Shown piece after piece: positions 1-64,000 of a stretch of 64,000 nucleotides of DNA; the first letter of the stretch is position 1; the number at the start of each line of letters is the position of its first letter. The DNA lies in IMG/VR virus record IMGVR_UViG_3300025011_000036. One strand, given 5' to 3'. This DNA is from an uncultured virus (IMG/VR IMGVR_UViG_3300025011_000036). Its lineage: Duplodnaviria > Heunggongvirae > Uroviricota > Caudoviricetes. The translations under genes and the position numbers were made by a program. The notes below the pieces were generated by a model. It searched no databases. It was not told the origin of the DNA and saw only the letters and a list, made by a program, of their open reading frames with translations.

Positions 1-351
1 TAGGACATGGCACAAAGCAAAGACTATTGGATATCCGGTAGCCAATGCTGCACAGATGAGAGTTGTGCTAGATGGCTGTCGCTCTACACTACTAGTCATT
101 ACCAAGGATGAGTATTGTCCTTGTCCTGCTCTCCCTGCTCTGCCCTATGGGGTATGTCTGATCTGCCGGACTGACCGGACACTAGGGGTAGGGGGACGGT
201 ACTAGGACCACCGAGGCATGGGGCCGGTATACCCCTCGTATATATGTATACCTATCCCCCTATCTCTCTCATTAATTCATCAACCATGAATACCTAAACC
301 TCTCCTACAAAAACATAATCCACAAGTATATTCATACGAACACTTCCTAAT

Positions 352-418
352 AAACTCAATACATAAAGCATAACTCCAACATAAGCATGAACCCCAAACA
401 TAAAGCAAAGCCCAATAC
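352..418 (+). repeat. Three to four imperfect ~18-nt tandem repeats (aactc/ccaa..cataa(a)gca)
   Basis: aactcaatacataaagca / taactccaacataagca / tgaaccccaaacataaagca / aagcccaatac. Confidence 0.6.
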
Positions 419-626
419 CGCATTCCAAATTTTGCGCGCTCAATTTTTATATATTTTTAGTAATGCCCTTTGCGAGAGTGAGGGGTGTTTGACGTTGGAA
501 TGGAACGACGTAAGCAAGACCCAAGAGAACTACTCTTAGTGTGACGACAAGCCAAAACCCTGTACCCCTTGGGGGAGTAAGGAAATATAGAGGTTGTGAA
601 TTATCACACTTGAAACGGCTAAGGCG

Positions 627-1232
627 GTGATGAAATTGGACGAAAAGTCTACAAAGTATTTTCAAAGGGATGTCAATGCGGTCATTATGCCAGTTATGTT
701 TAGTAGGGAAAGACTGGGTAACGGGAGGGAATACATCACGGCTACCGACCCTGATACCGATAGGATTCTCTATGGATTCTTTAATAAATATCGTCCTCCT
801 AAACCAGCCAAGGTTATCGAACTTGGTGTAGAGGGAGAACTGGATTCTGAGAAAAAGCCAAAGAAGAAGAGTTCCGGAAACAAGCTCACCTATGCCAAGT
901 TGTACATCAGTGAGATACACAAGTACCCAAAGGATAAATTGAGTTATGAGTACGCTGGGATGTGCATGCACTTGGCAACCTATATCGAGTGGCATGATGG
1001 AAGTCTAGTCGTCGGTACTGGCAAGCGAAGGAAGCTAATGGAACGCAAGGACATATCAAAGGAGTTGGGGGTTAGTGATTCCACAACCAGGAGATTCGTT
1101 GCCAAGCTCGAAGAGTTGAAGTTAATCTCCAAGGTTGGGGATTCCTATAAGATGATTGGTAAGTTATTCGGCAAGGGAAAGGAGATAAATGTTACTCCTG
1201 ATATTCCAATGAAGGGAGATGTTGTGCCTTGA
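627..1232 (+). CDS. HTH DNA-binding protein, RepL/MarR-like C-terminus
   Basis: C-terminal wHTH 'RKDISKELGVSDSTTRRFVAKLEELKLI'. Confidence 0.6.
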   Translation: MMKLDEKSTKYFQRDVNAVIMPVMFSRERLGNGREYITATDPDTDRILYGFFNKYRPPKPAKVIELGVEGELDSEKKPKKKSSGNKLTYAKLYISEIHKYPKDKLSYEYAGMCMHLATYIEWHDGSLVVGTGKRRKLMERKDISKELGVSDSTTRRFVAKLEELKLISKVGDSYKMIGKLFGKGKEINVTPDIPMKGDVVP

Positions 1233-1399
1233 AAAATCCAAAGGAAGTCCTAAAAGTTGTAGTTGAATTTGATGAATACGGATTACCTAAACTGCCTGGT
1301 GATGGCGAGTATCCAGAGTGGGTTGCTTATGCGATACAAGAGTGGAGAACTTCATTGATATCAGAGAAGAAGGCTTTGGGATTAAGTATCCCCGAATAA
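1229..1399 (+). CDS. Small hypothetical protein (56 aa)
   Basis: TTG start overlapping upstream stop, preceded by AAGGGAG; fills the gap exactly. Confidence 0.5.
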   Translation: MKNPKEVLKVVVEFDEYGLPKLPGDGEYPEWVAYAIQEWRTSLISEKKALGLSIPE

Positions 1400-1414
1400 T
1401 TAAATAAAGAGGAG

Positions 1415-2146
1415 TTGGCTTTAGATATGCCGATTAGAAGAGAAAAGATTACAACGTATGAACAGGCGTTTAGATTAATTCATGTTTCGGTGACAGGAAA
1501 AGCAATGTTTATAGTTAAGGATTTAGAGAAACAGGGACACAATGAGAAGAGTATTTCTTTTGCAATATGGAAGTCGTCGGAAAAACTATGCGGATTAAGA
1601 AATGACCCAAGGTTTGAGAGTATTTTTATTAACGAGATAAGAAAGTGGTCATGGCCTAGCGGTGATCCTCGATGGAAAGAGTTTCACAAGAAAAAAGAAG
1701 AAGAACTTAAAGCCATTGAATTAGATAAAATTGAAAAAAAGAGAAGAAATCAGGAACAATCTTACAAAAAGAGATATCCTGGTTTTATTTATTTTATACA
1801 GGGTGAATCCGGTGGTTCCGTAAAGATTGGATATGCCGCAGATATTACAAAGCGGATAAAGACATTACAGACAGGTTTCCCAGAAACTCTAATTATCGTT
1901 AAATCATTTCCGGGGAACATAAGCGATGAGGGCGGATTCCATGAAGAGTTTAAGGATTTTCGCATAAGGGGCGAGTGGTTTGATCCCATAGTATTGGAGA
2001 GTGCCGATATGGTTGTTGGTAAGATCCAAAAGGATAAGCAGTTTTGCTGCAAAAAGTGTGGTGGAGAGGAGTTAATGAATATCTTCGATGAAATGGGATT
2101 AGTTGGACGCGCTTGTGTGAGGTGTGGATTATTGGTGAAAGCTTAA
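1415..2146 (+). CDS. GIY-YIG family nuclease (T5orf172/MUG113-like)
   Basis: 'GFIYFIQ...VKIGYA..ITKRIKTLQTG...RIRGEWF'. Confidence 0.8.
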   Translation: MALDMPIRREKITTYEQAFRLIHVSVTGKAMFIVKDLEKQGHNEKSISFAIWKSSEKLCGLRNDPRFESIFINEIRKWSWPSGDPRWKEFHKKKEEELKAIELDKIEKKRRNQEQSYKKRYPGFIYFIQGESGGSVKIGYAADITKRIKTLQTGFPETLIIVKSFPGNISDEGGFHEEFKDFRIRGEWFDPIVLESADMVVGKIQKDKQFCCKKCGGEELMNIFDEMGLVGRACVRCGLLVKA

Positions 2147-2217
2147 TCGTTCCTCCCTTAACCCCTTCTTCCAAACTTAAACCCTTGATTACAAGCCCAA
2201 TTTCAGGAGGAAATAGC

Positions 2218-2391
2218 ATGTCTGAAAACCGAGCATGTAAAGTATTTGATCCAAAAGACCCTACTTACGGCAAAACCAACTGCGCTTCATGCCTCGTATT
2301 CAACGGAACAACCTGCAAAGACGAACCCTATGTGATGGCAATACATGAACCCGCAACAATTATCCATACCGGATGGTGTAACCATGGCTAA
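2218..2391 (+). CDS. Small Cys-rich hypothetical protein
   Basis: AGGAGG SD before ATG 2218. Confidence 0.55.
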   Translation: MSENRACKVFDPKDPTYGKTNCASCLVFNGTTCKDEPYVMAIHEPATIIHTGWCNHG

Positions 2392-2426
2392 TATAGATAT
2401 CTCTATTATTATTGGAGGTGATGCCA

Positions 2427-3940
2427 ATGCCCAACATTGATATACGCATAAGTGCTAAAGTGTTCAACAAGATATACATGCCATGCCTAGAGACTGATTT
2501 CCGCTATGAAGTATACTATGGTGGAGCCTAGCTGGATCGGGAAAGTCGGTATTTATAGCGCAAAAGTACATCTATAAGATGCTCAAGCAAAAGATGAATC
2601 TGCTAGTCATACGGCAAACTGGTGATTCTAATAGAGATTCGACGTTCGCCTTATTAAAGCAAGTTATAAACGAGTGGAAGGTTGATCACCTGTTTGTTGT
2701 CCGCGAGTCTGATCTTCGCATAACATGTAAGGCAAACGGTAACGCAATGTTATTTAAGGGGTTAGACGATGTAGAACGTTTGAAGTCCATAACCTTCTCT
2801 AAGGGCGAGTTGACTGATGTGTGGATAGAAGAGGCTAGTGAGGTTGAAGAGTCAAGTTTTAACCAATTAGACATTAGGCTTCGTGGAGGAAAACAGAAGA
2901 AACAGGTCATTATCTCCTTCAATCCCATTAACATAACTCATTGGCTCAAGAGGTTTGTCGATGATAAGCAAGAGAATAAGATGTCACTACATACCACCTA
3001 CCATGATAATAAGTTCATTGACGACGAATACAAGGCTCTCTTGGAGTCGTACAAAGAAAAGGACCCTTATTATTATGACGTATATGCTTTAGGTCAGTGG
3101 GGCGTTTTAGGCAAAACCATCTTCAATGCTCACAAGGTCAATGAACGTCTAACCCTAGTCCGAGACAGATACCCGGTCAAGCAAGGTTCCTTCACATATG
3201 ATTATGTGGGAGAGAGAATAGTAGAGTCATCTATTCGTTGGGTAGAGTCGGACGATGGATATATAACAATCTACGAGGATGTCATACCAGGCCTAACCTA
3301 TGGCATTGGTGGAGACACATCAGGAGATGGATCAGACTACTTCATAGGTCAGGTTATAGACAATACATCAGGTAAGCAGGTAGCGGTCCTTAGGCATCAA
3401 TTTGATGAGGACTTATACGCAAAGCAAATGTACTGCTTGGGTAAATACTTCAACTGGGCACTCATTGGTATTGAGACAAACTACAGCACATACCCGGTCA
3501 AAGAACTTCAACGCCTTGACTACCCAGAACAGTATATTCGAGTAGTAGAGGACACCATAAGCCAAACAACACAAAAGAGGTATGGATTCCAAACAACTAA
3601 GCTAACAAGACCAATTATTATTGCCGATTTAGCCTGCATCGTTCGAGAGCAAACGGAGCTTATAAACGATCCTGAAACCCTGAACGAAATGCTAACCTTT
3701 GTTCGTAACAAAAAAGGCAGACCCGAAGCAATGCCTGGTGAGCATGACGACCTTATCATTGCCTTAGCAATAGCCTACTACATCAGGGAACAAGGTATTA
3801 TTAACGGCACGATCGTAGCGGCGGTAGCAAGGAATACGAATACAACAGTTAATCATGACTACCAAAACGGAAAACATTGGTCGGAGATAGAGGATGAGCA
3901 GGACGAAGAAGGAAGTTTCATGAAAGGTTGGGATTCCTAG
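2427..3940 (+). CDS. terL: Terminase large subunit (PBSX-type), interrupted by a 5-nt stop-containing insert in Walker A
   Basis: GGAGGTG SD + ATG 2427. Frame 1 reads ...YEVYYGGA* (TAG 2529-2531). Frame 2 resumes GSGKSVFIAQK at 2534 and continues into Walker B 'DVWIEEA' and nuclease 'HDDLIIALA'. Confidence 0.92.
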
Positions 3941-4114
3941 ATGGCATATGCAGAACCTTTTAATCGTTTATGGATGAATGACATTTACTATAAACCAAGG
4001 AGAGTAGAACTAAGTGAAAAAGAGTTGAGAGATTTAAGGTTATTAAGATCAATGGGAGTACGGGAAGCTAGTCAAAAACTGGCTGACTATTCCTTTAATA
4101 AGTATCTAAGTTAA
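3941..4114 (+). CDS. Small hypothetical protein (57 aa)
   Basis: ATG immediately after terL stop; fills the gap. Confidence 0.45.
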   Translation: MAYAEPFNRLWMNDIYYKPRRVELSEKELRDLRLLRSMGVREASQKLADYSFNKYLS

Positions 4115-4127
4115 TAGGAGGTCCATC

Positions 4128-4403
4128 ATGCCAATACCCCTAACAATCACAATATGCTTAACCTTAACCCTTGCGATAACAGCAGGGTCTTTTTATTGGG
4201 GTAAATACATCGGCATAACCCTAAAAACTTCTGCCGATAACCAAACTCGTATCAACCTAGCCACAAAGCAAATCGAGGAAATGGCTGAAGCGATCGAACA
4301 GCTTAACTATCAACTCGATAATGACAAAAGGGAAAAAGCAGGCTATCAACCACAGAAGCAAGGATGGGACCCGTCTAATCCTCTTAGCTCGGAAAGAAGG
4401 TGA
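4128..4403 (+). CDS. Membrane-anchored coiled-coil hypothetical protein
   Basis: N-terminal hydrophobic helix; AGGAGG SD. Confidence 0.6.
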   Translation: MPIPLTITICLTLTLAITAGSFYWGKYIGITLKTSADNQTRINLATKQIEEMAEAIEQLNYQLDNDKREKAGYQPQKQGWDPSNPLSSERR

Positions 4404-4407
4404 GTAA

Positions 4408-6282
4408 GTGAAGGACAAGCCGATTGACATAATAGATGCCAATACTAACGTTAACGAATTAATCCAAACCGAAGAAGAAAAGAAACTAGCAATGCGAGTT
4501 CAAGAGCTATTTACAGCCTCTTATAATACTAAAAGCCAACTTAGAAAGCCTGATATATGGAAGAAGTGCGATGATTACAAGCACAACCGGCAGAACCCAC
4601 CAAAGAGCGATATAGATCCCGGAAGCGTGACGAATATCATTCATTCCATCATAGAGGCGATGATTGCCGACTTGGTGGATAAGCCTATTGCTGTAGAAGC
4701 GAAAGGTCATGAACCATCAGACCATTTATTAGCCGAGCAATCAAAGCATATGCTTGAATTTGTGCTAAACCGAAACAGGATTAAGTCAAAGCTCAATCAG
4801 TCTGAACATGATCGGTTAGAGTTGGGAACAACAATATTGAAGGTATATTTCGACCACGACGCTTTAGGTGGCAGAGGTCTTCCGATCGTTGAACCAATTT
4901 CACCTGCAAACTTCTTTCCAGACCCAAAGGTACAGAGTTCTCACCTACTCCAAGAAGGCGAGTTCATGATTCACGCTGTACCGAGGCCGCTATCATGGTA
5001 CAGGAAACAATGGCCGGAGCGCGGTAAATATGTTCAGCGTGAAATATCTGTGCCGTATAACCCTGAGATATTCGAGGATCAAGGGTCTGATGAAACCGAG
5101 TTAACGACTAGCCAAAAGGCGTTACTCCTTGAATGCTACATGAAGGATAATGATGGTTCCACTTACTGTCTACATGTGGCAAATCACATTCTGCTCGAAG
5201 ATTCCAGAAAAGTTCTGAACGGTAAAAAGGTCAACAGACGTGATCAATTCCCCTTCGTCTTGATCCCCTGCTACATCCAGAGAGGGCAGATATGGGGTCA
5301 ATCAGACATTGAAATGCTTATTCCAACTCAGGACATCATAAATGAGATGGACGATAACATAAGAATTACAGCACGCCTTATGGGTAATCCTCAAGTTGTT
5401 GTAGGGATGGGAGCCGGGCGTTCATTTGATTACCGCAAGTGGACAAACATGCCGGGTCTTAGAATACCAATGAGGGACATTAACGCTTGGCGCATTGTAG
5501 AACCATCTGGTGTTTCAGCAGACATTATCAATAGGCGTGAAAAGGGATTTCAGGAAGCGAACCTTATATCGGGGAGAACAGACTTAACCACTGAGCAAAC
5601 CTATGGAGCAGTTAGGGCGGCAAGTGCTATTATAGCCGTTCAGCAGCAAGGTCAAAAAGGAGTTAACCATAAGGCCGAGATGTTCAAGACTGGCTGGGGA
5701 GAGGTTCTTGAACTCATTATGGATGAGATAATAACTAATTGGGATACCGAAATGTGGTTTAGGATTGAGGGGGAGAAACCGGACTTTAGATTCTATGACC
5801 CTTCAAGATTGAGTGTGGTTCCTCAAATGATTCCAGATCAAAGACCTGTTTTGGATGAGAATAACGAACCTGTCATTGGGCTTGATGGTCCCGAAATGGA
5901 ACACTTCATCAAACCATTAGAGGACGAAGAAGGAAACAAAATGACAAGAGAGGTACAATTAGACCTCTCTTTATCTATGGGTAATGGCTTGCCAAGCGAT
6001 AAGGCGTTTATGTATCAGACGGTCGTGGAGTTATCTAAGGCAATAATTGATGGTCGTTCGGTTATTACATGGAAAGAATTCCGCGAATACTTACGTTCCG
6101 AAGTCGGATTACCGTTGGATGATGACGTAAACATTCCCCAACTTCAATTACCTGGTATGCAGGGGCAACCTACGATTCCGGGACAAATACCAGGACAAAT
6201 GCCTATTCCGAACACTGATAATATGAATGGCCAAGAAGGGCAGATGAATAATATTCTTTCTTCATTGCGAGGTGATGGTTAA
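4408..6282 (+). CDS. Portal protein (P22/podovirus-like)
   Basis: 624 aa after terL; 'FFPDP', 'FPFVLIP...WGQSDIEMLIPTQDIIN', Q/P/G-rich tail. Confidence 0.85.
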   Translation: MKDKPIDIIDANTNVNELIQTEEEKKLAMRVQELFTASYNTKSQLRKPDIWKKCDDYKHNRQNPPKSDIDPGSVTNIIHSIIEAMIADLVDKPIAVEAKGHEPSDHLLAEQSKHMLEFVLNRNRIKSKLNQSEHDRLELGTTILKVYFDHDALGGRGLPIVEPISPANFFPDPKVQSSHLLQEGEFMIHAVPRPLSWYRKQWPERGKYVQREISVPYNPEIFEDQGSDETELTTSQKALLLECYMKDNDGSTYCLHVANHILLEDSRKVLNGKKVNRRDQFPFVLIPCYIQRGQIWGQSDIEMLIPTQDIINEMDDNIRITARLMGNPQVVVGMGAGRSFDYRKWTNMPGLRIPMRDINAWRIVEPSGVSADIINRREKGFQEANLISGRTDLTTEQTYGAVRAASAIIAVQQQGQKGVNHKAEMFKTGWGEVLELIMDEIITNWDTEMWFRIEGEKPDFRFYDPSRLSVVPQMIPDQRPVLDENNEPVIGLDGPEMEHFIKPLEDEEGNKMTREVQLDLSLSMGNGLPSDKAFMYQTVVELSKAIIDGRSVITWKEFREYLRSEVGLPLDDDVNIPQLQLPGMQGQPTIPGQIPGQMPIPNTDNMNGQEGQMNNILSSLRGDG

Positions 6283-6545
6283 TGGCCAATGAAATGACAG
6301 CTCAGGAGGAACAATATTGGTTGCACTCGCTTAGTGGGGACCCCTTGATTGGGTCTTTTTTACGTACTCAGGGTATGTTTGGTGATCCAAGGATACGCGC
6401 GTTAAATCAACCTGTCTGTGGGCGATGTCAAAAACTTTCTTTGTGGCATGAAAATGGTGCTTTATGTCCTAGTTGTGGTCATTTAACCCCTAAAAATAGT
6501 AGTTATAAGCTCAAGACGCATCTCAAGGAAGGTTGGTATAAGTAG
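6282..6545 (+). CDS. Zinc-ribbon hypothetical protein
   Basis: CxxC...CxxC; coupled to the portal stop. Confidence 0.6.
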   Translation: MANEMTAQEEQYWLHSLSGDPLIGSFLRTQGMFGDPRIRALNQPVCGRCQKLSLWHENGALCPSCGHLTPKNSSYKLKTHLKEGWYK

Positions 6546-6565
6546 ATGAAAGGTGGTAATTATCA

Positions 6566-6751
6566 ATGGAATGTCCTGGAAAAGGTAAAGGAAAAGGTAT
6601 GATGGTCAGCGTAATGGTTAAGAAAGGTGGTGGCCCCATGAAAGGCAAGCCAATGATGGATGACGATGAATACAAAGCAATGCCAAAAGGTCCAATGTCT
6701 AAAAAGACTATGGCTAAGTCAGCGCCAAAGGGCAAGGCTAAGAAAAAGTAG
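6566..6751 (+). CDS. Small Lys/Met/Gly-rich basic protein
   Basis: AAAGGTGG SD; low-complexity basic sequence. Confidence 0.6.
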   Translation: MECPGKGKGKGMMVSVMVKKGGGPMKGKPMMDDDEYKAMPKGPMSKKTMAKSAPKGKAKKK

Positions 6752-6945
6752 AATTGGCAATAGGTAAAGGGTAGATGTATCCTGCGTTTACTGAAAATCT
6801 TTATCAGGTGATCAAGGATAATCCGAATATATTCAGCCAATTGACGAGCTAGGAATAGCTCTTTTTATATTCCTAAAATTGACACTCGGAAAGACGAGAC
6901 GGGCGAAACGATGGGATGCCGCCATCAAATTATGGAGTGATTACA

Positions 6946-7797
6946 TTGAAAAGACTTTTATCCATGAACTTGCAGAAATTTGCTGAAACGGTCGTAGATG
7001 TGCCTGACGACGAGGTGCAAACCACAGAAACCACGGAAGAAACTGAAACCGCTGAGACTACCGAGGCAGAGGAAACAACCGAACCTACGGAGTCTACCGA
7101 AGTTGAAGAAGACACTGACGATACCTACGAACTTCCCGAGCTGCCACCTGAACAGAAAAACGCCTTCCAGAAGCGTCTTGAACGCGAACAGAAGAAGATT
7201 CGCGATCAAGTAGAAGCTGAATCAATTGCAAAGTACGCCAAGCATCAAAAGATCATCGATTCCCTTGGTGGCGATCCTGACGCAATCGAAAAGGCTTTCC
7301 AGGAACAGGCATGGGCGAAGGAAGCTGAGGCTCAAGGGTACGCAAACCCCGAAGAGTCTGCATGGTATATCGGGCAGAAGAAGCAACAGGCCGAACTTAA
7401 TGAACTCCGAGTCAAGGTACAAATCAATGAACTGAAGGACGATCCCCTTTATGCCGGAATCAAGGGTTCGGAGAAAGAGATTCAAGCATTTATGACTCGA
7501 ACAGGTTCTACGGCTAAAGAAGCATACTGGGCAATAGGCGGAGAAGCCCGGGCGCAACAACTCAAACGAGAGGCCGAGCAAAGGGCAATCGTTAAGAAAG
7601 CTCAACCAAAACGTACTGTTCAGTCAGATAGTGCAACGGGTGATGCCGGGGCATTGCCTCCGTTACCTGCTGATATCGAGGTACAGCGTAGGCAGATGGG
7701 CATTTCTCATCAAGAAGCATTGGATCTGCTCGGTTCAGACTATGCCAACATTGACGACTATCGTAAACAAAAACAACTTAAACAGAAGAAAGGATGA
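6946..7797 (+). CDS. Capsid scaffolding protein with N-terminal Prp-type cleavage motif
   Basis: GGAGTG SD + TTG 6946; 'MKRLLSMNLQKF|AET', acidic T/E-rich N-terminus, coiled coil; lies before the capsid gene. Confidence 0.8.
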   Translation: MKRLLSMNLQKFAETVVDVPDDEVQTTETTEETETAETTEAEETTEPTESTEVEEDTDDTYELPELPPEQKNAFQKRLEREQKKIRDQVEAESIAKYAKHQKIIDSLGGDPDAIEKAFQEQAWAKEAEAQGYANPEESAWYIGQKKQQAELNELRVKVQINELKDDPLYAGIKGSEKEIQAFMTRTGSTAKEAYWAIGGEARAQQLKREAEQRAIVKKAQPKRTVQSDSATGDAGALPPLPADIEVQRRQMGISHQEALDLLGSDYANIDDYRKQKQLKQKKG

Positions 7798-7803
7798 TAT
7801 TAA

Positions 7804-8247
7804 ATGGCACGTTATTTATATTCCGCACTAACAGGTACTAACGATCCGAAGGCGAGCACGCTTAAAATCGGAGCAAGTCAAACCATAGCGATTGGAGATG
7901 TCCTGGCGATTGATGCAACAACTAAGCGAGGCATTGCCGCGGTTGGGGCATCTACAGCACTATATGCCATTGCTGGTGCCGCAATTACCACGACTGCAAG
8001 TCCTACTTCTGCAGATAAGATTCCGGTCACTCTGCTCAAGGGTGCTGTTATCCGTATTCCGTTCATTACGACAGGGACAAAGAAGACCTTCGCCGACACT
8101 GATTTGTTTATCACAAAGTTCGACCTGAAGGACAAGGTATCCGTTGACCCTGACGATGTAACAGGAGGTATGTGTCACATTATTGACTACGACAATACCG
8201 CTTTGACCGTAGATGTCGTGTTCGACGATGCAAATTTAGTTTATTAA
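7804..8247 (+). CDS. Putative capsid decoration/cement protein
   Basis: 147 aa, beta-rich, between scaffold and major capsid genes. Confidence 0.6.
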   Translation: MARYLYSALTGTNDPKASTLKIGASQTIAIGDVLAIDATTKRGIAAVGASTALYAIAGAAITTTASPTSADKIPVTLLKGAVIRIPFITTGTKKTFADTDLFITKFDLKDKVSVDPDDVTGGMCHIIDYDNTALTVDVVFDDANLVY

Positions 8248-8264
8248 GAAGGGAATGATTACCA

Positions 8265-9149
8265 ATGCCAATGAATACAAGCCAATTTCAAAACCTTTAC
8301 TTGAAGAAAATAGATAAAACCTTTTTCGAGGCGTGGGATGAAGAGTCTGAGCAATGGTCCAGATATCTTAAGGCTGAAACTTCTAGCCAGAATGCTGAGG
8401 TAACTCAGAACTTCGCCGGAATCGCTAAGTGGTCTAAAAAGGATGAGCTCGCCAACCCAACTGAACAAAAGTTCAAACTAGGAGACATTATCACGACTAC
8501 GCATCAACCGTTTGCCGTCACTGTGGTAATGAGTCGTGAGCAAGTTGACGATTCCAAATACAAAGAAGTGGAAGGTATGACCCGTGATGCTGGACATGCA
8601 GGACGGGAAACCCTTGAGTCTGAATGCATCGGAGTCCTTGATAATGCCTTTACTGTTAATCAGTACGACGGAGTTCCTTTGTGTTCTGACTCGCATCCTA
8701 ATCGTGGAGATGCAGGGGGTGTTCAAGACAACCTGCATTCTGGCGCATTGTCGGACGCTACCCTGAAAACAGGATTAACCCTCTTCCGTCAGCAAAAGGA
8801 TGAAAGCGGAAAGCAGATTCTCGCTCGTCCGAAAAAGCTTATTATTCATCAATCCAAGCAATTTTTGGCGGCTACTATCCTGCAATCTACTCTGCAATCC
8901 GGAACTCCTAATAACGACAAGAACGTCCTTCCGGCCCTTGAAATTGTTGATCTCGACTTTATGTCTTCTACTACTGCATGGTTCTTACAGGGTTCTCGCC
9001 ATGGATTGGTGCATTATTTCCGTGTTAAACCTGAGTTTATCCGAGAAAAGGAAATGCGCCAGAACGGTAGTTGGGTGTGGAATGGATACTTTAGACATAG
9101 CACGAGTGTAGAAAATTGGCGCATGTTTTTAGGATCGCCGGGAACCTGA
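8265..9149 (+). CDS. Major capsid protein (HK97 fold, Mu gpT-like)
   Basis: 'YDGVPLCSDSHP', 'QKDESGKQILARPKKLII', 'WRMFLGSPG'; size and position. Confidence 0.85.
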   Translation: MPMNTSQFQNLYLKKIDKTFFEAWDEESEQWSRYLKAETSSQNAEVTQNFAGIAKWSKKDELANPTEQKFKLGDIITTTHQPFAVTVVMSREQVDDSKYKEVEGMTRDAGHAGRETLESECIGVLDNAFTVNQYDGVPLCSDSHPNRGDAGGVQDNLHSGALSDATLKTGLTLFRQQKDESGKQILARPKKLIIHQSKQFLAATILQSTLQSGTPNNDKNVLPALEIVDLDFMSSTTAWFLQGSRHGLVHYFRVKPEFIREKEMRQNGSWVWNGYFRHSTSVENWRMFLGSPGT

Positions 9150-9196
9150 TAAGATAACATTGTAGGAAATCCTGGAGCTTAATAAGTAGCAAAAAT

Positions 9197-9220
9197 AGGA
9201 GGGGCTTATTCCCCTCCTTC
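9197..9220 (+). terminator. Hairpin after capsid gene
   Basis: aggagggg-cttatt-cccctcct. Confidence 0.55.
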
Positions 9221-9295
9221 TCAATGGGTCATTTATCGAAAGATATTCAAAATATAGTTGGACAAATGACCCATTACGTTCGAGGCGGTGAAACG

Positions 9296-9619
9296 ATGAC
9301 CACTAAATATCCTGCTGCAATAGATACATTTACAACTAAAATTGACTACGTTAGCCCTATTATCGCAAAAGATATGAATGACGTTCAGGACGCTATTGTA
9401 GCGGTTGAAACTCTTCTAACTCATACTGTCGAGGAAGTAGGAAATATATCCACTACTAGAGCTACTAATGTTCAAATCGTAATCGGAGCGACATCAATTA
9501 ACATCTTCAGGGACGGAGAACAAGAGTCGTGGGTGGCAACAAGGGATTCACGCGATAGGTTTTCAACTCTAACAAGGGGAGAAAGCACAATAAGTATAAC
9601 TTACCCTCCGGAGGTGTGA
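9296..9619 (+). CDS. Hypothetical virion-associated protein
   Basis: GAGGCGGTG SD before ATG 9296; 'YPAAIDTF...DMNDVQDAIVAVE'. Confidence 0.55.
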   Translation: MTTKYPAAIDTFTTKIDYVSPIIAKDMNDVQDAIVAVETLLTHTVEEVGNISTTRATNVQIVIGATSINIFRDGEQESWVATRDSRDRFSTLTRGESTISITYPPEV

Positions 9620-9622
9620 TCT

Positions 9623-11293
9623 GTGGTTGGAAAAGATTGGGAAGACGGATTCTTTATGGGAATAGCGGTAGGGAGTACAGCGGAAACATCAAGTGATGAT
9701 ACTACAGCTTATGTTCCTCCATCGGATTGGATAAATATAGACAATTGCGATGCTGGTAATATCAATTTATTAGTTGCGGATACATCGATAGCGACATACG
9801 CGTTTGTTTGCACTACGTCCTCTGGTCAATATCATGTAGATTGGGGAGATGGAACAAGTTCGAATGTGGATGGTGGATCAACAGCTCAACATACTTATGC
9901 TATTGGAACAGGACAAGTTTGCAGTAGGGGATATACTACTTTTAAGGTAGTCATAAGTCCGGTAATTGGAAATCTGTTATCCTTTAAAGTAACTAATCAC
10001 TCGTTGGCAAATTCCCCACAGACGTATGGTATATTAGCTTGCAAATGTGGAGCAATCTATATTGCGTCTTTATCTAATGCCTTTTATGGAAGTACAAATC
10101 CGGTAGTTAAATGCACATCATTAGAGTGGTTTAAGACCTCTGGAACATTAGTATCCTGTCTGAATACAACTAGTATGCTTGGGTATTGCTCATCGTTGCA
10201 AGACGTAGACTTATCGGGGTTTACCTCAGTAACCAATGCCACGGATATGTTTGCTTACTGTTACTCTATACTAGATATTGACATAAGCCCCATGGTTTCC
10301 TTGGTTAATATTTATCAAACATTTTCCAATTGTAGTGCATTACAAACCTTAAACGCAAAGGGATTAGCCAACATAACAACTATAGGTAGCACATTTCTCA
10401 ATTGTCAATCTTTGAAGAATGTAGATATGAGCGGCATGACGAGCCTACAGTCAACTACGCGAATGTTTGAAAACTGCCGTTCGTTAAAAAGCGTTTCCAT
10501 GGATGGTTTATCTTCCGTTTCAACTTCCGATTATATGTTTAGCGGGTGCAATTCTCTTCTAGAGGCAGATCTAAGCTCTATGACATCTCTTTATAATGCT
10601 TCATCGATGTTTTATTATTGTTATGCATTAAAAAAAGTAAACCTATCTGGCCTTGGAAAATTATTTTACGCTAACGCCATGTTTGGCAGTTGTTTTTCGT
10701 TACCAGATGCCGACCTAAGCTATATGGCATCATTGGGTCGTACCCCAGGAATGTTCTTGAATTGTTATAACCTACAGAGCGTTAATCTATCCGGACTTAA
10801 TAAGATTACAGATTCTCAACAGATGTTCGACCACTGCTTTGCGATTCAATACGCAGATATAAGCGATATGATATTAGTAAATACAGCTAGTTCTATGTTT
10901 GCTTATTGCTATTCCTTACAATCTATTAGCTCGAACGGTTTTTCTACCAGTGCTACATCACTGGTTGCGGATAAAATGTTTTCGTTTTGCGAGCAACTAG
11001 CAACTATTGATTTATCGAGTGCCAAGTTGACGTATTTTGAAGCTAATGGTTCATCTGGATTCGTAACTAAGCTTACAAGTTTCATCTTTCATTCATCTAG
11101 TACGTTTGCGTATTCGAGTATTACGCAGACACTAAACTTATCGTATACAAGTCTTTCTAATACAGCTATAGACGCTATATTTACAGCTTTACCAAACGTT
11201 GTATCCAAAACGGTAAACATCACAGGATCAACAGGGGCGGCAACATGCACTAGGTCAATTGCTACAGCTAAAGGGTGGACGGTCACTGGTTAA
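9623..11293 (+). CDS. BspA/DUF285-like leucine-rich-repeat protein
   Basis: About 11 repeats of 'MFxxCxSLxxxDLSxxxxxxxAxx'; N-terminal 'VDWGDG'. Confidence 0.8.
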   Translation: MVGKDWEDGFFMGIAVGSTAETSSDDTTAYVPPSDWINIDNCDAGNINLLVADTSIATYAFVCTTSSGQYHVDWGDGTSSNVDGGSTAQHTYAIGTGQVCSRGYTTFKVVISPVIGNLLSFKVTNHSLANSPQTYGILACKCGAIYIASLSNAFYGSTNPVVKCTSLEWFKTSGTLVSCLNTTSMLGYCSSLQDVDLSGFTSVTNATDMFAYCYSILDIDISPMVSLVNIYQTFSNCSALQTLNAKGLANITTIGSTFLNCQSLKNVDMSGMTSLQSTTRMFENCRSLKSVSMDGLSSVSTSDYMFSGCNSLLEADLSSMTSLYNASSMFYYCYALKKVNLSGLGKLFYANAMFGSCFSLPDADLSYMASLGRTPGMFLNCYNLQSVNLSGLNKITDSQQMFDHCFAIQYADISDMILVNTASSMFAYCYSLQSISSNGFSTSATSLVADKMFSFCEQLATIDLSSAKLTYFEANGSSGFVTKLTSFIFHSSSTFAYSSITQTLNLSYTSLSNTAIDAIFTALPNVVSKTVNITGSTGAATCTRSIATAKGWTVTG

Positions 11294-11317
11294 GAAACTA
11301 ATAAAGGTGGTGATAAT

Positions 11318-11866
11318 ATGCCTACATATGGTGCGGATATAGCAAGCGAAGAAATAAACATAACGGACGGAACTACTCTTCTTGATGCGCTTAATAAACT
11401 CATTAGCGATACGGTACTATGGTCTGATGCTGTTAAGTGGTTTAATGATGGCATTAACGAGTTAGCTAATTATCTTGAGATTGAAACGAAAAGTCAAATT
11501 ACAACAACTGCTGGAACTCTTAATTATCCAATACCTCTTGACTGCATATCTATTTACAAGGCAGATTTATCTTTCGACACATGGGGAACGGATATTATCC
11601 TATATGTAGATCCGGGTGATAGCTCATTTAATATTTACTACTATCGAAAACCTTTGTACTTAAAATATGTTACTGATGTTCCGACAGATGTTCCAAGTAC
11701 ATCACATTATGCGTTGGTCCTTTACGCAGCTATGAGGTATATGCAATCTGAGGATGATTTTGATCAGGCAAGGGAATTCGAGAAGTCCTTTGAAAAGAAA
11801 AAGAACTTGATGATTGATCAAATACAAGGTAAGGTCTATCCGTCATTTCCAACGGTGGTGTGGTGA
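11318..11866 (+). CDS. Head-tail adaptor protein
   Basis: 'WFNDGINELA', 'YYYRKP...DVPSTSHYALVLYA'; position. Confidence 0.7.
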   Translation: MPTYGADIASEEINITDGTTLLDALNKLISDTVLWSDAVKWFNDGINELANYLEIETKSQITTTAGTLNYPIPLDCISIYKADLSFDTWGTDIILYVDPGDSSFNIYYYRKPLYLKYVTDVPTDVPSTSHYALVLYAAMRYMQSEDDFDQAREFEKSFEKKKNLMIDQIQGKVYPSFPTVVW

Positions 11867-13572
11867 TGTCTGAGAAGTTACTATACGAGGTTAAGGATAT
11901 GTCTGGAGGCTTGAACGTTGGCACCAGACCTCATTTAATTAGAGATAATGAAGTTCAGGATTGTCAAAACATTGACTTATTACCGGGCCAGGCGGCAACG
12001 TGTGATGGATACGGATTGTTAAATTCCTTGTCGGCAGAAAGAATCTATAACTATGCTAAGAGAGACGGAACAGTTCAACTTGTCCAGCAAGTAGCAGATA
12101 AATTATATATTGATGGAACCTTAGTGAAGTCCGGCATTGTCGGGCTTCTTTCTTTTGAGACGTATCAGAATTTATTATTTTGCACTAACATTGAAACATC
12201 TTTTATTTGGAACGGGCTTATATCGGTATGGGGAATAGAAAAGCCTGGGACAACCTGTACAGCAACGGTGTCAGGTGATGCTGGATTACCAAATGAGGGA
12301 CGTTCGTATTACGTAACTTTTGTTAACGATCGAGGTCAAGAAAGTAATCCTTCTCCTGCTTCCAATACTGTCTCTCCTTCGTTAAAAAAGGTTGACCTAA
12401 CAGATATACCAACTGGTGAATCAAATACCGCCAAACGGAGGATATACGCCTATGCGACCATTGGTAGTACAACAGGAACATGGTTGCTCGTCGAGATAGC
12501 GGATAACACAACAACAACGTATACCGACAACATGTCCGGTAGTTCTCTTATTATTGGTAATGCTTTAGAGACTGATAATGATCCACCTACTAAGTCTAGT
12601 TATATCTTAGAGCATAAGAACCGGCTGTTCTTGGCACAGGGTTCCTTCCTTTACTTCTCCAAGCTGAATAAGCCAGAATCATTCCCTTTGTCTAACTACA
12701 TCCCCTGTAATGATGGAGGTGATAGGATCACTGGTATAAAAGTCCTAAATGATTGGGTTGTAATTTTAAAGGAACGCTCGATTCAAATGCTCTCCGTGGA
12801 AGGTGAACCGTCTTCTTGGAATTTCAAGACGATTAATGATAGTCGGGGGTGCCCTTATCCGGAAACTATTCAACTTTTGGACAACAATATAATCTTCATG
12901 GGCGTTGATGACCTATATCAGATCCAACCAACTTTGGTTCAGGACGAGAGAAGCATAGTCCCAGTTGGTACGAGGATTGAAAGCCTTCTGGTCAATGAGT
13001 CATCCCCCATCAGTGTTGACTATGACGGAAGGTATTGGCTAAAGATCAGTAAGTCAATCATAATCTACGATTATAGAAGGAATTACTTCACAAAGTATGT
13101 CTTTCCTGATGTTCCGAAGTCCTTTTGTGTGACAACTGCTAATAAACTTCTTTTTGGCACAATCAAGGGAACTATGCAGTACGGAATGAGCAAAAACTTT
13201 AATGGCGTAGCAATTAGCTCATTTGTTGTTGGTAAGGACTTCGATATGGGTAGTCGTAGTAGAATGAAAAAAATCAGGAAGATATTTGTTTATTATCGCA
13301 AGGAGACTGTTAGTGATAGTATGTATGTCCAATTCGGTACGGACAAGGTTGGTTATGGAGATAAATTAACAATAGGACTAGCTAATGGGTACATGGAATG
13401 GGGTCCTAATAGCCTGTGGGGTAGACTATGGGGAGGACAATCGTCTCCGGGTCAAGAGTCTCAAACAATATTTCAGAAAGATAATTACTTTAGAGTGAAG
13501 ATGGGAAGCGATTCTATTCCTTCTCAGTTTTACGGGTTTGGAATTATCTACAAAATAAAACGAATTAGGTAG
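11860..13572 (+). CDS. Tail nozzle / DNA stabilisation protein (P22 gp10-like)
   Basis: 'DMSGGLN', 'EHKNRLFLA..LYFS'; beta-propeller-like 570 aa after adaptor. Confidence 0.7.
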   Translation: MVMSEKLLYEVKDMSGGLNVGTRPHLIRDNEVQDCQNIDLLPGQAATCDGYGLLNSLSAERIYNYAKRDGTVQLVQQVADKLYIDGTLVKSGIVGLLSFETYQNLLFCTNIETSFIWNGLISVWGIEKPGTTCTATVSGDAGLPNEGRSYYVTFVNDRGQESNPSPASNTVSPSLKKVDLTDIPTGESNTAKRRIYAYATIGSTTGTWLLVEIADNTTTTYTDNMSGSSLIIGNALETDNDPPTKSSYILEHKNRLFLAQGSFLYFSKLNKPESFPLSNYIPCNDGGDRITGIKVLNDWVVILKERSIQMLSVEGEPSSWNFKTINDSRGCPYPETIQLLDNNIIFMGVDDLYQIQPTLVQDERSIVPVGTRIESLLVNESSPISVDYDGRYWLKISKSIIIYDYRRNYFTKYVFPDVPKSFCVTTANKLLFGTIKGTMQYGMSKNFNGVAISSFVVGKDFDMGSRSRMKKIRKIFVYYRKETVSDSMYVQFGTDKVGYGDKLTIGLANGYMEWGPNSLWGRLWGGQSSPGQESQTIFQKDNYFRVKMGSDSIPSQFYGFGIIYKIKRIR

Positions 13573-13583
13573 GTGGCATAACC

Positions 13584-15563
13584 TTGGCAATGATACAAAA
13601 TATAACCAGAGCTAATAACTTCGTTAATGGTACGCCTGCTGACGCTGAAGCTGTAGATGCTGACTTTGATGCACTCTACGAAAAGTTGTCTGAAATATTA
13701 TATGCGTTTAGTAGCGCGTCGATAGGGGAAAGCATTGCTGAAAAGATGAATTGTGCCCCGATTGACGGACTTATTGACGGTACTATTTACGAAAAGCTGG
13801 CTGACATTAAAAGCCAGCTTGGCATTGCGGTTACAGGTACGATACCCAATTCAAGCCTAGAAGCAACTAAGCTAGTTATTGAGCTACAAAGATTCCTTAA
13901 AAGCACGCGCAAGGAAAATGCAAACACCATGGCTGTCCACGATAAAAACGGACTAGCTATCCCAGGTACGAATAATATTTATGACTTATTAGATAATACG
14001 AACTCGTATTCTTGTGGTAAGCTAGATGCTACAAAGACCATGACAACTATTGCATTGAGCGTTGGAGCTACCAGTATAACAGTGGATGACGCGACCGGAA
14101 TCGTAGTTAATAATGAGTACACTATTCAGCAATCCGATAAGATGCAAAGTTTTATAGTAACCTCAGTATCTGGAAAAGTACTCACCGTCCCTGCATTAGT
14201 AAATCCGTTCGGAGTCGGTGCTATTGTGTATCGATCCAACGTTATACTCGATCAAGGAAGAATGGTATTCGGAACCGTGAGGAGCGCAAATTTCCCTGTC
14301 AAGATAACTGACCCATCATTACTTCCTGCAGGGACAGTCAATGGGGTTGCCTATTCTCCTGATGGTAAGTGGCTTGCTGTAGCCAGTGGTTCAACTCCAT
14401 ATCTAATTCTCTATAAAAGAACAGGAGATGTATTCCTAAAACAGCCAGACCTTGATGGAAAACCAACGTCTGATTGTTACTGCGTTGCTTTCTCGAAAAA
14501 TGGAAAATACTTCACAGTTGGAACTAGTGGTTCAACGACTTCTCATTATAAAATATCAGGTGATGTATTTACTAAGCTCACTCGACCTGTATCTTATCCT
14601 GCAGGAACAGTATATGGTGCTGACTACTCAGAGGACGGAACATATCTAGCCCTTTCCCAATCCTCATCCCCGTATTTGGTAATCTATAAAATAGACGATG
14701 TTGTTTTTACTAAGCTTGCTGACCCTGAGACTAAACCAACTGCGACATGCCACGGCATTAAATTTTCTCATAATGGAATTTATCTTGCCGTATCATCGGA
14801 CGCATCACCTTATGTGTTGGTTTATAAGAGAACCGGAGATGTTTTTGATAAGATTAGTAATCCGTCATCATTACCAACTGGTGATGGTAACGCATTATCA
14901 TGGGGTAAGAACGATGAGTATTTAGCGGTAGCGCACGAAGTAACTCCGTTCGTTACGATTTACAAAAGGACATCAGACACTTTTGCCAAACTAGCTAACC
15001 CATCAGTCCTGCCCACTGGAAATGCGTTCGGTGCGGACTTTAGTAAGGATGGCAGCTACCTAGCGATAGCTCACGCGGTTACTCCTTTTGTCACGATGTA
15101 TGACAGGCTAAATGATACGTTCTCTGCCCTCCCTAACCCAATTTCTCTACCAGCAGACGATGCGAAGTGCGTTACATTTGGCCTTGATGATTCGTTTCTA
15201 ACAATTGGTCATGATACTAATCCCTATATATCAACGTATAAATGCGGAACAAAGGTTGCTAATATTGATGTTCGGTATAACGTAGTCCCTGTTGATCCGA
15301 CAAAGGAAGTCTACGCATGGGTTCACCATGAAAAAGACACCAGTTTTAATATTACGCCTACGCTATCAATCGTTGACTCTGGAAGCGATGAACTATATGC
15401 ATCAATGGCGCTGAGTACTACAGAAGTAAACGACAATCTGATTATGGATTCAGTAAGAGGTTCTGCTTCTTTATCGAAAAGTAAGGTTACGTTTAAAATG
15501 GCGATCGCTAAAGGAGTAAACGTAGATAAGGCTATTACTAAAATACTTGGCTCAGTGGTTTAA
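13584..15563 (+). CDS. Tail fibre/receptor-binding protein with WD40-like beta-propeller
   Basis: About seven ~45-aa repeats 'P.G.....fS.DG.YLAva....Pyv.iYKR.gDvF.Kl.P'. Confidence 0.7.
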   Translation: MAMIQNITRANNFVNGTPADAEAVDADFDALYEKLSEILYAFSSASIGESIAEKMNCAPIDGLIDGTIYEKLADIKSQLGIAVTGTIPNSSLEATKLVIELQRFLKSTRKENANTMAVHDKNGLAIPGTNNIYDLLDNTNSYSCGKLDATKTMTTIALSVGATSITVDDATGIVVNNEYTIQQSDKMQSFIVTSVSGKVLTVPALVNPFGVGAIVYRSNVILDQGRMVFGTVRSANFPVKITDPSLLPAGTVNGVAYSPDGKWLAVASGSTPYLILYKRTGDVFLKQPDLDGKPTSDCYCVAFSKNGKYFTVGTSGSTTSHYKISGDVFTKLTRPVSYPAGTVYGADYSEDGTYLALSQSSSPYLVIYKIDDVVFTKLADPETKPTATCHGIKFSHNGIYLAVSSDASPYVLVYKRTGDVFDKISNPSSLPTGDGNALSWGKNDEYLAVAHEVTPFVTIYKRTSDTFAKLANPSVLPTGNAFGADFSKDGSYLAIAHAVTPFVTMYDRLNDTFSALPNPISLPADDAKCVTFGLDDSFLTIGHDTNPYISTYKCGTKVANIDVRYNVVPVDPTKEVYAWVHHEKDTSFNITPTLSIVDSGSDELYASMALSTTEVNDNLIMDSVRGSASLSKSKVTFKMAIAKGVNVDKAITKILGSVV

Positions 15564-15575
15564 GGAGGCGGAACG

Positions 15576-17216
15576 ATGCCAACTACAGCTTATTATTCTA
15601 ACGATGAGGATTTAGCAAGTGGCAGAAAATACCTTGGTGGAGATGTTAATTACATCAAGTGGACACCCGGGACGAGAATCAAGAAGGGGCAGCTAGGATT
15701 AGGTGGCAACGCTGTAATTCCAAACTCTGCTTATTATGGCGGTCAAGCATTGGGCGGGTACGATGCAGAAGGAACAGCTAATGAAATACAGAAATACCAA
15801 GGATTGAACAACGCAACAGCAACGGCGAATCTTCAATATGCTCCACAGATTAACCCTATTAGTTCTAAGATTCAAGGGATACAGGCTTCGATGGCTGATG
15901 CTGCACGACAAGCAGAAGCGCAAAGATTAGCGGCGAATAACCTATCCTTGGACAATGTTAATCAAATTAGAAGACTACAGGATAGCAACAGGGGACGCAC
16001 GAATGAGACGATGAATACTCGTGGTTTAATGAATTCTGGCATAAATGATTATGCTCAAGGTCAGATTAATGCCGCCGAGGGTGCAGGGTTACGGAATAAC
16101 CAAGCTCAGTTATCTCAGACGCTCAAGGGTATTCAGGATTGGTTGAGTGGCGTGCAACAGACCGGACAGGGCAATGTTGCTGACTTAGAGTCTCAAAAGG
16201 CCGGATTGTTGGCACAGGTTCCACAGTTGGCACAGAGTATTTATGATAAGCAACAAAGTGACGCTGCGGCTGCAAAATTTGAGCAAGATCAAGCTATAGC
16301 CAAGTTAATGGGCATTTATCAAGGTGCCCCAACGTTGGCTGGTCAGGAATTTACTAGAGCTGGACAACAAGCTGATAGGACTTTTGGACTACAAGAAGGA
16401 GAGTTACTTGGTAACTATCAAGGACTTCCAACTTTAGGAAGAGAGAGGATGAATCAGGATGTTAATCAGTTCTATCAAAAACAGGCGCAAGATGAAAGTC
16501 AATTTGGACGCTCTAATGCAATAGCACAACAAAGGGCTAATTATGATACAGAAGTCTCAACTGGTGGTGGAATTGTTAGTGGTGGAAGTATGCCTAAGGA
16601 ATATAGTGCGTGGGTAAATGATGCTGCTACACAAAACGGTATCCCCCCTGCTATTCTCGCAGGACTTATTGAGGCAGAATCTAGTTGGAATCCAACTGCA
16701 GTTAATAAGACTTCGGGCGCAACAGGATTAGGGCAATTCCTAAAGACTACAGGCGACGAAGAAGGCGTTAACAGAACGGATGCTAAATCATCTATTTATG
16801 GCGCTGCTGCTTATCTTGCAAAACGCATACAGCAAGCAGGTTCGTTAGAGGGCGGAGTAAAAGGCTACGGAGAGGGCACAGATGAATATCTCCAAAGGGT
16901 GCTGGCTAAGGCTAAGAATTATACAGTGAGTCAAGGAACTGCGGTTAAGTCTGACAAAAAAACTGACTCCGAGAGAACTAGGGCAGCAACCGCAGACGCG
17001 ATTACGGCAATTCAACGCGATGCCCCTAACATGACAAGGGCTGAATTTGAGAACGCTATGAATAGTATAAAAGCCCAGTTTATTAATGATGGCGTTGATC
17101 TAAGAACGGTTCAAGATGTCATTGATAGCGTGAAAACAAAAGATGAATTAGAGGCAGAACAACAAACGGTTAATACGGAAGATAAGCCATGGTGGAGTAA
17201 GTTGTTGGGGGGATAA
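15576..17216 (+). CDS. Internal virion/ejection protein with lytic transglycosylase (SLT) domain
   Basis: 'ILAGLIEAESSWNPTAV...GATGLGQF...SIYGAAAYL'; Q/A-rich coiled N-terminal half. Confidence 0.85.
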   Translation: MPTTAYYSNDEDLASGRKYLGGDVNYIKWTPGTRIKKGQLGLGGNAVIPNSAYYGGQALGGYDAEGTANEIQKYQGLNNATATANLQYAPQINPISSKIQGIQASMADAARQAEAQRLAANNLSLDNVNQIRRLQDSNRGRTNETMNTRGLMNSGINDYAQGQINAAEGAGLRNNQAQLSQTLKGIQDWLSGVQQTGQGNVADLESQKAGLLAQVPQLAQSIYDKQQSDAAAAKFEQDQAIAKLMGIYQGAPTLAGQEFTRAGQQADRTFGLQEGELLGNYQGLPTLGRERMNQDVNQFYQKQAQDESQFGRSNAIAQQRANYDTEVSTGGGIVSGGSMPKEYSAWVNDAATQNGIPPAILAGLIEAESSWNPTAVNKTSGATGLGQFLKTTGDEEGVNRTDAKSSIYGAAAYLAKRIQQAGSLEGGVKGYGEGTDEYLQRVLAKAKNYTVSQGTAVKSDKKTDSERTRAATADAITAIQRDAPNMTRAEFENAMNSIKAQFINDGVDLRTVQDVIDSVKTKDELEAEQQTVNTEDKPWWSKLLGG

Positions 17217-17219
17217 CGT

Positions 17220-20200
17220 ATGGGTTACGATTTAATCAGTGCTGGTAAAAAGAAAACTAATACTAGCAACGGATATGACTTGATGCAGTATGTTAAGCAA
17301 CCTCCGGCAACTACACAGCCTGAGTTCTACGAAAATGCCACTCCTGACTATACGAAATATCTGACTACTTCACATGCCGTTAGTTCGCCTGTTGTTCAAC
17401 CTACTCAGCCCTCAACGTGGGATCAAGTAAAAGCGGGAGACATTAAGGGTATACTTAATCAAGTAGGATTAGGTTTATCTCAAGGACTAGCCAATACCGG
17501 GGCAGCAAAGCAGAATGTAGACATTGCTAATATGCTGACGAATAATCCATTACCGGGTATGGCTGATATAGGTAGGCAACAACTAGCTGGGATACAAACT
17601 AATCAGGAATATTTAAAAGCGAATCCCGCCGAGTCTCTTCCTGCAATTATTGGGAAAGAAATTCCTAGCTTGCCTTTGTGGATGGCTGGTGAGGGAGCAG
17701 TTGGTGCGTTGGGCAAGGGTATAGGTAAATTGTTCCCCTCTGTTATTCCGGCTGCCGAGAAGGTTGGTTCTAGGATTCCTAGTTTTATCAAGGGTGGTTT
17801 GACTGACGCGGCGGCTTACGGCGGAGTAGTAGCACCTACGCAGAATATCCAAGAAGGCGGTAGTATTCGGGATCTTCTTGAGCGAGAGAAGCAGATTCCG
17901 AACATTGCATTAGGTGGTGTAGCCGCAAGGGGAGCGTTTAAAGGAATAGGTGAAGGGGCTAAACTTGGTAAAGATGTACTTGGAGAAGGTGGTTCACTCA
18001 AGCAAGCATTGGAATTAAGGAAGCTTAATATTCCTGAAATAAAGTCTAATCCTCTTGAGGATGTGCAAAACGCTTACAAAACAACTTTTTCTCTTCAAGA
18101 TATTAAATCTGCCAATCCTGTCAATCGTTCGGTTCAGCGCGGGACAGAGTTAGGAACATTGAGGGTTAGTGATAGGATTACCCCTCAATATAAAGCTAGG
18201 CAATCTGAATTGACGGATGCGTTCAAGGATCTCCCTATAGGTTCTACGAAGACCCCATTGGCACGTAATACCTTGCAGGAGAACATTGATAGCAGTATGG
18301 GTATTTCTAAGCCTACAGAGGTCTATCAGGGCTTAGATGCCTTTGGAAAACCCTTGCAGAATTATAAACTTAACACCGATGCCAAGAATACCATAGCCGA
18401 GATTACGGATAAGATGGATAAGAAGGTTCAAGATATAGCTAAATCCATGAGGCAAGCAGATGGGCAAACTAAGGTTGACTCTATCCGTAGTCAGGTTAAG
18501 GCTAGAGGTGGTATTAAGCAGGGAAACGCCGACATATTCGAAGAACAGAAAGTCATACCAAACTGGATTCGCAATGATAAGGGCGGCATGGCCCTAGATC
18601 AGATGGCAGACGAAATGAAGATGTCAGCTGATGAGTTATTGAGGGCTATAGATGATTCGGCGTATAGCAAAAAAGATTATATCACCGAGGCTTATCGTGT
18701 AGCGTACAAGGACCCTGAGTATCAGGCGTTGAGCAATACGTTGGACAAGTTGAAGGCTGATTCGCAAGGTAAGGTAAAATTACTTCGTAAGGATAAAATA
18801 ACCACTCCCGATGATTTCCCATTTCCCATTAAGGATATTCCAATAATTCGTTATCAGAAAGAAGTTGGTCCGGCAACATATTCTGACCTAAGGGGAGGAA
18901 CTTGGTATAACAGAGTAGACAATGTGCATGGCGAAAACACTGGTTACAATGCCGATGATAGCGCTGTCGGAGGGATGAATAAATTAGCAGAGAATTATAC
19001 TCCCAAAAAACCATTGTTGGTTAAGGATACGGAATCTGCTGGTGCAGGGGATGCCGCAATCAGGGCGATTAAGGGCGAGAAATATTTAGATGATGTTTAT
19101 GAGGCATACTTTGATGGTCAGGAATCAATCAATACATTGCTTAGTAAGTTTGGTATTCCTGAACAAGAAGCAACCTTATTAATGAAACATCCCGAACAGC
19201 CTCAAGTCTTATTGGATCGCGTTGGAACTGAGTTGGCGAAACAAAATGGCTACGATTCCATAGTCCATACTACCCCTAATGGATTGTATGCCGAGATTGT
19301 CAAGTTAGATAGTTCACCCGGTAGAATAAAGGCTATTGATGGTCCTATCAAGCTCAAACCACGCGAACTAACTCCAAAAACTACACCTGAAATACTCCCA
19401 ATAGAATCATTTAAAAGACTGAAACCTTCAGGTAGCTTACCTGTAGATGAAGTTCCTAGACCTGTCAAGAAACTTACTCCTGTAGCTAAGGAGAAGTTGA
19501 TTTGGACTAATAAGGATGGTATAGGGAGTTCTGGTGCAAAGATGAAGGATATTCCTAAGAGGGGAGAAGTTCCGGGTAAATTGGAGGTTGGTCCTGCCAA
19601 GGTTGAGGGTGCGAAGATTGGTGATGGGATGGATCCGAAGTTGGTTTCGTCCCGTAAAGTAGTAAACGAGGATGTCTTTTGGAATAAGGTTAAATCGCAA
19701 TCTAAGTGGCAAGGTGACATTCCGTCCTTACAGGAAGGCATTAAATCAGGACAGGTAAATATCGACGAACTTCCCCCTGAAATGGCTAAGGAAGTCAGAT
19801 TGAAAATGAACTTGCAGATGTTCGGTGCTTCAGCAGATCCTTCTCTTCCTGAACCTCAAAGTAAGATAATTATCGGCAAGCAAAAGGAAAAAATAAACTT
19901 TAAAAATGCTTGGGATAAATTTTATACAGCCATTGTTAATACTCAGCAACCTATCGCTAATGCTGCCAAAGTTACTGGGTCGGATATAGGGAAGTTGGCA
20001 AGTAATACGAAGAACGTTAGCGGTATTATTGACCACAATTTCTTAACAGCATTAGTTGATAAGCAGGGTAATAAAGTTGGGGAATCTTTAAAGTCAACTG
20101 TGGAAGCTATCCCCAAGGGGCAGGAAGAAAAGTTCTGGACCTATATGTCTCAAAGGCATAATATCGACAGGGCAAGGCAAGAAAGCCATGAAGTTCCAAA

Positions 20201-22361
20201 GGTTGATAAGCAGGGTTTTCTTGTTAAGGATAAAGAGGGGAATCAACTTTACGATACAGTTATTGACAAAAAGCCTACACCAGTTCAAGCTAATTACACA
20301 TCCAAGATGTCTAAGGATGCCGTAAGAATTGCGGAGAGAGATAATCCTGAGTATAAAGCTATTGGGGATGGCATTGTTAAGTGGCTTGACGATTTTATGA
20401 GGACATGGGGTGTGGATACTGGAGTTGTCAATAAGGATATCTACTCATCATTAAGGGAAACATATAAGAGTTATTTCCCGACTCAAAGAGATTTTAGTGA
20501 ACTTGAAAAAGCAATACCTGATAATGTTTCGCAGAAGTTTGCTAATCAGCGTACGCCGATTCGTAAAGCAACGGGTAGTGAACGCGATATCAAGGACCCG
20601 ATTGAAAACATTATGAACCTAGTTGACCGGACAATAAGAACAGCAAAATATAATGAAGTTGGACAAAGCTTACTGAACTCAGTTAGGGAGGCACCTGAAA
20701 AACTTAAACCACTGGCTGAGGTTATCCCAACAAAGGATGGGATGTTCAGTAATTTAGACAACGTTATTACCGTTCTTGAGGATGGAAAACCTGTTTACCT
20801 GAAGATCAACGACAAGATGCTCCTTGATGCAATGAATGGATTGCCGAAGTCGATAGGTAGCATTCCGGTTCTTAGCACTTTGACGAATGGATTTAAGAGT
20901 CTAATAACTCAAAAGAATCCATTATTTGCTATTCGTAACATTTTCAGAGATATACCCACATCGTACGTGTACGGCTCGGAATCCAATCCTTTTAAATTCG
21001 GCAAAGGAATACTTGGGGCTAGTAAAGATGTTCTAACCAATAGCCAGCGCTTGCAAAAGTATAAGGCGGTAGGCGGTGGAGGTGGTAACTTCTTTTCGAG
21101 TGGAGACGTTACGAAGTCGGCTTCTGAATTAATGAATAAGGGAAGCGTTGTTAAAAAGATTGCGATGAAACCCATTAAGGCTATCGAATCGTTTAACACT
21201 CTTACCGAGACTGTACCTCGCTTGGCTGAATTCAACCGCGTGCTAGACAAAACAGGCGACATTACAAAAGCGTTGTATGCGTCTAATGATGTTACTGTAA
21301 ATTTCTCTAGGGGTGGAAACATCACAAAGAATGTAGATAAAATTGCACCGTACGCCAACGCTGGGGTCCAAGGGCTTGATCGCTTCTTTAGAGGGTTTTC
21401 CTCTCCCAAGGTTGCACTTGCAACAATGGCTAAGGCCGGGGTTGCTATTACTGTTCCTGATGTTGCACTTTATATGATAAATAGGGATAATCCTAATTAT
21501 CAGGCGTTGGACAATAGAACTAAGGATAGCTACTTCTTAATTCCCAAGGAGGGCGGAAAAACCTTTATTAAAGTTCCTAAATCAAGAGAGTTGGGCGTAT
21601 TGTTCGGGTCCCTGTTCGAGAGAAGCATGAGGGTGGCAGAGGGACAAAAGGAACCATTCAAAGGGTTTGGTAATGCTGTTAAGACAAATTTTTCTCCGAC
21701 CAATCCATTTGATAGCAATTTTTTCTCACCAGCAACGTTTAATATTTATACCAACAAAGATTTCGCTAATCGCGCAATCGTACCGCAAGGTATGCTTATG
21801 GATAAACGCTCTAAATATCTTCAGTATGATGATAAGACTACGGAAATTGCAAAGGAAATAGGAAGATTAAGCACTAACATTCCAGGGATACCCGGTGGAT
21901 TATCTCCGAAACAATTGGATTATTTGGTTAAGTCGTATAGTGGGGTAATTGGCCAATTCGGTACTCCTTTATTAGTTCCCGGTGGAAGTCCAGGCAAGGT
22001 TCTGTCTACTCAATTCTCTGCCGATCCGAAGTTTAGCAATCAAGCGACTACAGACTTCTACGACAAACTAGATAAACTCTCGTCGGCAGCCGTGGATAAA
22101 AACATCCTTGAGAAGATACCTGCTAAAAAGTTAACCAAAGAGGAAGATATTAAGAACTCTATGGTTGGCGTAAGTTCAGCGTTAAACAGAGGAACTAAAC
22201 TGATAAACAAAATTCAGGCTAGTTCTGATCCTGACAAGGAATCCAAGATTAACACTATCAAGTCTCAGATGCTACAACTGACCATGAGGGCTAATTCCGC
22301 TAAGGACGCGAAGGCAATGCAGCAGGTAGAAACTTATTCCAAGAAGTTTTTTACAAAATAA
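17220..22361 (+). CDS. Giant ejection/polyvalent protein with LPD38-like C-terminus
   Basis: 1713 aa; C-terminal 'TVNFSRGG...YQALDNRTKDSYFLIP...IKVPKSRELG...LSPKQLDYLVKSYSG'. Confidence 0.75.
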   Translation: MGYDLISAGKKKTNTSNGYDLMQYVKQPPATTQPEFYENATPDYTKYLTTSHAVSSPVVQPTQPSTWDQVKAGDIKGILNQVGLGLSQGLANTGAAKQNVDIANMLTNNPLPGMADIGRQQLAGIQTNQEYLKANPAESLPAIIGKEIPSLPLWMAGEGAVGALGKGIGKLFPSVIPAAEKVGSRIPSFIKGGLTDAAAYGGVVAPTQNIQEGGSIRDLLEREKQIPNIALGGVAARGAFKGIGEGAKLGKDVLGEGGSLKQALELRKLNIPEIKSNPLEDVQNAYKTTFSLQDIKSANPVNRSVQRGTELGTLRVSDRITPQYKARQSELTDAFKDLPIGSTKTPLARNTLQENIDSSMGISKPTEVYQGLDAFGKPLQNYKLNTDAKNTIAEITDKMDKKVQDIAKSMRQADGQTKVDSIRSQVKARGGIKQGNADIFEEQKVIPNWIRNDKGGMALDQMADEMKMSADELLRAIDDSAYSKKDYITEAYRVAYKDPEYQALSNTLDKLKADSQGKVKLLRKDKITTPDDFPFPIKDIPIIRYQKEVGPATYSDLRGGTWYNRVDNVHGENTGYNADDSAVGGMNKLAENYTPKKPLLVKDTESAGAGDAAIRAIKGEKYLDDVYEAYFDGQESINTLLSKFGIPEQEATLLMKHPEQPQVLLDRVGTELAKQNGYDSIVHTTPNGLYAEIVKLDSSPGRIKAIDGPIKLKPRELTPKTTPEILPIESFKRLKPSGSLPVDEVPRPVKKLTPVAKEKLIWTNKDGIGSSGAKMKDIPKRGEVPGKLEVGPAKVEGAKIGDGMDPKLVSSRKVVNEDVFWNKVKSQSKWQGDIPSLQEGIKSGQVNIDELPPEMAKEVRLKMNLQMFGASADPSLPEPQSKIIIGKQKEKINFKNAWDKFYTAIVNTQQPIANAAKVTGSDIGKLASNTKNVSGIIDHNFLTALVDKQGNKVGESLKSTVEAIPKGQEEKFWTYMSQRHNIDRARQESHEVPKVDKQGFLVKDKEGNQLYDTVIDKKPTPVQANYTSKMSKDAVRIAERDNPEYKAIGDGIVKWLDDFMRTWGVDTGVVNKDIYSSLRETYKSYFPTQRDFSELEKAIPDNVSQKFANQRTPIRKATGSERDIKDPIENIMNLVDRTIRTAKYNEVGQSLLNSVREAPEKLKPLAEVIPTKDGMFSNLDNVITVLEDGKPVYLKINDKMLLDAMNGLPKSIGSIPVLSTLTNGFKSLITQKNPLFAIRNIFRDIPTSYVYGSESNPFKFGKGILGASKDVLTNSQRLQKYKAVGGGGGNFFSSGDVTKSASELMNKGSVVKKIAMKPIKAIESFNTLTETVPRLAEFNRVLDKTGDITKALYASNDVTVNFSRGGNITKNVDKIAPYANAGVQGLDRFFRGFSSPKVALATMAKAGVAITVPDVALYMINRDNPNYQALDNRTKDSYFLIPKEGGKTFIKVPKSRELGVLFGSLFERSMRVAEGQKEPFKGFGNAVKTNFSPTNPFDSNFFSPATFNIYTNKDFANRAIVPQGMLMDKRSKYLQYDDKTTEIAKEIGRLSTNIPGIPGGLSPKQLDYLVKSYSGVIGQFGTPLLVPGGSPGKVLSTQFSADPKFSNQATTDFYDKLDKLSSAAVDKNILEKIPAKKLTKEEDIKNSMVGVSSALNRGTKLINKIQASSDPDKESKINTIKSQMLQLTMRANSAKDAKAMQQVETYSKKFFTK

Positions 22362-22362
22362 A

Positions 22363-22391
22363 AGAGAGCAAGGTATTTAGCCTTGCTCTCT
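22363..22391. terminator. Hairpin between convergent genes, probably a bidirectional terminator
   Basis: agagagcaagg-tatttag-ccttgctctct. Confidence 0.7.
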
Positions 22392-22395
22392 CCTG

Positions 22396-22704
22396 TTAAC
22401 TATGTTTATTTTTGTAATTGTAATCAATTTCATTCTGCATTCTCTGGATCGAGTCTCCACTTTTATTAAAGGGCGGGAATCTCCTGTCTAGCTCAGCATA
22501 AATTGATTTATGGGTTTTGTACCACATTCCTATTAGTAAAACAAAGGCGATCCACCAAGGTAATTCCCCAAGACTAGGCAAAATAGCCACTGAAACTATT
22601 GTAACGAGGTAAAGTATTAATCCTGATACGATCATCATTAGTATGTATGTAATTCCAATTACTTTTTCCCAAAACTTTCTAGAAAGCCAATCGTCGTCAC
22701 TCAT
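22396..22704 (-). CDS. Membrane protein (two TM helices), moron
   Basis: Hydrophobic segments; opposite strand to the late genes. Confidence 0.65.
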   Translation of the reverse strand: MSDDDWLSRKFWEKVIGITYILMMIVSGLILYLVTIVSVAILPSLGELPWWIAFVLLIGMWYKTHKSIYAELDRRFPPFNKSGDSIQRMQNEIDYNYKNKHS

Positions 22705-22853
22705 ATTATTACCCCTAATCCCATTTTTAATATTCTATCCTTTATTTTAACTTCCGCCCCTTTTACCACATTATACACAAATTAAAAAAGCAATATATCA
22801 ATTCGACAGGATAAGCTAAATCCCCACATCTTACGAGGATATGGGGCAAGCAC

Positions 22854-23687
22854 TTATGCTTTTTGTGCCATGATATTCTGCAACAGTTGAACGGTCTTTG
22901 CGTTCCAATAGATTTGGAATCCCTCCCATTTGCTATTTCCAGTTTGCTTGGACGAATCCTGCATAATTCCGTATTCCTTGCCTTTGTCGGTCAAATGCCA
23001 AGGGTTAGTCTTAACCAGTCGCTCCTTTCCTTCTCTTTTTCCAGCTTCTCTGATACCATACTGTAATCCGATTTCTTCAAGAAGGAGATTGACTTGATTT
23101 GCCTTGAGTTTTAATTTATCTCCTATTTGACTAGCTGTAAATATTTCAGCTTCTTCTTGATCTACAGCAGGAAGGAGTCGGCGATAACTATCAAGTGATA
23201 ATCCTGATTGATGTTCCACCCTGGCAATTGCAACGGCAAGAGCACGTTCTGTTCTAATTCCTGCTGCTTTTGCAAATTCCTTAGCAAAACGGATTTCTCC
23301 TACAGCAATTTTATCCCAAGTAGGGATGGGTTTAGTCTTGCGACCTTTCATGGTTTCCATAACGTGGTAGTATTCATCAACTAGTGATTCGTAAGCATTC
23401 CATGCTGCGTCTGTGTTTAGTGATTTAGCATGATGCCACGCACCTTTTTCGGTCCAGAGGTAGAGCTTATTAACATTGGGCGCGATTCCTAAACAATCGT
23501 GTTCGCGCTTAAACGTCCTTAATGCATCACCTTCTATACAATAGTAGTGTTTACCTTCGGTGAATCGGTCGGAATTGTTCAGAAAATTATTATTGATCAT
23601 TTTAATTGTTGCTCCATACGACTCGGATAATTGCTCACTTGTTAAAATCCTCTGCCCTTGATAATCTACTGGAACTATCGCGCTCAT
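22854..23687 (-). CDS. ORF6N-domain antirepressor-type protein
   Basis: 'YQGQRILTSEQLSESYG...NFLNNSDRFTEGKHY...LYLWTEKGAWHHAKSLNTDAAW'. Confidence 0.85.
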   Translation of the reverse strand: MSAIVPVDYQGQRILTSEQLSESYGATIKMINNNFLNNSDRFTEGKHYYCIEGDALRTFKREHDCLGIAPNVNKLYLWTEKGAWHHAKSLNTDAAWNAYESLVDEYYHVMETMKGRKTKPIPTWDKIAVGEIRFAKEFAKAAGIRTERALAVAIARVEHQSGLSLDSYRRLLPAVDQEEAEIFTASQIGDKLKLKANQVNLLLEEIGLQYGIREAGKREGKERLVKTNPWHLTDKGKEYGIMQDSSKQTGNSKWEGFQIYWNAKTVQLLQNIMAQKA

Positions 23688-23983
23688 TCCATCTCTCCTT
23701 CCTTACCAAATGAAGCTATTTCCTTCAATATCTGCATTCCGTCATACAGACCCTGCTTATAAGCGTCTTCAATGCCTATGGCGTGTCTTGAAGAGGTCAA
23801 CTCTTCTATTTCAAAAATTAGCTTCTGATTCTCCGGGCTAAGTATATGCATGACATGGGCGGTCACTGCATCCAGCTCCAAGCTTTTAGTTATATGGTCA
23901 GGGTTTAAGAAAGTTCTAGAACCAGCCAATTCAAACGCTCTTTTGTTAATCAGTAGAGAAACGATACTTTGCTTACTCGACAT
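23684..23983 (-). CDS. Hypothetical protein
   Basis: AGGAGG SD; 'EDAYKQGLYDG'; coupled to the antirepressor. Confidence 0.65.
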   Translation of the reverse strand: MSSKQSIVSLLINKRAFELAGSRTFLNPDHITKSLELDAVTAHVMHILSPENQKLIFEIEELTSSRHAIGIEDAYKQGLYDGMQILKEIASFGKEGEME

Positions 23984-24111
23984 ATAATTTTCCTCCTTTT
24001 AATTAGCCCTTGCCAAAGGAGTTTACTGCTGTTAAGATTAAAGCAGATGATCCTCTTTGGAGGGTGGTTTTTGGGAAGTCCGAATCTCTTGGTTGGGGGA
24101 ACGGACTTCCT

Positions 24112-24282
24112 TTAGTTTTGGCTTTTTTGCCGTTCAAGCCATTTTTGAATGTCTGATTCTCGATACCGAATACTCTTACCGCTGCCAATGTATGGCATGC
24201 CTTTACTTCGCCACTTCCACGCTGTTCCGTGAGTAATTTTTAACCATTTGCATAATTCAGAAGTGGTTAATAGCTCGTTCAT
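24112..24282 (-). CDS. Excisionase/MerR-like small HTH protein (56 aa, absent from ORF track)
   Basis: MNELLTTSELCKWLKITHGTAWKWRSKGMPYIGSGKSIRYRESDIQKWLERQKSQN; AAGGTGG SD. Confidence 0.8.
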   Translation of the reverse strand: MNELLTTSELCKWLKITHGTAWKWRSKGMPYIGSGKSIRYRESDIQKWLERQKSQN

Positions 24283-24323
24283 GACTCGCCACCTTTCATT
24301 CGTATGATACTGCTTACATTTAT

Positions 24324-24352
24324 ATGATACTCTATTATATCCACATAGTCAA
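24324..24352 (-). promoter_or_regulatory. SigA-type promoter for the xis/antirepressor operon
   Basis: TTGACT-17-TATCAT on minus strand; direct repeat tatgatact at 24303 and 24323. Confidence 0.6.
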
Positions 24353-24433
24353 TACTTTTTCGGAAATATTTCAAAAAAAATAGCACCTATATTCTAGGCA
24401 CTTCTCTGCTTCTATTTATATGAAGTAAAAATA

Positions 24434-24470
24434 TATACAACCCTAAAGATCTTTGATATAATAATATCAA
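24434..24470 (+). promoter_or_regulatory. Extended -10 promoter with overlapping palindrome
   Basis: TATACA-17-TATAAT with TG at 24454; palindrome ttgatat-aata-atatcaa (24453-24470). Confidence 0.6.
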
Positions 24471-25010
24471 CTAAATAAAACGAAGCCACGAGCGGTCTAG
24501 AGAACCGCCAGCAGCTTCTAGCGTTAACCTGAAAAAAGCAGGAAAACACTTAACTTATTATACTTCACTAGGACAACCTAGGGCAAGTGTAAATTAAGGA
24601 ATTTTCAGCTACAGACCGTTAGAAGTTTGTAGCTTTTGTGATTCCTAGTGGAAGTATAAGCACACTTTAAACTATACGGGGTTGGTGGCCCCTCTAAAAC
24701 AAACTGCCAACACGGACTAGGCATTACTCGTTATGCTGTGGACTCCGTGGAAAGGCGATGGCTGCCTTAAAGGTCAGGTGTGGAAGTATCGGTATGGGGC
24801 ATGTTCATATACCACCTCTCGGACGATCTTGAGAGAGTAGAACATGTTGCGAAAGCAAGTGACAACGAGGTCTGGGCATAATCCGATACCCGATTAGACG
24901 GATAAAACTTAGATTTACTCTCTTACTCGTTTAGAAATACAGAAAAAATATGTGTTTCTATTCTGAGTAAGGGGGTAACTATCTAAACGTTTCCGTCCCC
25001 TCTTACCGGA
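24470..25010 (+). ncRNA. Candidate large structured RNA (~550 nt), family unassigned
   Basis: No ORF of 60 aa or more; more than 10 nested helices with G-U pairs, a GAAA tetraloop and a putative pseudoknot; promoter directly upstream. Confidence 0.6.
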
Positions 25011-25074
25011 TCTTAATTAGAACGACGAAGTTTACTAGTTATAAAAGGAAATACACTGAAAAAGGAGGAACCAC

Positions 25075-25299
25075 ATGGACCACTTCGACAACGCATCCGG
25101 CCCAGAACAACGGTACCGCAACGATCTACTCAACGAACTACGCATGCAATCCTCTCTGCTAACCGAACTAAAAGAGCAAAACAACCTACTCAAAGACCTA
25201 ATCAAACTCCTGCAAACTCCAAAACCTGACCAGCCAAAAGTAGTGAAGCGTGTTCCATCTAAGAAGAAAGTCGATGCAATAATTAAGAGGGGGCTTTAA
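25075..25299 (+). CDS. Hypothetical coiled-coil protein
   Basis: AAGGAGG SD. Confidence 0.65.
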   Translation: MDHFDNASGPEQRYRNDLLNELRMQSSLLTELKEQNNLLKDLIKLLQTPKPDQPKVVKRVPSKKKVDAIIKRGL

Positions 25300-25300
25300 T

Positions 25301-25933
25301 ATGACAATACATTTAGGTGATGAATTCGGGAATGAGTACAATGCGAGTAATCCTGTTCCTACTTCTATTACTGGTAGTTTAGCGAACTACATTATCCCTA
25401 TGATGGATTTGTTAGCATGGTCAGGGTTCACTAACCAACCTGCTAATGATGGGGTTGAGGTTGTTAGTAATTCGGCTTCAGACGTTGGAAAATGCACAAT
25501 ATTTGGTACGACAATTGGTACTGGGGTTTTCGCTTATGAAACCGTAACCCTTAACGGCGTAACTGCTGTCGCCACAACCAAAGTCAATTGGGGCAATGTT
25601 TACGGTATTTTTATGGGCGATATCTATGGTCAAAATATTACTCCGTTAGTCGGAACATTAACTGTCAGGGAAGCAAGCGCAGACCAAACCATTACAACCC
25701 TTGCCGCCAATGTGATAAGTAAAGGGATGGTTGCCTTTGATTTAACAGATAAACAAATCATTCTCAACGTCCACTCAGGAAACGTTTGGAAAAACCATGT
25801 AGTTGTGACTGCTGCAAACGGATTCAAGATGAATATCACAGGTGGAAACATTAAAGAGGAACGAGTGTCAAGTATGCTCTATCTCATATCTGATACCACA
25901 GGGGCCACGGCACAAATTGAAGTGCTGGCGTAG
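25301..25933 (+). CDS. Hypothetical virion-associated beta-rich protein
   Basis: 'ASNPVPTSITGS', T/V/G-rich. Confidence 0.55.
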   Translation: MTIHLGDEFGNEYNASNPVPTSITGSLANYIIPMMDLLAWSGFTNQPANDGVEVVSNSASDVGKCTIFGTTIGTGVFAYETVTLNGVTAVATTKVNWGNVYGIFMGDIYGQNITPLVGTLTVREASADQTITTLAANVISKGMVAFDLTDKQIILNVHSGNVWKNHVVVTAANGFKMNITGGNIKEERVSSMLYLISDTTGATAQIEVLA

Positions 25934-25941
25934 GTGATAAT

Positions 25942-26514
25942 ATGGGATTAAGGAGAAGTTTTAAGCCAACAAATAGTATAGTTAATGGTAGCTTTGAGTA
26001 CAACCTTAACGAATGGACAGTTAATGTAGGTGGTGGAACTATTGAAGCATCTATCGCAAAAGCAAAGGACGGTGTAAAGTCTACCCGTATAGTATGTGCA
26101 GCACAAAGCGTCTACGAGTATCAAGATTTAGTGTTTACGGATGGAAACATAATATATATAAGCCTGTGGGCATATTTAGCCAGCGGCACTATAACGTCTA
26201 ATGTTCCTTCAATTGTTTATGATTATGGATCTTACCTTAATGGTGCGGTTATCACATTTGCAACGCTTGATGCTAATTGGAGACGAGCTAGTGCCATAAA
26301 AGTTGCAACAAGTGGTGGGGTAAGGGTAAATATTGGACGCACATCTGCTCAAACGGCTGAGTATTATGTCGATGCTATAATGGCAATTGATCTTACAGCC
26401 TTATTCGGTGCAGGTAAAGAACCAACAGTGGAGTGGTGTGACGCTAATTTACCTGTATGGTTCGATGGCACAATGTCAGGCGTAAAAATGGGTGGAATAG
26501 GAGGGCTGAAATGA
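25942..26514 (+). CDS. Carbohydrate-binding (CBM4/9-like) domain protein
   Basis: 'IVNGSFEYNL..W', 'YYVDAIMAIDLTALFGAGKEPT'. Confidence 0.6.
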   Translation: MGLRRSFKPTNSIVNGSFEYNLNEWTVNVGGGTIEASIAKAKDGVKSTRIVCAAQSVYEYQDLVFTDGNIIYISLWAYLASGTITSNVPSIVYDYGSYLNGAVITFATLDANWRRASAIKVATSGGVRVNIGRTSAQTAEYYVDAIMAIDLTALFGAGKEPTVEWCDANLPVWFDGTMSGVKMGGIGGLK

Positions 26515-26747
26515 GATTAAGAGATGGTTGTATTATCGTTTGTGATTGCGGATCTGAATTGAATCCTGAAATCACAACCCCACAGGATTTTATTAAATAT
26601 GTTGATGGAGTTGCAACTTGTTCAAATTGTGGAGAAAATGGAGAAATAACCTTCCTAGATACAGGGGATATTGTAATTCCGCAAGGCCCATCGTTAGAGG
26701 ATAGAATTACCGCCATGGAAGATATAATTATGGAATTATTAGTATAA
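26511..26747 (+). CDS. Zinc-ribbon protein, possible fibre assembly factor
   Basis: GGAGGG SD, ATGA overlap; CxC..CxxC; C-terminal 'SLEDRITAMEDIIMELL'. Confidence 0.55.
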   Translation: MRLRDGCIIVCDCGSELNPEITTPQDFIKYVDGVATCSNCGENGEITFLDTGDIVIPQGPSLEDRITAMEDIIMELLV

Positions 26748-26760
26748 GGGAGGATTTTAA

Positions 26761-26916
26761 ATGTCAATAATTCAACCTATGTCAACGGTGTATTACAATT
26801 TTTATCTAAACATGTGGATTATGCGAAGAATAACTTCTGAAGTATTGCAAACTAAAGTGCCGAAGTATCTTACCCAAGAAGAGTGCGATATGATTTTGGC
26901 AACACCACAAATTTAA
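26761..26916 (+). CDS. XkdX-like small protein (51 aa)
   Basis: GGAGG SD; 'YYNFYLNMW...KYLTQEECDMIL'. Confidence 0.5.
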   Translation: MSIIQPMSTVYYNFYLNMWIMRRITSEVLQTKVPKYLTQEECDMILATPQI

Positions 26917-27055
26917 CCTTCGCTAAAGACTACATTATACGGCACACCACCCCCCCCCCACAGAAAAATATCCAACATTTGTATTTGGATCAAAACTAAC
27001 TCATAAGGGGGGGCACTCTAGAAATCGAGTGTCCTTTTCCTATGACTCTTAGAAA

Positions 27056-27397
27056 GTGGGTGTGTTATTGAGGAAACCACTAATAATCGTCTTAATAATC
27101 ATCTCATTTTTAGCATCACTATTCCTATATATTCACAGCATGGGTTCACCTTCGATCAAAGTCATAGGCAATAACAACGTTTCAATTATCGGAGATAACA
27201 ACTCAATGGGCGCTGAGAGGATAGACTTGAATAGGGCGTCACGGGAGGCTTTAGAGAGCTTACCAGGGATTGGGAAGGTCTTGTCTGCTAGGATCATAGA
27301 GGGACGTCCTTACAACGATCTGTACGCGCTTGACCGCGTTAAGGGTATCGGGCCTAAGACGATACAAGCTTTAGAGGGAAAGGTTGTGTGTAATTAA
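27056..27397 (+). CDS. ComEA-like membrane-anchored helix-hairpin-helix DNA-binding protein
   Basis: TM helix + 'IDLNRASREALESLPGIGKVLSARIIEGRPY...RVKGIGPKT'. Confidence 0.85.
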   Translation: MGVLLRKPLIIVLIIISFLASLFLYIHSMGSPSIKVIGNNNVSIIGDNNSMGAERIDLNRASREALESLPGIGKVLSARIIEGRPYNDLYALDRVKGIGPKTIQALEGKVVCN

Positions 27398-27670
27398 ATG
27401 GATGTTGCGACAATTGTTGAGGCGTGTATCAGATTAGGGGTAATTCCCAGTCTGTTCATATATCTACTCTTCGATACCCGAAAAGAGCACGCCGAGCAGA
27501 TAAAAGAGGCACATGACAGGGAACGGCAACTCATGGAGAGTCTAGCTAAGTCAGACGGTGTTCTTGAAAACTTCGCTGCCAGCCTTAATAAGATAGGCGA
27601 AACGCTCAATGGCATGGACAGAAGCCTTAGTTTCCTGCAAAAAGATGTTGAAAATTTGAAGAACGCGTGA
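27398..27670 (+). CDS. Holin (BhlA/UviB-like)
   Basis: One TM helix + coiled coil '..RERQLM'; precedes amidase. Confidence 0.6.
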   Translation: MDVATIVEACIRLGVIPSLFIYLLFDTRKEHAEQIKEAHDRERQLMESLAKSDGVLENFAASLNKIGETLNGMDRSLSFLQKDVENLKNA

Positions 27671-27680
27671 GGTTATTATT

Positions 27681-28388
27681 ATGTTACTAAGAACACAACC
27701 CATCAAATACGTTGACTTGCACCACACAGGCGGTCATGAACAAAATACCCAAGCCATCAGAGAATACCATGTCAACGTTCGTGGCTACGGTGATATTGGC
27801 TATAACTCAGTCATCGAGTCAAACGGAACAGTTGGAGTTGGTCGCGATACTAAATGGGCAGGTGCTCACGATCCCGGCATAGTTCCGGGCGAACCCTATC
27901 CCATGAATCAACTTGCTTATGCAATTTCGCATATAGGCGACTTCATGAAAGAAGAGATGAACGAAGTTCAATTTCAAGCGTCTATGGCTGAGTGTGTGAG
28001 GGTTTGTAAGCTCTACAACGTACCCTCAAGTGGTGTCAGGCGACATAAGGACCAATACGCTACAGATTGCCCAGGGGATAATTTCCCCTACAAAAGATAT
28101 ATCACAGAGCTGGACAAAAGGTTGAAGGGGGGTGATGAAGTGCTAGAAGTAGCAATCTTAAAGTTTTCGGCAGAAGATGAATGGGCCGCGAAGGATATCG
28201 ATGCCAAACTTGGAGGAGTGGCAAACTTTACGCGGCAGGGGGCTGGTAGGATTATTCCGAAGGACGCGATGGCGGCGAAGCGTTTGATTGTGGTGGGTGG
28301 TCCTACTACGAATCATCCCAATGAGGTCCTTTTAAGCGGAAAAACGAAATTTGATACAGCCGTAGTGGTCGGAAAGTATTTGGGTTGA
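27681..28388 (+). CDS. Endolysin, N-acetylmuramoyl-L-alanine amidase (Amidase_2) + C-terminal cell-wall-binding domain
   Basis: 'LHHTG', 'GYGDIGYN', 'GAH', 'RHKD..ATDCPG'. Confidence 0.9.
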   Translation: MLLRTQPIKYVDLHHTGGHEQNTQAIREYHVNVRGYGDIGYNSVIESNGTVGVGRDTKWAGAHDPGIVPGEPYPMNQLAYAISHIGDFMKEEMNEVQFQASMAECVRVCKLYNVPSSGVRRHKDQYATDCPGDNFPYKRYITELDKRLKGGDEVLEVAILKFSAEDEWAAKDIDAKLGGVANFTRQGAGRIIPKDAMAAKRLIVVGGPTTNHPNEVLLSGKTKFDTAVVVGKYLG

Positions 28389-28401
28389 GAAAGGACATTT
28401 T

Positions 28402-28647
28402 ATGGATGAAGATTATGTCGAACAGCGTGAAGTGATTGAAATGAGTGATGTCATCAAATTAATGAAGGATTGCAATGACATCAATAAGCGCTTCATGTGG
28501 GTTATCGCTATTGCGTTAATATGCTTCACAGTTATGGTTGGCAGCCTTGCCGGGTTTTATTTCTTATCTGGCAACCATTCCGGAGTAGATCAAAAGGCAG
28601 TTCAGTCCGAAGGGCGACAAGAAGTTCACCAGAGTATCATAAAATAA
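28402..28647 (+). CDS. Small membrane protein
   Basis: Single TM helix; AAGGA SD. Confidence 0.55.
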   Translation: MDEDYVEQREVIEMSDVIKLMKDCNDINKRFMWVIAIALICFTVMVGSLAGFYFLSGNHSGVDQKAVQSEGRQEVHQSIIK

Positions 28648-28664
28648 CCCTATGGTAAGGGGTG

Positions 28665-28823
28665 TTGGAAATTAGGAAAGAATATCGTTGTAAGAAATGT
28701 AATAAATTATTGGCGATCGAGGTAGACGGACAACTTCAGATCAGGTGCGTCCAGCGCGGGAAACATACTGACGGACACAAATGCGACACAATTTTAACTA
28801 TTCCACTAAATAGGATAATGTAG
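28665..28823 (+). CDS. Mu Com-family zinc-finger regulator (52 aa, absent from ORF track)
   Basis: MEIRKEYRCKKCNKLLAIEVDGQLQIRCVQRGKHTDGHKCDTILTIPLNRIM; AAGGGG SD. Confidence 0.7.
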   Translation: MEIRKEYRCKKCNKLLAIEVDGQLQIRCVQRGKHTDGHKCDTILTIPLNRIM

Positions 28824-28863
28824 ACTTCGCGGCGCTCCTTTATTTTAGGAAAGGAGATAAAAT

Positions 28864-30186
28864 ATGCTAGATTTACTATTTCCAGAAATTTCAGCAACTG
28901 CAGGTAATTACAGCGATGGCGTAGTTATCGGGAATATCGTGCGTTCTAATGTTGTTGGAGCGTTTACTAGTTCCGTAATCCTTGATACAATATACGCATT
29001 GAGAAAAGAAAGTGTAGTTAGCGGCGAAAATGTAGGGGATCAGTTCTTGGATGTATCAGCTAATGCTATAGGTAATGTAGTGAATGGATTTGAAGCATTA
29101 TCTGGGTCAGAATTATGGTTAGCATCTACAAAAGATATTTGTGAAATATATGTACAAATAGATACTCCAGGCGTGTACACGGGAACTATGTCTGTCCAAG
29201 AAAGCATAGATGGAGAAACCTTGGTTGACGTTGGAAATTTAGTCGATGGTTCAGATGGTTTAAGAGCATCAGCAGGTATATACAAAATAAGTTTTGACGA
29301 TAACGATAACCGAAAGGCAATATCTCCGTTTTTCGGAGCGACAAAAAGGAAGTATATTGTCATAAGTAGGAGTTTGACAAGTTCCCCCCAAACCCCACTT
29401 TTAAGAAGATTATGGTTAGCTTGTTCTGATAATTCAAAGGAGTATTTAGATTTTACGGATGCTGAAAACCAAGATCTTGCAGATCCTATAGATCAATCTT
29501 TTGTAGATTTAACCGTAATACCGAATATAGACGCTGACACAAACTTAGGTTTTTCCGGATTAACTATGGGATTTGACAGAACTGATTATCGAGCAGTAGA
29601 TAATACGTCCATCGTGCCTATTCATGAGTATTATGCTAGTGATGAGACGTGGAAACCTCTGCAAAATGTTGTTGATCTATCTAACTTTCATACAATTGGA
29701 CCAACTAATTACGGTGATCCTACTGTACTTACTAAAGTAAGGTGGACTGTCCCGACAGATTGGACAGCTAAACCACTTACGTTTGCACCTTCAACAACAC
29801 CTGTGACAGCCTATTGGTACAGGGACAGAATGGTTTCAATAGGTACGTATACCTTATATGCTACTCCGTTGTGGCGAGCTAGGTCGTTGTCATTTGGGAG
29901 TAGTCTGGCTTATGGTATATTTCACGCGAAAGCAAGTAGTTATTCATATGTAACGTTTGAAATTGGCATAGCGAGTACCACGGACATGATTGTATCCTTC
30001 GTTAATGCAATCACAGGTCAGGCAAGAAGCGTTACGATACCTCAAAACACATCTTCAAGTGGCTCAGTCACCGGGGGAAGGTTGGATTTTGTAACTCCTT
30101 TGGAAATTGGGGCAGGTCAACATTTATTAATTTCGCATATTTCAGGATCCGGTAATTTGCAGGATGTTCAATTACGAATAGGTTAA
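28864..30186 (+). CDS. Hypothetical virion/adhesin-like protein, paralog A1
   Basis: Shares blocks with 30248..31591 along its whole length. Confidence 0.6.
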   Translation: MLDLLFPEISATAGNYSDGVVIGNIVRSNVVGAFTSSVILDTIYALRKESVVSGENVGDQFLDVSANAIGNVVNGFEALSGSELWLASTKDICEIYVQIDTPGVYTGTMSVQESIDGETLVDVGNLVDGSDGLRASAGIYKISFDDNDNRKAISPFFGATKRKYIVISRSLTSSPQTPLLRRLWLACSDNSKEYLDFTDAENQDLADPIDQSFVDLTVIPNIDADTNLGFSGLTMGFDRTDYRAVDNTSIVPIHEYYASDETWKPLQNVVDLSNFHTIGPTNYGDPTVLTKVRWTVPTDWTAKPLTFAPSTTPVTAYWYRDRMVSIGTYTLYATPLWRARSLSFGSSLAYGIFHAKASSYSYVTFEIGIASTTDMIVSFVNAITGQARSVTIPQNTSSSGSVTGGRLDFVTPLEIGAGQHLLISHISGSGNLQDVQLRIG

Positions 30187-30247
30187 TTTTCATAAGTCTC
30201 CCGAAATCCTTCGAGATTCAAAGATTGAATTAAGGGAGGTAATAATA

Positions 30248-31591
30248 TTGCTTGATCTACGCTTGCCAGAAATATCGTCAACATCTGGGAGTATGAGTGA
30301 CGGAGTGTCTATTGGAAATATCAATAGAACTCAGCCAGTAGCGGCATACAACAACCTACTACTGTCAACTGAAATATTTGCTTTAAGAAGAGATACAGGA
30401 ACAAGCAACATCTTTACAGATTTGTCTTCAGAAGCCATAAGTGAGGTTGATAATTCATTCCTTCCGTGGGGTGATGATGCTGCGTTCTCATCAGGAGATG
30501 AGATATGGATTTCAGATGGTGACAAGAACATAAACGAAATTTATGTTCAAATTACAACTCCTGGGGTATGGACCGGAACCGGATTAAGCGTCTTAGAGAG
30601 TACAGATGGAGAGACGTTAGTTTCTGTGGGCAACTTAGTAGATACATCTAATGGGCTGAGAAATGCAGCAGGGGTATACAAGATATCATTTGATATTAAT
30701 GCAGCTAATAGAAAGTCCATCGCACCATATTTTGGTGCAACAAAACGAAAGTATGTAGTCTTGAGGCCTAACGGTCTTACGTCAAAAACTACTTCTCCCA
30801 AATTAAGGAGGATATGGACCACTAGCAGCGAAGGCGCTAATGAATGGACAGACTACACAAGCATGGTTACTGCAGACTTAACGAATTCTGATTTTGGTTC
30901 CATAGCCAATAATACAATTTTCCCCGTCATTGGTAGTGAGTCAAGAATTGGTTACTCAGGATTAACAATAGGGGTGTATGATGCTATATACAGGGGTATA
31001 CCCAATAACTACACTGTAGTTAGGGAATATTTAGCGTCTGACGACACTTGGAAAACTCTACCAGACTATGTTGATCCGGGTAATAACTTCACAACAGTGT
31101 CAACTACGTATAGCGCGACTCCTACCTATTTATACAAGAAGTGGTCAATTCCCTCGGATTGGGCAGCCAAAACCCTTACGCTTCCTCCGTCTACAACCCC
31201 AATTACAGCATATTGGGTGAGAAGGAGAATAACAGCCGTTTCGACCTATGGTCCCATACCTATATACTTGTATCGTAGGAGGTCGTTGTCTTTTGGTGCA
31301 GGGTTAGCTACGGGGATTTATTTCCGCAATGCTGTTAATTTTAATTATCTGACTTACTCAATCGGGGTACCATCAACTAGCGCGACTGTGGTAGCGTTTA
31401 CTAATTGTATTACAGGGGCTAGTCGTTCGGTAACTATACCCGCTAACTCGGTTGACTCGGGAGCTCTAAGTGATGGTAGGTTGGATTTTAGCTCGGCGCT
31501 CAATATTGGGGCCGGAGAAATGTTGCTTATAAGCCATATTTCGGGTACAGGAGTTTTGCAGGATTGCGAATTCCATTTAGACCCTCAGTAA
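30248..31591 (+). CDS. Hypothetical virion/adhesin-like protein, paralog A2
   Basis: 'MLDL..PEIS', 'EIYVQI.TPGV', 'FGATKRKY', 'GRLDF...L.IGAG..LLISHISG'. Confidence 0.6.
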   Translation: MLDLRLPEISSTSGSMSDGVSIGNINRTQPVAAYNNLLLSTEIFALRRDTGTSNIFTDLSSEAISEVDNSFLPWGDDAAFSSGDEIWISDGDKNINEIYVQITTPGVWTGTGLSVLESTDGETLVSVGNLVDTSNGLRNAAGVYKISFDINAANRKSIAPYFGATKRKYVVLRPNGLTSKTTSPKLRRIWTTSSEGANEWTDYTSMVTADLTNSDFGSIANNTIFPVIGSESRIGYSGLTIGVYDAIYRGIPNNYTVVREYLASDDTWKTLPDYVDPGNNFTTVSTTYSATPTYLYKKWSIPSDWAAKTLTLPPSTTPITAYWVRRRITAVSTYGPIPIYLYRRRSLSFGAGLATGIYFRNAVNFNYLTYSIGVPSTSATVVAFTNCITGASRSVTIPANSVDSGALSDGRLDFSSALNIGAGEMLLISHISGTGVLQDCEFHLDPQ

Positions 31592-31709
31592 GAAATATGG
31601 GAAGAAGTCGCGGGGGCAAGGCACAAAGCCAAGCTATTACATTATGGGGTAATTAATTAAATATCTTTACGCAGGTCTCGAACCTCTGAATTAAAAGGGG
31701 GTTTTTTCT

Positions 31710-34184
31710 TTGAAGAAAGGTTTTTTGACCGTAGCATACCCGCAAAATGCAACAGAACAGGCAGCGGTACCCGTAGGACAGTTCGCTATACTTCCTGGTG
31801 AAAGTGAAGTCAAACAGAAATCAGCCACAGGAGAGATATCATCGGTCGGAGGTGGAGGAGTTGGAGGTAAAGCACAACTCACTACTGCTGGCAGTAATGC
31901 CTTAACCTATTCCTTGCACAACGGAAAAGAAGTTCACTGTGAGGCAGGAGTAACAGCCGTTACAATGGCATTGGCTGATTTCCAAGTAAGTGGAGAGAAT
32001 GTCTTTGGTTCGTTTTATCTATTCAACTATACAGGGTCTCCATTGCCACTTAGTTTAACTGGTTTGTGGTTTGGAGGTATCAGTGAGGATGGAGAAGCAG
32101 CAAACGACTTATTCGGAGCAGGAACGTTAGTAACAATTCCTCATTCCATGAAAGCATTGGTTATATTCGATGCCGATAAGTATGTAAGGGCTTCAATTTT
32201 AGGTAGTGAAGTAACGCAAACCGAACTCAATTCAAAGCTAACTAATATTGTTTCTGCAACCGATAAAATATTAGGACGTTCCACAGCAGGAGCAGGAGCA
32301 ATTGAGGAAATAACTTGCACCGCAGCAGGTAGAGACATACTTGATGATGCTGATGCAGCAGCACAAAGAACTACTCTAGGGCTTGGAACGTTGGCTACTT
32401 TATCAACGGTAGGTTCAACCAATATCACAGATGATTCTGTAACAAATGCAAAACTAGCTGATATGGCTGCAAATACCATTAAAGTTAATGCAACAGCTAG
32501 TGCGGCTAATCCAACAGATGTTACTCTTGCTGCTAATCAATTCTTAGCAAGATCAAGTATAGGTAATGTCACAGCATTAACATTAACAGATACAGCCATT
32601 TCACTACTTGACGATGCTACTACAACGGCAATGAGAACTACTTTGGGACTTGGTGCACTTGCGACCAAAAATACAGTCGTTTCAACTGATATGTTCGATG
32701 GGATCGCAATGAGAAGGAACGAACTTAAGCGCAGACTTCCTAGGTGGAGTTCAACTGTTCTTGCAGTCGATTGTAATGGAGATTTTACCGACTTATCAAA
32801 CGCACCAACAACTCTTACAACTACAGGTACCGTTGCATTTGTAGCTGATACTAACGGAATTGGTACTCAAGTCGCAGACTTTGCAGGTGCTAGTAATTCA
32901 GTAACCGAAACCGCAATAGACTTAAATGGTCATTCGTTTTCGTTAGCATGTTGGTACAAGAAAGCCGCCGTTGGTGATTTTGGGTATATTATAGGGCAAA
33001 CAGGTGCGGGAGTCACTAATAACACAATGCTGTTTGGATATAATGGAGTGGCAGGAACTTTTAGTCTTGTATTTTGGGGGAATGACTTAAACTACACATC
33101 TGCACCGAACGACACGAATTGGCATCATGCAGTTGGAACTTACGACACGTTGACTAATATCCAGGCTTTGTATATTGACGGTGTTTTAGTTGCAACGAGG
33201 ACTTCCACATCAGACTTATTATCTAATAAAACTATATATATAGGTCGTTCGGAAAGTAATGGAGAATGGGGAGGACTTGTTCAACAAGCAGTTATTTGGG
33301 ATAATACTGTCTTGACGTCTTCTGAAATTTCTTCACTCTATTCAAAGGGTGATTTAACATCATTTGGACAGTTAGCGAATACAAGCAGTAGTGTAGAATC
33401 ATTTTTGTTAAATACAGGTATTGCTAAATTATGGACTCCTAGCGACTTAATTCGTGCAATTGATATTGACTTTTCAAGTTCTCCACTTGGAACATTGACT
33501 ACCATAACAAATACTGGCTCACTTGGTGGAAATGCAGCACAAGCAACAGGTTCAAGGCAACCAGTGATAATAACTGATTTAAATGGAGTTAAATGTTGCT
33601 CGTTTGATGGAATAGACGATTTCCTAGAGAGTAGTATTGCATGGCCGCTTGGTACTCACTACGCATTATTTGCAGTTTATAGATACGTTGCAACTGGTCA
33701 AAATAAAATGATAATATCAGACGTTCACACACCAGATGGTAATATTAGTTATTGTATGGGTTTTGACAATGCGACCGGAGAACATACTTCAACCGCAAAT
33801 TCCATTGGTGGAGCGCACTTCAATGGTTCTTGGAGAGCTGGGGCATCTACCGGATACACAGCAGGTAATTTTGGATTCCACTTTGCGCAGTATGACGGTG
33901 TAAACATTGCAAATAAATCAAATGGTGGGACTACTGTAAATACAGCCCAAGTATCAGACCCGGCAGGTGCACAAACAACACTCACAAGAATATGCGCAGA
34001 TTGGAATACAGCTACTGTTGATTATTCAAATGTTCGCATATTTAGAATATTAGGATTTGTAGCAGGTGCTGGTCTTTCCGCCGATACTATAGAACGGCTA
34101 GAAGGTTGGGCAGCTTGGACTCACGGACAGCAGGCACTACTTCCCACAACGCACACCTATAGGTACAAAAGACCCCTAGTTTAA
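31710..34184 (+). CDS. Tail-fibre-like protein with LamG/ConA lectin domain, paralog B1
   Basis: Fibre repeats 'LDDA...A.RTTLGLG.LAT'; LamG 'WHHAVGTYD...LYIDGV'. Confidence 0.7.
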   Translation: MKKGFLTVAYPQNATEQAAVPVGQFAILPGESEVKQKSATGEISSVGGGGVGGKAQLTTAGSNALTYSLHNGKEVHCEAGVTAVTMALADFQVSGENVFGSFYLFNYTGSPLPLSLTGLWFGGISEDGEAANDLFGAGTLVTIPHSMKALVIFDADKYVRASILGSEVTQTELNSKLTNIVSATDKILGRSTAGAGAIEEITCTAAGRDILDDADAAAQRTTLGLGTLATLSTVGSTNITDDSVTNAKLADMAANTIKVNATASAANPTDVTLAANQFLARSSIGNVTALTLTDTAISLLDDATTTAMRTTLGLGALATKNTVVSTDMFDGIAMRRNELKRRLPRWSSTVLAVDCNGDFTDLSNAPTTLTTTGTVAFVADTNGIGTQVADFAGASNSVTETAIDLNGHSFSLACWYKKAAVGDFGYIIGQTGAGVTNNTMLFGYNGVAGTFSLVFWGNDLNYTSAPNDTNWHHAVGTYDTLTNIQALYIDGVLVATRTSTSDLLSNKTIYIGRSESNGEWGGLVQQAVIWDNTVLTSSEISSLYSKGDLTSFGQLANTSSSVESFLLNTGIAKLWTPSDLIRAIDIDFSSSPLGTLTTITNTGSLGGNAAQATGSRQPVIITDLNGVKCCSFDGIDDFLESSIAWPLGTHYALFAVYRYVATGQNKMIISDVHTPDGNISYCMGFDNATGEHTSTANSIGGAHFNGSWRAGASTGYTAGNFGFHFAQYDGVNIANKSNGGTTVNTAQVSDPAGAQTTLTRICADWNTATVDYSNVRIFRILGFVAGAGLSADTIERLEGWAAWTHGQQALLPTTHTYRYKRPLV

Positions 34185-34235
34185 TAATAACGGCTGTCAT
34201 TCGTGGCAGCCTATTTCCTTAAGGTGGTGAAATAG

Positions 34236-35189
34236 GTGAGAAGCGGTTTCGCTGGAATATATTACCCTCAGACAGCAACTGAACAAACAAGCGTTCCTAT
34301 AGGTAAAATGGCCTTACTATCAGGCGAAACGGTAGTAAAAGTGAAACTAAGCGATGGAACATTTATCCCGTTAGGTGGCATAACCGACATTACTGACTTT
34401 GGTAGGGACTTAATTGACCTGCCGAATATAACAGAGCTAAAGATATTGTTAGGTACGGCTACAGCATGGCAACCAACGGCATTGACTAGGCGAGTAGATG
34501 TTGACTTTACTAATGTAAGCCTTGGAGCAATTGCAAGCATAACTAACACTGGTTCTGTCGGAGCAACATTTTATCAAGCAACAGAAGCCGACAAGCCTAC
34601 AGGCATAGATTTCCTGACATATAGGGGAGCTTCATTTGATGGAACTAATCATATGACAAGTGAAAATGCATGGAACGTAACAGCAAACTATGCGTTCTTT
34701 ATTGTGTTTTCTTATGATGCAGAACCACCAGAACAACAATACTTATATAGTGGTTTTTCTGTACTTACTAGCAAGGTTCCTCATACTGTCGGGTCTCGTA
34801 ACACGTCAGGTAATCTAATAGGAGCAGCACACTTCGTTAACGATGTATGGCATTCAGGCAACGGAAGCTCGGCTAATTATGGCAGCATTGACTTTGTGTA
34901 TTGTTCTTATGACGGTGCTAATTTTCATACTAAATTCAATGGTAGAACAGATTCTTTGGTAGCGGATGCAACAGCTCCAGACGTTGGATACAATACACTT
35001 GGAGTTATTGGTGCATCTGATGAGTATGACAAAAATCTTAAAGGTAAAATTTTTAGGGTTATAGGATTTTCTTCACATCAATCTGATGCTGATATAGCCA
35101 AAATGGAAGGATGGGCAGCGTGGGCATTCGATAGAGTTAGCGAATTGCCAACAGGACACACATACAAAACCATTAGGCCAATAATATAA
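34236..35189 (+). CDS. Shorter lectin-like paralog B2
   Basis: N-terminal 'YPQ.ATEQ..VP.G' and C-terminal 'EGWAAW...LP..HTY' shared with 31710. Confidence 0.65.
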   Translation: MRSGFAGIYYPQTATEQTSVPIGKMALLSGETVVKVKLSDGTFIPLGGITDITDFGRDLIDLPNITELKILLGTATAWQPTALTRRVDVDFTNVSLGAIASITNTGSVGATFYQATEADKPTGIDFLTYRGASFDGTNHMTSENAWNVTANYAFFIVFSYDAEPPEQQYLYSGFSVLTSKVPHTVGSRNTSGNLIGAAHFVNDVWHSGNGSSANYGSIDFVYCSYDGANFHTKFNGRTDSLVADATAPDVGYNTLGVIGASDEYDKNLKGKIFRVIGFSSHQSDADIAKMEGWAAWAFDRVSELPTGHTYKTIRPII

Positions 35190-35236
35190 GGCGGCTTTAA
35201 ATGAGTCGCCTACTTATTTTTAAAGGGAGTGATAAC

Positions 35237-35428
35237 TTGAAAGGCACTAAAAAATGCACAGAAAACGAAACTAAGCACAAAAAAGAACTATTAAGAATGT
35301 CTTCTGAAAATCGACGGCATGGTTTAGCGACCGTTAAACTTGCCAAAGAAGAAGCAAAGGCCGCTAAACCGGGTAAGTCTACTAAACCAATGAAGCCCAC
35401 GAAAACTATGAAGATGGGCAAATATTAG
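35237..35428 (+). CDS. Small Lys-rich basic protein
   Basis: GGGAGTG SD before TTG 35237. Confidence 0.5.
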   Translation: MKGTKKCTENETKHKKELLRMSSENRRHGLATVKLAKEEAKAAKPGKSTKPMKPTKTMKMGKY

Positions 35429-35437
35429 GAGGTATAC

Positions 35438-35620
35438 ATGTTAGAACGACTTAGAAGACCTGCACTGGCAATAGCTATTTTAGGTTCCGTGAAATTGGTG
35501 ACTGACACGTTTGGGATATCAATATTAACCAACGAAAGCATTAACGCTATCGCCAATGGTGTTGCTGCAGTTGCTACTATTGTTGGGATTCTGATTAATC
35601 GAACAACTACAACGGAATAA
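35438..35620 (+). CDS. Putative holin (two TM helices)
   Basis: 'MLERLRRP..AIAILG...IVGILIN'; AGGAGG SD. Confidence 0.65.
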   Translation: MLERLRRPALAIAILGSVKLVTDTFGISILTNESINAIANGVAAVATIVGILINRTTTTE

Positions 35621-35636
35621 AATATTTTCCTTCCGA

Positions 35637-35680
35637 ATAATCCCTTCTGTTCTTAATTGAATGGAGGGGATTATTTTTTA
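35637..35680 (+). terminator. Intrinsic terminator ending the late operon
   Basis: ataatcccttct...ggaggggattat followed by a T-run. Confidence 0.7.
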
Positions 35681-35714
35681 TGCCTAAATATAGGACATAC
35701 GGGGTCTTTATTGC

Positions 35715-35743
35715 TTGTATTCATACACAGTAAGTAGTATAAT
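35715..35743 (+). promoter_or_regulatory. SigA-type promoter
   Basis: TTGTAT-17-TATAAT. Confidence 0.6.
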
Positions 35744-35768
35744 TAACGTATAGAAAAGAGGTGTTTTA

Positions 35769-35897
35769 GTGAAAAGGATTGACTTGACCATCACAGACAC
35801 ACAGCGTGAATGGTTGGAGAAACTAGCTGAAAAATTAGGAATAAGTAAATCTGAGATTGTAAGAAGAGTTTTAGATAAGGAGATGAAAAAGAAGTGA
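35769..35897 (+). CDS. CopG/ribbon-helix-helix protein (42 aa)
   Basis: MKRIDLTITDTQREWLEKLAEKLGISKSEIVRRVLDKEMKKK; GAGGTG SD. Confidence 0.75.
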   Translation: MKRIDLTITDTQREWLEKLAEKLGISKSEIVRRVLDKEMKKK

Positions 35898-36006
35898 CAT
35901 CTAAAGAAGTGATGGAGTTTACTATGTTCGGTTCAGGTATTTTATATTACGCAGCGTTTTGTTTCTATCGTCAATGGATGCAAAATAAAGAGGAGATGAA
36001 AAGGAA

Positions 36007-36750
36007 ATGAGGACGATTGATTATCCAACCAAAACTCAGGAAGAATATGACCAAAGCTGGCTTGAGCGCAGGAAATTAAGAACGGATAACAAAGCCCTTC
36101 ACAGTTCTAAAGAGAGCGTTAAGGATGATGAATTATCCACAGAAATACTTAATTACTGGAACTCAAAAGGAATAATTGTTCATCGTAAATACTCAAAAAG
36201 AACGCCACTTATACTAAGAAAAATAATTAAGGATTACTCTAAGGAAGAGATATTAAAAGCAATTGATAATTATGTAACAGTTATCAACGATAATAAATAT
36301 TTGTTTGATTACAAATGGAGCCTTGAAACATTTTTGCAAAAACCAAACGCTTTTCCTGATTTTGTAGATGGAGGAAGCAAGTGGTTAAGTTATCTGGCGT
36401 CTATAACCATAAAAGACAAACCTAGAAAAGAGCAACCGACTTTAATTATTGGACCGAATGATAAGGTTATAATTGCCAGTAGCGACTTTCATTCTATTGA
36501 AGAATCATACTTAGCGATGATTGACGCTTTTAACCGTATGCCATACGGTGAATACTTACAGACTTCTCATTGGTTACATTTTAAAGGAGAAGCATTGAAA
36601 GATGCAGGTTTTAAATGCCGAACGTGTTGCAGTAAAGAAACTGTCCTGAATGTACATCACAATAATTATAGTAATCGCGGTCGAGAGACATTTAATGACG
36701 TTGTTGTGTTATGCGAAGTATGCCACGCCAAATTTCATAATAAAGAATAA
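36007..36750 (+). CDS. Phage initiator-like helical domain fused to HNH nuclease domain
   Basis: 'EILNYWNSK...EEILKAIDNY...SLETFL' + 'CRTC...LNVHH..Y...DVVVLCEVCHAKFH'. Confidence 0.65.
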   Translation: MRTIDYPTKTQEEYDQSWLERRKLRTDNKALHSSKESVKDDELSTEILNYWNSKGIIVHRKYSKRTPLILRKIIKDYSKEEILKAIDNYVTVINDNKYLFDYKWSLETFLQKPNAFPDFVDGGSKWLSYLASITIKDKPRKEQPTLIIGPNDKVIIASSDFHSIEESYLAMIDAFNRMPYGEYLQTSHWLHFKGEALKDAGFKCRTCCSKETVLNVHHNNYSNRGRETFNDVVVLCEVCHAKFHNKE

Positions 36751-36837
36751 TATTAATCATTTTGCTACAGAAGGGATTATGGCTAACCTGGTATTTGAGG
36801 CAGGATTACGTTAGGAATAAGCGAAGGAGATGTATAG

Positions 36838-39800
36838 ATGAGAGTCTACAGAATGTGCAATATGGACCACGGCTACGGTCCGATAACAACAAATGAAGAT
36901 GATTGCATAGTGGAAATCGAAGAGGATTTAAACGAAAACGGAGAAAACGAGGAACAGGATTACATTAAGTCCAACTTACCCAAAATTAAGAAATCCCTAA
37001 AATCATTACCCATAGTAGGAGATATTAACGATGCTATTGCGATTGTTGTTTTCGGACCATATATGATTCAGGCTGAGGAAATGACGCAAGAGGAATATGA
37101 TAGTTTTCCTGAGTTTGATGGGTATTAATTATTAAAGAAATAAAGAGAAGGAGGAAGTAAGCATGGGAATAACAATAAGTTCAAAAAGGCATAGTTGCGA
37201 CATGGGGTATGGTGGTTTCAATAGGTTCAGGAACGTGGTAGCTGAAAAGGTTAGTAAGAAATTTAGTGAACATTATGTAAGAATGGATATACCAGAGGTT
37301 ATGTTTTTAAGCGGAAGCAATAGGCAGGATTTCTTTAAAAAGTATAACGCAACCACAGAGGAACTTATAGAGCAAAAAGAAGTAACGGAAGAAGTTGCTA
37401 ATTTCTTATACCAAACGGATTGTGGCGGAAAGATAGACAGAAAGCAAGCCAAGGAAATTTATTCACTGATTAAAGAGTACGACGATAATATTAGCTTTGG
37501 TTATTCGGGCAGAAAAGATTGTGCCAAAATGTCAGACTTGAAGAATGTTTTTTCCGACGGCACAAAGGTTGAATGGAGTTAAATTGAAGTGTTAGGACAT
37601 TTGATAAATAAGTGAAGGATGAAGAAGTAGGATGAGGGAAATTAAGTTTCGCGGCAAAAGGGTTGATGGTGGGGAATGGGTTGTAGGCTTTATTGAACTT
37701 CACTTGATTGACGGTGATTTGACCAAAATAAAGCAGGACGCATTCATTACTTACGATTACATGGATAAAATAGGAAAAGTTTATCGAGATAGGTTTGATG
37801 TCATCCCTGAAACAGTCGGGCAGTTCACAGGATTTTTCGACGATAATGGCAAGGAAATTTATGAGGATGATATCTTGACTCAGAAAGGTTATTGGCCATT
37901 AAGAATAGAGTTTCAAAAAGGTATTATGTGGGTCCGTGACTTAGAAAGAGTTCGCTATAACAACTTAATATTAAATACACCAATTGCGCTGTTTGACTTT
38001 AGCGGATACAAGATTATTGGAAATATTCATGACGACACTGAATTATTGGTGATTTGGAAGGAGAAAATAACCGAATGAAAGAAAATAAGGAAGCGATTAA
38101 CTTAAACACTCCCGACTATCTAAAGGGATTGCATGACGGTTATATAAAAAATCGTACAGATTACTTCGAGCAATACGGAAATTTAGTAGCGGAACTAGAT
38201 AGCCAAGTTCCAAGACAGTATATTATTAAGACGGAAACAAAAAGCGAAATGTACAGAGCGTTGAAAGCGTGTGAATATTATTTATGTAGAATGTCATTTG
38301 TTGACGAGGAATTATTAGAGATGGTTCGAAATGCGTTAAGGGAGGCGGATGGCAAAATATGAACTGTCAATCCTGCAACGAACCAACTAAATACATCCTT
38401 GGACTATGGGATGGATCAAACGGAACTCATGGCGCAATATTCGACTGCCATAATCTAAGTTGTGAAATAAACAAGAATAGGTTAAAGGAAGCTGATCGTT
38501 CCGAGGAAAATAGAAATAAGGTCATTGATGAAAATGCGAAGAACGGTATATTCATGGAGTTAATCAAAAGCAGGAGGAAGTCGCTGCTTATCACCATTAC
38601 GAAGATGTCTCGATTACTTGGCATATCCCCTGCAACATATAGCGATTATGAGATGTGCCGGGTTGCGCTGCCTGTGGAGATGGTTGAGAGGATTGAGGAT
38701 GTTTTTAGAAAGGAGATGGGAAAATGTTGAACGATTATGACCTGTATGCGATATTTTGGATAGGATTATTTTCTTGTATAGCAATAAGTAATATCGCGTC
38801 AAATCTACAACCAAGAATCATAATAAAAAAGGATGATATTAATAATGACTAAATACCAGCACTACAAGGGTGGCATGTACACTCTCCTTCACATAGCAAC
38901 TCATTCCGAAACAGGAGAACAACTCGTAGTGTATCAGAACACAGAGGGTAAGGTGTGGATTAGGCCGCATGATATGTTTTTCGAGGATGTTGTTGTGGAT
39001 GGTGATAGAGTGCCGAGGTTTAGGGAGATAAAGGAGTACACGAAGGATAGAGAGGATGGAGATTGGTCGCTTGATTGGGAAGATGCTATTTCTGAATCAA
39101 GGAAGATGTTGCCTGTCAAAGAAATATTGTAGGGGGATGAAGTATGATAGGTAGTGATTGGGTTCCTGATTGGGAAGATTGCGAGGGTGCAAAGGAAAAG
39201 ATTGGCTTAATAATATTTTATATTGTCATAATTGGAGCGATTCTTGTTCAACCATTTTACCAAGTATATCTAAGGATCAGAAGGAGAAAGTATTAATGAG
39301 TGAACGAAATGACAGTATAGAAAGAATTATAGAACTAGAAAACGCGCTAGAAAACTTGCTGAGGCAATGCCGACAAACAAGCGATTCGATGGGACACAAG
39401 GGAACACGCAGAATATTTGCCAGTGATTATTTTATGATGGTGTGGGAAGAGGCTAGGGAAGTGCTTGGTATTAATCTCGAATTAAAAGAAAGCATTGCGG
39501 TTGCAGATAAGTTGCAAAATGATTTAACTAGATTAGGCATAAAGTCGGTCATAGATATGGCAAGCGGAGAACTTGTTATAAATATTGCGGATAACTTAGA
39601 TTTTGGAAAATCAATATTGTAGGAGGATGAAGAGGGATGAGCTTAGAAGATATCCTAAAAGCACAAAAATATATAACCAATATCCGTGATGAAAATGTTA
39701 TCGTGTTAGATCATTTCAAAAAGGAGATTGAAACGAATAAGGATAGCAAATCATTTTACAACACATTGGTTTACGACAACAGGATAAAGAACTGCAATAC

Positions 39801-39984
39801 GATTTTGGAAGCACTCGGAAAACAAGTACCTATGAAACCAATTATAGAAAAGTGGAATCCTGCGCGATGTCCTTCCTGTGGAGAATCATTAAGTGAGAGT
39901 GCAGGAGATGGGTATTATCGACATAATTACTGCCTAAATATTTGCGATTGTGGTCAAAGGTTAAAATGGGAATATACAAAATAG
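36838..39984 (+). other. Array of small early accessory genes, including YopX (37632..38078), Zn/XRE-HTH (38359..38730) and DUF1653 (38833..39132)
   Basis: YopX 'MREIKFRGK...ETVGQFTG..D.NGKEIYEDDI...IGNIHD'; DUF1653 'YQHYKGGMY...HSET.E.LVVY..WIRP..MF'. Confidence 0.75.
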
Positions 39985-39991
39985 CACAAAC

Positions 39992-40019
39992 AAATACCCT
40001 CCAACTAGGAGGGTATTTT
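39992..40019. terminator. Bidirectional terminator
   Basis: aaataccctcc-aacta-ggagggtatttt between convergent genes. Confidence 0.7.
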
Positions 40020-40137
40020 CTATTTCAAGTTAGTCAACTTTCAAAAGCCTACAAAGCAACTTCCCAACCCGAACGGCAACGGCATAGATCGCCAATGCCT
40101 CCACTATAATAAATACACTCGCCATAATTATCCCTCC

Positions 40138-40533
40138 TTAAACATATTCCCCACCCATTCGACCATTCGTCGCTTTAGACATGTACACGGTACCGCATTC
40201 CAAACAAGTTAAGCTGATTATGTCGTAGTCCTTGCCGTGGTTCTCCTTCTCGGTGCGTAAGTATCGAGCCTCCTTTGTCCCAGATCCGCATCCTGGGCAC
40301 TTGTTGGTCACTCTTGCCCCTTCGATCGAGATAATGGGTAGATCCTTATAGTACTGAATAATTCTGACTGAATAATCGAAGATAGGCATCCTATGAATAT
40401 TGGGATACTTATTGATAATTTGGGCTATCCAGCGCATTAAATTGTTCCGACTACATTTACCATGGGCGTATAGATTGATGAGCTTGTGGACGTGTTCACG
40501 GTCCTCTAAGGTGGGAAATTTTATTGCTAGCAT
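40138..40533 (-). CDS. Zinc-finger hypothetical protein
   Basis: AAGGGAGTG SD; CPGC...CLEC. Confidence 0.6.
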   Translation of the reverse strand: MLAIKFPTLEDREHVHKLINLYAHGKCSRNNLMRWIAQIINKYPNIHRMPIFDYSVRIIQYYKDLPIISIEGARVTNKCPGCGSGTKEARYLRTEKENHGKDYDIISLTCLECGTVYMSKATNGRMGGEYV

Positions 40534-40628
40534 GTGTTCACTCCCCTTTTTTGTCTGATGATAAGGTATATGACCATTTGGGTATAATATGACTAATCGG
40601 TCATTAATTGAGTAAAAAAATATAGCCC

Positions 40629-40817
40629 TTAATCGGGCCATAAGTAATCGACAGTTTCCTCAAGTGCTTTCGCTATTCGCTTTGCAACAAAAAGAGAAAG
40701 ATTTGGTTTTAAATCATTTTCTATTAAACTGATGTGTCGTTGGTTTACTTTTGACAATTTCGAAAGATCATTTTGAGTCAGACCTCTTTTAAGTCTAACC
40801 TCCCGGACTCTATTCAT
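40629..40817 (-). CDS. XRE-family HTH regulator
   Basis: 'RLKRGLTQNDLSKLSKVNQRHISLIEN...IAKALEETVDYL'. Confidence 0.8.
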   Translation of the reverse strand: MNRVREVRLKRGLTQNDLSKLSKVNQRHISLIENDLKPNLSLFVAKRIAKALEETVDYLWPD

Positions 40818-40892
40818 ATTCATCACCACAGGAAATATATTCCACATAGAGGGGTAATACCCTGCTTGCATAAAAAATATTGCCATCAAGTT

Positions 40893-40942
40893 TGTTGTAC
40901 TAATTAATCACTACCAACGGGAAGTGGAGAACTAGTACAACA
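40893..40942. other. Putative attP of the serine integrase
   Basis: 50-bp imperfect inverted repeat TGTTGTACTA...CACT..AGTG...TAGTACAACA directly after the integrase stop. Confidence 0.65.
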
Positions 40943-40944
40943 TA

Positions 40945-42277
40945 TTAAATAAAAAAAATATCAAAATGCTTTTCATTGTCGATCTTAATTTCTTTTATTA
41001 TTCCTCTCCATAGAGTTCTCTTTTCTGTTTTTTTCAAAGTAATATAAATACTCCTGAAATCACTCTGAAGGAAATCCCTAAGTCCCTGTACATCAATTTT
41101 TTCAGATGGAGTCTCGTTATTCTTTAGTTGATCAGTGTACATATCGAAATCCTTTTTATACTCATCAATGTCAATGAGATTGTTTATATAAAGCTCCTTT
41201 AGCCTAGTTAGTTTATTTTTTATTACAGATTTATTAACCTTAGGTTTCTTTTGTTGCTCAACTTTGATTTCATAGTCAACGATATACGAATTTATTTCTT
41301 CTTCAATGTGATTGATTAAATATTCTTCAACGTAGTTCTCGCTAACGGCATATTTACGAGTACACAAACGTCTTTGAACATATTGATAACAACGATAATA
41401 TTGATATTCTTTATATCCATTATGTGTCATCGCTCCGGATAATCGGCTACCGCATTCAGTACAGGTAAGTAAACCGGAAAAGATATAAATTCTGTCGGTT
41501 TGATTTCTACGATAAGTCTTTCTTTTTAATATTTCTTGAACATTATCAAACTGCTTAATTGAAATAAGTGGCTCACAAAAATCTTTAACGTTTTGGAATT
41601 CTCCTTTGTATAGTGAGTTAGAAAGTACCCTTACAACGGAAGAGTAAGATAAATTAACGTCATATTTATCTCGTATATAGGTGATAGTACCCCTTCGGCT
41701 TTGGTTTAGCTCAAAATGATTAAATATTTCTATAACTAACCAAGTATTATCATTGTCATGCACCACATGTTTTTTCTCGATCTTCAGTCCAATTGGGATA
41801 GAACCGGTAATAGCTTCTTTTCGTTTTACTTTATTTTCGAAAACAAATTTGATGCGTTCGCTTGTTCTGTCAGATTCATCTTGAGCCACTGATAGCATGA
41901 TATTAATATGTAGCCTACCACTGGCCGTTGTGGTGTCGTAATTCTCAAGGATAGCCCTCCATCCCACGTTATGCTTATCTAATGTTTCTTGGATTTTATA
42001 ATAATCCTTAACACTTCTAAACCAACGATCCATTTTCAGGAAAATGATCAAGTCAAGTTTTCCGGCCATAACATCGTCTATCATCCTCATAAATTCTTTA
42101 CGGCTACTGTACGCCTTCCTGGCCGTTTGTCCTTCATCTACATATGTATCTACTATTAACATGTCATGCTCTTGCGCATACTTCGTGAGAGCTTCTTTTT
42201 GTGACTGGATGGAATATCCGTGATGAGCCTGTTCCAATGTGCTGTCAAACCCGAATGTATATAGCTACTCGCATCAT
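40945..42277 (-). CDS. Large serine recombinase (integrase), interrupted by 4-nt TGAC insert at the catalytic motif
   Basis: MMRVAIYIRV*; after 4 nt, STLEQAHHGYSIQSQ. Resolvase 'KMDRWFR', recombinase domain, Zn ribbon 'CTECG..YYRC' and coiled coil are intact. Confidence 0.9.
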
Positions 42278-42930
42278 TCAGTGATCATCCCCTTTTTTAT
42301 TCTATGGTGCTCCATTGCATGTTCTCTATGCGACTGGAACAACCTCAAATTTTCTATTTCATTATTTACTTTGTCTTCATCAATATGATGGACAATTTCA
42401 TTATCAGTTAAGTATCTCCCAAGTAATTCCTCCATAACTAGCCTATGCTGGTAAACGTAACCACGATTATCACAATGAGGGTGACTGGGCATTTTAATTT
42501 CTACATAGCCATTTCCCTTAATATGTTTACCTCCTTTCCAGTTTCCGCTATTTTCACCTTTTCTACCGTGTGAAGCCTTTTCTGCCTCTGGCATTACTCT
42601 TCCCTTAGACCAATGGCACCCCCTGGTTTTAATTGTTGCTTTTAGCCTTTCACTTTGTTCTCTCTTGTATTCATCAGTGAATCTCAGGCCATACATCCCA
42701 TTCTTTTCCCCTGATCTGTCATAAATCTTTAACGCTTCTTCCAGACTGCGCGTTTCGATATTATATTTTTTTAAATGACTATGAATGGTCATGGCGGTCA
42801 CATTAAGTAATTTTGCAATATTCGTACATCCTAATTTTTCGTTTGTGTAAAAATTGTTCAAGGTTTCCTTTAGATCTCTTCCTTCGTCCATAAACCTAAT
42901 TTCTAATTTTGATACAGCCATAATATACAT
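42274..42930 (-). CDS. HNH homing endonuclease (NUMOD3-like + HNH_3)
   Basis: 'GEKNGMYG', 'NWKGG', 'YVYQHRLVME..LGRYL...EIVHHIDEDKVNN.IENL'. Confidence 0.88.
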   Translation of the reverse strand: MYIMAVSKLEIRFMDEGRDLKETLNNFYTNEKLGCTNIAKLLNVTAMTIHSHLKKYNIETRSLEEALKIYDRSGEKNGMYGLRFTDEYKREQSERLKATIKTRGCHWSKGRVMPEAEKASHGRKGENSGNWKGGKHIKGNGYVEIKMPSHPHCDNRGYVYQHRLVMEELLGRYLTDNEIVHHIDEDKVNNEIENLRLFQSHREHAMEHHRIKKGMITE

Positions 42931-42981
42931 CCCTTTTGGTTCACACTCTAATATATATTAGAGCATTTTATGATTATATAA

Positions 42982-43020
42982 TCAAGTGCTTACCCGAATG
43001 TAGACGGCTGTTCTAATCAT
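42982..43020 (-). pseudogene. Orphan 5' fragment of the integrase: MIRTAVYIRVST*
   Basis: Strong AAGGAG SD; encodes the canonical YxRVST motif, then TGA. Confidence 0.8.
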
Positions 43021-43062
43021 AAAAAATCTCCTTACCTAAATTTTATGTAAATGACATTACCG

Positions 43063-43485
43063 CTACGCTCTTTTAGCCTGGCTGACGTACTCTTCTCTTG
43101 CAGCAGCCTCTTCGTCTAATTTAAGCTCGACAATGCCTAGTACCTTCATTTGGTTGTCGTGGGATAGTTTACGCCATGAAGTGATTAGTTTTTGTTCGTC
43201 GTTGGATAGCTCAATAGATGGGCTTTCATGCACACAACTTTTTTCAGCTCCTAAAAGCCATGCGATATCAACGTCGAGTGCATCTGCGAATTCGTTTAAC
43301 TTAGACGTTGTAGCGTCTTCCACTTTCCCGGATTCGTACTTAGATACGCTTCCCTCGGAAAGATTAACCTTTAGTCCTAGTTGTTTCTGGGTTAGAGATA
43401 GGATCTTTCGCCTTGACCTTATCCTACTACCTATTTTTACATAATTTAGAAGAACCATTCCATTACCCCCATTTCTTAGCAACAT
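43063..43485 (-). CDS. CI-like repressor (XRE HTH); start may be 43458
   Basis: 'LTQKQLG..VNLSEGSVSKYESG...FADALDVDIAWLLG'; divergent from cro. Confidence 0.85.
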   Translation of the reverse strand: MLLRNGGNGMVLLNYVKIGSRIRSRRKILSLTQKQLGLKVNLSEGSVSKYESGKVEDATTSKLNEFADALDVDIAWLLGAEKSCVHESPSIELSNDEQKLITSWRKLSHDNQMKVLGIVELKLDEEAAAREEYVSQAKRA

Positions 43486-43628
43486 AATACAATAAATTTT
43501 CGTCTAAATCAATATTATTATGAAAAATCCTGTAAATATTTCGTTTGGCTATTGATTTTTAAATACTCAAATGATATATTTACTTTAGAAACTTTCGTTG
43601 AAAGAAAGTGCAAAAAGGGGGGAACGAA

Positions 43629-43877
43629 GTGATTTATCACAAGAAAGAGTTTGAGAAAAAGTTAATAGACAAAGACCTTAATCGTAAGAAATTGGCTGAA
43701 AAACTCGGGATAACTGCGAACACTTTACATTCAAAAATTGAAGACACGGGGTCAGAGTTTAAGCTTTCTCATGCTCAAAAGATTGCCGATATCTTAGACA
43801 TGACGACATCTGAATTCCTGTTAATTTTTTTTAACAAAAAACTTTCTCCTGACGAAAGTTTGACGAAGGTCAGCTAG
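43629..43877 (+). CDS. Cro-like HTH protein
   Basis: 'LAEKLGITANTLHSKI...EFKLS...IADIL'; divergent from CI. Confidence 0.75.
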   Translation: MIYHKKEFEKKLIDKDLNRKKLAEKLGITANTLHSKIEDTGSEFKLSHAQKIADILDMTTSEFLLIFFNKKLSPDESLTKVS

Positions 43878-43891
43878 AGGGGGCATATGTC

Positions 43892-44677
43892 TTGGTAATT
43901 ACATCAAAGCTAGTTCAGGGTGGAAAATTCAGGGTATTAGAAAGCGGAGTTATATACAAAATTAAAGACGGCAAGGAAACATTGGCGAACATTGTTATGA
44001 CCACTAGGCTTAAAAAATATGGGATTGTAAGTTTTACCGAAAATTCCAAGCAGAAACATTATTATGTCCATAGATTAGTTGCCGAAGCATTTTGCGAAAA
44101 CCCAAACAACTATCAACAGGTTAACCATTTAGACGGGAACACGCTAAACAATATTCCAAGTAATTTGGAATGGTGTACCCCAAGTCAAAATATTATCCAT
44201 GCATACAAAACCGGATTAATAGACCGAATCAAATATACCGAACCATGCCAAGTATGTGGTCAGCCAACTCACTCAAAGGATGGAGTGTGTTCAATATGTA
44301 ATCGAGAGATGTTGAGTCAAGCACATACAGACGGTGCTTTGTCAGAGTTAAGAGAAAGGCTATCGATTATAAATCCAGAGTCACTGAACCAAAGACAAGC
44401 TGAAATCTTATCACTTAGACTAGAAGGTAAGACGCTTCAAGAAATAGGCGATAAATTCAAAATGACCAGGCAAGGTGTGGATCAAATCATAGGGGGCTTG
44501 CTAGTAAGAAGTATCTCTCCGATTAAAAAAAATCACTTAATTGGGAAAGAGCGTAAAAGACTGTTAGCAAAGATATCAAAGAAAGAGGGCAAGGTTAAGG
44601 CGGCACTCGACATGGTTGAGGAATTAAAAAGGGAAATAAGATCACTTAAGGGATTACTAGCTGAATTTCCGGGATAA
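43892..44677 (+). CDS. HNH endonuclease with C-terminal sigma70-region-4-like HTH
   Basis: 'YVHRLVAEAF...VNHLDGNTLNN..SNLEWCTPSQN' + 'KTLQEIGDKFKMTRQGVDQI'. Confidence 0.85.
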   Translation: MVITSKLVQGGKFRVLESGVIYKIKDGKETLANIVMTTRLKKYGIVSFTENSKQKHYYVHRLVAEAFCENPNNYQQVNHLDGNTLNNIPSNLEWCTPSQNIIHAYKTGLIDRIKYTEPCQVCGQPTHSKDGVCSICNREMLSQAHTDGALSELRERLSIINPESLNQRQAEILSLRLEGKTLQEIGDKFKMTRQGVDQIIGGLLVRSISPIKKNHLIGKERKRLLAKISKKEGKVKAALDMVEELKREIRSLKGLLAEFPG

Positions 44678-44772
44678 AGAATGTCTCAGGGGATGATGTT
44701 GAGAGAATTTGTATTGCGCTGAAAGTACCAGCAGACGAATTCATTAAGCCGGAATTAGTAGAGATTAGATAG
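44665..44772 (+). pseudogene. Orphan 3' fragment of an XRE/Cro gene
   Basis: Startless frame ISGIKNVSGDDVERICIALKVPADEFIKPELVEIR*. Confidence 0.55.
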
Positions 44773-44790
44773 TGGATAAGGAGAGGGCAA

Positions 44791-45435
44791 ATGAAAATTC
44801 GTACTGAAATATGGCTTGATCATGAAATTAGATTTGTGGAAATCAAGCCGAGAAATTGGTGGGCTGTTGCGGTTGATGTTTGTAAGGCTTTGGATTTGAA
44901 ACAGGTAACGAAAGCCCTAAAAGGTTTATCCTCCCCCGGGGTTACTACTAGTAAGGTAGGGGTGGAGACAGGAAAGAAAAAAGATGGTACACCTGCTATT
45001 CAAATAGTAGAACTAAATCTAATCGATACCAAAAATATTTATCGACTCGTTTTCAAAAGTCGCAAGAAAGAAGCTATCCAATTCCAGGATTGGGTATTTG
45101 ATATTATCGAAACACTCCGTAATGCGGCTGGCCTCGAAGGATTTCAAATATTCCGCACTCTTGACAAGGAGCACCAAATAAAAACCATGGATGTTCTGAA
45201 ACGAGGATTGAGTAACCCAGTAAGAGTTGACTACATCAAAGCAAATCAGATTGCCAACAAAGCCGTATCTAACATGTTTGGCTATCCGAAGATGGTTAAG
45301 AAGGACGAAATGACTCCCGAAATGCTCATACCTCGCCAGGAAGTTCTTGACGAAACCGTAAACCTAATGGCTGTCAAGGATAAATTCGGGCTGGATCTGT
45401 CGGTTAGTAAAACTGTTTACGAGAGGTATCACTAA
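44791..45435 (+). CDS. BRO-N domain antirepressor-like protein
   Basis: 'EIRFV...WWAVAVDVCKAL...IYRLVFKSRKKEAIQFQDWV'. Confidence 0.85.
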   Translation: MKIRTEIWLDHEIRFVEIKPRNWWAVAVDVCKALDLKQVTKALKGLSSPGVTTSKVGVETGKKKDGTPAIQIVELNLIDTKNIYRLVFKSRKKEAIQFQDWVFDIIETLRNAAGLEGFQIFRTLDKEHQIKTMDVLKRGLSNPVRVDYIKANQIANKAVSNMFGYPKMVKKDEMTPEMLIPRQEVLDETVNLMAVKDKFGLDLSVSKTVYERYH

Positions 45436-46829
45436 TGGTTGAGTTAAGTGGAGAAGTTCACTGCCAATGCTGTATGTGCCCCAAGGAGATATGGAAACCA
45501 TCCATTAAAAACTACCAAGGAGACGAGTGTGAACTCTACGACTCATTCAGTTCTCTTATTGAAGATGATATGACACCCGAAGAACTTACCGTCATAACCA
45601 TAACCGAATTGCCAAAAGAATACCCAGATATCGAGGACATAAATGCATTGACCAAAGAGCTAGTAGGAATAGCCATTGAATGTGGCTTTATTACACCCTA
45701 ACCAAATCTCATCTCAACTTAATTAATAAGGAGGAAAAACAAATGACAAACACTATCAACCCAAAAGAGACTGAACAAAAGGTGCAAGCTTCTGCTCAGT
45801 CAATGTGCATGATTTGCGGAAAAAAAGATCACGTAGAGGGTGCAAGATGCTGTAGCCATTGCGGTCAAAGTTTCATTAATCCACCTCAACAAAAGTGCGA
45901 ATGTGGCAGGTGGAAGCACAGTAGGAAAAATTACTGTTCAGACTGTGGAAATAAGAATTGGTGATTAGTTAGCTATGAGCAGCTATACTTCCCAATGTAT
46001 CCGGTTCCCTAAGATCGTCTTTCCCACAATTAGGGCAAAGCTTGGTGTCAATAGACACCTCAGAGCGACAATGATTACAGACTAACTTTTGGGCAGCCTC
46101 ACATGAGGTACAGAAGTTGGCTCCATCGTCTAACATAGTTTCACATTTTACACATTTCATTTAGGTTCACCACCTCTCTATATCTTGTCAACTTCGACGC
46201 GAGAGGGGAAAAGCCTGTAAAACTTTGCGAAAAAGCTGATATAGGGAGAAAGGAGGACGCATGAATATAAATATACTCTTTGAAACCTTAGCTAAAATTA
46301 TCGGGGAACGTGAAGGTATAGATATTACGGTGGTGTCGGTTTCTGCCAACAAGCCGGAAACAGGTGTAGGATTTGGATCCTTTAATCAGTAAGACGGTTC
46401 AGGGTAAGTATTTGAGTCAGGATGACAAGCTTATTAAAAGAAAGCGAGACACTAACATGCTAAAATCCATCCTCGAACAAACAACAGGCCCGCTAACCCC
46501 ATCCCAATTCGCTCACCTCATGGACCTAACCACGACTGACATCAGAGTAAACAACATTGGATTCAAGCGCAGGACGAGCATGGCATATGTTATCAGAGTG
46601 GCAGAGATTAGTTTTAGGATTTTAACTAGGTGGGAGGAGTAATTATGGATAAATATCGCGGAAAGTACAAGAAGTGCCGAACGTGTATACACTCTATCGA
46701 ACCTTTAATGGTAATGGTACTCGTAAGGGAATCGTGCCCAAATAAGCACAAGTTTTCGGGTGGGGATATGGTGGATAAGTACACATGCAAAAAGTGTGAA
46801 CATTTTGAAGAGAAAGAGGGAAGTTAAAT

Positions 46830-47387
46830 ATGTAAATTGGAGATTTTGTTAAAGGAAAGCCAAACAACGGATATGGCATCACGAACGAGGATATGACGAG
46901 GGGTGTTGTGGTTGAGATATTATCCGGTGATCGTATTAAAGTTAAAGTTATGGATCATGTAGATGGCGGAACTGGTATGTATGAGGTTAGTGCTGTCGGA
47001 TTCGAATTAATAGGCCACCAAAAGAAGTTTGACAGGCCAGAAGTCTTGGAACTACTTAAAAACGGATACAAGAAAGCAATATTGGATTACGACCTTAGCG
47101 ATGCAGACCTTAGCGATGCAGACCTTAGCGGTGCAGACCTTAGCGGTGCAGACCTTGATTTCTCTTGTTTGCCACTAAGATGCGGAGGACTTCGTTGGAA
47201 AATCGATAAACGTCTGGCTTGTCAATTAGCTTACCATCTCTGTTCTATGCAGTGTGACGATAAGGAATATTTGAAGATGCGGGATTCGGTTCTCGGTTTT
47301 GCGAACCAATTTCACAGGGTTAATGAGTGCGGAAGACTAAATAACCAAGATAAAGAAGAGTGCTTATTAAGGGAGGATATTAATTGA
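46830..47387 (+). CDS. Pentapeptide-repeat protein; codon 2 is TAA (possible nonsense lesion, alternative start 46893)
   Basis: ATG TAA ATT GGA GAT in frame with 46893; 15-nt repeats gaccttagcg(a/g)tgca at 47091-47150. Confidence 0.65.
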
Positions 47388-48790
47388 ATGCCTAAGTGTA
47401 AATATTGCGGAATCCAAATCCCAAATGGAAGAAAGTTAAGGAACCAACATGAACAGAATTGTGAAAGGAAAGTCAAGATTGAGGATTGGCAGAAAAGAGT
47501 AGCGGAAAGCGAAGGTAAAACCTTTTGGTATGTGGATACTAATAAGTTTGTTCTCAAGGCTTGCGTTCTAAGTAATCACTATAAAATGATTAAGTTTTTT
47601 ATAAATGGAGAATTAGACAAATGGTCACAAAGTGTATGCGAAAAAGATTTATTCAGTAGCGAATCGGGGGCTCAGACAAGACTAGATTATTTAAAGAACC
47701 TGTATCTAGGGACATTTAAGTATAAGCCGTATATGAGGGAAGAGATGCTCGTCGATCATCTAGGGGAACTGAAACACATTGAAAATGCAATAACCGAAAG
47801 ATTAGAAGGCTTCCCCAATTTTACAGGCATTGACTTCTGTAATGTTGGCGCACGAGGTATTCAGATACGTGGTCATCACCGACAAATTAAGGGTTACACA
47901 TATGGTTCCCAGCCCACGATAGAATATGACTTTTCTAATTACCTGGATACTGTGGATGAGTTCGTGGCAATGTGGGAAAAGAGCGATATTCCCGAAAGGA
48001 TACACAGAGAGCTAAGTATGATTGCTGAAGGCAAAAAATACGGGTGGGATTGAAGTAAATGAGTGATTCCGATTCACCATACGAAAGGAGCAAGCCTATT
48101 GCGTAAAGATCAAGCCAGAAGGCTAAAATTCCAAGAGGCTCAACGCATCCAATCGAAGTTTATTTCAAGTTTTAAGGATGTTCTGAAGCCGGTGCAGTTA
48201 ACTGAGGGTCAGTTGAGAGTCTTTACATCCAAACTTATTAAGTAGGGAGGATTCTTTATGGTTAAACAAGCAACCCAAACTTGTCTGTGCGGAAAAGAAG
48301 TCAACCTGCCTGACGGTGAAGTTAAGATAACCTGTTTGTGTTCTCGTGTTTGGGAAATTAGTACAGAAGGAGTACTGTTCACGAATCTGATGTTCCCATT
48401 TTGTCAGGGAGAATGTTCTAGGCGGGATAATGTTCCTATTGTGGCAAAGCGTGAGCGTCCAAGGAATAAGAGGAAGAGGAGGGCGTTGGAATGCTAAAGA
48501 AATTCGCCAAAGCCATCGGCTACCAAGCATCAAAAATAGGTTGGATCAATCGTGAAATACAAGCCTATAAGATCGAGCAGGAGAAGAAGTCTATCGAGGA
48601 ACGCATTAAGCGCAATAAGGCTGATTTCACCGAGTTAATGCGGTGTGGTAATACTGTTCGAGGAGAGGATAAGGATGATGGAAGGATGAAGGCTGTAGTG
48701 GTGGATTATGTTGGCAGGGGGAGAGTTGGGGAGCCGTTTAATCCGGTGTTTACTCGCGAGAACAGTATTTGCATGGGGAGAAAGGAATAA

Positions 48791-49609
48791 ATGCTAGTTG
48801 TAGCTTACGGAGCAGGTACAGACAGTACCGCAGAGCCAGTGGAAATGGTCAAGAGGGGTATTCTTCCAGACTTAATTCTCTTTGCTGATACAGGGGGGGA
48901 GAGGCCCGAAACCTATTGGTACATCGTTATGTTTTCATTGTGGTTAGTTGGATATGGATTCCCCCCGATTACGGTTGTTAAAAAGGTAGACCTTCATGGT
49001 GAAGTAATGACACTTGAAACAAATTGTCTTGAGCAAAACATGCTTCCATCACTAGCTTATGGATTCAAGTCGTGTTCACTAAAATTCAAAGCACAACCGC
49101 AGGATAAGTTTTGTAATCATCACCCATTGGCGATTGCAACGTGGAAAAGCGGAGAAAAGGTTATCAAAGCAATTGGTTATGAATTCGGAGAGGAACGCAG
49201 AGCTAAGGATTACGATGACAAAAAGTACAGTTTTTGGTATCCGCTTATTGAGTGGGAAATGGACAGGGATGCTTGCGTTAAAACCATAGCCGATGCAGGA
49301 TTACCGCAACCAGGTAAAAGCAGTTGTTTTTACTGCCCAAGTATGAAAAAGTCTGAGATTCTAGAACTAAGGGATTCGCATCCTGACTTGCTAAAAAGAG
49401 CACTAGACATGGAGTCCAACTCAGAGCTTACAACAATACCAGGATTGGGTAGAAGTTATGCCTGGTCAGAATTTATCAATTATACAGAGTACATGGAAAA
49501 TGAGAAAGCAAATGCTCGATGCGGTGAAAAAGCGTTGGGTAACGGTAATTATCAACCCGCAATGTTCGTCGATGTCGTAGACCAAGCGTGTGGATGTTAT
49601 GACGGATAA
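48791..49609 (+). CDS. PAPS-reductase-like adenine nucleotide alpha-hydrolase
   Basis: 'AYGAGTDSTA', 'LFADTGGERPETY', 'CSLKFK', 'YPLIEW', 'KSSCFYCP'. Confidence 0.8.
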   Translation: MLVVAYGAGTDSTAEPVEMVKRGILPDLILFADTGGERPETYWYIVMFSLWLVGYGFPPITVVKKVDLHGEVMTLETNCLEQNMLPSLAYGFKSCSLKFKAQPQDKFCNHHPLAIATWKSGEKVIKAIGYEFGEERRAKDYDDKKYSFWYPLIEWEMDRDACVKTIADAGLPQPGKSSCFYCPSMKKSEILELRDSHPDLLKRALDMESNSELTTIPGLGRSYAWSEFINYTEYMENEKANARCGEKALGNGNYQPAMFVDVVDQACGCYDG

Positions 49610-50225
49610 AAAAGATAAGGAGCAAAGCAACATGCGAAAATTAACCAAAGATGAACTCTCTGCCATCCAAGACCTAGAAGATAGCCAACTCATCGAGCAA
49701 TGGTCAATTGACGGTCACTCCAACGCACTAAGACGCGTCACGGTCATATCCAAGGTAAATGCTGACTGGGACGAGATAGATGTCTTACTAAATGCAATAT
49801 TTCCTGAATTAGAATACCGAGGCAAGGCAGGGATTAGCGTCAAGGATGGTGTTATTTATGAGTGTTTTTCGATAGATGTTGACGGAGAAACGCTGATTAA
49901 TCTTGTTATTAAGAAAGCAATTGGGCAAAAAGAAGAGGCCCTGCTGCAAACAGATGCCCCGACTGACAAAGAAAATACTCAAGGATATTCTACCATATTG
50001 GATGATACTTTAGAACTACGGGGGCCATGTGAATCTTTTGTTTAAAGGCAGAGAATTTTATCGAGAATTTCATGAGCAGAATCACGAACATTCCGAGGAA
50101 CAGTGTGATGCAGAGGACGAATGCGATTGCTGCAAGTGGGATGAGCTATGTACTGGTGGATGTAAATCCGAGATGATTCATACGGCTTGTGGGTATAAAT
50201 TTGAGAAGAAAGAAGAGGAAGAAAT

Positions 50226-52229
50226 ATGAAAACAATTAAACTTCAATCGTTATCTCTTAAAGATTTCAAAGGGGTAGAGAATTTTACCCTTGAATTAAAC
50301 GGAAAAAACGCTGACATTTTCGGTAAAAATGCAACAGGGAAAAGTACACTTTTTGATAGTAGCCAGTGGCTTCTTTTCGGGAAAGATTCATCAGGTCGCG
50401 CAGACTATCAGATAAAACCGCAGGATGAGGACGGAAACGAGATCCATCGCTTGGATTGCATTGTCGAAGGAGTTTTCCTTGTTGATAATAATAAGCTCAA
50501 GCTCAAGCGTCAACTCTCTGAAAAATGGGTGAAGAAACAGGGAACCCAAGTGAAAGAGTTTACTGGCAATGAAACAAAATATTGGGTCAACGATGTCCCG
50601 GTAAAAGCCAAAGACTATACTCTTGAAATCAACATGCTCATAAAGGAAAATATCTTCAAACTCCTGACAAATCCCCTCTTTTTTAATACCAATGAGAAGG
50701 GATTTGGATGGCAGGAACGGAGAAAGATTCTGTTTGAGATATGCGGTGATGTGTCGGATTCGGACGTTATTGATTCGCTAGTTTCCGTAGGCGACAAAAG
50801 TATGTTGGATTTACAAATGGTCATTAACTCCGGCAGGACAATTGAACAACACAAATTAGTAGTTTCGGAGAAGATTAAAAGCACTAAATCCCAAATGGAT
50901 GGGATACCATCACGGATCAATGAGCAACAACGAAATATCACAGAAGATGTCACTGACTACACAGCAATAGAAACCTCGCTACAAGCCCATGGAGACACTT
51001 TGCAAGCGATTGAATTAGAACTAGCTATGAACGCCAAGGGGGCTAGTTTATACCGCCAGAAACAGCAACAGGCGTATAAGTTGCAGGGCGAATTGGATGC
51101 TCGAAAAAAGGATCTCGATAACTACTCTTTGTCTGGACTAAAAAAGGCAATTGAGGAAAAATCGCAACTCGAAGGTGAGAGATACCTTATATCCACAGAG
51201 GTTAAGAAGTTGGGTTCTAATTCCGAATTAAGGTCCATGGAGCTAGAAAATATAGAAAAGTTAATTATCGAACTCCGTAAAACATGGGCAGAGGAAAACG
51301 CCAAACAATTCATTGCCCCTGATGGGTTTAGCTGCCCAACTTGCGAACAATCACTACCCGAAGGTAAGGCGCAAGAGAAGATTGATAAGTTAAAGGAAAA
51401 CTTTGACAAGAATAAAAATCAGGTTATCTCCGGTGTTCGTAAACAGGGTACAGATGCAGGAAGTAGAGCTGAATTCCTTAATAAAGAGAAAACGTTAGAT
51501 GCTGAGATTTTAACCAAACACGAAACTAGATTAACTCAAATATACGAGAGAATTGTCGAGTTAGAAAATGACATAGAGCGCGAGAAAACTGAACACGGCA
51601 ACGGATACAACTATTCTCTTGATTTGAAATATTCAAGTCTGACTGACGAACTCCAAGCCTTGCAAGTCGAACTTGACAAGCCTATCGAAGATACAACTTC
51701 CGACCTTCTGTATAAAAAGCAAGAAACAGCTTCCTTAATCGAATGGCTAAACAGAACACTCAACCAAAAGGAAGTTATCGAAAAAGCAAAACTTCGTATC
51801 GAAGAACTCAAGGCAGAAGAAAGCAAATTAGCTGCCGAAATAAACAGCTATGAGCGTCAAGACTATCTAATTAAGCAATTCACAACTGCAAAGGTCAAGA
51901 TACTTGAGGATTCGATTAACAACCGGTTTAAGACGGTTAAATTCAAGCTATTCGACACGCTGAATGATGGGACGGAAAAAGAAGTCTGCCGTACGTTAGT
52001 TAATACGAATGGCGTTTGGGTTGAATTTGATGGGGCGAATAACGGTGGCAAAATTGTAGCTGGTCTTTCGATTATTGAAATGTTGTCGGAATACTACGGG
52101 GTATCCTGCCCGATTTTCATTGATAATTTTGAGTCAGTCACGGGTACTGTGGATGTAAACTCGCAAGTTATTAAGCTCATTGTGAGTGCGGAAGATGAAA
52201 AATTAAGAGTAGTGGGGAATAAAGCATGA
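50226..52229 (+). CDS. SMC/Rad50-like AAA ATPase
   Basis: Walker A 'GKNATGKST', Zn hook CPTC, coiled coil, 'PIFIDNFES'. Confidence 0.85.
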   Translation: MKTIKLQSLSLKDFKGVENFTLELNGKNADIFGKNATGKSTLFDSSQWLLFGKDSSGRADYQIKPQDEDGNEIHRLDCIVEGVFLVDNNKLKLKRQLSEKWVKKQGTQVKEFTGNETKYWVNDVPVKAKDYTLEINMLIKENIFKLLTNPLFFNTNEKGFGWQERRKILFEICGDVSDSDVIDSLVSVGDKSMLDLQMVINSGRTIEQHKLVVSEKIKSTKSQMDGIPSRINEQQRNITEDVTDYTAIETSLQAHGDTLQAIELELAMNAKGASLYRQKQQQAYKLQGELDARKKDLDNYSLSGLKKAIEEKSQLEGERYLISTEVKKLGSNSELRSMELENIEKLIIELRKTWAEENAKQFIAPDGFSCPTCEQSLPEGKAQEKIDKLKENFDKNKNQVISGVRKQGTDAGSRAEFLNKEKTLDAEILTKHETRLTQIYERIVELENDIEREKTEHGNGYNYSLDLKYSSLTDELQALQVELDKPIEDTTSDLLYKKQETASLIEWLNRTLNQKEVIEKAKLRIEELKAEESKLAAEINSYERQDYLIKQFTTAKVKILEDSINNRFKTVKFKLFDTLNDGTEKEVCRTLVNTNGVWVEFDGANNGGKIVAGLSIIEMLSEYYGVSCPIFIDNFESVTGTVDVNSQVIKLIVSAEDEKLRVVGNKA

Positions 52230-53233
52230 CAACAGATATAGCGATAAATGAACAAACCATGGCAGAACGATTTATGGGCAAGGTAACGGAATTATTTCAA
52301 GGAAGCGTAGGGGAGATTGTCCTAACTAATTTCCAAAAACGTCTGATCCAAAACTATTTCATCGTTGCCGATATGACCCTTAAAACTGCTGAAGAGAAGC
52401 GTAAAAAGAAAACCAAGAACCAGGACCCCTTGCCTATTGTTTGGGCAAATATCGATATGGAGGAACTTTCCCAAAACGTTGTAGCTGCCGCGAGGATTGG
52501 TTGGGACCCGCAACAGGACAACCATGTCAGTCTTATCCCATTTAAGAAGAATGGCGTGGCTAAATATGGATTAACCTTTATGCCTGGGTATCGAGGAATT
52601 GAACTAAAGGCAGTTAAATACGGCCTAGATGCTCCAAATGTTATTGTTGAACTCGTTTACTCTACCGACAAATTCAAATCTATCAAAAAGAGTCACACCA
52701 ATAAGGTTGAGTTTTATGAGTTTGAAATTACCAACGACTTTGACCGGGGCCAGTTAGTGGGTGGGTTTTATTACCACTCATTCCCTGATAATCCAGAGAA
52801 AAATAAGCTTGTTGTTTTATCGATAAAGGACATCGAAAAAAGAAAGCCCAAGTATGCCTCAGTTGAATTTTGGGGTGGGGAAAAGGACGTTTGGGATAAC
52901 GGTAAAAAAGTCGGCAGGGAAACCATAGAGGGATGGCACGACAAGATGTGCTATAAGACAATTTACCGGGCCGCCTATAAAGACATCACAATCGACAGTC
53001 AAAAGATTGATGACGATTATATGCGACTAAATCAACTTGAAAACGAATTCAAAGAGGCCGAAGTAGAACAAACGATTGTGGAAAACGCTAACAATGGCAA
53101 TGTTGTTGATATCGTATCCGAAGACGTTCCGAACGACCACGAAAATGAAGAAGGTATTACTGATGCTGAGATAGTTGAGATGGATAAGTTGGCTGAAGAG
53201 TTGAACAATCCACCAACAGGGCCGGGATTCTAG
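52226..53233 (+). CDS. recT: RecT-family single-strand annealing protein
   Basis: 'VSLIPF...GYRG...ELVYSTD.F...KMCYKT'; context. Confidence 0.75.
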   Translation: MTTDIAINEQTMAERFMGKVTELFQGSVGEIVLTNFQKRLIQNYFIVADMTLKTAEEKRKKKTKNQDPLPIVWANIDMEELSQNVVAAARIGWDPQQDNHVSLIPFKKNGVAKYGLTFMPGYRGIELKAVKYGLDAPNVIVELVYSTDKFKSIKKSHTNKVEFYEFEITNDFDRGQLVGGFYYHSFPDNPEKNKLVVLSIKDIEKRKPKYASVEFWGGEKDVWDNGKKVGRETIEGWHDKMCYKTIYRAAYKDITIDSQKIDDDYMRLNQLENEFKEAEVEQTIVENANNGNVVDIVSEDVPNDHENEEGITDAEIVEMDKLAEELNNPPTGPGF

Positions 53234-53234
53234 T

Positions 53235-53978
53235 ATGAATCTAAAAGTAATTGGTTCGGGGAGTAAGGGTAATTCCTATCTCCTCGAAGCCCCTACCGGA
53301 ACTCTAATTCTAGATGCAGGAATGAAATATAAAGACATACAGAAAGCTCTAGGATTTGATTTAAGCCGTGTTTATGGATGCCTAGTAACCCACGAACACA
53401 AAGATCACTCGAAGGCCGTTAAAGGGCTTACTCTTTCTAGTATTGATTGTTATATGTCCATGGGGACTCTAAAAACAATGGAATCCCTAAATACTCATAG
53501 GTTGATGCCTGTTATTTCGGGAATGCAATTTGACGTTGGAGATTTTACGATTCTCCCCTTCGATACCGAGCATGATTGCGCTCAACCACTTGGATATTTA
53601 ATTCAGTACAGACCAACGGGTGAAAAACTACTTTTTGCAACAGATACGTACTTCATAAGAAATCGCTTCAATGGATTAAATTATGTGCTAGTTGAATGTA
53701 ACTACTGCAAAGACACATTAGATGCAAATATTGAATCAGGATACATTCAATCTAGTATGAAAAACCGTCTATTGGAAAGCCATTTTTCACTGGAACACGT
53801 CAAGGAGTTCTTATCCGCTAATGATTTGTCAAAGGTAAAAAAAATAGTTTTACTTCATTTATCCTCAGTTAACTCGGACGCAGAAAGAATGGTCAGGGAA
53901 ATAACGGAGTTAACGGGTAAGGATACGGAGATTGCTGAAGCTGGAAAAAACATACCGTTGGAACAATTTACGTTCTGA
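53235..53978 (+). CDS. Metallo-beta-lactamase-fold hydrolase (nuclease partner of RecT)
   Basis: 'GSGSKGNSY', 'THEHKDH', 'VECNY', 'LLHLS'. Confidence 0.88.
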   Translation: MNLKVIGSGSKGNSYLLEAPTGTLILDAGMKYKDIQKALGFDLSRVYGCLVTHEHKDHSKAVKGLTLSSIDCYMSMGTLKTMESLNTHRLMPVISGMQFDVGDFTILPFDTEHDCAQPLGYLIQYRPTGEKLLFATDTYFIRNRFNGLNYVLVECNYCKDTLDANIESGYIQSSMKNRLLESHFSLEHVKEFLSANDLSKVKKIVLLHLSSVNSDAERMVREITELTGKDTEIAEAGKNIPLEQFTF

Positions 53979-54002
53979 TTAGGGAGGCGGGATTATGAAA
54001 CA

Positions 54003-54155
54003 TTGAACTGTTCGGAGTGCGGGATCAAAACATCTCGCATAAACGCGCATCATCCAGATTACAGTAAACCTCTCGATGTTAAGTGGCTTTGCCCACTGTG
54101 CCACAGGGATAAACACAGGACATACCCAAGAAGCAACCGTAAATTGACTCAATAA
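54003..54155 (+). pseudogene. Degenerate HNH-like fragment
   Basis: 'CSECG...[20 protein letters not shown]'; the SD-linked ATG is out of frame (ATG AAA CAT TGA). Confidence 0.6.
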
Positions 54156-54399
54156 CCATTTTAAGGAGGAGCCAAATGCAAAACACAGCAACGCAAATAG
54201 ATCCCATCCTATTCACAGAACTCTACATGTCCGGCCTAAACGACATCGAAGTCGGCAAAATCATAGGCTGCGGTAAATCCCGGATTCAGAAAGAGCGCAA
54301 CGAGTTAGACTTACCGCCGAACAAGGATATTTTTGCATGGCAAAAGGGTCTAGATAATGCCGAATTAGCGAAGATACCTGCTAAATATCGGAGGTAGTT

Positions 54400-54867
54400 A
54401 TGGCTTATCAGTATTGGATAACTCCCGAACATTACTCTATAGCAGAAGAAAATGGCATAAGTACAAACACTCTAGAAAAGAGAGTTCGGGACAGAGCGTG
54501 GCCGATAAAAGAAGCCATAACTACCCCTCCAAAAAAACGCAATTTATACACAGAATGGGTTGTATTAGCTAAGACAAATGGGATAGGCAAGAGAACATTC
54601 GAGACAAGAATTTACAGGCATGGATGGACCCCTGAGAAGGCAGCAACTACGCCTGTACTTGATCCAAGGAACAACATGAAAGTGGTCGGAGAAGCAAATC
54701 GAAAGCATCAGAAAAAATATGAGGAATTGGCACTCAGGAACGGTATTTGTCGCAGAACTTTTTTAAGCAGAGTGCTTAGGAAATGGAGTCTTGAGGATGC
54801 GGCAACTAGGACGGTGGAAACTAATCGTTGGCATAGCGATAAAAAGAAGGAGATGGAGAAGAAGTGA
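54400..54867 (+). CDS. Repeat-HTH phage protein, paralog of 57543..57977
   Basis: Three 'A..NGI...TF..R....W..E.A.T.P' units. Confidence 0.65.
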   Translation: MAYQYWITPEHYSIAEENGISTNTLEKRVRDRAWPIKEAITTPPKKRNLYTEWVVLAKTNGIGKRTFETRIYRHGWTPEKAATTPVLDPRNNMKVVGEANRKHQKKYEELALRNGICRRTFLSRVLRKWSLEDAATRTVETNRWHSDKKKEMEKK

Positions 54868-55124
54868 AGCCAATAGGAATCTCAGTAACAATGGACTCTT
54901 TCGGGAGGATTACGATACCCAAGCCATTGCGGTTAACGATGGGATATGACACTACGACACCGCTAGAAATGGTGTCAGATGGAAAAGGTTTGAGGATACA
55001 GAAGCACTCGATAGAGTGTATGTTTTGCGGATCTGATATTAAGGTTGTCGCGTGGCATGGGGATATGGTTTGCAGAGCATGTTCCTCTGATATTTTGGCG
55101 AAGAGTGTGAAGGAGGGTGTTTAG
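54864..55124 (+). CDS. AbrB-family transition-state regulator with C-terminal Zn ribbon
   Basis: 'GISVTMDSFGRITIPKPLR...PLE...CMFCG....VCRAC'. Confidence 0.8.
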   Translation: MKPIGISVTMDSFGRITIPKPLRLTMGYDTTTPLEMVSDGKGLRIQKHSIECMFCGSDIKVVAWHGDMVCRACSSDILAKSVKEGV

Positions 55125-55463
55125 GGATGAAGACTGGTGAAATGTACACATATGCGTTAGCTAATCCTAATGCTAAATTTTATAGAACCAACTTAAATAA
55201 TGCTGTTTATAAATTCCTTAATGGGCACTTAGTTTATTCCGATAACGATAAGTTTTCATGTGAAGTTCCGAAACTTGATGAAGATTGGGAATTATTTCGC
55301 GAGTCAGTTGATTTCATGACCGCCGTGAATAGCGGGAAGAGGATAAGGCCAGTCGATCATACCATTGACGGTTTCCTTAGATTCACGGAATGGGATCTCA
55401 GCCTTAAAATGATCAACGGCCTATGGCTAGTCGAGTAGATCATGCAAAGAAATAAGGCAGAGA

Positions 55464-55646
55464 TCAATCATCTCTGCCGACTGAATCCTTATTTTTCCAA
55501 TATGTCTTTAATCCAAGTTCTATTAGATCACGGATAGCAACGGACTTTGGCGGTAATGTCCCGACATCCTTGCGGTATTTATCTATCTCTGACGCTAAGG
55601 GTTCCGGTAGCACGAAATTGAAGCGATATAGCTTATCATTTGCCAT
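55464..55646 (-). CDS. Ribbon-helix-helix protein
   Basis: 'RFNFVLPEPLASEIDKYR...KSVAIRDLIELGL'; GGAGG SD. Confidence 0.75.
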   Translation of the reverse strand: MANDKLYRFNFVLPEPLASEIDKYRKDVGTLPPKSVAIRDLIELGLKTYWKNKDSVGRDD

Positions 55647-55679
55647 ATTTTATCATCCTCCCTAAAGTTATATGTTACT

Positions 55680-55750
55680 TATTATAACACAAGTTAAGTT
55701 TATTATGCACCATGTTAAATTATACAAACGACACAACTTGTGTTATAATA
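55680..55750. promoter_or_regulatory. Divergent promoters within a perfect 16-bp inverted repeat
   Basis: tattataacacaagtt (55680-55695) / aacttgtgttataata (55735-55750); each arm holds a TATAAT. Confidence 0.65.
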
Positions 55751-55771
55751 TAGGAGAGGAGTGATGTAGGG

Positions 55772-56173
55772 TTGAATAAGATTGAGCAAAGGTTCCAAGA
55801 TGCGTACGATGAATTGGTTAATGAAGATCCTGAATTTCCGGCAATTGTGGAACTTTTAAGTCAAGTTGTGATTGGAATCTATAAAGTTGACTTTGTTTAT
55901 GAAAAGTGTGTCATCGAGATAGATGGACATGAATTTCACAAAAGCAAAGAACAACGAGAGAAGGATTACAAGAGAGAAAGGTATTTAATGCGCCAAGGAT
56001 ATACAGTGATACGTTATATGGGTACTGAAGTATTTTTAAATCCAAAAGAATGCGTGACGGAGGCCATTGATCTTGCTAACGAAATAACACGCAGGGATAT
56101 TTCTGACTTTCTCAACGGGTATGATGAGGGTTTTGGGAGAGGAATGGAAATGTTAAATAATGCAGGAAGGTGA
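55772..56173 (+). CDS. DUF559/Vsr-like endonuclease
   Basis: 'YKVDF....VIEIDGHEFH...D.KRERYL...GYTVIRY.G'. Confidence 0.8.
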   Translation: MNKIEQRFQDAYDELVNEDPEFPAIVELLSQVVIGIYKVDFVYEKCVIEIDGHEFHKSKEQREKDYKRERYLMRQGYTVIRYMGTEVFLNPKECVTEAIDLANEITRRDISDFLNGYDEGFGRGMEMLNNAGR

Positions 56174-56177
56174 GTAG

Positions 56178-57002
56178 GTGCCTAATAGGATTTTAAAGGA
56201 ATCCATTTGCACTAGCGACACGATAGATCAATTAACTACAGAAGAGGAGAACTTCTTTTATAGATTAATTGTAAATTGTGACGACTACGGTCGCATGGAT
56301 GGAAGAATAAAAATACTTACCGCAAAATGTTACCCTCTTAAAGATAATTCGATAACTAACGACATAGTGAAAAGATTAATAAAACTAATAGATGTAGGAT
56401 TGGTTGTGAGCTACGTAAGCGGAGGGCTACCATACCTGCAAATAAAAACGTGGGAAAAGCACCAACAAATAAGGGCAAAAAGAAGCAAATACCCAGAGCC
56501 AACATCAGAGACATACAACGGATATCAGATGATATCGGATGATTGCATATGTCACCGTAATCCAATCCAATCCAATCCAAATCCAATCCAAATCCGAATC
56601 CAATCCGAATCCAAAACAATACCCGAAGATATTTCTTCGCCTACACTCAGTGATAAGTCGGAGATGCTCTTCGAAGAATTTTGGGAATCGTATCCAAGGC
56701 ATATCAATAAGACAAAGACCATGAAGGCGTGGAATACTAGAAGGAAGGAAGGAGTTGACCCCAATGACCTAGTTTCTGCATCTAGGAACTACGCAACATC
56801 TAGGAAGGGTAAGGATCAGCAATTCACCCAACATCCTTCCACCTTCTTAGGGCCTGCAAAACCATATGAAGATTATGTACATTATCCATTGGATGAAGAT
56901 AAATCAAAACTATGGGTTAAAAATGAACCATCCATTCAGGACAATATAACAGCCCAATGGTTATCTATGCACGAGGAGGCAGAAAATAATGGACAAGCCT
57001 GA
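56178..57002 (+). CDS. Phage replication initiator
   Basis: 'MPNRILKESICTSD...LIVNCDDYGR', 'FEEFWESYPR', 'HPSTFLG'; internal repeats. Confidence 0.8.
   Translation: MPNRILKESICTSDTIDQLTTEEENFFYRLIVNCDDYGRMDGRIKILTAKCYPLKDNSITNDIVKRLIKLIDVGLVVSYVSGGLPYLQIKTWEKHQQIRAKRSKYPEPTSETYNGYQMISDDCICHRNPIQSNPNPIQIRIQSESKTIPEDISSPTLSDKSEMLFEEFWESYPRHINKTKTMKAWNTRRKEGVDPNDLVSASRNYATSRKGKDQQFTQHPSTFLGPAKPYEDYVHYPLDEDKSKLWVKNEPSIQDNITAQWLSMHEEAENNGQA
56559..56614 (+). repeat. (AATCC)n array inside initiator, putative origin iterons
   Basis: aatccaatccaatccaatccaaatccaatccaaatccgaatccaatccgaatcc. Confidence 0.65.
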
Positions 57003-57528
57003 GTTTGCTAAATTTTATTCATACATCACGTCAATTACCACTGATACCAAGCCGTCACCACAAAGGATGGAGGTATACTGGGACGCTCTTAAAGATTTAC
57101 CCTTTAACATAGCCATGACCTCAGCTAGAAAAGTAATAGCAACCCTTGAGAATCCTTTCCTCCCAATGCCAGCCGTATTCCGAGGGGTGGCGGCACAAAT
57201 CACAGGACCGAACATCCCGCCAGCACCGGACGCATGGGCAGAGGTTACAAAGTCAATCCGTAACCTCGGCATATATCGCGAACCGGAAGCGTTGGCAAGT
57301 CTTAGTCCTTTAACAAGAAAAGCAGTTGAAGCGATTGGATTTAAAGATATTTGCCTATCTGAAAACATTGATGTTATACGGGGTCAATTCCGAATGGCGT
57401 ATGAGGCCTTGGAGAAAAGGGAGATAACGGACGCGAAAACCCCGCAATCTTTAAAGCAAATCATAGCAACAATGCAAGGGGCAAAGGATTTAGCCGAACC
57501 GAAACAGATAGCAAAGATTGACACCTAA
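56989..57528 (+). CDS. Helicase loader/inhibitor-like protein
   Basis: 'MDKPEFAKF...YWDALKDLP...FLPMPA'; follows initiator. Confidence 0.6.
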   Translation: MDKPEFAKFYSYITSITTDTKPSPQRMEVYWDALKDLPFNIAMTSARKVIATLENPFLPMPAVFRGVAAQITGPNIPPAPDAWAEVTKSIRNLGIYREPEALASLSPLTRKAVEAIGFKDICLSENIDVIRGQFRMAYEALEKREITDAKTPQSLKQIIATMQGAKDLAEPKQIAKIDT

Positions 57529-57542
57529 AACAGTGAGGGGGC

Positions 57543-57977
57543 TTGGTTGTGATGAGCTATAACTTCTATATCCCACCAACTGCATATGAAATAGCTAATA
57601 AAAACGGAATAAGCACAAGGTTACTCACTGACAGAGTAAGAATCCTGGGATGGAGCATTGAAAGAGCAAAGAAAGATCCACCTCGAAAGCAAGGTGATTG
57701 GAAGAAGTGGACAGGTGTTGCAAAGGAGAACAATATTCCCCTCTCTGCATTTTACAGAAGGGTAAACGAATTGGGTATGAGTCCAGACGATGCAGCAACC
57801 ATTCCCATGATGGGCAAGAGAACACTGATAGACAACATAGCAATAGCAAAAAGGAAATACCCCAAGGAATACGAGGACATGGCATTGGCTAACGGGATTG
57901 GAAAGAAAACTTTTGTGAGCAGGATGTTTAGGAAATGGGATCCTTTAGAGGCGGCGACTAAACAAGTTAAGAGATAA
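57543..57977 (+). CDS. Repeat-HTH phage protein, paralog of 54400..54867
   Basis: Same repeat unit. Confidence 0.65.
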   Translation: MVVMSYNFYIPPTAYEIANKNGISTRLLTDRVRILGWSIERAKKDPPRKQGDWKKWTGVAKENNIPLSAFYRRVNELGMSPDDAATIPMMGKRTLIDNIAIAKRKYPKEYEDMALANGIGKKTFVSRMFRKWDPLEAATKQVKR

Positions 57978-58363
57978 GGAGGAACCTAAATGCGAAAGCT
58001 AAAATTCAACGAACAAAAAATCTTGCAGCTCTACAACTCCGGCAAAAACGATACCAAAATTGGAAAGGCAGTCGGGATAAAGCCAAACACCATAGCGTGT
58101 TGGAGGCACAGGAATAATCTCCCGTCCAAAATTGGAAACATATCGGATGGAACATACCTGACCGGGGTTAGTTACCGAGATGTGCTGGAACCTGAGCAGG
58201 TTGACGTAATGAGCGAGTTTCTTATCAACTTTATTAAAGCTGGAAAACAAGCTGTGGAGTCAGGAGTTAAGCCGGACGTTATGGGATTTATGGATGCTTA
58301 TGCCGGCAGGACTAAGAAGTGGTCAGAGGAAAGACGGAGCGAGATGACGGGGACGGTGGCAAG

Positions 58364-58715
58364 ATGAACTACTTCGACGAAGCCCGAAAACTCCTACCCC
58401 TCTCAAACTGCCTAAAACGTCACTACGCCTGTGTAATCGTGATGGGTGGTCGAAGTTATATCCAATGGGTATAATGAGTCGCCTGAAGCATGTACTACGT
58501 GCTCTAGGATGGATATTGAACATAACACGGGAAGTTATGATGATTGTTTAGCCGTGCATGCTGAGGTTTCTGCTTTGGTTAGGTCTAAGGTTGATCTTGG
58601 GGGTGCTGAGTTATATCTAGTCTGCTCGGATGAGGTTGATCCTATACCGTGTCCGGCATGTCAGAAGTTGTTGGACTTCGCAGGAGTTAAACAGGTGAGG
58701 GAGGTGCAGAAATGA
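58364..58715 (+). pseudogene. dCMP deaminase with +1 frameshift near 58451
   Basis: Frame 1 MNYFDEARKLLPLSNCLKRHYACVIVMGG, one extra C, then EVISNGYN...HAE...PCPAC. Confidence 0.75.
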
Positions 58716-58928
58716 AGCGCGGCAATATGCGAACCTACGGCACAGTATTAACGGAAAAGCTAGTTAGCGAAAAATGCACGACATGGGCTAGCCCATGTGT
58801 TAGGTACTTTGTCGATGCGAGTGGTAACAGGATAAGCGAGCCAGATAAGGTTGTAGCAGAAAGCGCATACATTGAGCCTACGGAATACAGAAAGAGGGTT
58901 GATAATTTGAAAAGGGACGAAAAAAGAT

Positions 58929-59462
58929 ATGGGTAATACGGAAAGAAGTAGAAACATTTGGGATGGAATTCAAAGACGATGCAACCCTGATAATTGGAAC
59001 GGTAGTCTTTTGAACTACAAAGGGTGTTGGTGTTGTGATGAATGGTTATCGTATAAGAACTTTAAAATATGGTATGAAGAAAATACGTACAACATTGACG
59101 GAGAGAACTTAGACATAGACAAGGACATTATAGTTCGCGGAAATAAACTATATAGCCCGGATACATGCGTACTTGTCCCACACGGTATAAATTGTATTTT
59201 TAGAAAACGTACACATCCTAAGTTTAATCACCCCGTAGGAGTTGTGATTGACCGTAAGACGGGTAAGTATAGAGCTAGGTGTAGAGATGGGAAGCTTATT
59301 TTGTGGGGAACTATATTTCACAATACGCCTCACGAGGCTTTTGTGGAATATAAGGAATTAAAAGAATCCTTAATCAAGAAACACGCAGAACTCTACAAGC
59401 CATTAATACCGAAAGTTGTATATGAAGCAATGATTAATTATCAAGTAAGTATCTATGATTAA
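58929..59462 (+). CDS. HNH-like endonuclease
   Basis: 'W.GIQRRC...C.EW..YKNF..W...DIDKDI...NKLYSPDTC.LVP..IN'. Confidence 0.7.
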   Translation: MGNTERSRNIWDGIQRRCNPDNWNGSLLNYKGCWCCDEWLSYKNFKIWYEENTYNIDGENLDIDKDIIVRGNKLYSPDTCVLVPHGINCIFRKRTHPKFNHPVGVVIDRKTGKYRARCRDGKLILWGTIFHNTPHEAFVEYKELKESLIKKHAELYKPLIPKVVYEAMINYQVSIYD

Positions 59463-59573
59463 GGAGGAGTTAGGGCGTGGGAGTTGCTACCTTACTCTGG
59501 AGAGTGGACCACGGTTGGGTTAATGATGAATTATTTATTGAACCAAACTTGAATAATAAATGGAGGAATTACA

Positions 59574-59978
59574 TTGCTAAATAGAATTTGTCTCGTGGGT
59601 CGTATTTGTAAGGAGATTGAGTTGAGATTTTCCCCTTCGGGAGTCGCGATTGCCAACTTCACGCTTGCGGTTGAAAGAAACTTTAAAAGTGCTAATGGGG
59701 AGCGAGAAACTGATTTCATTCCATGTGTAGCATTTAAACAAGCAGCCCAATATGCCGGGGACTACATCGGAAAGGGAAAATTAGCGTCAGTTGATGGAAG
59801 ATTACAAGTTCGCACCTACGATGGTAACGACGGTAAAAAACGATGGGTGACTGAGGTTATCGCGGATAGCATCAACGGTTTAAGCCCAAGGGAACAACAG
59901 GACAACAACGCAACAAGCGTAAATCATTCATACGGAACAGAGGTTAATTTAGATGATGGAGATTATGTCCCATTCTAA
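59574..59978 (+). CDS. ssb: Single-stranded DNA-binding protein
   Basis: 'NRICLVGR..KEIELRF...FTLAVER...ETDFI...GRLQVRTY'; acidic tail 'DYVPF'. Confidence 0.92.
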   Translation: MLNRICLVGRICKEIELRFSPSGVAIANFTLAVERNFKSANGERETDFIPCVAFKQAAQYAGDYIGKGKLASVDGRLQVRTYDGNDGKKRWVTEVIADSINGLSPREQQDNNATSVNHSYGTEVNLDDGDYVPF

Positions 59979-60532
59979 TCTAAAATAAATAGGGGTGCAT
60001 GCTAACCAATCACCCCTCAAAGGAGGCCTACAATTGAAAAACACAAAAACAAACAGACTAAAAACCCTCTACCCCACGCTCATCGATCTAGAAAAGGCAA
60101 TAGAAAAGTTTGGTAACGTATCAAAGCTTGCTTATCACCTTGGTATAAGTCGGACAACTATTACAGATTACAGACTGACATTGGGTGGTAATGGATCTAT
60201 TCGGAGTGGTCGCAGGTACATGAAGGATTGCGAGCTGGATGAGAACATTCGGAAGGTCGTCGATGGTGCAGGGGTAGTTGGGGTTGGGGAAGCGCATCAG
60301 TGGATGGGGAGAACGAAGATATGAAAAGGGTAAAAATGATCATCAGAAACATATATGGAGAATGCGAAGTTGTCTGCCGTGAATGTGGCAAGGTGGCAAG
60401 GGAGGCAGAGAAGGTTATAAGGTTAAAAATGCCCTATTGCGGTAGCTGTGATATGAGGATTGACAATGCTAGTCAAAATTATTGCGGATACTGCGGGAAA
60501 GAATTGGATTGGGATAACAAGGAGGAGGAGGT

Positions 60533-60985
60533 TTGATGAACGGAAGGGGTATTAAATTTCGTGCATGGGATAATCTGAAAAAAAAGATGCTACAGGTACC
60601 TACGTTATATTTTAACGATATTAATTATGTGGCAAGCACAATACGGGAACACAATAATTTTCTATCAGTTAACGAAGAAGCCGAGCTAATGCAGTTCACT
60701 GGCCTACGCGATAAAAAGCGAACCGAGGATTATCCGGAGGGACAGGAAGTTTTTGAGGGGGATGTCTTCCCCGATCATTTCAACAGCAAAGTTCGCGGTG
60801 TTGTCAAACTTGGCGAATACCGAAACCCATTCAACGACGATAGGCATGGTGGTCATGTGGGGTTTTATATCGAGTGGAAGGGTGACTGTGGGTTGAATCG
60901 AAAAGACTTGGCTTACTGGATAAAGGTATCGTGTGTAATTGGGAATATATACGAGAATCCTGAGCTTTTGGGTGAAAATGTATGA
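60533..60985 (+). CDS. YopX family protein
   Basis: 'IKFRAWD...LMQFTGL.DK...EGD...VIGNIYENPELL'. Confidence 0.85.
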   Translation: MMNGRGIKFRAWDNLKKKMLQVPTLYFNDINYVASTIREHNNFLSVNEEAELMQFTGLRDKKRTEDYPEGQEVFEGDVFPDHFNSKVRGVVKLGEYRNPFNDDRHGGHVGFYIEWKGDCGLNRKDLAYWIKVSCVIGNIYENPELLGENV

Positions 60986-61485
60986 TATTGGCTATTGATC
61001 CAGGAAGCGCAGAGAGTGCGTATGTTGTTCTTGATGAAAAACTTAAACCAATCGAATATGGAAAGGTGAAGAATGATTTATTAATAGGCTTTATAGTTGG
61101 AGATAGATTTAAAAAAGTGAATAACTTCGCAATAGAAATGGTCGCGTGTTATGGAATGGCGGTAGGTAAGGAAGTTTTCGACACTTGCGTTTGGATAGGA
61201 AGATTTTATGAGGCGATTGATACCTGTAATATGGAATCTCCAACACTTATTTATCGCAGTGAAGCAAAAATGAACCTCTGCCATATCATGAATGCAAAGG
61301 ATGGAAACATAATTCAGGCATTAGTGGATAGGTTTGCTTATGGAGTTGGAAATAAAGGAAAAGGTACGAAGAAAGATCCGGGTTGGTTTTATGGATTTTC
61401 AAAGGACATTTGGCAGGCATATGCTGTCGGTGTGACGTATGCGGATTTGTACTTGAAGGAGGATAAGGATGGGAAATTAATTTAA
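60982..61485 (+). CDS. RuvC-like Holliday junction resolvase
   Basis: 'ILAIDPG', 'AIEM', 'DIWQAYAV'. Confidence 0.7.
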   Translation: MILAIDPGSAESAYVVLDEKLKPIEYGKVKNDLLIGFIVGDRFKKVNNFAIEMVACYGMAVGKEVFDTCVWIGRFYEAIDTCNMESPTLIYRSEAKMNLCHIMNAKDGNIIQALVDRFAYGVGNKGKGTKKDPGWFYGFSKDIWQAYAVGVTYADLYLKEDKDGKLI

Positions 61486-61610
61486 CCGTAGAGAAATAGA
61501 GTGGTTCAAAAACGATGAGGGATGCATTGGCTAGAATCATGACCTTTATATTAAACCCAAAAGTTAAAAAGAGAACTAAAGCAACGCAATAATAGCGCAA
61601 TAATAGGAGG

Positions 61611-62246
61611 ATGGTAATGAAAATTAAGTGTTCCAAAAAAGTTGTAATGAATTTTGATGGCATAGTCGCCTTTGTTAAGGGGAAAACATATGAGGCTAAT
61701 GAGGATGAGGACGGGGGATTTTGTATAACCAATGAGCAGAATTCCCCACATTGGGGATCATATAAATGGGTAAATGAGAATTTCGTTTTCCTAGAATTGA
61801 GGGGTATTAACATTATTCCCACTAAACTAATGGGAACCACAGACCCCATATTCCTCCCATACCGCAAGCACGCAAACGATGCAGGGGCAGACCTAAGAGC
61901 TCGGATAGAGCAGCCAATAAGATTGCATCCTGGGCAACTGTACAAAGTTCCATCGGGTGTTGCCGTAGAGATACCACACGGATACGTTGGACTACTACAG
62001 CCAAGGTCAGGGGCATCATCTGAGGGTAAACTCGTTATTACTGGAACAATAGATTCGGGATATGTTGGCGAAATGTCCATGAATATATTTAATCCTCTCG
62101 ACTCGAATTATGTAGTTATAAACCCAAAAGAGCGCATTGCCCAACTGGTGGTGGTTCCATACTTACAGACTGAGTTTGTTCAAGTTGATGAGCTGGGGGA
62201 GAGCGAGCGGGGAATACAGGGCTTCGGAAGCACAGGAAAGGAATGA
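61611..62246 (+). CDS. dut: Trimeric dUTPase with ~65-aa N-terminal extension
   Basis: Motifs 'AGADL', 'PRSG', 'GTIDSGYVGE', 'ERIAQL', 'RG.QGFGSTG'. Confidence 0.9.
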   Translation: MVMKIKCSKKVVMNFDGIVAFVKGKTYEANEDEDGGFCITNEQNSPHWGSYKWVNENFVFLELRGINIIPTKLMGTTDPIFLPYRKHANDAGADLRARIEQPIRLHPGQLYKVPSGVAVEIPHGYVGLLQPRSGASSEGKLVITGTIDSGYVGEMSMNIFNPLDSNYVVINPKERIAQLVVVPYLQTEFVQVDELGESERGIQGFGSTGKE

Positions 62247-62481
62247 TTATTATAGACAGCAATATTTGTCCAGAATGTGGACAAAGGCTTAGGAATGAAG
62301 GAGGATGCGTCGTATGCCCAGTGTGCTTTTGGTCGCCTTGCCTTTAATCAGGAGTGGTTTGAGTATTGGCTTATTTGCACTCAGTCTTGGATTATGGATA
62401 ACTAACAATGTTTCTGACGCAATATTTACAGGCTTAGTGGCGTTGTATATTAGACCAGAAGAATAGAAAGGGGAAAATAGG

Positions 62482-62817
62482 ATGAAAAAAGTAATTAATG
62501 GAGTTGGCAAAGATGCACTAATAGAGGAAAACGAATCAGGAGGAAGACAATCAAATTCTGGGTATCGCTTTGATTTGATAGATCCTAAAGCATTATTTGC
62601 TACTGCTAAGGTATTGAAGGAGGGGTTTGATAAGTACGGAGAGGATAACTGGCGAAAAATACCAACTAGAGATCACTTAAACCATTTACTAATTCATGTG
62701 TACGCCTACCTTGCGGGGGATCGACAGGATGAGCACCTAAGCCATGCTGTATGTCGAGCTATATTCGCCTTGGGAGTGGACATTGATATTAGAGAGGAGA
62801 TGGAAGCTAAGTGCTAA
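62482..62817 (+). CDS. dATP/dGTP diphosphohydrolase-domain (DUF5664-like) protein
   Basis: 'RFDLIDP.AL...AKVL..G.DKYG.DNW.K....HLNH...H...E.HL.HA.C'. Confidence 0.75.
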   Translation: MKKVINGVGKDALIEENESGGRQSNSGYRFDLIDPKALFATAKVLKEGFDKYGEDNWRKIPTRDHLNHLLIHVYAYLAGDRQDEHLSHAVCRAIFALGVDIDIREEMEAKC

Positions 62818-63065
62818 TGGATAAAATTAGGGCAAGGCTGGACAAGAGATATAATACGGATTTGACGGTAAGGCTGGCTGATATGGGGTTTACTCCTACG
62901 ACTTATCATAGGCTGAGACGCGCAGGGATAGAGATTGTAGGGGATTTGGTTAGGATGTCGTGGAAAGACCTCATGGGGCGCAGGAACATCGTTAGAAGGG
63001 ATTGTGTGGAGGTTGAAGAGAAGTTGGAGGATATGGGGTTGGGTTTAAGGAAGGATGGGAAATAA
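62811..63065 (+). CDS. Stand-alone RNA polymerase alpha-CTD-like protein
   Basis: 'LADMGF..TTYHRLRRAGI..VGDLV.MS..DL...RNI.......V.EKL..MGLGL'. Confidence 0.75.
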   Translation: MLMDKIRARLDKRYNTDLTVRLADMGFTPTTYHRLRRAGIEIVGDLVRMSWKDLMGRRNIVRRDCVEVEEKLEDMGLGLRKDGK

Positions 63066-63707
63066 GTGGACCAACGAAAAATATAGTTATGTCCTGAATG
63101 TGGAGCAAGATTAACGGATTGGCAAAGGATTATGGAAGGTTGCCAAAGGTGCGAGGAGAGACGATTGGTAAAGAGGATGGAGGAAGTTAATGAATTTAAA
63201 AATACGCCTAAAGTTTAGTGACATCATAAAGCTGGTATTCGGTAGAGATGTGATGGTATTGGACCCGTACAGCAACAGTATTTATATAGTGAAAAAGGGG
63301 GAGGATACTGGAATTTATAAGGAGTAGGAAGGGGAATGGATGATGTTCTACGGATTAAAAGACAGGAATATTTCGTGGCGAAGGGGTTCTGGGAGAAAAT
63401 TATGGTTTCCGTGTAGGTCGAGAAAGTGGTGGTAGGGTATGTCTCATGGAATAGCGAAAGTAAAACCGTCAGCCACTGATTGCCAATCGTTCATCAATAC
63501 GGCTGAAGGTTATAATGTCACGCCAGATTGCACTAATTGCCATAAAGAGCAAACTGTTGAAATACTTCAATTCGTTTCATCGTTCTTTGGCGCATATGGA
63601 ATCTGTAAAAACAATAATAATGAATTTATTAAGATTAATACGCATCAACTTGAGTCGATTACTAGTTGCCCAGTGTGTGGAAAAATAGATATTGGAGGTG
63701 AAGATCA

Positions 63708-64000
63708 ATGACAATACAAGAATTTGCCAAGATGCTGGATGGTCGGGAATATTTAGGCGAGATGATTTTAGCCGAAAAGGAATTGGCGAAGGCGTTGGGG
63801 TTTGTGGTGGTATTTGGATATTCGGACGACAATGCCGAACTAGAGGGAGCTATCGACGAGGAAGTCACTTGCTATGATGGTACTGAGATATACCTAAATA
63901 AAGATGGTATTTTTGAGGAATGCAAACATTCGAGGGCTGCTAAGAAAAAGTGTAAGGTTATTAAAGGTATTTGGGATAAGGAAGAGTATTCGTGGATTTA
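63708..64000 (+). CDS. Conserved phage hypothetical protein, truncated by window end
   Basis: GGAGGTG SD; open frame MTIQEFAKMLDGREY...VVFGYSDDNAELEGAIDEE. Confidence 0.6.
   Translation, partial: MTIQEFAKMLDGREYLGEMILAEKELAKALGFVVVFGYSDDNAELEGAIDEEVTCYDGTEIYLNKDGIFEECKHSRAAKKKCKVIKGIWDKEEYSWI

Follow-up and report, generated by a model that had tools for sequence, protein, structure and literature searches.

The window analyzed here is a 64,000-nucleotide stretch of DNA from an uncultured virus (IMG/VR IMGVR_UViG_3300025011_000036), and the integrase locus lies on its minus strand. A cI-like HTH repressor gene (43063..43485; Pfam HTH_3, E 2.6e-9; PHROG transcriptional repressor/regulator families) is the first gene of a lysogeny operon that runs on into this locus. 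Directly below it stand the ribosome site and the first 12 codons of the resident integrase (copy 1, 42982..43033), with a strong AAGGAG at 43033-43028 and a mini-ORF, MIRTAVYIRVST* (43020-42982), that reads as a 12-codon integrase start before closing in TGA (42984-42982). That TGA also opens a perfect 14-bp palindrome, TGATTATATAATCA (42971..42984), which is followed by an 18-bp palindrome, CTCTAATATATATTAGAG (42946-42963), and by an HTH-HNH_3 endonuclease gene of 215 amino acids counted from MAVSKLE (42274..42921). The HNH stop overlaps the ATGATG of a second integrase start, MMRVAIYIRV followed by TGA (copy 2, 42245..42277), so that the ATG of copy 2 and the HNH stop share the bases ATGA. 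Four bases, TGAC (42244..42247), set copy 2 out of frame with the body of a large serine integrase (STLEQAHHGYS..., 40945..42243), which stays open for 431 codons.

The Ser-Thr codons that open this body contain AGCAC (42239..42243), the right member of a 5-bp direct repeat whose left member lies near the end of copy 1 (42986..42990). The two members are 747 nt apart, and the insert between copy 1 and the body amounts to 742 nt plus the 5-bp AGCAC duplication. Each of the features named in the first-pass annotation (the ribosome site, mini-ORF, palindromes, HNH gene, second start, TGAC, and AGCAC repeats) was present at these positions on the minus strand when checked against the sequence. The AGCAC repeat, and the pattern of TGA codons described below, were spotted post hoc in data that had already been inspected. 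The sequence TACATTCGGGT occurs in two exact copies (42992-43002 and 42249-42259), with one further site elsewhere at one mismatch. Each palindrome is present only once in the window, and we rejected them as repeated operators; the 14-bp palindrome is also within chance, since 49 of 100 shuffles gave at least one match at two or fewer mismatches. A scan of promoters and terminators returned no more sites than were found in shuffles.

The integrase body contains a Resolvase catalytic domain (PF00239, 2.7e-25), a zinc ribbon (PF13408 Zn_ribbon_recom, 5.9e-12), and a recombinase domain (PF07508, 1.5e-4), which together make up a large serine recombinase, and it matches PHROG integrases at 4.5e-90. 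Its nearest relative is 60% identical, and gene callers report the window integrase as a protein of 405 amino acids. An inverted repeat at about 40890-40944 is a candidate attP. Read in the body frame, the sequence has no start ahead of the Ser codon AGC; the first one, a TTG at 42237, falls just past it. TGA ends copy 1 as well as copy 2, and the catalytic Ser of the Y-x-R-x-S motif cannot be reached in one frame from any start. This motif is found near the N terminus in 114 of 119 relatives, none of which has an extra residue there. Because no frame joins a start codon to the R-x-S motif, the window integrase in all likelihood has no activity as long as the insert stays in place. The first-pass annotation had proposed that removing the 747 nt between the repeats would rebuild an uninterrupted reading frame, and it does: deleting these 747 nt, or skipping the 4 nt of TGAC, each yields an ORF of 442 amino acids that is colinear from residue 1 with 8/8 relatives. 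Among the 83 ORFs of the window that were scanned, neither a second integrase nor a partition gene was found. Since the body is still open over 431 codons and the HNH gene is intact, either the break is recent or the gene is used in some unseen way.

The HNH ORF (42930/42921-42274) has a second open ATG, at 42930, ahead of the one at 42921. Its catalytic motif is present and intact, matching PF13392 (HNH_3) at E 3.3e-10 over profile positions 2-45 of 46, and the protein matches 13 PHROG HNH families. The His and Asn columns H178, H179, N187, N191, H201, and H205 are invariant across seven relatives, and no solved structure gave a significant sequence match. A search of annotated phages and plasmids revealed no close relative of either the locus or the HNH gene, only distant HNH domains. 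Viral contig searches with A1 or with the L031 HNH returned the window's own phage or no match. G001 is a fragment of the same phage, at 100% identity.

To compare the integrase starts, we built a position-specific scoring matrix (PSSM) of the recombinase start from 114 relatives. Copy 2 has the best score in the window (20.8), copy 1 scores 15.9, and these two top matches, which share a strand, stand on either side of the HNH gene at a spacing of 745 nt. They share 22/30 bases by eye count, and the codon for Arg 3 differs between them (CGA in copy 1, AGA in copy 2). A third copy, missed in the first-pass annotation, lies under the 18-bp palindrome just ahead of the HNH ribosome site (copy 3, 42938..42964) and was recognized by register alignment as a degenerate recombinase start that lacks a start codon, ALIYIRV-TGA-ACC. 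Its PSSM score of 15.0 is by itself within the window-wide chance range, and an unrelated ORF (62305-62466) reaches 15.6 with the same matrix. In direct alignment, copy 3 matches the integrase start of L038 at 16/18 bases (0/300 shuffles as good), that of L116 at 15/18 (1/300), and copy 2 at 14/18 (0/300). The Ser-Thr codons are AGC ACT in copy 1 and AGC ACA in the integrase body, and the cassette-side copies have TCN or TGA. A TGA directly follows all four fossil ends, namely those of the three window copies and of an upstream copy in the L031 lineage.

The structure of this locus is not an assembly error, as contigs identical to it were recovered in other studies. Without a difference or gap, X5 record 9 matches 41205-43111, X6 records 15 and 16 match 41878-42636 and 42621-43156, and X8 record 22 matches 41882-42479. 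Judged from these spans, TGAC is covered by three runs from three studies and the left junction by two runs. For the window's own phage, the contigs of 4/4 runs show only the HNH-bearing form; all runs with the locus carry the identical sequence, so an HNH-less allele did not turn up.

In two independent lineages (L031, and the group of L038, L116, and L117), a related HNH gene immediately precedes a serine recombinase gene and shares its strand, and with the window included a recombinase start directly follows the HNH gene in 3/3 lineages. The L031 locus runs from a ribosome site through a fossil start, MNVAVYSRVSSED* (ending in TGA), and an HNH gene whose product is 47% identical to that of the window, to an intact recombinase start, ..RVAAYLRVSSDDQ. 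In the other group, whose L038 HNH is 34% identical to the window's, the HNH stop precedes the integrase ATG by 1 nt (L038) or 4 nt (L116 and L117), and the large serine integrase that begins there is intact; an upstream fossil start was looked for in L038 and L116 and none was found. TGAC is present in one of the three lineages, the window, and the downstream starts of the other two are intact. A candidate third fossil copy in L031 was rejected, as it agrees at 10/18 bases only and was equaled by 187/300 shuffles, and a repeat search of L031 gave only short, uninformative families. This comparison of context covers three lineages, those of the window, L031, and the L038 group; the closest HNH relatives by identity (49-60%) are P0002 and P0003, each 60% identical, and P0004, a Brevibacillus thermoruber relative. 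Among HNH relatives farther removed, those with context (L026, L027, L036, and H4) have no adjoining recombinase. A search of genome contigs with the HNH alignment gave four distant matches, none of them beside a recombinase.

Presence and absence could be followed within one lineage. With tblastn, the HNH gene was found in 3/80 loci that carry relatives of the L038 integrase and was absent from 14/14 other loci with a full-length integrase of 91-96% identity. Between the HNH-bearing L195 and the HNH-less L196, the first 54 nt of the integrase gene are 72% identical, compared with 92% for nt 55-300 and for nt 601-1400, while two HNH-less alleles are 96% identical across the same first 54 nt. 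Alleles with and without the nuclease differ chiefly within these first 54 nt, and nuclease-bearing alleles have an altered flank beside a conserved target, as a homing gene would be predicted to leave.

Taken together, we consider it reasonably probable that a free-standing homing endonuclease gene was copied into codons 11-13 of this phage's only integrase gene and carried a spare start with it, probably breaking the integrase. The HNH belongs to a subfamily normally seated directly upstream of serine recombinase genes, and the insertion has apparently left this particular integrase broken. The recurrent HNH-recombinase adjacency in two other lineages, the fossil start of L031, and the presence of the gene in 3/80 loci support what the first-pass annotation had proposed, an intron-less HNH cassette that sits at the RVST codons and brings its own gene start. 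In the mechanism that we propose, a homing endonuclease gene, made up of an N-terminal HTH region and an HNH_3 nuclease, would have entered where the catalytic Ser-Thr is encoded. The insert begins with the TGA that terminates copy 1, the resident start, now orphaned. Within the insert lie copy 3, which would be an older fossil start, then the nuclease gene, and finally copy 2, a spare start coupled in translation to the nuclease stop. Such a spare start would normally keep the invaded gene functional, as it appears to do in L031 and the L038 group. In the window, the right joint is four bases out of register and copy 2 has TGA in place of its Ser codon, and TGAC would be the end of the inserted fragment and no recoding signal; at this joint, alignments that place a 4-nt insertion and those that place a fragment end are equivalent. 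The putative nuclease may cleave HNH-less alleles at the Ser-Thr codons, the insert may have arrived by break repair with illegitimate joints, and repeated invasion could have stacked the fossils. The integrase of this phage would then be dead.

One alternative is a reversible DNA switch, in which rare, precise deletion between the AGCAC repeats restores the integrase in a subpopulation and lysogeny is turned on and off stochastically. Such a deletion does give an intact gene, and the phage encodes a RecT-like annealing protein (52226-53233), which might help, and an SbcC-like protein, both identified by PHROG. We nevertheless regard it as quite unlikely: the deleted joint was absent in 4/4 runs (seen as contigs, which lose rare variants), a homology of five bases is very short, the nuclease would be able to attack a restored allele once more, and there was no sign of regulation. 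Quite doubtful, too, is a broader proposal of a class of start-replacing homing cassettes that carry a spare, ribosome-coupled gene start and so can enter serine integrase genes at the catalytic-serine codons and leave them functional, with TGAC in this phage as an immunity mark that is hopped by ribosomes or removed in some genomes and with the nuclease holding the lysogeny decision hostage.

The first-pass annotation had gone further than a homing cassette and read TGAC as a micro-insert that immunizes its own allele. Under that reading, translation begins at copy 2 and passes over TGAC, by skipping or some other recoding, to give MMRVAIYIRV-STLEQ..., while the four bases destroy the nuclease target much as in T4 gene 60 and MobA. 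The exact 4-nt skip would indeed give the colinear 442-residue integrase, TGAC falls exactly at the presumed target codons and is stable in three studies, and the integrase body remains open. Termination is poor at a UGA with C as the next base, the context of the UGA in copy 2; a stop also comes directly after the codon from which ribosomes would take off (UGA after GUU in copy 2 and after ACU in copy 1). Yet the sequence past the gap, GUU UGA CAG CAC, offers no GUN codon within reach on which the Val tRNA could re-pair, and no single frameshift restores the invariant R-x-S spacing. The sole simple shift (+1) would produce RVDST, a version that needs one more gap than the others in 8/8 alignments and has a spacing seen in 0/114 relatives. 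The comparison of lineages points the same way, as TGAC is missing from the other two, whose downstream starts are intact, and since copy 3 also reads V-TGA, the TGA looks like a shared fossil trait rather than a signal.

In T4 gene 60, ribosomes cross a gap of 50 nt between GGA codons matched for take-off and landing, and a signal in the nascent peptide takes part. The gap in the window would measure 4 nt and lacks a landing codon to match, and related cassettes do not have it. T4 MobA, as far as the account in bioRxiv 10.1101/2022.08.31.505936 goes, is a free-standing HNH-type nuclease associated with a small insert in a neighboring gene that disrupts its target, and to that extent the two systems are alike, each having an HNH nuclease accompanied by a small insert in the neighboring gene. 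We find recoding at TGAC distinctly unlikely. Of the original proposal, then, the homing cassette with a replacement start is supported and the micro-insert as an obligate immunizing or recoding unit is not: TGAC occurs in one of three lineages and is lacking from the HNH-bearing L031 and L038 lineages, no take-off and landing pair is present, and the +1 shift breaks the R-x-S spacing.

RNA splicing was another switch that had been suggested, with the 747 nt between the AGCAC repeats acting as an intron of an unrecognized kind that joins copy 1 to the body. The in-frame joint would yield a normal integrase. Phage introns commonly have an in-frame stop directly past the 5' splice site and an internal nuclease ORF, and the window has both at the corresponding positions. 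A parallel would be the I-HmuI-type group I introns of Bacillus phages, in which an HNH ORF splits a conserved gene within its catalytic-site codons and a stop appears in frame soon after the upstream exon, and the window resembles them in having an HNH ORF at catalytic codons and an early stop after the upstream exon. It differs from them in lacking a ribozyme core, canonical splice nucleotides, and a structural signal, and in having a nuclease whose relatives are free-standing. No Rfam family, including Intron_gpI, matched either strand of 41500-43600 up to E 10; the 816-nt RNA folded with a z of 0.28, and 11/20 shuffles folded at least equally well; and just ~90 nt of the insert lie outside the ORF. 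When joints that keep Y-I-R-V-S-T-L-E-Q were enumerated, none had the U before the 5' site and the G before the 3' site of a group I intron. For group II, no register of AGCAC gives GUGYG...AY, Rfam has no match, and the sole ORF is HNH_3, not a reverse transcriptase. The earlier conclusion that there is no group I or II intron stands on the Rfam scan, the fold, and the little room outside the ORF, while neither splicing nor precise excision at AGCAC left a trace in the Rfam scan, the fold, or the contig joints. In addition, the downstream copy of L031 is intact, and the L038 group has no upstream exon at all, so its nuclease gene is free-standing. An intron at this locus is very unlikely. That the extra starts and repeats are chance likenesses or an assembly chimera is scarcely credible: short AT-rich motifs do recur, as the score of ORF 62305-62466 illustrates, but copies 1 and 2 are the two top PSSM matches and flank the HNH gene, copy 3 passes shuffle tests, three other studies yielded identical contigs, and L031 has the same architecture.

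A homing cassette with a spare start has its nearest counterpart in the mORFs of fungal mitochondria. According to the account in PMC3630166, within which Paquin et al. 1994 is cited on mORFs, these elements enter a conserved gene with a foreign copy of the end that they displace, so that the gene is kept whole and the native end is left beside it as a fossil; the gene hybrids described there include Allomyces macrogynus atp6 and Glomus atp6, atp9, cox2, and nad3. The window likewise has an endonuclease ORF between native and foreign, diverged copies of one gene end, and L031 repeats the pattern. In the mORFs, as that source presents them, the C terminus is duplicated and the ORF is often in phase with the host gene, whereas the window has a duplicated 5' end, a phage host, an out-of-frame joint, and a nuclease encoded by its own HNH_3 gene ahead of the spare start. 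By analogy, the window cassette may be described as a mirror image of the fungal mitochondrial gene hybrids. Free-standing nuclease genes of T-even and ICP1 phages, the Seg and Mob genes among them, move by intron-less homing and mark boundaries of genetic exchange, in the account of PMC10448857. They resemble the window group in lying between or beside conserved genes, in their presence/absence polymorphism, and in mosaic boundaries with co-converted flanks, and they differ in being usually intergenic and leaving no duplicated gene start, as far as that account goes.

In the literature that we searched, we found neither a free-standing nuclease aimed at the catalytic codons of a serine integrase nor any HNH subfamily that specializes in the 5' end of such integrase genes. 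Homing endonucleases are known to target essential genes at their most conserved codons. Serine integrases are common genome-engineering tools, and a natural nuclease that recognizes their catalytic-site codons, together with escape alleles, could be of practical interest if our reading of these sequences is correct. It would also extend the gene hybrid phenomenon of mitochondria to phages in mirror image, and would account for some otherwise puzzling mini-ORFs in viral metagenomes and for some integrases called there in truncated form. If true, it would mean that a selfish nuclease can turn a temperate phage into a non-integrating one.

Downstream of a cI-like HTH repressor gene (43485-43063), the minus strand carries AAGGAG (43033-43028), which is a strong ribosome site, followed by the resident integrase start (copy 1), a 12-codon ORF, MIRTAVYIRVST, that ends in TGA (43020-42982). 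Two perfect palindromes of 14 and 18 bp separate this ORF from an HNH_3 endonuclease gene (42921-42274; Pfam E 3.3e-10), whose stop is overlapped by the ATG of a second short ORF, MMRVAIYIRV followed by TGA (copy 2, 42277-42245). This TGA and one further base, C (TGAC, 42247-42244), lie ahead of a large serine integrase body, which begins AGC ACA TTG GAA and runs for 431 open codons to 40945 (Resolvase 2.7e-25, zinc ribbon 5.9e-12, PHROG integrase 4.5e-90). Every repeat reported in the first-pass annotation was present: TACATTCGGGT occurs exactly twice in the window, and the 742-nt insert is flanked by AGCAC, giving a repeat-to-repeat distance of 747 nt. As predicted there, deleting these 747 nt rebuilds the integrase ORF and yields a 442-aa protein that is colinear from residue 1 with 8/8 relatives tested; an in-silico skip of TGAC likewise yields a 442-aa protein, again colinear from residue 1 in 8/8. 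Gene callers place the start at a later ATG, which gives 405 aa. There is also a TTG start at 42237, 7 nt past the copy 2 stop; initiation there could produce an integrase minus its first 13 residues, catalytic Ser included, and such a protein could retain DNA binding. Immediately past the integrase stop, GTTGTACTA ... TAGTACAAC form an inverted repeat around approximately 30 nt (40890-40944, minus strand), a candidate for the attP of the serine integrase.

The stretch or part of it is contained in 14 rows from seven studies, none of them an RNA run. Contigs of four runs from four studies were aligned to the window, and all showed 0 differences and 0 gaps across the junctions. Record 9 of sequencing run X5 covers 41205-43111; records 15 and 16 of run X6 and record 22 of run X8 extend over either TGAC or the left joint. 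The structure of the locus is not an artifact. A further X5 contig (record 10, 1324 nt) matches over only 70 nt at the end of the repressor gene region (43042-43111), with 4 differences, and diverges from the window at 43042, some 20 nt ahead of the resident integrase start; it looks like a related phage carrying a different module after the repressor.

RNA splicing or precise excision at AGCAC had been proposed as a switch. Rfam searches of both strands of 41500-43600, up to E 10, returned nothing relevant, the 816-nt RNA folded no better than its shuffles (z 0.28), and the nuclease ORF leaves only about 90 nt free. Splice-site nucleotides of group I or group II introns are found at no productive joint, and the skipped form was seen in none of the contigs from the four runs (4/4). 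Because contigs drop rare variants, a minority deleted form may exist, but with the Rfam, folding, and contig results all negative, neither version of the switch gains support.

The cassette had also been described as a recoding-site unit. The Arg and Ser of the Y-x-R-x-S motif are the catalytic residues of serine recombinases, and among the 119 other proteins listed in the best 120 matches, 114 have this motif within residues 1-60, most often as AALYIRVS (the remaining five have a later start or a long leader). In none of these relatives is the Arg-to-Ser spacing longer by a residue. The window places seven bases between CGG (Arg) in copy 2 and AGC (Ser) in the body, and the motif is restored solely by an exact 4-nt skip; a +1 shift gives RVDST. 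No GUN landing codon for the Val tRNA lies downstream of GUU UGA, so we see no mechanistic basis for a ribosome hop, and the recoding proposal gains no support.

A profile of the conserved integrase start, scanned over the six frames of the window, ranked copy 2 first (20.8), copy 1 second (15.9), and a hit under the 18-bp palindrome (copy 3, 42964-42938) fourth (15.0). The third-ranked match (15.6; 62305-62466) was rejected as chance, as it lies inside an unrelated small hydrophobic membrane-like ORF ending ...LVALYIRPEE. The DNA of copy 3 (42955-42938) agrees at 16/18 bases with the integrase start of viral contig L038 (reached by 0/300 shuffles), at 15/18 with that of viral contig L116 (1/300), and at 14/18 with copy 2 (0/300). 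It reads ALIYIRV, TGA, ACC, where the L038 counterpart reads ...YIRV, TCA, ACC. The cassette thus has a fossil start 5' of the nuclease besides the spare start 3' of it. Ser-Thr is spelled AGC AC in copy 1 and the integrase body, and TCN or TGA in the cassette-side copies; TGA occupies the expected Ser codon position in copies 2 and 3. TGA directly follows 4/4 fossil ends (the three window copies and an upstream copy in metagenome contig L031), although this regularity, like the AGCAC duplication, was recognized only after viewing the data. The simplest reading of these sequences is that copy 1 and the body formed the resident gene, that a 742-nt fragment entered it at the Ser-Thr codons, duplicating the 5 bp AGCAC, and that TGAC would be the end of this fragment and no insertion into a working start. 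TGAC may be what remains of the donor copy's Ser-Thr codons after truncation, or the opening bases of another cassette.

Close relatives of the nuclease are few, and DNA context could be compared in three lineages, the window and two others. L031 has an HNH 47% identical to that of the window; upstream of it are a good ribosome site and MNVAVYSRVSSED, which ends in TGA, and downstream is an intact serine recombinase start, ...RVAAYLRVSSDDQVERK.... This recombinase belongs to another subfamily, so that the architecture recurs and not the locus. Upstream of the fossil start, L031 also encodes a divergent 620-aa protein (113-1975, minus strand) with an N-terminal P-loop-like motif, GQNSSGKST, and the locus may be a defense island or mobile element instead of a phage. 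In three viral contigs (L038, L116, and L117), the stop of an HNH 34% identical and of the same domain order lies just ahead of an intact large serine integrase starting M[QS]KVA[VI]YIRVSTTAQ..., at 1 nt from its ATG in L038 and 4 nt in L116/L117. No recombinase neighbors the more distant HNH relatives (L026, L027, L036, and annotated phage record H4).

With the L038 integrase as query, 80 loci were recovered from viral contigs. By tblastn, three of these carry the HNH, and it is absent from all 14 others whose full-length integrase is 91-96% identical. The HNH-bearing L038 contig and an HNH-less allele (L196) share 72% identity over integrase nt 1-54 and 92% over both nt 55-300 and nt 601-1400, whereas two HNH-less alleles share 96% over the first 54 nt. 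The 3/80 polymorphism and the diverged first 54 nt are what marks a nuclease gene as free-standing and mobile, one accompanied by, or selecting for, altered first codons of its neighbor. Together with the three start copies, the L031 and L038-group architecture supports the core of the first-pass reading, a cassette bringing a replacement integrase start; its recoding, splicing, and switch elements gain no support. One HNH-less integrase allele, 92% identical to that of L038, has the cassette-type start codons TAT ATT AGA GTT TCT (L209, 1501-1560); it may have lost the nuclease and kept a co-converted start, or be a naturally resistant target. Identity between the HNH-bearing integrases of L038 and L116 falls from 95% over nt 55-300 to 73% over nt 301-600, which puts a mosaic boundary some 300 nt inside the gene, beside the nuclease; beyond nt 600 the ungapped count is lower still and unreliable owing to indels.

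The anatomy of the locus, its repetition across studies, the recurrence of the HNH next to recombinase starts, its presence/absence polymorphism, and the divergence of the first codons are observed. The most likely mechanism behind them, in which we place moderate confidence, is nuclease-driven invasion of the integrase start by a homing cassette that leaves the integrase inactive. The nuclease would cleave integrase alleles that lack it, in or close to the Ser-Thr codons, and repair of the break would copy the nuclease gene along with the donor's integrase start. With a non-homologous upstream flank, the recipient's own start would remain as a fossil, and repeated invasion could stack such fossils because the spare start recreates the target. 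In the window phage, the right joint appears to be out of register, which would inactivate the integrase. Against this reading, we count that the integrase body and nuclease are both intact, that the available copies of the phage are all identical, and that the lineages with context number three.

In the T4 MobA/gene 60 cassette, a nuclease travels with an insert disrupting its target. The parallel drawn with it is apt for a nuclease joined to a target-disrupting insert, but the defining bypass features are not found in the window. The closest analogue is the mitochondrial mobile endonuclease ORFs, which create gene hybrids with a duplicated C terminus (PMC3630166); the window locus is the 5'-end mirror image of these, in a phage. 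Homing without introns is well documented, as is the placement of nuclease genes at mosaic boundaries (PMC10448857). Searches of the literature outside subscription journals turned up no homing nuclease directed at serine integrase starts.

Putative homing nuclease genes are unusually numerous in this genome, with a T5orf172/MUG113 gene just upstream of the large terminase (1415-2146), two further HNH genes (36007-36750 and 43892-44677), one of them wedged between a cro-like gene and an antirepressor, and a DUF559 (Vsr-like) endonuclease gene (55772-56173). No second integrase or partition gene was present among the 83 window ORFs scanned; if this holds genome-wide, the phage would be unable to integrate.
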